DNA of 64,000 nucleotides from Yuukianura sp. NJ FZ-2021 (taxonomy: Eukaryota): NCBI GenBank assembly GCA_046563655.1, contig CM102283.1, forward strand, positions 6,448,001 through 6,512,000, given 5' to 3'. The notes beneath the pieces were generated by a model. The model made no database searches and was not told where the DNA came from. It saw only the letters and a program-made list of their open reading frames with translations. Each line of letters opens with the position of its first letter. Position 1 is the stretch's first letter. This document shows positions 1-64,000 of this stretch, in pieces. Both the position numbers and the translations under genes were made by a program.

Positions 1-152
1 TAACGTTGACGCAAAATTAAAATCAGTTTGCAGTTTTAAACTTGTAACACGTAAGTTGCTTCATTTGTTTAAGAAGTTTACTCTAAAATTCAAAATTTTG
101 GCATTACTTTTGTTTAATTCCTTTCGACTTAAGGGTTTAAACGCCATTTCAA

Positions 153-1823
153 ATGGAGGCCAATGCCACTGAGCAACTAGGTTTTCATAACCTACCGCCC
201 GAGGTAAAAATTGATATTCTTCCACAATTAATGATTGATTAATCAATTAGCTTTAATTTTTTAAAGCTACTGAAAATGATTTTTGAATACTCGGATGCAA
301 CTACCATTGCAAAAAACCGAGCCGTTTGTGCTAACTGGCGCAACACTATTGAGTCCATCTACACAACCCGTTTGGATATGACCAAACACAATTGGGGAGC
401 CTTCATCATGAAGTCTACAGCATCCAAGATTTGTCTGAAGATCAAGGGAGTTCAGTTGCCCATCTACTTGGCTCCAGAATTCAAACACTTTATGGCTCGT
501 GTCAACACTCTGGAACTGACTGGACATATTCCAGAGGACAATATCACCAACATTCTCAAAGGATGTCGCAGAGTCAAGACAGTCTATATTCATCATGTCA
601 AGTACGACGCTGTTGCTCGTCTTCTCAAAGTCAACACTGACAGGCATGATTTTATGTTCGAACTGAGAGAATTGAGCATTGGAAAGGCAGGGCGTGACGA
701 GCGGAATTTGCGTGATCTTCTAATTGTGACAAACTATGTTGGTGCTATGCTCAAATTCAATTGTCTGAGAATACTCAACTTCAGTGAGATTTTCAAAATG
801 GAAAACATTTTGCAATTGATTTTTCCTGGAATTTTTGACGCACCAACACCCAACAAGTACGAAGATAAAGTCATCAAGCAGATTTTGGACGAGCAACGTC
901 AATCTCTTCGACTCATCACGTTTTACAATGACAACGGCAAAATTTCGCACACGAACCCACGCTGCTCCTTCATCCATTTCCATCCGTACTCGGACGCGTC
1001 AGTATCTCGTTCCAGCGCCAATCCAACCAATCACATACCTCAAATTCACGAAGCGGGGTTATATCCGGCTGGATACTATGGTGTTTGTCGTGCACATACT
1101 AGACTGTTGTTCAAAATTTTTGAAACGCAGTTCAGAATGAAAAATTTGGAGATTTCTTACTTTAACCAAGCGGATGTGGACCGAATTGAAAACATTATCA
1201 AAAACAATTGTGAAACATTGGAAGAAATTACAATTGCATCAATGGAGCATATGGACATGGAAGACTCTTTTCGCTCACTTAGTTGTTCATGGTTTGAAAC
1301 ATGCTTGACCTTGAAGAAACTAACACTTTGCTCGGACTATGAAAGTCGGAAGGTCAAATTGCTTGACCTCTTGCTTCTTCCGACTTCTTTGAAAAAGTTG
1401 TTTCTTACTGGATTTGCTCCAACTGGATCGCCAGAACTGTTAGCTGGATTGACCGAACCACAGCAGTATCCAGAATTGACCGAAGTGATGCTGGGTGCCC
1501 TGCCTTGGTTCTTTCAAGACGAAAACCCAGTTATTACTTTCGAAAAAGCGCACCTTTTTTTGCTTCTTAAATTGTTTCCTCAAATTCGAAAACTGACTCT
1601 CAGAGAAGGTTGGAGTGATGACTTTTGGTTGGATGCAAGTATGACAGATCCGATTCCACTTGCAGTTTCATCTGAATTTGTGACTTGGTGTCGCCAGGGT
1701 GGAGGGGACAACGTTGAAATCGCTTCAATTCAAATTTCCGGCAACGATGATAACTCTCCACTACGATTACTTGGTTTCTCTCAAACAGTACACGAAATAC
1801 TTATCGGAAACAACCAACACTGA
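153..1823 (+). CDS. F-box/LRR-like protein, paralog 1 (exons 153-203, 267-1823)
   Basis: Exon 1 MEANATEQLGFHNLPPE, a GT..AG intron (204-266), then in-frame LLKMIFEYSDATTIAKNRAVCANWR. Together these give an F-box motif (LPxELLxxIF...RxVCxxW). The C-terminal half has LRR-like LxxLxL strands. Confidence 0.85.
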
Positions 1824-2635
1824 AGTTCAATCTGCGCAAACTTTTAATCCCATTGCGATTAATTTTTAAACTTTTGAGTGTTCAATTCAATGAATTCAAT
1901 GTTTGAATTTTTGCAATAACAAAATAATTTTGAAACACTTTTGAGCCTATCAAAATTATCCAATTGCATTACAAAAAAAGAAAATTAAACTAAAATTTAT
2001 ACTAATGGTCTATGTCAAATCTGCGACATCGGTTTTCGAAATTTCTACTCATTTATGGAGCTATGCGTCGTATTTATATATTTTGTAAACCCCATGAGTT
2101 TGAGAAATGATGTGAACTTCTCAAAACTCGATATAATTTTTAAAAATTCTATAAATTATTTTCAACACAAACTCATTAATTTTATAATTTTGAGGATTAC
2201 AGTAATTAATCAATTTACACAACTGTATTCTTGAAAAAAATGTCAATAAATAGTGAAATATTAATTTTTTGGAATCTATAGCATTGCTACTTGTCACTGA
2301 TTGGTTATCTATCACAATATTGAGAAAAATATTTTGGATTTGAACGAAAACTTAACACATCATGTGCCACCATTTACCAAGGAAACTCCACTCGGAAGCT
2401 AATCCGAAAGTTAAACGTTTGTTAAAAAATTTTTGTTTGAAATTTGTAGAAAATCTTTTCAACCAATTTCGAAAAATTGAAAAGTTAGTCTTTAACCCTG
2501 TCATACTTGAAATTAAAGTAGGATACCAGAGCGTTCCTTATTTTGTCAAATTCTTTTACACATTGCAAAATTATAAATAAAGAAAATAACAAAATTGCTT
2601 GTTTTCTTTTCTTCAAGTTTGAGCGCTAAGTCAAA

Positions 2636-4324
2636 ATGGCCACCGGAACCATTCACCTGGGCCATTTCCAAAACCTACCTCCAGAAGTAATTTCTAAATT
2701 TTGTACATAATATGAAATAAATTTCAATTAACTTTAATTTTTAAATTTGTAGTTACTCGAAATGGTATTCAAACACTCAGATGCTACTGCCCTTGCGCAA
2801 AACCGATCCGTGTGCGCCTACTGGTGTAACACCATTGAGTCCATCTGCACAACTCGGCTTGACATGACAAATTCCAACTGGGAAGCATATGTCAAGATGT
2901 CCACCGCATCAAAAATACATCTTAAACTGAAAAATATCCAGTACCCCATCTACATTGTTCCGGAATTCGACGACTTCATGTCTCGTGTCAACAGTATGGA
3001 AGTTACTGGATTCATTCCAGAGTACAATGTCATCAACATTTTCAACGGATGTCGAAAAGTCAAGTCAGTCTACATCCACCATGTGCAATGCGATAGCACT
3101 GCAAGCCTACTTAAATTCAACAATGAGAAGAAGGATTTGACCTTTGAATTGACAGAATTGACCGTTGGAAAATCAAAACATCAAGAGACGAAACTGCGTG
3201 ACCTGCTGCTTGTGGCTAACCATGTTAGCGCTCTGCTCAAATTCAATTGTTTAAAGGAACTCAACCTCAGTAAAATTTTCAAAGTTGAGAACGTCTTGCG
3301 ACTGATTTTCGTCGAAATTCTTGAAGGTCAAGCACCCAATGACTACGAAGATAAAGTCGTCAAACGGATTCTCGACGAGCAACGTAAATCACTCCAAATC
3401 ATAAGATTTTACTACAAACACGATAAAGCTCCCCCGCCGAGGCATCTTGAATTCTTCATCAAATTCCATCCGTTACCAGAAAACGCAGCATCATCTTCTT
3501 CCATTACCACTTCAACAAATCACGGATTTCAAATTCTTCAAGCGCGCTTATATCGTGTTGAAGATTACCTCGAGGGTGGGGAATTTACTGGATTACTGCT
3601 GCGGATTTTTGAAACGCAATTCAGAATGAAAAATTTGCAGATTTGCTACAGAAATCAAACAGATTTGGATCAAATTGTAAAAATCGTCAAAAACAATTCG
3701 GGAACATTGGAGCAAATTGTGATTGGATCAATGGAGAATACAGAAGGGACTTTCCGTTCTTTCAGTTGCGCTTGTTTTGCAGAATGTTTGTTCTTGAAAA
3801 AACTGTTTCTCTGCTCAGAGAATCCAATAAGTCGGAAAATCAAATTGCTGGACCTCTTGCATCTTCCGACGTGTTTGGAAAAATTGTTACTTATTGGATT
3901 TATCCCAACTGGATCGTCGGAACTCTTCGGTAGAGTCACTGAGTCATCGCAGTATCCAAAGTTGACCGTAATGCTACTTGGTCATCTCCCTTGGTTTATT
4001 CAAGATGGAAACCCAATCACAGTTTTTGAAAATACGCAAATTCGTTGGCTTCTAAATATGTTTCCCAAAATTCGAAAACTGACTCTCCTTGGACCTCGGA
4101 TTGACCGATTCATAACGGTTGAAACAGCAAATGTCATGGGCATGGAAAACATTCCTGATTCAATTTCACCTGAATTTGTGACATGGTGTCGCCAGGGTGG
4201 AGGAGACAATGTCAAAATCGATTCAATTCAAATCTTCGGAGAGCATGAGGACGACCCGCTTCCAGAATTTAATCCCCTCATGGAAACTGGGTGCAAAATA
4301 ACTATCGGAAACAGCCAACACTGA
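2636..4324 (+). CDS. F-box/LRR-like protein, paralog 2 (exons 2636-2686, 2753-4324)
   Basis: MATGTIHLGHFQNLPPE | intron 2687-2752 | LLEMVFKHSDATALAQNRSVCAYW. Colinear with paralog 1 over its full length. Confidence 0.85.
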
Positions 4325-5233
4325 ACTTCAATCTGCGCCAACTCTCACTCCGACATCGATCAATTTCATTAAAAAATGTTGTCATTTTTACAATTACTGA
4401 ATAGTTCCAAACTTTTTTGAGCATAACCAAGTCATCTAATTATATTTACATAGAAAAAGTGAATTAAAAAATTGTAACTATCGGTGGATTTCAAAAGTGA
4501 CTTTGAACTTTCTCATTTCTGGAACTTTTGAGTATTTAAATCGCAAGAGCTTGGAAAGTGACGTCACTCATACTCGATATATTTTCTATAAATTTCAAAA
4601 AATATTTGCAGCGCAAACTAATTTTATAATTTTGATTATAACAGTCGCAAGTGTGAGAGAATGTACAGAACGCATCACCCCGAAGACGCTATATCCGGTG
4701 TACCATAAGTCCGTTGTATTTTTTTCTCCCCGTGTAACCTCCATCTCATCTCTCATCTCTCGCCATGCATGGAGTCTTTGGAGCCAATGAGTTTTGTGTA
4801 GAGAAAGATGCAACGTACTTATGTTGCACCCGATATGTTTGAAGCAAACAAAAACTCGAAGGTGAATTTTGAAATTTCAACTTTGAAGTTGAATGTAATT
4901 TTGCATTCAACAGAATGAAGCATAGTAAAGCAGAATACTCTTTTCAGTTTTGGAACTACTCAAAACATTAAAAAAAAGCAAACTCCTCCAGCCACGAAAA
5001 TTATTTGGATGTTTGACTACAATTTAACTGGATTGACCTTATGGATCTTCTTGTGTGACAAATGAATTGCGTCATTAGCATGAGAAAGAAATCCCAGGTA
5101 TTTTCGCAATATATTACCAAGAAATCAATTAAGAATTTATTTTCAACTACAGCTGAAACCTAGCAAGCGACTACATTATGTAAAGAAATCTGACACATTT
5201 TTGCAGCCAAGAACTAAGTTTAAGTTGGATATT

Positions 5234-5799
5234 TCACTTTTGATTCCTGCTCTGCTCGTATTTTGGGTTGTTCGGATTCATTTGATTGCCATGATTATCC
5301 AAGTCTGCTTTGGTTCCGGCTCCTTGGTAACCTGCGTCACGCCCTGGTCCAGTCGGCGTATGGTTTGGATTCTGTTGATTTGAACGATTGTCTCGTTGCT
5401 GTTTGTCTATAATACACCAATTTATTAGTAAAAAATACATTGATTTGTTCCAAATTTCGGACTTTAGACATTGAATTATATTTAATTTTTCTAATATAAC
5501 CGAGTTACCGACCAAAGTTAGACGGGTCGCTAGGTCAAACAACCTTGGAAAAATATTCTCCTATACTTTTTACTGCTTTTAAAACTTTACATCAAAATTA
5601 CTACTTTGGGCCTAACTGTTCGTATTCTAAAAATCAATTACGGTATAGACAACTTGAATTTTATATTCGAAGTTATTAAGGAAAATTCTATACGAACTAC
5701 TACGGCGTTTCCTGAATTTGGAAATTCACAAAAATTTTAAAAATTCAAAAAACGCCTCGGAACCTAAAATAAATTTTGGAGCACACGGCACCTACCCAT
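5234..5799 (-). CDS. 58-aa small protein with two DNxxNQxNPN repeats (exons 5799-5796, 5406-5234)
   Basis: ATG G|gtaggt donor at 5796/5795 preceded by caaaa; acceptor tatag|AC at 5407/5406. The spliced frame is MDKQQRDNRSNQQNPNHTPTGPGRDAGYQGAGTKADLDNHGNQMNPNNPKYEQSRNQK*. Confidence 0.7.
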
Positions 5800-6107
5800 T
5801 TTTGTTGTCTTTGTCCTTGTTACGTCCTTGTTTCGAAATCTTAAAGGTTTGGCTAAAGTTTAGCAGCTTTCAGTGTTCGGAGTATTTTATTTGACTATTC
5901 GGATTTGCACATTTGCATTCGCTTTTATCACTTATTATTTACGGTGATAATCCTTTTGAATACAAACTTCATTGACCTTTAGATAAAGTGAACTGTTGGT
6001 TAACAGCTATAACAAGGTAGCGAAGGTGGCACTGAGTGTTGCACTAAATTAATTGTAATATGTAGTTAAATATTTAATCGAAATCAACCTAATATTATAT
6101 AAATATT

Positions 6108-6338
6108 TGAGGTCCACTAAAAAGTAGACACTTGTATAAATATTAATATGTTTATTTATCAGTTTATGGGGGGATAACTTAACGATGTATCGTGAGAAAA
6201 AACTGATTTGTGTAATTTCGCCTTACAAAAAAAAGTTGGGTTCAATTATTCATCAATTTCCCCCCATTATTGTCAAAAGTCTGCTATGTTACCTGTAGTA
6301 ACAATTTTTGGGTGTCTATTTTTTAATGGGCCTCACTG
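6108..6338. mobile_element. Tc1/mariner-like MITE (left end eroded)
   Basis: Imperfect inverted ends TGAGGTCCACTAAAAGTAGACAC / GTGTCTATTTTTTAATGGGCCTCACTG, followed by TA. Confidence 0.55.
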
Positions 6339-6364
6339 TATATATTTACATTACATATTAGAAT

Positions 6365-6761
6365 CAGTGTTGATGGATGCTTAAACGTCCAGTGGTTTAA
6401 TTGCCACTTCTACTGGATATCCACTGGAAGAAATGTACCCCAAATGGACGAACCTAAAAGTGGATGGAAGCAATTAAGAATTTTGAGCGAAATTAAAAAA
6501 GTCAAATTTAAAATTTACAAAATAATTGCAAAAAACTTTCCTTTTGCCGTCAAGATAAATAAAAATTACTTAAAACTTAATTAGAACGTTATTTACAACG
6601 TTTTTGTACTCTATTTTTATTTGTTTGAGTTGTTTGTACATAATTAATTCAAATCCTGCGGGTAAAGCTCCTCCCCTTTGGATTCATCCATTTCGTCCAT
6701 TTCTTCCACTGGATATCCAGCTGTGGATGAAATGTCGCAAAAGTGGATATCCTCCAACACT
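6365..6761. mobile_element. hAT-like MITE
   Basis: Ends CAGTGTTG..CAACACT, subterminal inverted blocks (CTGGATATCCA, GGAAGAAATG/CATTTCTTCC), and TTAGAAT on both flanks. Confidence 0.55.
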
Positions 6762-7049
6762 TAGAATAGACCATGAGCGTTCCAATTTTTGAAGAATTGT
6801 TAAAGTTTCGATGAACTTCTGTAACTTCGGAAGACATTACAGGTGAAAATGAAACACTTGATTTAAAGTCTAAAACTTTCATGAAGTTGTTAGACATCAA
6901 ATTTTGAAGTTTGTAAATTTTGATCGGGTTTTAATTCTTCGGAGGTTGTGGCGTTTGGGAACAGTCCCACTCCCAGCCGCCAAGGATAGAGGTGTAGGAA
7001 TTGGACAGTGCCTTTGATGGTAGCCTTCCTACTCTATCCTGTGCAAGTT

Positions 7050-7126
7050 GTGGCCTGATAGCATAAGGGCAGTGCAGTCTCCCCGGATTGAAGAAAAACG
7101 TGGGTTCGAGTACCACTCGGTCTCAC
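7050..7126 (+). other. tRNA-like sequence (SINE head or pseudo-tRNA)
   Basis: 77 nt with A-box-like TAGCATAAGGGCAGTGC, B-box/T-arm GTGGGTTCGAGTACCAC, partly complementary ends, then TTATTTTTT. The anticodon arm is not canonical. Confidence 0.5.
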
Positions 7127-8618
7127 TTATTTTTTCTGCACTATCATCCTTTGTCTCTCAAGCCCATGCCCATGTGACCCCTGAGTGTCACAAGGTATTT
7201 AATCTTATATTTTTGATTAATTTTAAAATAAATATTAAAATTTTAAAATTGTTGCAAAACTATGCTAAAATTTAAAAGTATCAAACGTATTCGCTGAAAA
7301 TCCAAAAAAAAATATTTATTTTTTTCGAAGATTCAAGGAATCTTTTTCCATAAAGTGTTCAGAATGGTCATGAAAATACTGCATTTCGGCCAAGAAGAAA
7401 AGGGTGATATTCGAGATTCGATATAAACAAATCGTCCATATCATGCTCATGGAGCATAAAGTATCTAATCCAAAAAGAAATTCTATTTTGATTCGTTGGG
7501 TTTTGAGTAAAAATTTTCGAACAGAAAAACCCAATAAAGTGGTTTTTGCATTATAATTTATGTGACTCATGAGTGTTGCTATGAAACCTTTCGACTTAGG
7601 TGATAAATTCATAAACCAACCGTGATTGCAACATGACATGACTGATACTGGAAGTGCCATGGACGAAATGCATGTGATTTATCTATTAAGCGCTTTTAAG
7701 TTGTTGACATTATACATTTATTGCTCGAGTGACTCATCACATCAATGTCAAACTTATCTTTTGTATCCAAGGTGTATTTTTGTTTAGAAGTATACATTAG
7801 TTGAAAACACATTACTCACAGTATAAGACAGCTAAACGACAAAAATGAAATAACTCGCAGTTGCTAGTGCTACCAGTAAAAGTAAACGTTTTTGTACAAG
7901 TTTTAAAACGTTTCAGATTTTCCTAGTTGTGTGTCTGGTATTTATATCGATCTATATTAAAACTGCTTATCATGCACAAATTGCCAAAACTTTCATTTGA
8001 GCGACTTCCTAATTAATTTTGTGAAAAAAAAAGTTTGAACGATTTTTATTCTAATATTGTTTATACAATTAATTTAATTAAATACAATTAAATTATAATT
8101 ATATACAATGGTTTTAATACAATCTATTGTATTGAAAAGTAATGAAATTAATTAAACTAATTGAAACTAAGCTTTATTACAACTAATTAAAAACTAAAAA
8201 ACTAAAGAAACTAAAAAACCCACTAGCTTTTTTGTTTGACATAAGTATGACGCTGTGCTTGAAGTTAATTTCGTGACGTATAAACATCACGGGTATCCAA
8301 ATCATGTTGAAAAGTTAAACCTTGACCACTATGAAAGTTGAATTTAAAGTTGGAATTCGTAAACTCCTTCCTTTGTCGAAATCTTTTACAAAATGTGTAA
8401 CTTATCTACTAATAACAAAAATGCTTCCTTTTTTCCACAACAACCTATCATTTTCCAAATACTTCTGAAAACATTTATAACAAAATCATACAACTGTATT
8501 TAAAAAAAAGTTAATAAAAATTAAATGCAATTTTTTTAAAACCCAGCACTTCTTTTTCTACCTCGTTGTTCATTAAAATTTGAAAAACAATTTTGAATTT
8601 GAAGTAAACTTGAACAAT

Positions 8619-9980
8619 AATTATGCGGCTGGGACGTAGAAAGGCGACTTTCGTGTTTACTCCAATATTTTCCCGTCGCCGTGGCGATTTTTCGAAAAAT
8701 TCACCACTTTAAGGGCTGTTCACACTTTGCCTTTATGTACGCCGATTTTTTGTCGCAGAGTTTTGTATATATTTTTTAATGTGCGTACTGAATTTTAACG
8801 CGCATTGTTTGCGATATCATCGGAAGAAACAAAATTTCGCGGATAGATATGCGGATACCTATTAACACGTGAAAACATCCCTCCAGTGGATAGCGTAATC
8901 ACACGTGAAAATGTCCTTCCCGAACCCGTCGGACGACAGAAATCACAGATGTGATGTGATTCACATGTAAAAATTACTGCAGGAATCACCCACGAATCTC
9001 GCAGTTGGTAATGCGTAAGAGAAAAAACCGCAGCCGCAACTAGAGTACGTGAAAAAACTCCCATCAGCGAGCATAGCAGTTGCACGCAAACAAGTTGGCC
9101 ATTTAGGCGAGAATACGAATGTAAAATTCTCATGCGCTGCTGTCGCCTTGTTAAGTGAAAACATAATGACAATATAAAACCGCATATTACGTGGACACAA
9201 GCACACAGCTGACACTTTCCGCATACGATTGCAATATTTGGCGCTGCATATTTTTCACGTTGAATTTCCGCTGCGAGTAGGCGTGCGATTTCGATGAGTT
9301 TCTGTGAGAATTCAGCTGCGATGTTTACATGCGGTTTCAGCTGCGATTTTCATATGCGGGTATCAGTTTCAATTTTGACGTACGCTGTTTCGGTCCGATT
9401 TCAGCTGAGGCTTAGTTGCGATTTTAAAGTGCGATTTAGGTTACAATTTTGATCTGTGATTATAGCTGCGATATTCACGTGCGATTTCAGCTTCAATTTT
9501 TACTTGTGATTACAGTTGTAACGTCTATGTGCGATTTCAGAGACGATTAGGACTGTACCACATTATACTACCATTGTAATTTGTATTGTGGGGCAAACCG
9601 ATCGAATTTTGCGCTCGCAGCGAAAGTCGGCAGAAATTGAAATTTTTGACTTATTGTTATTTAAACATTATTTCTAGAATTCAACGAGTAGTGACTTTTC
9701 TACACTATTTGATGGAGATGATTAATATTAATGGTTTAAATTATATTATTTGTACATTAACATCATTATCATTATTATTAATTTATTATTATGAGATATA
9801 ATATTATAGACCAATTCGCGTTCGCCATCTGCGGTGAATATTATTAGCGCTGAATTGCGCTCACGAGTTCATTGTGTGCACCACCCTTTATATTTTGAAA
9901 TTTTGTCCAAAATCGCCACGGAAAATCGAAAAAAAGATGTAAACACCAAACTCGCCCTTCTACGTCCCAACTGCACAATT
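8619..9980. mobile_element. Palindromic MITE carrying a nested insertion
   Basis: Imperfect inverted arms: GCTGGGACGTAGAAAGGCGACTTTCGTGTTTAC..CCGTGGCGATTTT on the left and AAAATCGCCACGG..GTAAACACCAAACTCGCCCTTCTACGTCCCAAC on the right. Confidence 0.6.
8712..9887. mobile_element. PIF/Harbinger-like non-autonomous element
   Basis: TTA|AGGGCTGTTCACAC ... GTGTGCACCACCCT|TTA (3-bp TTA TSD, 14-bp imperfect TIR). Internal degenerate repeats run in opposite orientations (CACGTGAAAA-like in the left half, GCGATTTCAG-like in the right half). No transposase ORF. Confidence 0.6.
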
Positions 9981-10259
9981 GGTGACACTAATTATTAGTG
10001 TCACCAAGTAAACTGTACTTCTTTCCAAAGCTAACATAAATGTAAATAACGTTCGTTTAATTTCCAAAATGTACCAATTTCGGAATCCTGAAAAGTTGAA
10101 TCTCGAACGTCTGAATTTGGTATTTTGAAGTTGGACTGCGTAAGTGCCGCTAATTTTGTCACTGTCCTTCGCAAAATGATTAATTAAATTATAAATAATA
10201 TAAACACAAAATTGTTTGATTCTTTTTTGTTTTGTTCAAGGTGTGAACATTAATTCAAA

Positions 10260-11917
10260 ATGGACAACACTGACCAAGGATATTTCAAAAACCTACCTCT
10301 CCAAGTAACTCAAATCTTTCGTTGAAATTTCAAACTAACTAATTTTAAATTTTTAAGTTACTGAATGCAATCTTCGCATACTCTGATGCTACTGCCCTTG
10401 CGAAAAACCGAATTGTCTGCGCATACTGGCGCAACACCATTGAAACCATGTACACAACAAGAATGGAAATGAACAATGACAACTGGGAAACATTTGTGAA
10501 GAACTCAACAGCATCCAGGATCCATCTTACACTGAACGCTCTCCAGTACCCCATTTACATTGTTCCAGAATTCAATGACTTCATGTCTCGTGTCAACTTT
10601 CTGGAAGTGACTGGATACATTACCAAGTACAACCTTGTCAACATTTTCAAGGGATGTCCTAAACTCCAGTCACTCACTGTCCACCCTGTTCAAGTTGATG
10701 GCCGTATACAGTTCGAGTTCAAAGATGAGACAACTGAATTGGCACTGGATGTGAGCCAATTGAAGATTGGGAATCTTGGTCAGTCTTACTTCCACTATGA
10801 CTATTTGGGACTTCTTTATGTGATCAACCATGTTGGCGGTGTGCTCAAAGTCAATTGCTTGAAAGAACTCAACCTGAGTATGGTTTTCAACGTTGAATGC
10901 GTTTTAGAATTGATTTTCGCTCGAATTCTTGAATATCCGCTACGCTTGGAGAAACTAGAAGATTCAATCATAAAGCGAATTCTGAACAAGCAACGTCAGT
11001 CCCTGCAACTCATCACGTTTGAGTACAAACACGGTGAGGTTCCGCCAGAATTTTTTATCAAGTTTCATCGTTGCGCAGACGCGTCGGAGTCTCCTGCCAA
11101 CACCAATTCAACCAATCAGAGACTTCAAATTTTTGAATCCCACTTGTTTCGCGTGGAAAACTATTATGTCTGGTTTGGATTCACTTCATTACTGCTGAGA
11201 ATTTTTGAAACGCAGTTCAAAATGAGAAATTTAGAAATTTCTTACAGTCATCAATTAGATTTGCACCGAATTGTCAACATCGTCAAAAACAATTCCGAAA
11301 CATTGGAAGAAATTTTGATTGTATCAATGGAGCACATCGCAGATACCTATCGCCCATTGAGTTGTGCAATGTTTGCAACCTGTTTGAGCTTGAAAAATCT
11401 AACTCTCTGCTCAAGCTATGACCATCGGAAGGTCAAATTGGTTAACCTCTTGCGTCTTCCAACTTCTTTGCAGAAATTGTCACTCAGTGGATTTGTTCCA
11501 AAAGGATCGTCGGAACTGTTCGGAGTCGCTGGAACATCGAAGTTTCAGAACTTTACCGAAATTGACCTGGGCATGCTCCCGTGGTTCATTCAAGATGAGA
11601 GCCCTGTCACAGTTTTTGAAAATACACATCTCCATTGGCTGCTGAATTTATTTCCGAGAATCCAAAAACTAACTCTGACAAGCATTCAGCCTGAACGATT
11701 CGCTACTGCCCGGGAGGCAAATGCGATCGGCGTGGAGAATATGGCTGACGCTGTTTCACCTGAATTTGTCGCGTGGTGTGAGCAAGGGGGAACAGACAAT
11801 GTTAAAATCGACTCAATTCAAATTTCCCGCCGCAACACCACCAACCAACTACTACGCGAAGTTGAGCACTTGATTGAAACGGTGCACAAAATACTTATCG
11901 GAAACAACCAGCATTGA
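10260..11917 (+). CDS. F-box/LRR-like protein, paralog 3 (exons 10260-10304, 10358-11917)
   Basis: MDNTDQGYFKNLPLQ | intron 10305-10357 | LLNAIFAYSDATALAKNRIVCAYWR, in frame with ORF 10448-11917. Confidence 0.85.
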
Positions 11918-12234
11918 CCTCATCATGAAACACTGTCCACTGCAACTTTATTACAAAAAAAAATTCTAATTTATGCAATAATTTCTTCAAATACTAAAAA
12001 TATTTTCAAAATAAACCCTATTAATCCATAAAGTATCAGAATCCAGTTACGATTTGTGAAAAACTGTTCACTCGTTGGCTCTATAAACTTATTTTCAAAA
12101 ATTAGAAAGCATAGTTTTCTCATTTTCTGCAAAACCGGAAAAAGCTTTTGAGTTTCGAATTCCTTTGGTTATTAATTTATCGGACTAAATTAATTGAGTT
12201 ACGTGTATTGTAATATTAATATTAGATTTATTCT

Positions 12235-12360
12235 TACTTTTTCTATTTGATGCACTATATTATTTTAAGCGCTTGTCGCTTGACATGGGTAACATAACGT
12301 TCCATACATCGGAATACAAACCAAACACTTTTTTTTGCAACTGAGACCAAAATCCATACC
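12235..12360 (-). pseudogene. 3' remnant of a paralog of the IR-like gene
   Basis: The minus strand translates VWILVSVAKKSVWFVFRCMERYVTHVKRQALKII*, matching the IR C-terminus HILVSSGKKALWFIFRTMLGWVIHVKRQRLKIF (about 18290-18405). The adjacent 3' flank also resembles 18200-18290. Confidence 0.75.
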
Positions 12361-12720
12361 CAGCATGCTGGTATTGTATGAAAAAAATGAACCCGAATTT
12401 GAACCGAAACGAATAGAATGTGTTACCAAGGAAATATGCTTCAACAAATGTTACGTTTTCTTAATTTCTAAAACATGTTAACCGAATTTTGTAAGATTGA
12501 AGATTTCAAACCATTTTGGATCAAATTCAAAAGCTAAACCAAGTTGGATTACTCTCATAGAAAAAGGTTGAAAAAAATCTCGAAAACTTGATTTTTTTGC
12601 CACCATTTGTGTCTTCAGTTAAACCTGGACTGTGTAAGTTTTATTCGGCTTAATTGTAACGATAAATATATCAGTAATAAAAAATTCTGTTTTCTTTTTT
12701 AAGTAATCTGACCTCTAAAC

Positions 12721-14385
12721 ATGGGAACAAGCTCCAGTGACCAACGACACATTCAAAACCTTCCTGAACATGTAACGCTAAATGAAAATTAATTAAAATC
12801 ACAACTAAATTTACAAGTTACTTTTTAACTTTAGCTACAGACCAAGATCCTTGTACACTTGGATGCATCTGAACTTGCTCAAGCCCGAGCCGTTTGTGTC
12901 TCCTGGCGCAAAGCCATAGAATCTCGGTTTCCAACACGTCTGGACATGTACAACGGCAACTGGAGAGCATTTGTCAAAAGGTCAACAACATCCAATATTC
13001 ATCTAAAGCTCGTTTGCGTCCAGTTTCCCATATACTTGGCCCCTGAATTCAAAGACTTCATGAGTCGCGTCAACATTCTGGAACTGACTGGATACCTGCC
13101 AGACTACCTTCTCTTCAACGTGCTGAATGGATGTCGCAAACTCCAGTCCATTACTATCAATCATGCCACATGCGAAGGTTATTATTCAGGTCGTGGCGAA
13201 ATTGAGTTTCATGGCTCGAATGTTGACGTGACCCAATTGAACATTGGACAGCCAAAGAATGGCGAAGATATTGAAGACTTTAGTCCGGTCACTTCTATTG
13301 CTCTTCTTTATCTCAAACCCAATTGTCTAAAGGAATTGAACCTCAGTTCGTATTTCGAAGTTCAAAACACTTTGCGTTGGATTTTCGCAAGCATTTTTGA
13401 ACAATCAGAACCTGATGATGGCTTGGAAGATCTATTGGTTACAAAAATTCTGCCGGAACATCGTCAATCCCTACAACTCATAAACTTTAATTACAAAAAC
13501 GGTCCAGTCATACCTACTTCGCGTAGAGTTTTCATCAAATTCCATCCACACGCAGACGCAGAAGGAAGTCCATCTGAAAATTTGACCAATCAAATACCTC
13601 AAATTTGCGAATCAAACTTATACCACTCTAGTAATCGCTATTTTGATCGCCGCGGACTTACTGAAATACTGTTGAAAATTTTTGACACGCAGTTCAGAAT
13701 GCATAATCTGGACATTTATTACAGAGATCAATCAGATTTGGATCGAATTGAAAATATCATCAGAAGCAATTGTGGGACGTTGGAAGAAATTACAATTTCA
13801 TCAATGGAGCTTGCGAAAGACACTTATCGCTCATTGAGTTGCTCATGGTTTGCAACGTGTTTGGCCTTGAAGAAACTAACACTTTGTGCAGACTATGAAA
13901 ATCGGAAGGTCAAATTGCTTGACCTCTTGCTACTTCCGACTTCGTTGAAAAAGTTGTCTCTCAATGGATTTATTCTGACGGGATCTTCGGAACTGCTCGG
14001 CGTAGTCACTGAACCATCGCAGTATCCGAACTTGACCGAAGTGGTATTGGGCCAGCTGCCTTGGTTCATTCAAGATGGAAACCCAGTTACAGTTTTTGAA
14101 AACACGCAACTCCGTTGGCTGCTGCACTTGTTTTCTAAGATTCGAAAACTGACACTTAAAGAACTTCCGATTGACCAAGTCGTGTCGGTACAGCTGGTGG
14201 CAGATACCATAGGTTTGGACAATATTCCAGATTTGGTTTCCCCTGAATTCGTGAATTGGTGTCGCCACGGCGGAGACGACAATGTAAAAATCGAGTCAAT
14301 TGAAGTTTCGCACGACCAGCCAAATGTGTTTCGTGGTCGTCGCTTCACTGTGTATCAAATATTTATTGGAAATCACCAACACTGA
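12721..14385 (+). CDS. F-box/LRR-like protein, paralog 4 (exons 12721-12771, 12835-14385)
   Basis: MGTSSSDQRHIQNLPEH | intron 12772-12834 | LQTKILVHLDASELAQARAVCVSWR. Confidence 0.85.
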
Positions 14386-14589
14386 AAATCAATCTGCAAC
14401 ATCCATAACTCACTTTTAAGAAAATCTAAGAATTTTTGAAACTCATTTTTAATACTTTAATATTTCAAAATACCTTTGAAACTAACTAAATGTGCTTACA
14501 AATTTGAAGTGTAAATAAAAAATGTATTTTGAAAACTTTAACGAGTGGTTAGACAGTTTTGTTGACATGCGATTTAAATAAGACTTTAA

Positions 14590-14883
14590 GGGCAATTGCT
14601 GCATGATTGCTAAGACTCTCAGAAAACTACGACCACACTTTTCGCATTAGCATACGCTGGAAAGTATCACTCAAATCTTTTTTGTTGAGGAAACTGTTCG
14701 CTTCATCCAGAAAACAGAGGTTTTCTGAAGGACATTCGTGAAAACATCGTATTTTGCTTCCTACGGCTAAACCATTGCAAAAAGGCAGAAAAAAAGATTT
14801 GAGTGATATTTTCCAGCGTATGCTAATGCGAAAAGTGTGGTCGTAGTTTTCTGAGAGTCGTACCAATCATGCAGCAATTGCCC
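14590..14883. mobile_element. Foldback MITE with about 95-bp near-perfect inverted arms
   Basis: GGGCAATTGCTGCATGATTG...CACTCAAATCTTTTT is mirrored by AAAAAGATTTGAGTG...CAATCATGCAGCAATTGCCC. No clean TSD. Confidence 0.7.
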
Positions 14884-16202
14884 CACAAGATTGGGTCAAA
14901 ATTCATGATTTCTTTGTTTACGATTTACTGTTCACGAACCACGTAAATCTACTGGGGCGACGTGAGAAAAACCTGCGACTGGTTCGAAACTTTGAAATTT
15001 TATAAAAATCTCATTAATTAATGCTAATAATAGTTGAAATTAGTAACTAGTGAATTGAAATATCAAATGTCCTTGTAAAATTGCAATTGCAAAGAACACC
15101 CGCTCGGGTTTTGCGTGATTACGTAGGTTGAAAATTCTAAGTTTTCAGTCATTGCCATGGCAACAAAACGTTTTTTGGCGTTATGTTTATTGACCTCCAG
15201 TCCCTCCTTAAGGACGGGTAAGAGGCAGCGTTTGTTTACGATTTGGTGTCAGCCATTGCCGTTAGTAACAAAGCAAAATCACTGCTCAAACTTGCAAAAG
15301 TCGGCACTGTTTCCAATGATTGACAAACCAAAGTATTTCGCAGGATAGGAATTCAAACAACCTGGGACTCAACAATCAACTTGTATCCATGGAGACGGCT
15401 GATTTCAGTGCCGACATTTGCGAATTGCTAAATAATGTCAGAATTACATCTATTTTCTCTTATAAGTGTCTTACTATAATACCTAAAAATGCGTTTGAGG
15501 TGTCTAAAAATCCGGAAGACCATGGCGGACAATGATCAGGGACCAATTTCCCAAATTTTGGTGTCATACAATACTTAGACAAAATTGGACTTTGTATCGT
15601 ATTTTTTGCATTGTTTAGCAGCAAAATATCAAATTCTGACCCCTGATAATTCTTCCCCATGTATCAACGAATTTTTAGAGGTATTGTACAAATTTCTACG
15701 TCATTCCTGTGAGGACTTATAAGGCCTGAAAGTTAATTAATTTGAGGCAAAACGAGACCCACCGTTGCCATGTCTTATTCCTTCTTAAATACGAAATTTT
15801 TGAAAATGGATTTTGTCATTTAGCAAAATTGTTCAAAATGAGTCGCCAAGGAAATATCACGCTACCTTATTGTTTATAAATTTTGTTTCTAGTAAAAAAA
15901 AAGTTATAAATTTTTTAAGTAAATTTTTGGTTAAAAATTATGCAATTCACAAAATTCCTTCTAAAAGTAACTTTTTTCTAATAGTTCTGGAACATTGAGA
16001 CTTGAATTGCGAAGCGTCTTGGAATTTAGTTGAAATTTTGAACAAAGGATTCTGTAAGTTTTCTAATGTGTCGAAATATTTTTCAAATGTACCTACTATG
16101 GGAATAATAATTTTTTAATAGGCTAAATCGAATTTAGATAAATTTTAAAACTTCTCGAAAGTGAAATTTCATTTCTTTTCGAGGTTGAATCGCAATTCAA
16201 AA

Positions 16203-17851
16203 ATGGATACTGACGCTAATCACAAAGGATGCTTAAACAACCTACCTCCCGAAGTAAGAAATCAAAACCTAATCATTTGTGTTAAATTAACTGTAATTAA
16301 CCTTCAACTTTTTAGCTGCTGAATATAATTTTTGGATACTCGAATTCAACCGACCTTGCGAAAAACCGGGTTGTCTGTGCCTACTGGCGCAACATCATTG
16401 AGTCTACTCAAACTACTTCCTTGGAAATGGACAACAACAATTGGGAAACTTTTGTCAAGAAGTCTACTGCACTCAAGATCCATCTGAAACTAAAAAATGT
16501 CCAGTTCCCAATATACCTAGCACCAGAATTCTGCGACTTCATGTCTCGCGTCAACATTCTGGAGATCACTGGCTTCAATCCAGAGTACAATGTCATCAAC
16601 ATTCTCAAAGAATGTCGCAAACTCCATTCACTCACCATTGATCATGTGAAGCTTGACAGTCTGCGACGTCTTGACAAATTCAACCTTGAGGCGAATGAGG
16701 TGAATCTTGATTTGAAACAATTGAAGGTCGGATACGCTCGGCGTCACTTGAAGCATACGCAAGACCTTCTTTTGGTGACTGATTATGTTGGCGCTCTGCT
16801 CAAATCCAATTGCTTGAGTGAACTCAACGTGAGTAGTGTTTTCGACGCCAGAAAGGTTTTTAAATTAATGTACAGTGGAGTTTTTGAAGAAGAGCCACTT
16901 GACCAGTTGAGAGACAAAGTCCTGCAGCGGATTCTGAATCGACAACGTCAATCCTTGCGACTCATCAGATTTTGCTACAGAATTCACGACGAAGTTCCTG
17001 GAGCGCCTCCTCAGTTCATCAAATTTCATCCGTATGACGACGCAGCAGACATAAATCCGGCCAATCACAATCCACAAATCTTCGACTCATGCCTCCATGT
17101 TTTTCGACACAATGAATATCGTGGACTACTTTTGAAAATTTTTGAAACGCAATTCAGAATGAGAAACCTTGATATTTACTTCTCCGACCAGGCGGATTTG
17201 GACCAAGTTGAAAATATCATCAAAAACAATTCGGCAACATTGGAGGAAATTACACTTGGATCAATAGAAGACACTTATCGTTCCCTCAGTTGCGCATGTT
17301 TTCAAGCATGTATTACCTTGAAGCAACTTACACTTCAGACTTTCAGTCGGAAGGTCAAATTGTTTGACCTCTTGCTTCTCCCGCCTTCTTTGGAAAAGTT
17401 GTCTCTTACCGGATTTATTCCAACTGGATCGTCGGAACTGCTCGGCAAAATCACTGAACCGTCGCAATTTCCGAACTTAACCGAAGTGTTGCTGGGTAAG
17501 CTTCCGTGGTTCATTCAGGATGAGAAACCAGTGACAACTTTTGAAACTACGCATCTTCTTGGATTTCTGAACGTGTTTCCAAAGATTCGAAAACTGACGC
17601 TTATGTGCATTCGGCCTGAGAAATGGATGTCGGTAATAGATGCCAATGCTATTGGCATGGAGAGGCCACCACGTCCTGTTTCACCTGAATTTGTGACATG
17701 GTGTCGCCATGGTGGAGGAGATAATGTTGAAATTACTTCGATTCAAATTGTCGGTGACAACGGTATTGACGGCAACCAGCTACAAGGATATGGAGTTTTT
17801 GGCAACGGTAAAATGGTACATGAAATATGTATCGGAAACGCCCAACACTGA
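16203..17851 (+). CDS. F-box/LRR-like protein, paralog 5 (exons 16203-16253, 16316-17851)
   Basis: MDTDANHKGCLNNLPPE | intron 16254-16315 | LLNIIFGYSNSTDLAKNRVVCAYWR. Confidence 0.85.
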
Positions 17852-20144
17852 AGATAAATCTGTTCAAGCTCAATTTACATCAATCTGCTTCAACGTTTTT
17901 TTCGATTCTTGAATTTCCTAAATTTTTTAAAGAATTGAGCATATTAACATTTACTTTTTCAAATAAGTTAAATCATCTATTAGTTCACCTAATTCTATTA
18001 AAACAGAGTGAATAAAAATGCAACCTTAATTTTCGAAAACTAGGATTTAGTTTATAAAAAAAATTAGAAATTTTGCTTGCTACAGATTCGGTAGAAGTTC
18101 GAAAAAATTTTTTGTATGTATATTTATATGTTTTTAGATTTACTTGCTGTTTTCAAAAATTCAAAAGTACCTTTTTTCGATTTTCTGTGAAGCCGTAGTA
18201 AGTTTCCGAGTTGGTATTCCTTTTGTTCGTAATTTTTCTAAAGTAATTAAAATTAGGCGTGTCGTATTACTATGTTAGATGTATTCTTACTTTTTCTGTT
18301 TCTGAAATATTTTAAGCCGTTGCCTTTTCACATGTATAACCCAACCGAGCATGGTACGGAAAATAAACCACAACGCTTTTTTGCCACTTGAGACTAAAAT
18401 ATGTGTTAATTCAACGCTCAAAACGAAGATGCAAAAAAGAAAGCAAACTCCGCAAGCCACAAAAATTGTCTGGATGTTAGACGACAATTTAACAGGATAG
18501 ACCCTATTGGTGGCCTTGTGTGATAAACGAATGACGTCATGTTTGTCTATGGTTGGTTGAATTCGACGGTGCCATTTGGTCCAATGCGGGAGTATTCCAG
18601 ATTGCATCAGAAGATGAAATTGACGGTACATGCGAGCGGTGGCAGCTCGATGAAAATGAGGCAAAATGAAACCGTCCCACATCTTGAAGATTTCGGACTT
18701 GCCTGTTTTATAAGGCCCATGACCCATCTCGTCACCAATGGCCATGATGATGGCCAGTTTGTCGTCATAGTCAATGTACCCCACATTGTCACAGGATTTG
18801 GTCAGGTTAACAATATTTTCATAGTACGATCTGAGGCTTTTTTTGTTAACGGCCGATGTATGCCGTTTCGCGTTTCTACTTTGGGCTACAATAATTCCAT
18901 AAACAAATGGTTCCGGCGTGGTGGTGACAGGCTGCTTCAAAAACTTGTTGCTGGACACAACCAGTATCGTCTCACAGTAAATTGACGAATCTCCATGCGG
19001 TAGCCAAACTAAGCGTTTTTCTCGGTAAGCACGATCGAGCATTTTGACTCTAGCATCTTCGTGGTTATACGTGCAGAATCCCGGAGGCATTTTTGTCGGA
19101 ATAGATAGGTTCATCCTTTCAAAGACATTGCGCAGTACGGAACAATTTTGGCGTCCACTGCCAGAGTACTCACTATCCCAATCAGAGCAAAGGAATCCAT
19201 TCAGTCTGGTGATTTCTGCGTTGAGTTCCGGGTAACAAAAGCAATTGCGTAGATTTGTAATGTAATTCCAGTCTTGCCCATACGGTTTAAGAACGTTTTC
19301 GTTCTGCTCAACTAAAGCCTTGTGCATGTCGATGTAAAGTTTTGGGACATAGAATACAAATCCGGGCATTTCTGTGACGTTGACATGCGTCCCGGTGACA
19401 TTTGTGGGAAGTGTTAACTCTGTAGTAACGATTCCTTTGTAAGCCCCAGCTAATACAATCATGAGAAGTAGCCAGTTTCCAAGAACAAGCTTTGTTGCTC
19501 GCATTGCCGCTGGAAAGTGTCGTAGACTACGTGGAAAGCTTTCGGCAATGTCAAATGTGGCGGCGACATTATAGAACAGAACTTCCTTCATGAGTTGGAC
19601 GTTTTGTCGCCACGTGGCTGGCGGTGCCAAGCTCCATTTTCTGTATAATAGTACCAGAAAAGGAAAAATTACCAAGATACAAGCGACATAGAGGAGCCAA
19701 GTGGCCGTATCGTACGGTGCAATGTAGAACGATAAACTTAGTCGCCGATGAACTCCGTCACAGGTCATAAAGTTCATCCACCGCTTCCCGACTATTAGTA
19801 CAGACTGATGTACGCGGTATTGGTCATGCAGAAATGACGCGGAGCTGAGCTGTTTTACTTGAATGTAGTTTAACGTATTGGCGTTTTCGTTTTTGAGTTG
19901 TGCAACCAATTTTTCCAGGGGTGCAATACCGTTTGGCGAAAAAAACCAAAGGTCAACTCCTTTCAACAGAAGCCATTGAGTCAATACTTGGATATTCATA
20001 AAATAGACTTGGCGTTTTGACCTAGCCGGTGACCCAATGTACATGTGCAGAATGTCCTTGAAATGATGAAACCGCGGGTCATTTTGAAATGATCTATTTC
20101 TGTGCAACTCTGTTGTTGCCGCTGCGCAGTTCTTGCTGTAGTGG

Positions 20145-20492
20145 TGTAGCGGCCTTGTCCCTTTCCCCCAGTTTCCCCCCATTCGTCATTGGTTAGTTAG
20201 TTAGTAGGAGGAGGAGTTTAGCTTTTCGTTTTGCCTGCTACACGGACTGCGATCCGTGTGAGCAGTTCAGTTTCAGTTAGTTTAGTGAGTCTTCGTTTTG
20301 CTTTCTGCGAGTTAGCATTGTTGGCCAAGAGCCAGGTTGTTTTGTGGAGTCAATAAACTCCACAACCATCACTACGTTCGTTTGTTGTTTCGTTTATTGT
20401 CTTTTCGTTTTCCTGGAGCTCGGGCCTTCAGCCCCGGAGAGTAGTCTGGTTTTTTGGAGGGTTTTCTGGTGTTTGGTAGCCGTAGTGCTACA
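20145..20492 (+). repeat. 5' LTR (348 bp)
   Basis: Direct repeat of 23109-23456 with no differences found by eye; TG..CA ends. Confidence 0.95.
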
Positions 20493-20495
20493 AAG

Positions 20496-20506
20496 TGGCG
20501 ACCGTG
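20496..20506 (+). promoter_or_regulatory. Primer binding site, complementary to a tRNA-Arg(UCG)-type 3' end
   Basis: TGGCGACCGTG lies 3 nt after the 5' LTR and is the complement of CACGGTCG-CCA. Confidence 0.8.
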
Positions 20507-20822
20507 CAGTGACTCCATAAGGAAACGAAAGGTCAAGTAGGTCAAAGTTATTGGCCTAAAAATCCAAACTTGACAGTTTGGTTTTGTGGATGTGAAAAGA
20601 AGTCGCGGGAGTGCGGCTTCCTGGCTATAGTGTATAGCACACCGACTGAACAAAAAGCAGAAACGAGAGTTGCAGAGACTTTCAATTCCAGAAAGTTCCA
20701 CTCAGTCAACACAGGAAAGTCGTAGTCACGGCTCTTCCTGCCATTACCTAAGAAGTCAAAACAATAGAATACCCGTTGCCGGGTCATCTCCGTTATCGAT
20801 TCAGTCTTCGTTGCCATTGGTG

Positions 20823-22067
20823 ATGATGGCAACATACACAAAAGCAGAAGTGGATGCCATGGTGGCTGCTGCGGTGGCACAGGCAATGGCTACGGTGGAT
20901 CAAAGAATTGCACAGGCAGTCGCAGCGGCGGCTCCTGTCCCACCAGTCCCGCAGAAACAAGCGATTGACCCTACGGAAGCATTGGTTGCAGCATTAAGAA
21001 CAGTAAAATTGACAACGGTCACATCTACTATAAAAGTGCCGACATTTGACCCTAAAACGATGTCGGCAGTCGGCTTCTTGCGGGAAGTCGAAAGATACTT
21101 TGTCATGCAAGGTCACGAGGTCAACCAGTATCTCTACCTAATAAAATCTGTCTTGCCGTCAGAGTCACAGTCGTGGCTTGACTATGTCCTGACAGCGGTC
21201 GTTGACTGGGAAGAGTTCAAGGACGAATTTGCAAAAAGATATGACAGTTGGGTAGATGCAAATGAGAGAATGCGTCTACTCCATAATCGTGAGCAGAAGT
21301 TGAATGAACCCGTGGAGAGTTTCATTTATGACATGATCAGGAATTCAAGATTAGTTTTTCCTGACGAAACTCTCTCACAAGCCACGCGGAGGGCAAAGCT
21401 CGCCCTTTACCCAAGGTTACGGACGGCCTTAGGTACATTGGAGTACGTGACTCCAGAAGCGTTGTTTGAGGCTGCAAGAGTTGCTCATGTAAATCTCACT
21501 GAAGAGAACGAGCTTAACAAAGATAAAATTCAATTACCTCCGCTGATAATAACGGAGACACAAGAGACAGAGACAGACAAGAAGGAAGATAAGCCATCAG
21601 AGAAGGAGACAGAAGTTACAAAGCAAGATAAGGAAGCAGAAGTCATTGAGAATGGCTTCAGAAAAAATGATTGGCGTGGAGAACGACAGTTTTACAGACA
21701 GAGTCAAGCGGATGCCGAAACACATACGCCGTCATCAACTCAAGGTCAAGCTCAAGATCAATCCCAAGAGCAAGTTCCAGACCAAAGTCACAGTTCCACA
21801 GGAATTAACATTAATTTGCCTATTCGCGGGACCACAGGCCAAGGCAATGGACGAGGTGGAGTTCAAGGTCTGGGTCAAGCAACTACAAGACCACCAGATC
21901 TTAGCAACGTCAGTTGCTATCGTTGTACGGGTATTGGACACCGTCAATTTGAATGTCCATCGGCAGTGGGAGCAGCGATGGCAGCATTTGGAATTGAAGT
22001 CGAAGTTCCGGCTTCAACTTCCACTCAAGGTCAAGGTTGGGGTCAACCTCAGCACGAGTCATACTAA
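20823..22067 (+). CDS. gag: Retrotransposon Gag (capsid + CCHC zinc knuckle), 414 aa from the first ATG
   Basis: Capsid-like VPTFDPK..FLREVERYF..W..DWEEFKDEFAKRY..REQKLNEPVESF, and knuckle CYRCTGIGHRQFEC (CX2CX4HX4C). Confidence 0.88.
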   Translation: MMATYTKAEVDAMVAAAVAQAMATVDQRIAQAVAAAAPVPPVPQKQAIDPTEALVAALRTVKLTTVTSTIKVPTFDPKTMSAVGFLREVERYFVMQGHEVNQYLYLIKSVLPSESQSWLDYVLTAVVDWEEFKDEFAKRYDSWVDANERMRLLHNREQKLNEPVESFIYDMIRNSRLVFPDETLSQATRRAKLALYPRLRTALGTLEYVTPEALFEAARVAHVNLTEENELNKDKIQLPPLIITETQETETDKKEDKPSEKETEVTKQDKEAEVIENGFRKNDWRGERQFYRQSQADAETHTPSSTQGQAQDQSQEQVPDQSHSSTGININLPIRGTTGQGNGRGGVQGLGQATTRPPDLSNVSCYRCTGIGHRQFECPSAVGAAMAAFGIEVEVPASTSTQGQGWGQPQHESY

Positions 22068-22512
22068 GCAATGGAAATGAACCTTAGTCCATTTTCCCAT
22101 ATTCAAATTGACAAAGGAAGATTCACTGGAAAAAATTAATTATTTTCTTAGAGTCAAGGTCATTGGCTCTTATAAACTGTGGAAGCTCACAGTTAAAAAT
22201 GTAAATTGAAAATTATACTTCTGTTGGTTAGCAGAAGAATGCATAGTTATTAAAAAGTGAAGTCGATGGTGTTCGGCTTCACCTCAAGGTCAGTGTCGGT
22301 GACCTAAGGAAGGAAAGAAGCTTCATTACGGAAGGGGATTCAAGGATTTTTGTGTTCATCAATGGCCATGGTGTTACAACTATCAGATGTCCATAGTTCC
22401 GGCAATGAAGAACGAAGCAGCAGAAAAGGTACACTGCGGTGACCTAGTAGTCGAGGGCGTGGCCTTGATACGTCACTGAGTCACGTCTCTCAGGCTCCCG
22501 TGCGCGAGCTTT

Positions 22513-22833
22513 CATGTTACCAGTTCCGAGGAATTCGGCTTAACATAATCTACAGCTGCATCGTCGGAGGAACATGTTACCAGTTTTTACCTAACGCGGT
22601 TCAACAGTTACTCAATTTCATAAAAAGTCGCAGTGGCGGCTTCCTTCAAAAATTCTACATACAAAGGAGGAAATGTAGTTTTCACGAACGCGGTTCAACA
22701 TTACTCAAAAAATTCATGAAAAGTCGCAGTGGCGGCTTCCTTCAAGATTTCGGTCATTTTGGGAATGGAGAGATCATATGAGAACATGTTACCAGTTTGA
22801 CACAACGCGGTTCAACAGTTACTCACAAATTCA
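22513..22833 (+). repeat. Imperfect direct repeats in the element's 3' non-coding region
   Basis: CATGTTACCAGTT x3, AACGCGGTTCAACA x3, AAAAGTCGCAGTGGCGGCTTCCTTCAA x2. Confidence 0.8.
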
Positions 22834-23108
22834 AGCATTATCAAAAAGCCAACGTTTTGGCTAAAATTCAAAATTAATATAAGTTCAAGTCAGAACTTAT
22901 CATCAAAAACCACTTTCGGATCGAGAGGACATTCCGATGGAGATTGGACTTTGCTGTGGTGACATTGGGATTCGGATGGAGCAATTCGGAGGAGATCACT
23001 GACGGGAGAAGCAGAGGACCGGCATTTCCAAGTCCGCTTTCCAGAGGTCGAGGTCATGGAGAAGTTCGACGAGGATGACCCCGCCAAACTTCTCTTCAGG
23101 CAGGAAGA

Positions 23109-23456
23109 TGTAGCGGCCTTGTCCCTTTCCCCCAGTTTCCCCCCATTCGTCATTGGTTAGTTAGTTAGTAGGAGGAGGAGTTTAGCTTTTCGTTTTGCCT
23201 GCTACACGGACTGCGATCCGTGTGAGCAGTTCAGTTTCAGTTAGTTTAGTGAGTCTTCGTTTTGCTTTCTGCGAGTTAGCATTGTTGGCCAAGAGCCAGG
23301 TTGTTTTGTGGAGTCAATAAACTCCACAACCATCACTACGTTCGTTTGTTGTTTCGTTTATTGTCTTTTCGTTTTCCTGGAGCTCGGGCCTTCAGCCCCG
23401 GAGAGTAGTCTGGTTTTTTGGAGGGTTTTCTGGTGTTTGGTAGCCGTAGTGCTACA
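23109..23456 (+). repeat. 3' LTR (348 bp)
   Basis: Direct repeat of 20145-20492, preceded by a polypurine tract. Confidence 0.95.
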
Positions 23457-24942
23457 GTGGAAGTTGTTACACCCAGAATAATTACCAGGAACAACTATCA
23501 ATCCATCCAGAAATGGCTCCATGATCTTGTCAACCTTGGATCTACATGATGACCACTCCATTGATTTATTGTGACACGATCCAATTTCCACTTGGTGTGA
23601 CAATTTCGCAAATCCGAAAACCATAAAAACATTAGAGTACGGTACGTTACGAAGGCTCATGGTCACATTGATTATCTCATAGTAACTGGTATTTATACGC
23701 TCCCGTTTGGCGTACTGCCGATACACATAATGCGCCATGAACATGTTTTGCCTCGGTAATACATCGTATATTTCTGGTGGTTCATCTGTAATCAGTTCCC
23801 GATATGAGTCGTTCAACAGTACATTGACGTACATGTACCGGTAGGCTTCCGGATGCGGGTAATATGAACGGAAAAAGTCCTCAAAACCATGTATGTGAGC
23901 CAACTTCTTTGTCGGATATACTATGAACATTGCAATTGAATAATTACTTTGTCGCCATGACCTGTGAACTCGGAATCCCGGAATTGGTCGGTCAAGTATC
24001 ATTGATGGTACAGAAGTAATTGGTCCCACATCAACTTGGTAGCTGGATGTTTCGATTTTCAGGATAAAAACTTCTGAGTCTGCGTATTCTGCTACGAGGT
24101 CATCTACACCTTCAAAAAACTTCACTTCTTTGGTTTCCGATAATACAAGAAGATGGGCAACAATGACGAGTAGGATTTTTAGAAACTCCATTTTTTTAAA
24201 TTCAATGTTTGGTTCAAGAACTTTTTCTTGAATTATGCTGTGGGTTGACTTTGTCATTGCATTGGACTGAAAATCTTTTTATCTATTTCAAGACAACAGA
24301 ATTCCGGAGAGAAGGCGGGGACATGCAATGAAATTTGAATTATTAATTATAATATTTTCAATTGGTAAAATTGTTTTTGCATGCTAGAAAATTTAGATTT
24401 TGACAGGCGATGCAGTGACCTTTTGACCTTTAGCTTTTTTGATGCTTCTAGCGAAATAACCATGGAGTGGATTTTGTAAAATAAATTTAGATTTTGGAAT
24501 TTTCAGTAACAGATTTAGGCATAGTTTGAATTAAATCTTGACAGTCTATTCGTCTCGTCATTTAACAAAATTTGGAAAATGATTCTGCATTTAATTTCAA
24601 AATGTTGCGATGTGTTGTCAAGGAAATGGTATTTCCGGATTGTGAATGTTGATTTAGATTTCAACAATCGCGAGGTCTTTGGTCTCTTCTGTGGAAATTT
24701 TTTTTGAACCAATTCCGAAACGCTGAGTTGACCTTGCGAAACAATTGTGGATGTTTTGACTATTTGACCCATAATCTTTGGCCATCTTTGATCAAGCTGA
24801 ATAGTTTTGAAACGTATTTTGGAATATAAACTCGGATCCTGTATGTACTACGCCTTGCTTATTGCCGCTATAAGCTGTAATAGAATCAATTCAATAATCT
24901 TTGTTTCCGTTTATTGTTTGAAGATTTGTACGCAACTTCAAA

Positions 24943-26586
24943 ATGGACACCAACAACGTTAACCAACTGAACCTTCACAATCTACCTCCCGAAGTAACCT
25001 ATGCTTTGAATTTAATTAGCTGCGCTAAAAATTAGGTTTAAATGTTGAAGCTTAACTTATAAATTTCTTTCTAGCTACTCACACAGATATTTGGGTACTC
25101 GGAAACAGCCGAGCTTGCTCAAAACCGAAACGTTTGCGCCCGTTGGCGCGACATCATTGAATCCAACTACATCACTCGAATGGAAATGTACGACGACAAC
25201 TGGGAATCTTACGTCAAAAACTCTACTGCTTCAAAGATTCTTCTTAAACTTAACGATGTTAAGTTCCCGATCTACCTTGCTCCAGAATTCGACGACTTCA
25301 TGTCACGCGTCAAGATTTTGGAGCTGACTGGCCATATTCCTGTGTACAACGTCATCAACATTCTCGGAAGTCGCAAACTCCAGTCACTCACTGTCAATGA
25401 TGTCTCATTGGACAACTATCGCCGTCTGGGAAATTTCAAAATTTTTGAAAATGAATCGCGGTGTCATCTGACTCAACTGAACATTGGACAACCAGATTCT
25501 GAAAACGAATTCGACCTTGCTTTGATGATTTGTATTGTCTCCACTCTACTCAAACCCAATTGTTTGAAGGAGTTGAACATTGCTACAAGCTTTTTTTACA
25601 ACTTCAAACCACAACATGTTTTGCATGCGATTTTCGCGGGAATTTTTGAAGGAGAGTCCGTAGAGTCGGAAGGTATAATCGAACCGATTTTGATGAAACA
25701 ACAGCGATCTCTCCAATTGATAGGCTTTAGTCTGCCTGTGCATGATCGTTCTGAACGCGAGGAACCAAAGGCGTTCATCAAGTTCCATCAGTACGCAGAC
25801 GTATCAGTACCTCCTGCCACTACTGCTGCCGATCCAACCAATCAAGAACCTACAACCTATAAGCTACCTGAAATCCACGAATCAAGCTTATATCTTCTGG
25901 ACCACTTTCGTTTCAACGCTACTACCTTTATGGAATCACTACTACAAATTTATGCTGCACAGTCCAAGATGAGGAATCTGGAAATTTGTTACAAGACTCA
26001 AGCACATTTGGATCAAATTGGAAATATCATCAGAAACAATTCAGAAACATTGGAGGAAATTACGATTCAAACCGAGTCTAGAGGATATATTTATCCGTAT
26101 CAGTCGTTTAGCTGCTCGAGTCTGCCACCATGTTTGAAGTTGAAAAAACTAACACTCCAAGTAGAGGAGCGAAGCGATGTGGTCACATTGCATGACCTCT
26201 TGCGTCTTCCGACTTCTTTGGAAACGTTGTGTCTTACTGGATTTGTTCCAACTGGATCGTCGGAACTGTTCGAAGTCCCCGGAATATCGCCATATTCGAA
26301 CTTGACCAAAGTCGAGCTACGTATTTTCCCGTGGTTCTTTCTGGATGGAAATGCAGTTGAAGTTTTTGAAGCTACTCATCTCAGTTGGCTTTTGAACTTG
26401 TTTCCGAAAATTCGAAAACTGACGCTCTACCTCAGCGAGCATTCAGACGACGACGATGTGCCTGATCCTGTTTCACCTGAGTTTGTGAAATGGTGCCTCG
26501 AAGGTGGTGGAGCCAATATGAAAATCGATTCAATTAAAAGTTGTCGCGGCGCTCATGAAATTTTGATCGGCAGTGACGAACAGTGA
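24943..26586 (+). CDS. F-box/LRR-like protein, paralog 6 (exons 24943-24993, 25075-26586)
   Basis: MDTNNVNQLNLHNLPPE | intron 24994-25074 | LLTQIFGYSETAELAQNRNVCARWR. Has the most divergent C-terminus of the six. Confidence 0.85.
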
Positions 26587-26899
26587 AGTTCTACCCACTC
26601 AAAGCATAAGTCTCTATTTCAACTCAAAAAAAATTATTTGAATTTTGACGTAACCCGAATATTTTCGTATCTTTATTTAAAAAAAACTAAATAAAAACGT
26701 AAATTTTGAACGTTCTGGAGTGTAAACCACTCTTAAATGAAAGATTTCCTAATAACGTATAACCTAGCCTTTTATTCTGTCTTTCCGAAACATTTCAGAA
26801 AACGTCTTAAAAAATTGAATTTTCCTTTTTTGAAAAACATTTCCTTGATAATTTGGTCCTAACAATCAGAATTTATCGAATTGCTTAGATAGTAATAAC

Positions 26900-27620
26900 C
26901 AGACCTGCCAAAAATATTTTCTAAAAACCTCAAGAATATTTATTGAAATATTGACTCAAAACTGCTGAAATATTGACGTAAATATTGACCAACTTTTAGA
27001 TAATTTGTTGGGAAAACGAAGGATATTACGTAGTCTAACACTATTCGGTGAAGAAAAACAGTTTGTAGTACACATCGAAGTTCAGTTAGCACAATTTCCT
27101 TTCCTCAATTTCCCATTTCTAATTACATGTCTTCATTTGTGTATGCGAGTATCATCCTGGCTAAGTTTTTTGTGTTTATAATTATATGCGTATACATGCA
27201 TATAATTAATGCATGTACTAAATACGCTTTCCAAAAATACTGACAAAAATTCATAATGCAATTTTTAGTTGCTTTTGCATTATGTACTTTTGGAATTGAA
27301 TTTCAGCAGCAACACGTACCTCACAAAAGCCCAATTGTGAGTATACTCTGATTTTAAAAAAACCAGGCAAAAGCATACATTACCTTGTTTTCCCCCGGAA
27401 AATGACAAAAAAATAATCCTATCACACCGGTGTTTCGGTGTCATTTAAAGTCAATATGTGCCAGATTCCTGCTTTTAATCTAATTTTTAATTAAAATCTC
27501 AAAAAAGCCGCAAAAATTGACTTAAATATTGATTTAAACTTCAATATTTTGTATTTACCAAAAACCCGCAAATATTGAAAATATTTAAAAAATTGATAAG
27601 AAATATTTCTGGCAGGTCTG
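26900..27620. mobile_element. hAT-type MITE (721 bp)
   Basis: TIRs CAGACCTGCCA / TGGCAGGTCTG, perfect 8-bp TSD GTAATAAC (26892-26899, 27621-27628), and subterminal AAATATTGA repeats. Confidence 0.88.
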
Positions 27621-28055
27621 GTAATAACTACGAAAGTCTCCGAGTATGGATTCGTTTTATTCGGAATTTGTCGGGTCAAATTAATTAAGTTAGGCGTCGA
27701 AGTTGAATTAGTTTAGTTAAAAGTGTCCGAAATATTAATTAGAGTAGAAAACATTGTTAGTGATGATGAGTTAAGTTACATGTTTTAGTCAAGTGGAGCC
27801 TTTGAAAACAATTGGTTAATTGTAGGTTTAGGATTTAAGTATAACAGGCAAGAGCTTTTTTCTTAGAACACTCCTGGATGAAAAGTTGTGGTCAAAAGGC
27901 ATGCGCAGAACTCGTCGTCGCATTCTGTTGCATTTTCCTCTTCAGCAACAAATGTTCGGGATGGATGATGCGCAGGAGTTGCTCAAGTTCCTTAGTTTGG
28001 TTAAGGTTAGGTTAACAATAGGGTGATTGATTAGGGAGATTAGGAGAAGCTGACG

Positions 28056-48856
<20,801 letters not shown>

Positions 48857-49159
48857 CTCTCCAAGCTAATATAGACGACGTACACTGCTTTTCCAAGGAC
48901 GTTGGACACGTCTCAGTGCCCACTTCCTTCTGCCCACTACAGTTCATTACTCATCCATTGTCACCTTCGGCTCATCACTCATACGATATTTCCAAAGGAA
49001 CTTCACAACTCACCTGGAAAAGGAAACAAACAAACGAGATCTTGATCATTTCAGGTCAAAAAGGCACCAAACAAAGTTTTTTCATAAAAGAAATCATTAA
49101 TTATGTTCCGACTGACATTCAGTTGGCTTTTGGTGCAAAGAATTGGAGTGAGTTCGAGT

Positions 49160-49553
49160 CAGGGTTGGCTGATTTAAACCAGTTGATTTAAAACGATTAT
49201 TTAAACCATGGTTTAAACCAAGTTTTTTTTTAATACCTGGTTTAAATCAAACAGAACTTACTATGAAAAACGGGAAAATCCTGAAATTTTTCACAACGAA
49301 ACAGCAAATCCACAATAAATTGTTGTGTTATATGTGGCTCCTTGTTCTAACTCTTTTTTTATCTTTAGTTGTTAAATATTAATCAAAATTAGACAAACCA
49401 AATACATTCTCTGGCAATATTTTAACTAAATATTTTTTCAGCACACTAATTTTGATAAAATCTCGCTTTTGGTTTAAACAAAAAATACATCATTTAAACG
49501 AAAAACATAGTTCCTGGTTTAAATCATGTTTTTTTAACCTAAAGCGAACCATG
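49160..49553. mobile_element. Old hAT-like MITE
   Basis: CAGGGTT..AACCATG ends, many subterminal GGTTTAAA/TTTAAACC motifs, and an imperfect 8-bp flank GTTCGAGT/GTTAGACT. Confidence 0.5.
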
Positions 49554-52500
49554 GTTAGACTTTTCTAAGGCAGAAAAAATAATGATTTAGAATTTAATGA
49601 TTCTTATGAAATTCAAGCACCACTGAAAGGCACAAATGAGCAAAGACTTTCTCCAGCATCTCAAACAGAATGGAAATGGAAAAGGGAGTTTCACTGGAAC
49701 TGATATTCTGACAAACCAAAAAACCAAATGTTATTTCCAAATTGTTTTTCTGATGATCTCTGTCGGATGCTGGATGCTGCAGAGGAAATGTGAGTTGTGG
49801 TGAGTGCGTAAGACACAATTTGCAAATCGATTTTTTTCAATTCCAAGTCAGGTATCAAAACTTTCTCATCTCTGCCGGCGGGTTGTTTGTCGATATGCAA
49901 AAGCATACATTTCCTGACAACAACATTTCAACTTTTGTTGAGGTACAACAGGATTTGAAAAACGTTTTGAAAAGTTGGGCTCGTCATTTCTGCCGGCAGT
50001 AACTCCGATTTCTGATATACTAAACATTGCCCCAGGCTAAGAAACTGAAAAATGTTTTTTGAACATTCTTTAAAATGAACTGAAAAAACATATGAAAGCA
50101 GCGAAAAAATAGTTTAAGATATTGAATTCAGACCAAAATCTTTACGTTTTCTAAGTTGTTCTAATTTTTTGTACGTGAGGGAGTTTGTAATAAGTTAACT
50201 TTTCGGAGCCCTTGAAGGGGAGTTAGGTCTCTAATGGGCGAAACAAGAAGTTGTGATGTGATGACCCGAGTAAAATTGTTCGAATCTCGAGGCAAACGAA
50301 ACAAACAGAGCTGGAAATGACTTTGTAAGAACTTTGAGCCGGGTATTTCGGAAAAGGTTAGCTCGACTTCCATTTGCTTGGTGAAAACAGAAGTTGGGAA
50401 GAAGGTGGAAGTAGCTGGAATGAAATGATAAGGGATAGTGTCTAACCTAAATAGAACCCAGAGGAAACCTAACTTCCATTATAATCAGAAGAAACGACGA
50501 CGACGACGGCGGTGGGATTCGCTCCTACGACACAACACACTCCGAAAAAGGCGCCTGTTTCCCTACTCCTTCCGTCTGGTTCTGACACTTTTAAATGTCA
50601 ACTCTCATCAAATCTTCACTCTCAATTAACGTTTGCGACATTTTAACTTTCTCTTTTTTCAAAATAAAAAGAAAAACAGATTTGTTTTGAAACAAAAGCC
50701 AAAAAAGTTCAAAATCTTAAAAAGGGACGTTTTTTCTCGTATTTTTTTGTCTTGTGATTTGTATGCGTCAAAAATCTGGCACGACCGATACTAGATTTCT
50801 ACAAAATCCGTCCACTTTTTAGGTCGTTGACCTTTGCGCAGGTCAATTCTGAGAACATTGACCGTAGTCCAACTTCTGTAAACTTTTAGAAGTACAATTG
50901 TATTAACCTGTGGTTACTGTTTGCTGAACTGTCCAATGGTATGTACCCGATTGATTTTCTTTTTCAAGTGCTAAGTCAACATTAAGGAAAAAGATAATGG
51001 AATCCTTCATCGGCAAAATTCATAGGCTAGGTTAACTTAGGCTAACATAACCTAACCATTGTGTCGTGGGAAGGAAAAAGAGTGGAGTCGGAAGCGATGC
51101 GTAAAGACTTGCAGACTTTCTCTAAGAAAACTTTGGGTGAAAGTGTATACAAACAGTCCACTTCCATAAAGAAAGTGGCTTGAATAGCTTGCGGCGTTTT
51201 CACTTTAGATTCAAGGAGACTATAGCATAGTCCTAGGTTAGGCTTTGTAATTCTGAGGCTTAAGTGTGTTATAAGAGCATTTCTTCAGTAAGGTGAAAGT
51301 TAGCTTAGGCGAAGTGAAAACTTTTAACTAAGGAAGTGGAGTATAAAAGGTAATGTTAACGTAAAAAGCATTTGGAGAAAATCTCATGGTTGAGTGAATA
51401 AAATAAAATCAGCGTAAGGAAAGCTTTGTTAATTAAGAGAAAGCTTTCCCATTTCACCTGATTTCCATAAAGTGAGAATTAACTTTTTCAGTTGCTAACT
51501 AAAATGAACCTAGTCTGAAATGGAATCTGGAATGCTGGAGTATCTGGAAACTGGATCTCCTGGAATCTGGATTCTGCAGCACAAGTACTTATATGGCGTG
51601 GGAAGATTAGAAAGTGTTTAGTGCCTCCAGCATTCTCCAGCGTTGGCTTTACATTTAACAGGGTTAAGACAAAAATACTTGTCCAAACATTTTGGAAAAC
51701 AAGAAAAAACTGAACAAAAGGCGGGAAGGAGGAAGCAAGCTTAAATGGGTTTGTGATTGGCCATAAATAGTGCGGGAAATGGCAGAAAAGAAAAAAAGGT
51801 GAAAGTTCATCTTAACACGCAAAGTACTCGTTTTTGAAAAAGAGAAATGAAAGAATCACGTGAGACTTTTGAGACTTCGTTTTTTTTTTATTTTGGCACA
51901 TTGATGAGAGTCTTTGCCAGACCTACAGCGTTATACAAATCCGTTTTCAAAAAAAAGCTGAAAACGAAAAAAAAATGAAAGAGTGAAAGAGTAGAGACGG
52001 CCGTCTAATTTTCTCCTCACAATTCACAAAGGACGACCACTCCCATTCACAATCCTAAGGAAATTGAGGTTCATACATTCGGTTACCGCCAGTTTTCAAA
52101 AACTGAGTTAGGGCTTATATTTTCAAATTCTAATTGTGGGCTATATGTACAAATCTCTTTCATTTTGTGGAATTTTCGGTTTTTACAAACTAAGCAAAAT
52201 TCAAAAAATAATTTGATTTTTTTAGGAACAAGCTTCACTTTAAACTTTTTCTTGACGAAGGGTAAAGTGAATTTTTTTTTAAAATAAATGTAACATACTT
52301 ATTAGCCGACAACTTTCTCTGAACTAAACACTTATGTTACAAACATGAGTTTTTGAAATCAAAATTAAAGTTACTCCCGCCATTTTCTTTGCTACACAAC
52401 TTCAAAGGAAAAGCTCATACTTGGCAGTGCTTGTACACTAATGAAACCAAAACCACAGTATCTCCTTAAATTACCTAACCGCTTTCTCTTTCCTACGCAG

Positions 52501-53297
52501 CAAATTCAGCTAGCTCATTCATTTGAAAATTTCCAATTTCTTCTTTTCAAGTTTTGTTTCTTAAAAATCAAAATTCACTACTAATTCTCCGATGAAAACA
52601 ACCAGAAAAAGAAACAGATGCAAATTGCGGAAAAGATTCCGACGAAAGTTCTCTCCTCCTTACTGATTCACTTTTGATTGAAAACGTGCACAACTTGCTT
52701 TTGCTTTCACTTTCCTAGAAAGTAATTGGAAGTGAGGTAAAAACGAATTTGAAAATGGCGGGTAACAGGAGGTTTGGTCCCGGGATGATTGAGTAGAAGA
52801 CTTGCTGCTTACACTTTTGTTCGAGTGTGTAAGTATAATGGAACGGGGCCAATCAAATCAAGATGGAAGAAATGGAAATCGCTGTTTCTAAGGAACTTCA
52901 ACTTCCAATTTTCTCTACTCCTCTGTCTAACCTAAAGCCTATAGTAGAGTAGTTACTCCCTCCAGCTACTATAGAATAGTTACTCCCTCCATAGTAACTG
53001 ACAGCTTTTATTTCCAAAAAGAGAGGGATTTCTCAAGTGGAAAATGCTAGGGTTTCAAGTCTCTCAACCTAACTGTCTCATTTCCATGTTATTACAAACT
53101 GTGTGTGTTTGTCTGATTTCGTAATTTTGAATTTCCTGCCATACTTTTCTTGGAACACAATTCAGCCAATCAAGAGCCTATTCTTCAAAAGATGCACCGC
53201 ATAACACATAACACACTTTGAAGTCAAGAAAGGCACAACTTTCCCGTCCCCCACCCTCACTGCTTCTACCCCCAGCAAGGTTCCTTGACAACGAAAA

Positions 53298-53517
53298 CTT
53301 AATTTTCTTTAACAGGTTTGGTACTACCTGGATTGTTGAAAAAAAAACGGGAAAAAAATAGTACTAACCCGAAAAATTGGTACCAATTCGTATACAAAAT
53401 TTAAAAATAAAATAGCTGTATTATTATGACTACGATGCCCGGAAATGAAAACATACTTTTTGTTTTGCAAAATCAAAAAAACATGAGGTATTACCCAACC
53501 TGTTAAAGAAAATCAAG
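53298..53517. mobile_element. MITE-like element with about 32-bp TIR
   Basis: CTTAATTTTCTTTAACAGGTTTGGTACTACCT / AGGTATTACCCAACCTGTTAAAGAAAATCAAG. Confidence 0.6.
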
Positions 53518-56500
53518 TCAACAAACCTTACACCCCCAGCTTCCAGGAAGTTTCAATTAGCTCATGCTGTTCAAAAACTTACTTTAACAACAACAGCCCA
53601 ACTGTGTAAGAATATCTCATCTGGGTTTCATGTTACAAATTCACCTGAGTTTCACTCCAAAAACATACTTAACAACATTCCACCAACTCCATGACACAAG
53701 AGAGCGGAAGAAACAGAGGGTTATCATGTTAGGCTGCCTAACGTAACCTAGCCTAAGATCATTTTGTGCATGTCACGGATCTCCCGCGCTTTGATTTAAT
53801 TAAATTTTGCCAATCCACTTAACTACAAACTGCACTTGGAGTGAGAGAGAGTAGAACTAGAGCGGAAATGGCGCCAAAATTCGTTAAGGAATTTGCTGTT
53901 GCTTACCAACCAGCGGTGGTCGCCTAAGCCTACCGCACAGGATTCAATTAAACTTTTGAAACTTTGGCGCTACTTTTCAAAGTTTGGTACCACGAAGCAT
54001 GTGTTGAGGGAAGTAGTCATGCAGTGTGGTGGAAGCAAATCTAGCGGGGCATTATGAGTAAACTATGATGTTGATGAGGATACACACGCGTGTGGGTTAT
54101 GTTATGCTGCCAAAGTAATTAAAAGTGCTTTTGAAAATTGTTCTTGGTGAAGTGGAGCGCATAGGAATAATGGGGCGCTGAAGTGAAAAATTTGAGCTGC
54201 GCAGGCGCAACTTTACTTTCTCTTTGATTTTGTTTCTGATTAGTAAAGTTTCATATAGACTTGCAAAAAGTTTCCATAATTTCCACTTTGATCAAGTCGC
54301 GACTGTGACTTTGTGTAATCAGTTTGTCATGGACGCGAAAATTTTCAAATTTTGAAGCCTGCTACTCCAAATTCACAAACTGTAATGCCAACCATTATGT
54401 CAAAAACTAACAATTTCTGACACTTGAGAAACAATTTCAATTACACTACTTTCAATTACAAGTTTTGATTTCTTAAAAGTTTCAGAGTTAAACTTTTTTG
54501 TGAGTTTTTTTAACAGTTTTTTCAAGAAACGGTTTTTGAAACTACGTTGGCGTCCTTGCAAATTCAAGAAAAACGAAATGAAAGTGGCAGAGAAAGTAAA
54601 TCTCTTTTCAGTTTTCTTGTTCGTTTTTCTTTAAATCTACCTGAATCCATTACCCACTCACACACCTTTTCCAACATGAATAAAACATGGACCCCCTGGA
54701 CTGGCGGGAAAAAAAGACGCGCCAGTTCAAATGTACTTTCTGCAAAGAAACCACAAAAACTTTTGTCTTTTAGTTTAACGAAAGCAGGAGAAAGAAAGAG
54801 GAGACAGAAAAAGTTTTCCAAAAATCTAGAACAAAAATTTGAGAATCCAGCTGGAGAAACTGCATTTCTAGTAGAAAGTAGGTGCCTACAGGATTCTTTT
54901 TTGCCTGGTTCGTTTTTCTTTAAATTTTGAAGTTGATTTGCATCACACGGAAGGAAGCGGGAAAGTAGACACCAAGGACTTTCTTGTTCATGCACTTTAC
55001 TTTTGGTGTCACTTTCTTGAAAAAAGACAAGGCTCGACAAGGAAACTAAGCAGAAAAAAATGAAGTATAGAAGAAGCTTTTCATGAATTTGACACACGTC
55101 GCACGCTATTTTTCAAAAATTGGCACAACAAAAAATGGAGAAACTTCCTGTCTTGTCAGCTTATTTTTAGGTTCAAAAATTGAGAAAGACCTTTGAGGTT
55201 TGAGTGTTAACACCTCCAGAAACCTATGCAAAATGAGTGACAATTTGAATTTTCCCACCAAAACAGACATAAAGGTCCCACGGTTTCTCATTTTGCCTCA
55301 ACAAGGGAAAAAAGATATAAAAATCCGGAAAAGCTGGATTTCACTAAAGAATTTGTTAAGTATTTATATGTATGAAACGGATGAACAAATTTAAAATTTC
55401 CCACAATATTTTGATTCAAATTTTTCCTAATAAAAGTGTCCAGTTTTTTTATTTTTATTTGTTGAAAACACTAAGATGAGGTGAAAGTTAAATAAAGTTA
55501 AAACTACTCGTGATTAAAGTTAACAAAACCTTTTTCCTTTCAAATTCAATTGAACAAAAGTAGGAGTATTAAATTAGAAAGTCTGAATCAAAAATTCAAA
55601 ATTTTTCAAAAAACTGAAATTGAAAATCGTCCTCACCACATGCATTTAGGCTCTTATTCAGTCACAGACATTGTTTAGTCATTGATAAACCCTGATTCAG
55701 TTTACATCTTGAAGATGAAAGAGTCTAATTTGAATCGATGAAAGTAAATTGAGAAAAAGTATTACGGAGAAACCTAAATTGGACGGCAGGCTCCAAATTG
55801 GACGAAAAGACGGAATTGGACGACAACAGGAAAGTACTGATGGATGTGTCTCATGGTTATCCAACTACTTCCACTTTGTCATCCTCTGATTTAATTTGAA
55901 TGGACTCTTGTCTATTGTAGTCACAAATCAAGTTGGCAAGTCGGTCGCTGTCGCTGATTTTCAATTTCACAGTTCCCTGGCTTCCTTTTGAGCAACTTTG
56001 ACTCTTAAATCAGCCACGTTCATCATGTCTCCAACTACTCAATCAGGATCAGACCAACTATTGGTTGCCTAGCAACCACCCTTATGCTACCACCCCTCCC
56101 ACTAAGATTCAATTAATCAATGTCCTTGCCTGCAATTGTGGACTACGTTCAGCCTTTTCCCCCACTTCCTTGGACGGAACTTTCTCCTCCTCCGAGTTCA
56201 AAACCAAAAGACTTTTTGAAAATGGGCGGAAGGTTTTTGAAAACTGGAAATTGATTGTTAGTGAACCACTTTTAAAGAAAAATGTTTCGCAGGAACGTGA
56301 CTGAAGACATTCAGTAGACCGTAGTTTGCTGGAAGTTGTTTTTTTGTAGTATTAGTGGTGGCTTGTGTTGGAGACCAGGGAGCGGCGTTGAACTTTCTTG
56401 AGCCGCTGAGAACCAACTGTTGCTTCTTGTGCTGGAGCTGGAGGAAGGTGGCTGGGGCTGGAAGGCGCTGGCAGTGTCTCCGAGGGAGCTCAAAGCCTCC

Positions 56501-56984
56501 TGTCACTTTATACTCATGCTCCCCCCTTCCAACTCCCACCCATTCACCTGTCACTCCCCCTCTTACCCCCTAACAGTCTAAAACCTAACCTCTCCGTCAC
56601 CAATGACACCATCAATCCACTTTCACCAACCATCACAAACGCCTTTCACTGCCCAAAAACATCATAAACTTATTATTGACTACGCTAACGACCAAGATAG
56701 GAACAGGCTGTACTTTGTAATAATGTAACTATATCAGATCATCTTGTAACAAAAAGTTGGTCATCACTCCAACCCATCTGTCTAACAAGGGAACTTTGGC
56801 TTCAGAGAGAAGAAAAAAAGAGGTGAAAATTTAATTTTCCTAGTTATGAGGTTTTGTTAGTCTGCAAGTAAATTTTGGAGGTTTTAAGTCATCCAAGGTT
56901 TTAATTTTTTGTGCAAAAAATTTTGAGATTTACAGATTTAATAGTTTCGTTTGCTTAACTCCAGAAATGGCCTTCAAAACGAAG

Positions 56985-57500
56985 CACGCCATTACATCGA
57001 AAAAAAAAAAGACATCGGAGAAAAAGACATCGTAAAGAAACACATCGAAAATGCAAACACATCGAAAATGTAAACACATCGAAAAAAAGACATCGACAAT
57101 GCAATCACATCGAAACAAAAGACATCGAAAACTATCCTCGGTCAGCCAAACCTACGCACGCAATCACTATTGCCTGCTTTAGCAAACCTAACGTGCCTTA
57201 GGAAAGTGTGCTTTACTAAACCTAACGCCAAACCCAAAGTTTTCATTTTTATGCTGAAACTGCACGCACAAATTTCGTTGCAATTTCCGCGCCGAAAGCG
57301 CGGCGTTAGGTTTGGTAAAGCACGCAATAGTGATTGCGTGCGTAGGTTTGCCTTGACTGAGGTTAGTCTTTTGTTTCGATGTGATTGCATTATCGATGTC
57401 TCTTTCTCGATGTCCTTTGTTTCGATGTGTTTACATTTCCGATGTGTTTCTTTCAGATGTCTTTTCCTTCGATGTGTTTTTTTTTCGATGTAATGGCGTG
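56985..57500. mobile_element. Foldback (MULE-like) non-autonomous element with about 200-bp modular inverted arms
   Basis: CACGCCATTACATCG..CGATGTAATGGCGTG ends; arms built of tandem ACATCGAAA units plus the block AAACCTACGCACGCAATCACTATTGC and its reverse complement; CCTTCAA on both flanks. Confidence 0.8.
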
Positions 57501-60500
57501 GACCCCTTCAACAAAATTGAATTCTTAAATATTTAGGCCGCTATTGAATTGACTATTTAGATTTTCATCAGATCAAATTTTAGGCAGTTTTGAAGAATTT
57601 ACAAATTTTGGAAAGTTAGAATTTTCTGCTTTTTAGACTGAGATAACTAAGTATTTAGATTTGTCGACATCCAAATTTTTAGTTTTAGTCAGTTGAAATT
57701 TCGGATCTACGGATTTGTAGTTTTCCATATTTCTGACGGTGGTATTAATCGCTGAAAAGCCAGCTTTGATCGGTTTCTGAAGAAAGTGAGCGGAAGGAAG
57801 AACTGCATCTTTTGAGTAATTTTGTCAGGAAAGGCGTCCTTGTCCAAAGTGTCTTTCTGCTGCCATGGTTCCAACGGAAGTGGAGTCAAACGGAATAAGA
57901 CACTTCCTCACCTGGAAACGAGGAGAGCAGGGATCGTTCCCACGGCTACCCCTACTCACTCCTTCCTCATCTTCCATCGATTTCCCAGGATTTCGAGTAG
58001 GAAGGAAGAAGGAAAATGAATTATAACTTTCACTTTCATGCTGAAGTGGTTCAAGTGCCCCATAAAAGGTCCATGGAGACTTTCACCATGTAGACACAAC
58101 CTTCTGCCCTCAATAACACTAACCACATTACTCATAAATCAAACAGCAAAAACTTTCAAATGTCCCACCACTCCACTTTTGGCGCTAAAGGGAACCGTGC
58201 TAGCGAAACCTTCAAGAGCTCTTCCACTCCAAAACGAAATCTACCAATCCAATTGGATTTTGGAATTAGTAGGATTAGAAGCCGCTTTCTCCTTCCAGGA
58301 AATCCGAGTCAAAATTTCAACTTTTTTGGAAAAGTACAAATCAGTTTTCAGTCCCCTTGCCATTAGTCAAACAAACTTGAGAGAAGGACTGTCGAGGACA
58401 TGACTTTTTTCAAAGTCGAAATTTGGCGGGATAAAATTTTCTTCACTTTGATTTCAAAACATTGGCAGTACAAAGTTTTAGTTCAGAAAAGCGGGGAGAC
58501 AGAAAAACTTGGACTAGAAAAGTGGTCGTGTGTGGCACCAAACTTTTCTTAAGCAAACTTTTTTCACTTCCGCTGCCTTTTTGGTTTTGAAAAAAGCCGT
58601 GTTAGGATTTGAAAAAAAAAGTTAACACGAAAAAAGAACATCGCGAGGATCCGTGAGTTTAAAAAAAATGAAAGCAAGGAAATTTCTGGTTCGACAATTT
58701 TAAAATTTAAATTCCATTCACCTCCCACCAATAAAAATCACAAAAAAAAATCTTTTTAAATAAATTAACTTAGAGCTTCCATTATGTTAGTACTTTCTTC
58801 AAATTTTGATTTTACTCCATTAAGTTTTTCAGAATAAATTGAACTGATTGAATTGTTCAATTTTTCAATTTCGTGTAAATCCAAAATTTTGTATTTCCTT
58901 TTCTTTTTTTAAAATAAAAAATTCTTACTTCTCCATGAAATTTTATTTTCTAAGTCTGTTAAAAGAAAGTTTTTCAAAAAAATTGAAAAGAGATCCACGT
59001 TTTATCCGATGTTTGTTGACAAAGAACAAGAGACTTACAGGAAAAGCGTGCCCTCAGGCCTCTCTGTACGTGAAATCCACTTTCTTCCTTGCTTTCACCT
59101 TCAACAACTCAATTCTTCCTCTCTTTTTGAATTTTATTCCATTTTGGCGCCTTTTCCTCTCTGCAGTGTTTTGTACTAAGCTTTTAGGAATCCTGTTCAA
59201 CAACAAATTGGAATGTGGGACGGAATTTTAAATTTTTACTTTTCCAAAAACATGTCCTCTTTTTCATGTCCAAAAGTTAAACATTATTTTTGTGTATTTG
59301 GAAAGTGCGAGAGTACGGTAGTATTACGTTGCTATTTGGAACAAACGTACAATCGGAAATTGGAAATGCAGTAACCCATAGGTTTAGAGTACGACGGTAA
59401 GAGTTGGATTATGAATGGGTTTTGGGATGCCTGTTGGAATGGATTACGAATGGCTCAAAGTGGATTTTGGTTATGCCGTCGTACAGCTGAATGAGAAGCA
59501 GCGACGTTTTCGCCAGAGCCGAGGAAGATAAAAGAGAAAGCCCATGAAGCGCTGGCTGCTTTACAAGAGCTAGGGCTAGTTCTCCCTTGGCGAAGCGCTT
59601 TCTCATCGGGATGAAAAAGAAGAAGGTAAACGTGATATTTGATTAAAAGTCTATTCTAGGTTTTAATAATAGGCTCATGAATTTTGGTGAAACGTGAACG
59701 GAGAAAGTACAAAGGGAATTGAGCATTTTAAGCTCAAAAGATATTAGGCACAAAGTAAGAATTTTTTTTTCAAAGAAATTACTTTTGACCAGGTCAATTC
59801 CAATTTCAAACGCTTTTGAACCAACTTGCACACGTTTTCAATTTTGGAGGGTAAAACCTTGATTGAGCGTTTTGAAGTGGCACAACTTTCTCCATTTTCA
59901 GAAGGCACTTAGCACTACCACAACGAATGAAAGCTAAGGTTCGTTTTTACTTTTTAGCTTTACTTTTAAAAAAAAGTTTTTACTTTTTCATTTTTTTCGG
60001 ATCAAGATCAGCTTTATTCTTTACTTTCTCTTCCTCCGCTGATAGTCCTTTTCCAAATTGAATTTAGATTGAAGCTCAGGCACGGAGGACTCCAAAGATC
60101 GTCCTGGACTTCGTTGTTCGCATTGTGATTTTGGAAATGGAAGAAGCGGGAATAGTTGAAATTGAATCTTAAGGGTGAATGGGAGTGGAAGGTGGTGGTG
60201 AAAGTAAATCATTGTTCATCTCCCACTGTACTATTTCACTTCTGCTCCAAAATGGAGGTAATAAATGTCAACTCGAGGGAAAGGAACTAAAAAGTAGTAC
60301 TCCCTTATTCCCACATCCCCAAATGACTTTTCTCCACAAATGCAAACTAATTAGCGTCTTCATTAACGCCTAAGCTTTCTAGAACTAAAAAAAAATTGGG
60401 CACGTACTTCATCATGTCAGGCGTGAAAACATTTTCAAAAAAGTTTTCTTCAAAGTTTTCAAAGTTAAAAATTAAAACATTGATGGATGCGATTTTCAAA

Positions 60501-63500
60501 AAGTTACAACTTTCTCATTTACTCAAACCCAATTTTGTGTGGTGAAGGAAAAAATTCTTTTTAATTTTGAAAAAAATCAATTAGGTTGAAGCTTTACATA
60601 TCAATTACCAAAGGTAGTCGGTGATTGACGCTACTTTTTTTGTTGGTTTGATCCGTTCGTTGTTTTTTCTGAAAATTGGAAAATTGGCGAAGGTTTGTGG
60701 CCAAATGTGACTTTTGGTGAATAGAGTGGAATTACTTATTGAACTTGTGCAAATATTGATTGAAAGAAGGCAGCATCTGTGTGGGAAAGGTGTCAACGTT
60801 AGAAGAATAAACAGAAGACTACTAGAAGCTCCACAGTCCTCCGAAAAAGGCAGTTTCGTCTTTTCGACTTGAATTATCCAGAAGCGGGCGAGAAAGTGAC
60901 AGTGACAGGAGAGGGATGAAAAATGACTAAAGAACTCATAGACTTTTCGACCAAAAGTCTATAAATAATAATATCTTTCTCAAATGCCAAGTTTCCTTTT
61001 CAAACGGCGGGTGTCAAAACCCCAAAAGTTGTTTCTTATCTTTATTGCCCGTTTCCAAACTAATCTTTCACAAATTAGGCAAATGTTGAGCAATTAAAAT
61101 GGGATTTCAAAAGTACCGCCAAAAACAGAAAAATTATTTAACAGCAAATGGCACCAAAACATCACATTTCAAAAATTGGTTTCTTTTTAAAACAAAATAT
61201 ATCAATATTTTGAAACACCGAAGCATTCCTAGCTATCTTCATTTTTTGGAGCAGTGAAAAATTCGTGAGATAGTTTTTCACTTTCTTAAAAATAACTAAC
61301 ATGACGTCAGAATTTTGGTTGATTTTTTATAAGAAAAGTTGCGTCTTTCAAATTAACTTTAAGGAAAGTAGTTTTCTGAACATGTTCTGAACAATTTTCG
61401 TAATTTGGCTAGTTTTTGTTAATTAACTTTTGTGTTAGATTTTGAATACATGCCGGATATTACATTTTGAAGTGAAACACACGCAACAAGCAGCACTCGC
61501 ATCTTCACTAGTCACTACAACTAAAGCTTCTAGTAAATTAGTTTCTTATTGTTCTCCCTTTTAATTAGTTTCCCGAACAGAGCTTTAGTCCAACCAAAGT
61601 CCTTTCGAACAAAGCACAAGGTTCGCTTACCTAACCCATAGTTTAGAACGTTAGGTTCGCCTAGCCTAATGTAAAGTGTTAGGTTAGCCTAACTAACCTA
61701 AGGAGAAAGTGACTTTAACCGGATTTTGTACTTGTAAGTCCGTGGTTTGTGCTCAAATGAAAGATTTAAGACCCCTGGACCAAAAGGTCCGGATGTTTGT
61801 TCCTGCTTTCTACAAATCCTAGGATGAACAATGGTTCTGGAGGTGCAGGATTTTCCTAGACATGGCAAGCATAGCAATTCGGCGGATCCGTCCTGGAAGT
61901 AATAAGTGAAATTGGGCCGACATGGACTTTCACTTCAGTTGACGACTTGTGTCTGTCTGCTCGCGTTTGCTGCACAAGGACTACTCAGCACTCCTGGACT
62001 CTAGTAGCTGGAGACTAGAAGCAATCGAATGTAATGACAACGGTCCAGGTAATTCCAGGACTTGACATAAAAGGAAGGCATGGTCAACCTTCCAGGACGA
62101 CATGGCTTTTTCTTTCCTTTGAGGTCAAGGACTCTATGTGTTCACAAACCACACGCGTGGTCATAAGCACTACTGCTGGAATCTTTTTAGTCCACTTAGG
62201 AAAAAGTCTTTTGAAAGAGGGAAATGTGATTTCCAATTTCACAGTTCCTTACACACTCTACAAATTCATTCCGTGTCTTTGGAAAACCTTCTATCACTCC
62301 TCGTGCTTCAATCAAGCCTTTTCAAATCATAAAAGTACCTCATGCAGTTGTGATTGAAAAATGAGCACATCATTGGAACATGTAGCATTTTTTCAATAAT
62401 TAGGTTTGGTTTGTATAGTCGTACATAAGAAACTAACTTGAAAAAAATAACTTGGCTTACCAGTTTTATCAAAAACAGAATAAAAAGTAATTTTGTTTAA
62501 AAAAGATGGTTTTAATCCTGGTGCTTAATTTTGCCAATTTGAAAAACGTTTCAGAACTGCGTACGGTGTGTTTGTTTTGCCAAATTCCATCAAATGAGGC
62601 TTAAAATTTTGAAAAATTTCAAGAAAATTGAATTCGACAAAACTTTTTAATTCCAATTTAATAAAGAAATGCTCTCAATATTATTAGAAACAAAAGTTTC
62701 CAAAGAAAGTGCACCGGAAGAGAAAAAAAAAGTTTAAAAAAAAGTTTTTATTTAACTAAACTTTAAACTTTGAAGAAAAAATTAAATTTATAGCTTTGCA
62801 CAATGCAATCAATAATGACGCAATACGCCAAGCTATAAAAAAAATTCTCATGATTTTTCTTTCTTATAGCTTTCACATTTTGCGTACAATACCGTGAAAG
62901 TCTACAAAGTTCAAGATTTTGAAAATGACAAATCTAAGAACCGTAGGAAGTTGCTGATCACGTAGTTTTATCCTTTTGACCTTTCTCCAACGACTGTAAA
63001 AGTTAGGCTCCTAACTTTTGCAGTCTCTGAGGGCTTGGTAACCAAGACAACGAATAGGATTGAAGTCGTTTGGAGCCCTTAAGGTGTCATGTAACTGCTG
63101 GAGGGAGACAATGCCACTCGCTGTGACCTAAATGGGAATGACATTGTCATTCCGCCCAATTACATCCACTTCTTCCGTCCAATTACGCATTATGTCCACC
63201 GGACAAGAAACAACCATGTCTACCTCTGGACTCCATTTACTTTCTTCTTAGAACCAAGTTCTCCTTCAGTGTTGTCAGAAATTACAAAAGGACCTGTTGC
63301 AGAACGACAATTCAAAAGAAACCTTTCTCCGCTCAAATTCTCACGTTTGAACACTCCTGCTCTACTTAACTACCGTCTTTTGTCCACTTTTTAATTAAGG
63401 GAGCCATCATGTCAACTATTATAATCGAGAAAAATTGTGAACACGCGGCGCACGTATAGTCGCGTGTCATGACGCAAATGGCTCTACTCATACCGAAAAT

Positions 63501-64000
63501 CCCAAATTTTGGAAATTTTGAAACCCCAATAAAATTTCAATTTTTTGAAATAAATTGCGTTTGGCTTGTTATAACAAATTGGCGCCAATTTGAAAGTGAA
63601 AGTGTAGGTTTCTCGTTTCTACTTTCACCAATAATTCTAGATTTACACAATTAGCAAAGTTTTGACGCAACACTAGTGTTGGGTGACATGAAAATTTGAA
63701 ATTTGTGTGCCCCCGCGGGCTTTCGACTCTGTTGGGTTATACATGTAAATGCTAAAAGATACAAAGGTCAATGAGCTTGACTTCTCACATGAGCACATGA
63801 GCTCACGGATATCTCCAAATCACACAATTAGTCAGCCTATCCTCGTAAATCACTGTCCCATTTACTCAGCTTTACCAAATTGGACTCGCCACTTTACTTT
63901 CACAGTGGCTTTCCACTGCCTTTTACTTTCACCGTGTGGTTAAGGTGTCGTGTTCGTTAGGTTTTCTAGTCTAAGTTCCTGCCATTACGTTAGCCTAGAT

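Follow-up and report, generated by a model that had tools for sequence, protein, structure and literature searches.

A young gag-only LTR retrotransposon and its probably still mobile Ty3/gypsy family in the arthropod Yuukianura sp. NJ FZ-2021

The genome of the arthropod Yuukianura sp. NJ FZ-2021 contains a low-copy family of LTR retrotransposons that carry a gag gene and lack pol. We interpret it, with a probability of roughly three in four, as a long-lived and still mobile non-autonomous Ty3/gypsy family whose own Gag acts in cis and whose enzymes come from a helper. The family combines LTRs, a primer-binding site (PBS), a polypurine tract (PPT), loss of pol, repeated insertion with 4-bp target-site duplications (TSDs), and a gag gene under purifying selection. 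It is a new arthropod Ty3/gypsy example of the gag-only layout; the layout itself is not new. The copy described here (the window copy) spans positions 20145–23456 (3,312 bp) of the window, by which we mean the whole 64,000-nt stretch of DNA that was analysed (assembly GCA_046563655.1, contig CM102283.1, positions 6,448,001 to 6,512,000). Coordinates refer to this window, and features lie on its plus strand unless stated otherwise.

The window copy is a real, very young insertion. Its 348-bp LTRs (20145–20492 and 23109–23456), with TG..CA ends and an AATAAA at LTR position 208, are identical at 348 of 348 positions, and the element is flanked on both sides by the duplication GTGG (20141–20144 and 23457–23460). 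Together with an empty site in three of four public runs, this bears out the original prediction, made from the sequence alone, of identical LTRs, a perfect 4-bp TSD and a fresh insertion. The same prediction described the PBS and PPT as intact, which holds in full for the former: 11 nt (20496–20506) are complementary to the 3' end of tRNA-Arg(TCG), a pairing composed of 8 nt of the genomic tRNA-Arg(TCG) gene plus CCA. The spacer between LTR and PBS measures 3 nt, versus 4 nt in the second full copy, on C4 (see below). The PPT (AGGCAGGAAGA, 23098–23108; 10 of 11 purines), which adjoins the 3' LTR, is present but weak.

The insertion lies within a minus-strand open reading frame, of which an N-terminal part of 244 codons (23460–24191) and a C-terminal part of 618 codons (18287–20143) flank the element, and which at the empty site is a single 891-codon frame. 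A Pfam search of the host gene part gave no match. In the Atlas, the larger part is placed at 0.96 with unnamed arthropod clusters and at 0.92 with an ionotropic-receptor cluster, 12% of whose members carry PF00060, and we read the interrupted gene as a probable divergent arthropod ionotropic receptor. In three of the four runs (two samples, two studies), contigs cross the empty site and leave out 3,316 nt, the length of the element plus the TSD; the insertion is therefore not fixed. The window copy is also a knockout allele, still segregating, of this chemoreceptor-like gene.

The element belongs to a family and is not a one-off deletion. A genome search with the whole element returned 19 matches, all of them short copies, solo LTRs or fragments, and a search with the LTR and leader returned 14, adding nothing new. 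Full copies number two. The one on C4 (3,313 bp) is collinear with the window copy and 93% identical to it, carries an intact gag, has a single 1-bp indel as the sole difference between its LTRs, and is flanked by AGTT where the window copy has GTGG, as anticipated for a mobile family with multiple copies of about 3.3 kb. A 5'-truncated copy on C10 has the same pol-less 3' region at 91–94% identity, and two older 3' fragments, also pol-less, are 76–82% identical. The remaining whole-element matches include three solo LTRs (90, 88 and 74% identity; TSDs GGGT, CGTA and AACT), one of them split by another element, and further LTR fragments. At all five sites having both ends, the TSD is 4 bp long.

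These data bear on the suspicion that the window copy arose from an autonomous element by one recent loss of internal sequence, or that it is an artefact of assembly. The low copy number, with only two full copies, would fit such an origin. We nevertheless consider it scarcely credible: the two full copies are 7% apart, yet have the same layout, near-identical LTRs and separate TSDs, and the layout and the empty site are both confirmed by independent contigs. One contig matches positions 21973–22299, which span the end of gag, exactly and with 0 differences; a contig from a second study is collinear with the window copy from 21432 to 22646 and likewise pol-less. Because independent contigs carry the same pol-less layout, assembly collapse is an unlikely source of it. 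Of the two outcomes that had been named as fatal to the proposal, neither was found: there is a second full copy in place of a lone one, with no near-identical full-length parent found, and the layout recurs outside the assembly.

Gag had been described as an uninterrupted protein of 414 aa, and the frame is indeed free of stop codons from the ATG at 20823 to its end (20823–22067, including the stop). The frame, however, starts about 60 codons earlier. It is open as far upstream as 20631, and an in-frame N-terminal extension (20646–20822) resembles the N-termini of autonomous Gags, with shuffle p-values of 0.002–0.038 in eight of eight comparisons. These 60 codons begin with a methionine codon in the C4 copy and with a near-cognate codon (20646) in the window copy, and all indels between the two copies within this stretch preserve the frame. 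From the open upstream frame, its Gag-like N-terminus and the C4 methionine codon, the family Gag is probably about 473 aa long, 414 aa being the product from the first ATG of the window copy. The single CCHC zinc knuckle of the nucleocapsid (21915–21956), another element of the prediction, is recognizable by zf-CCHC at E = 0.002, a value under the Pfam curated cut-off. Pfam matches of Gag to zf-CCHC, Arc capsid and Retrotrans_gag are all weak and beneath these cut-offs. A profile built from 31 related capsid regions, on the other hand, matched Arc at E = 1.5e-13. We modelled Gag from an alignment (mean pLDDT 88), a single-sequence model having reached a pLDDT of 40, and Foldseek with the alignment-based model returned four matches at E ≤ 0.001, all of them Arc or dArc1 capsid structures.

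The predicted two-lobed Ty3/Arc-type capsid domain (20964–21545), which a structure comparison puts nearer to Arc than to retroviral capsids, places the window copy by ancestry in the Ty3/gypsy lineage, judging from the model; having no pol gene of its own, it is not an autonomous member. Descent from the vertebrate retroviral lineages of Bhikhari or MaLR was rejected on account of the gypsy-order pol of the relatives described below and the Arc-nearer capsid. The fold is one that the family Gag has in common with the domesticated capsid genes Arc and dArc, and the predicted link to Arc stands as shared ancestry of the fold. It goes no further, as the element here is mobile and polymorphic; an Arc-like domesticated gag gene was rejected because the window copy has identical LTRs, a TSD and an empty allele in three of four runs.

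Downstream of gag, the predicted ~1 kb of non-coding DNA ahead of the 3' LTR is confirmed as a region of 1,041 nt (22068–23108), with 10, 10 and 16 stops in its three frames, a longest frame of 112 codons, and RT, RH, IN and ORF3 undetectable. This pol-less region starts right at the end of gag in each full copy, and also in the contig from the second study. It had also been said to contain a degraded pol remnant, which our searches do not sustain: for pol or ORF3, blastp of the three frames and a nucleotide blast with a word size of 7 gave nothing significant, and the best i-E with profiles of 9 pol, 6 ORF2 and 7 ORF3 sequences was 0.25. Without correction, two of 20 anchored tests for a pol remnant gave p < 0.05; both concerned the window copy, and the C4 copy gave none; in the window copy alone, the first 50 codons after gag faintly match a protease N-terminus in an anchored test. 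A pol remnant in the window copy is thus at most a possible vestige. The region also contains imperfect repeats (two to three units, spaced 94–117 nt, around 22566–22825), in which Tandem Repeats Finder detected no tandem array and a search for structured RNA gave z = −0.85.

With two full copies, selection could be assessed on a single pair. Between the window and C4 copies, gag shows a dS of 0.151 and a dN of 0.046 (dN/dS 0.31; Fisher p = 7e-7). For capsid residues 47–235 the ratio falls to 0.21 (p = 1e-5), and for the N-terminal part to 0.27 (p = 0.009), while the linker (0.55, p = 0.28) and the NC tail (0.40, p = 0.15) are separately not significant. The gag ORF differs by one indel (3 nt), the 3' region by 13 indel events, eight of them single-base. 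Autonomous gags have ratios of 0.08 and 0.12, compared to which that of the family is higher (Fisher p = 0.0006 and 0.018), so that constraint on the family gag is partly relaxed. As the pol-less layout is common to both copies, the comparison supports a loss of pol before they split and a capsid that has apparently been constrained ever since. The earlier claim that pol was lost long before this insertion agrees with the 3' region lacking pol common to copies 76–94% identical and with the gag dN/dS of 0.31. A skeptical reading would be that the open frame only shields the RNA from decay or holds ribosomes, the protein being irrelevant, and there is a precedent in the same genome, where the ORF2 of a second clade of short elements has stayed open for 370–544 codons at a dN/dS of about 1. 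That reading is largely refuted by the capsid ratio of 0.21 (p = 1e-5), which denotes constraint on amino acids, and the gag of this second clade is constrained as well (0.18–0.39 in three of three pairs); we consider it extremely improbable.

The two copies also differ in how their parts diverge. Synonymous divergence of gag (dS 0.15) is higher than that of the non-coding parts (0.06–0.09), which may reflect constrained cis signals or gag exchanged with a deeper lineage. The LTRs differ at 4/345 positions, the non-coding internal DNA at 93/1359 (p = 6e-6). Moreover, the LTRs group the window copy with the C4 copy (4/345 versus 11/341 and 12/339 to C10), whereas the 3' region groups C4 with C10 (13/592 versus 27/592 and 26/588). 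Although the counts are small, these mosaic copies suggest recombination among family members, as in co-packaged RNA pairs; gene conversion is a possible alternative source of the pattern.

We searched the genome with Gag for relatives that carry pol, scoring 101 of 129 candidates and obtaining 89 matches. The 40 stretches of 10 kb that were examined, with the two family copies, comprise all of the best 35 of these 89 matches. The nearest elements with pol measure 7.9–8.1 kb, have gag, pol and a third ORF, and fall into three families: A (L051, L053, L054, L055, L056, L065 and L072), B (L058 and L059) and C (L050). Their pol order is PR-RT-RH-IN, that of gypsy, in both of the two pol ORFs scanned, and ORF3 encodes a 3'-5' exonuclease rather than an envelope (PF01612 in three of three and HRDC in two of three tested). 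A DEDDy exonuclease ORF3 is also described from the rotifer elements Juno and Vesta (PMC5408684), unlike which the window element has lost ORF3 along with pol. Several A–C elements have LTR pairs that are 92–100% identical and so were recently active. In a quick tree of 28 rows and a careful capsid tree of 22 rows, the latter omitting 12 of the 28 (mostly near-duplicates and three outgroup rows), the window and C4 copies group together with good support, on a long branch that lies outside the A–C clade.

The original prediction had proposed looking for a helper with the same LTR and PBS, and only the second half of this was found. The window copy has a PBS core of 9 nt in common with families A, B and C, its terminal 8 LTR bases (GTGCTACA in family A) with five of nine pol-bearing elements compared, and its 5' LTR tip TGTAG with two of nine. 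Global LTR identity to all nine is 53–56%, with no family standing out, and the LTR, whole-element and Gag searches of the assembly found no close autonomous parent or helper with the same LTR. Capsid identity to families A–C is 54–61%, with 61% the highest value after the family's own copies among the best 35 of 89 matches; the closest outside protein to the family Gag is 60% identical. A close autonomous parent could still be hidden, segregating or collapsed, mobilizing the short form and accounting for part of the selection on gag through recombination. Such a parent would suit a gag dS above the non-coding divergence and the mosaic copies, it could lie beyond the 101 of 129 candidates scored, and the same possibility has been raised for Bhikhari-1 (PMC12067270) and coffee TR-GAG1 (PMC4350172) in the cited accounts. 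We regard it as unlikely, given that none of the 14 LTR-and-leader or 19 whole-element matches is more than a short copy, a solo LTR or a fragment, that capsid identity ends at 61% among the best 35 of 89 matches and at 60% outside, and that the pol-less region directly adjoins gag in all three sequences described above.

In our preferred reading of a non-autonomous family served by a helper, the family RNA would be translated into Gag, and Gag would bind its own RNA in cis, an advantage that would be the reason why selection retains the protein. We infer cis binding because gag-defective copies would otherwise ride free and selection would fade. RT and IN enter particles as Gag-Pol, the PBS and PPT are required for priming, and LTR tips are read by integrase. 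Protease, RT and integrase would be provided in mixed particles by a pol-bearing gypsy family with an exonuclease ORF3 in the same genome, and these helper enzymes would copy and integrate the family RNA. The candidate helpers use the same primer tRNA and, in family A, have the same last 8 LTR bases, despite capsids that are only 54–61% identical. A bolder version, which we put forward tentatively and expect to fail somewhat sooner than to hold, is that of a generalist 'capsid-only parasite', long parentless and drawing Pol from gypsy families with capsids this distant (54–61% identity). If true, capsids would be mixed across families, or foreign Gag-Pol would be packaged. How far cross-recognition by capsid and integrase can reach becomes testable here, since no close helper was found.

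No arthropod gypsy family restricted to gag turned up in the literature searched, which did not extend to Repbase and most subscription papers. CM-gag of Culex is reportedly gag only. Non-autonomous LTR families described from Culex are non-coding (PMC3286476). The statement that gag-only families are known mainly from plants overstated the novelty of an animal example, given the gag-only Bhikhari (PMC12067270) and the pol-less, gag-related MaLR (PMC11359688). Plant TR-GAG elements, as described in PMC4350172, resemble the window copy in being shorter than 4 kb, with LTRs, a PBS, a PPT, one gag ORF and no pol; like the family here, they occur in several copies with differing TSDs, and for TR-GAG1 a similar autonomous element was not found. 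They differ in having a 5-bp TSD, compared to 4 bp, an arthropod host and a low copy number here. The family may work like TR-GAG, yet is not filed as TR-GAG, the TSD being 4 bp versus 5 bp. In sugar beet, 28 families are reported with GAG/PROT domains alone, and many domain-carrying families are without a recognizable partner (10.64898/2026.03.01.708851).

According to PMC11302176, wheat RLG_Quinta is likewise an old gag-only gypsy lineage, with a Gag diverged from that of its helper RLG_Cereba, with which it has its PBS and LTR termini in common, and with recombination between its sublineages. For RLG_Quinta a single partner can be identified, with parts of the LTR conserved, and its copies at centromeres number in the hundreds (PMC11302176), whereas the family here has no standout partner, an LTR identity of 53–56%, and no extra domain. 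In vertebrates, Bhikhari-1 and -2 of zebrafish and ENS-1 of chicken are similar in being recently active, with gag, without pol or env, and in that the reference genome yielded no helper (PMC12067270); the accounts consulted give Bhikhari-2 a gag and neither pol nor env, and find pol in no Bhikhari-1 copy (PMC12067270; PMC13269885). These are vertebrate endogenous retroviruses with a demonstrated host role and hundreds of insertions (PMC12067270), whereas the family here derives from Ty3/gypsy elements and nothing points to a host role for it. The mammalian ERVL-MaLR elements, as characterized in PMC11359688, are also widespread LTR elements without pol or env and with gag homology; they differ in belonging to the ERV-L lineage, in being extinct or mostly decayed, and in their huge copy number (PMC11359688).

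Beyond this family, the genome contains a second clade of gag-keeping short elements. It includes five elements with LTR pairs (3.3–3.8 kb; LTRs 95–100% identical) and three related short copies for which no LTR pair was recovered. They retain gag (with a frameshift in L067 and only in part in L085), mostly together with a long frame of gutted pol. Gag dN/dS is 0.18–0.39 in three of three pairs, and that of the gutted-pol ORF2, open for 370–544 codons, is 0.95–1.42 in four of four. Since the second clade is nested in the A–C clade and joining it with the window–C4 pair is rejected (AU p = 0.0004; 7 rows versus 15), gag-keeping pol-less elements probably had at least two origins in this genome, unless gag exchange misleads the tree. 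Why an enzyme borrower retains its own capsid gene has been argued from intact ORFs in the TR-GAG and Quinta papers, as cited (PMC4350172; PMC11302176); here, selection on the capsid after the loss of pol has been quantified, and the second clade supplies a contrast within the same genome, its gutted pol lying at about 1 and its gag at 0.2–0.4. On the bolder reading, the origins, at least two, would also serve as natural replicates with which to ask why Gag must be provided in cis when Pol need not be, and how far co-assembling capsids can diverge.

The same recurrence could be taken to mean that the capsid is useful to the host, for example as a dominant-negative brake on related gypsy families or in development, with mobility incidental, and in zebrafish the Gag of Bhikhari, a gag-only family that is mobile, is described as needed for development (PMC12067270; PMC13269885). 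Selection at the level of the host is nonetheless quite improbable here, as the window copy is unfixed and breaks a host gene, a fixed LTR-less copy of gag is absent among the best 35 of 89 matches, and both intact copies are brand new, which matches turnover. Finally, the LTR-tip and PBS pattern of the family recurs at seven more sites, which show no DNA-level match to the element and no RT; four of them are 2.8–3.4-kb short elements of the second clade.

The focal element, a gag-only, pol-less LTR element derived from Ty3/gypsy (20145–23456), has inserted into a divergent ionotropic-receptor-like gene on the minus strand (18287–24191; intronless, 891-codon frame), which is thereby knocked out in the window haplotype. 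Alleles of this gene lacking the insertion were found in public runs. Surrounding the insertion is a local array of six paralogous intronless ORFs of 503–526 codons, all on the plus strand (243–1820, 2753–4321, 10349–11914, 12835–14382, 16316–17848 and 25075–26583), whose N-termini are alike and look F-box-like when judged by eye.

Among related stretches of the same genome, a second, separate clade of short gag-keeping elements (L060, L061, L062, L064, L067 and L085) comprises elements of 3.3–3.8 kb, in which the gutted-pol frame 3' of gag is uninterrupted over 370–544 codons, yet shows a dN/dS near 1. Four young elements of 2.8–3.4 kb (L102, L103, L104 and L107) share the LTR ends of this clade and have only traces of gag or none; they represent one more stage of decay toward non-coding elements. 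Three further relatives (L057, L070 and L071) carry gag and integrase without a recognisable RT part, with L057 measuring 6.3 kb and having LTRs that are 99.7% identical. These three represent other partial deletions and may still be mobile.

The pol-bearing gypsy relatives (family A: L051, L053–L056, L065 and L072; family B: L058 and L059; family C: L050) possess a third ORF of 600–690 aa located 3' of pol. This ORF3 contains a DEDD-type 3'-5' exonuclease domain (PF01612), in some cases together with HRDC, and its dN/dS values of 0.17 and 0.21 indicate purifying selection. Families A and B have a 2-nt spacer between LTR and primer-binding site; in the focal element (20493–20495) the spacer measures 3 nt and in the second full collinear copy of its family (the C4 copy) 4 nt, differences that integrase end processing seems to tolerate. 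A solo LTR of the focal family (L092, 5056–6812) is split by roughly 1.4 kb belonging to a different element, the frames of which, by eye, look like BEL/Pao pol.

In X4, a public sequencing run from a second study, high-depth contigs compared with 21432–23138 of the window carry the 3' half of the focal element, and before 21432 they end in sequence unlike it. Depth over the capsid part is low, and this pattern, in which depth does not equate to copy number, possibly reflects a further-deleted variant that has multiplied in the material of that study.
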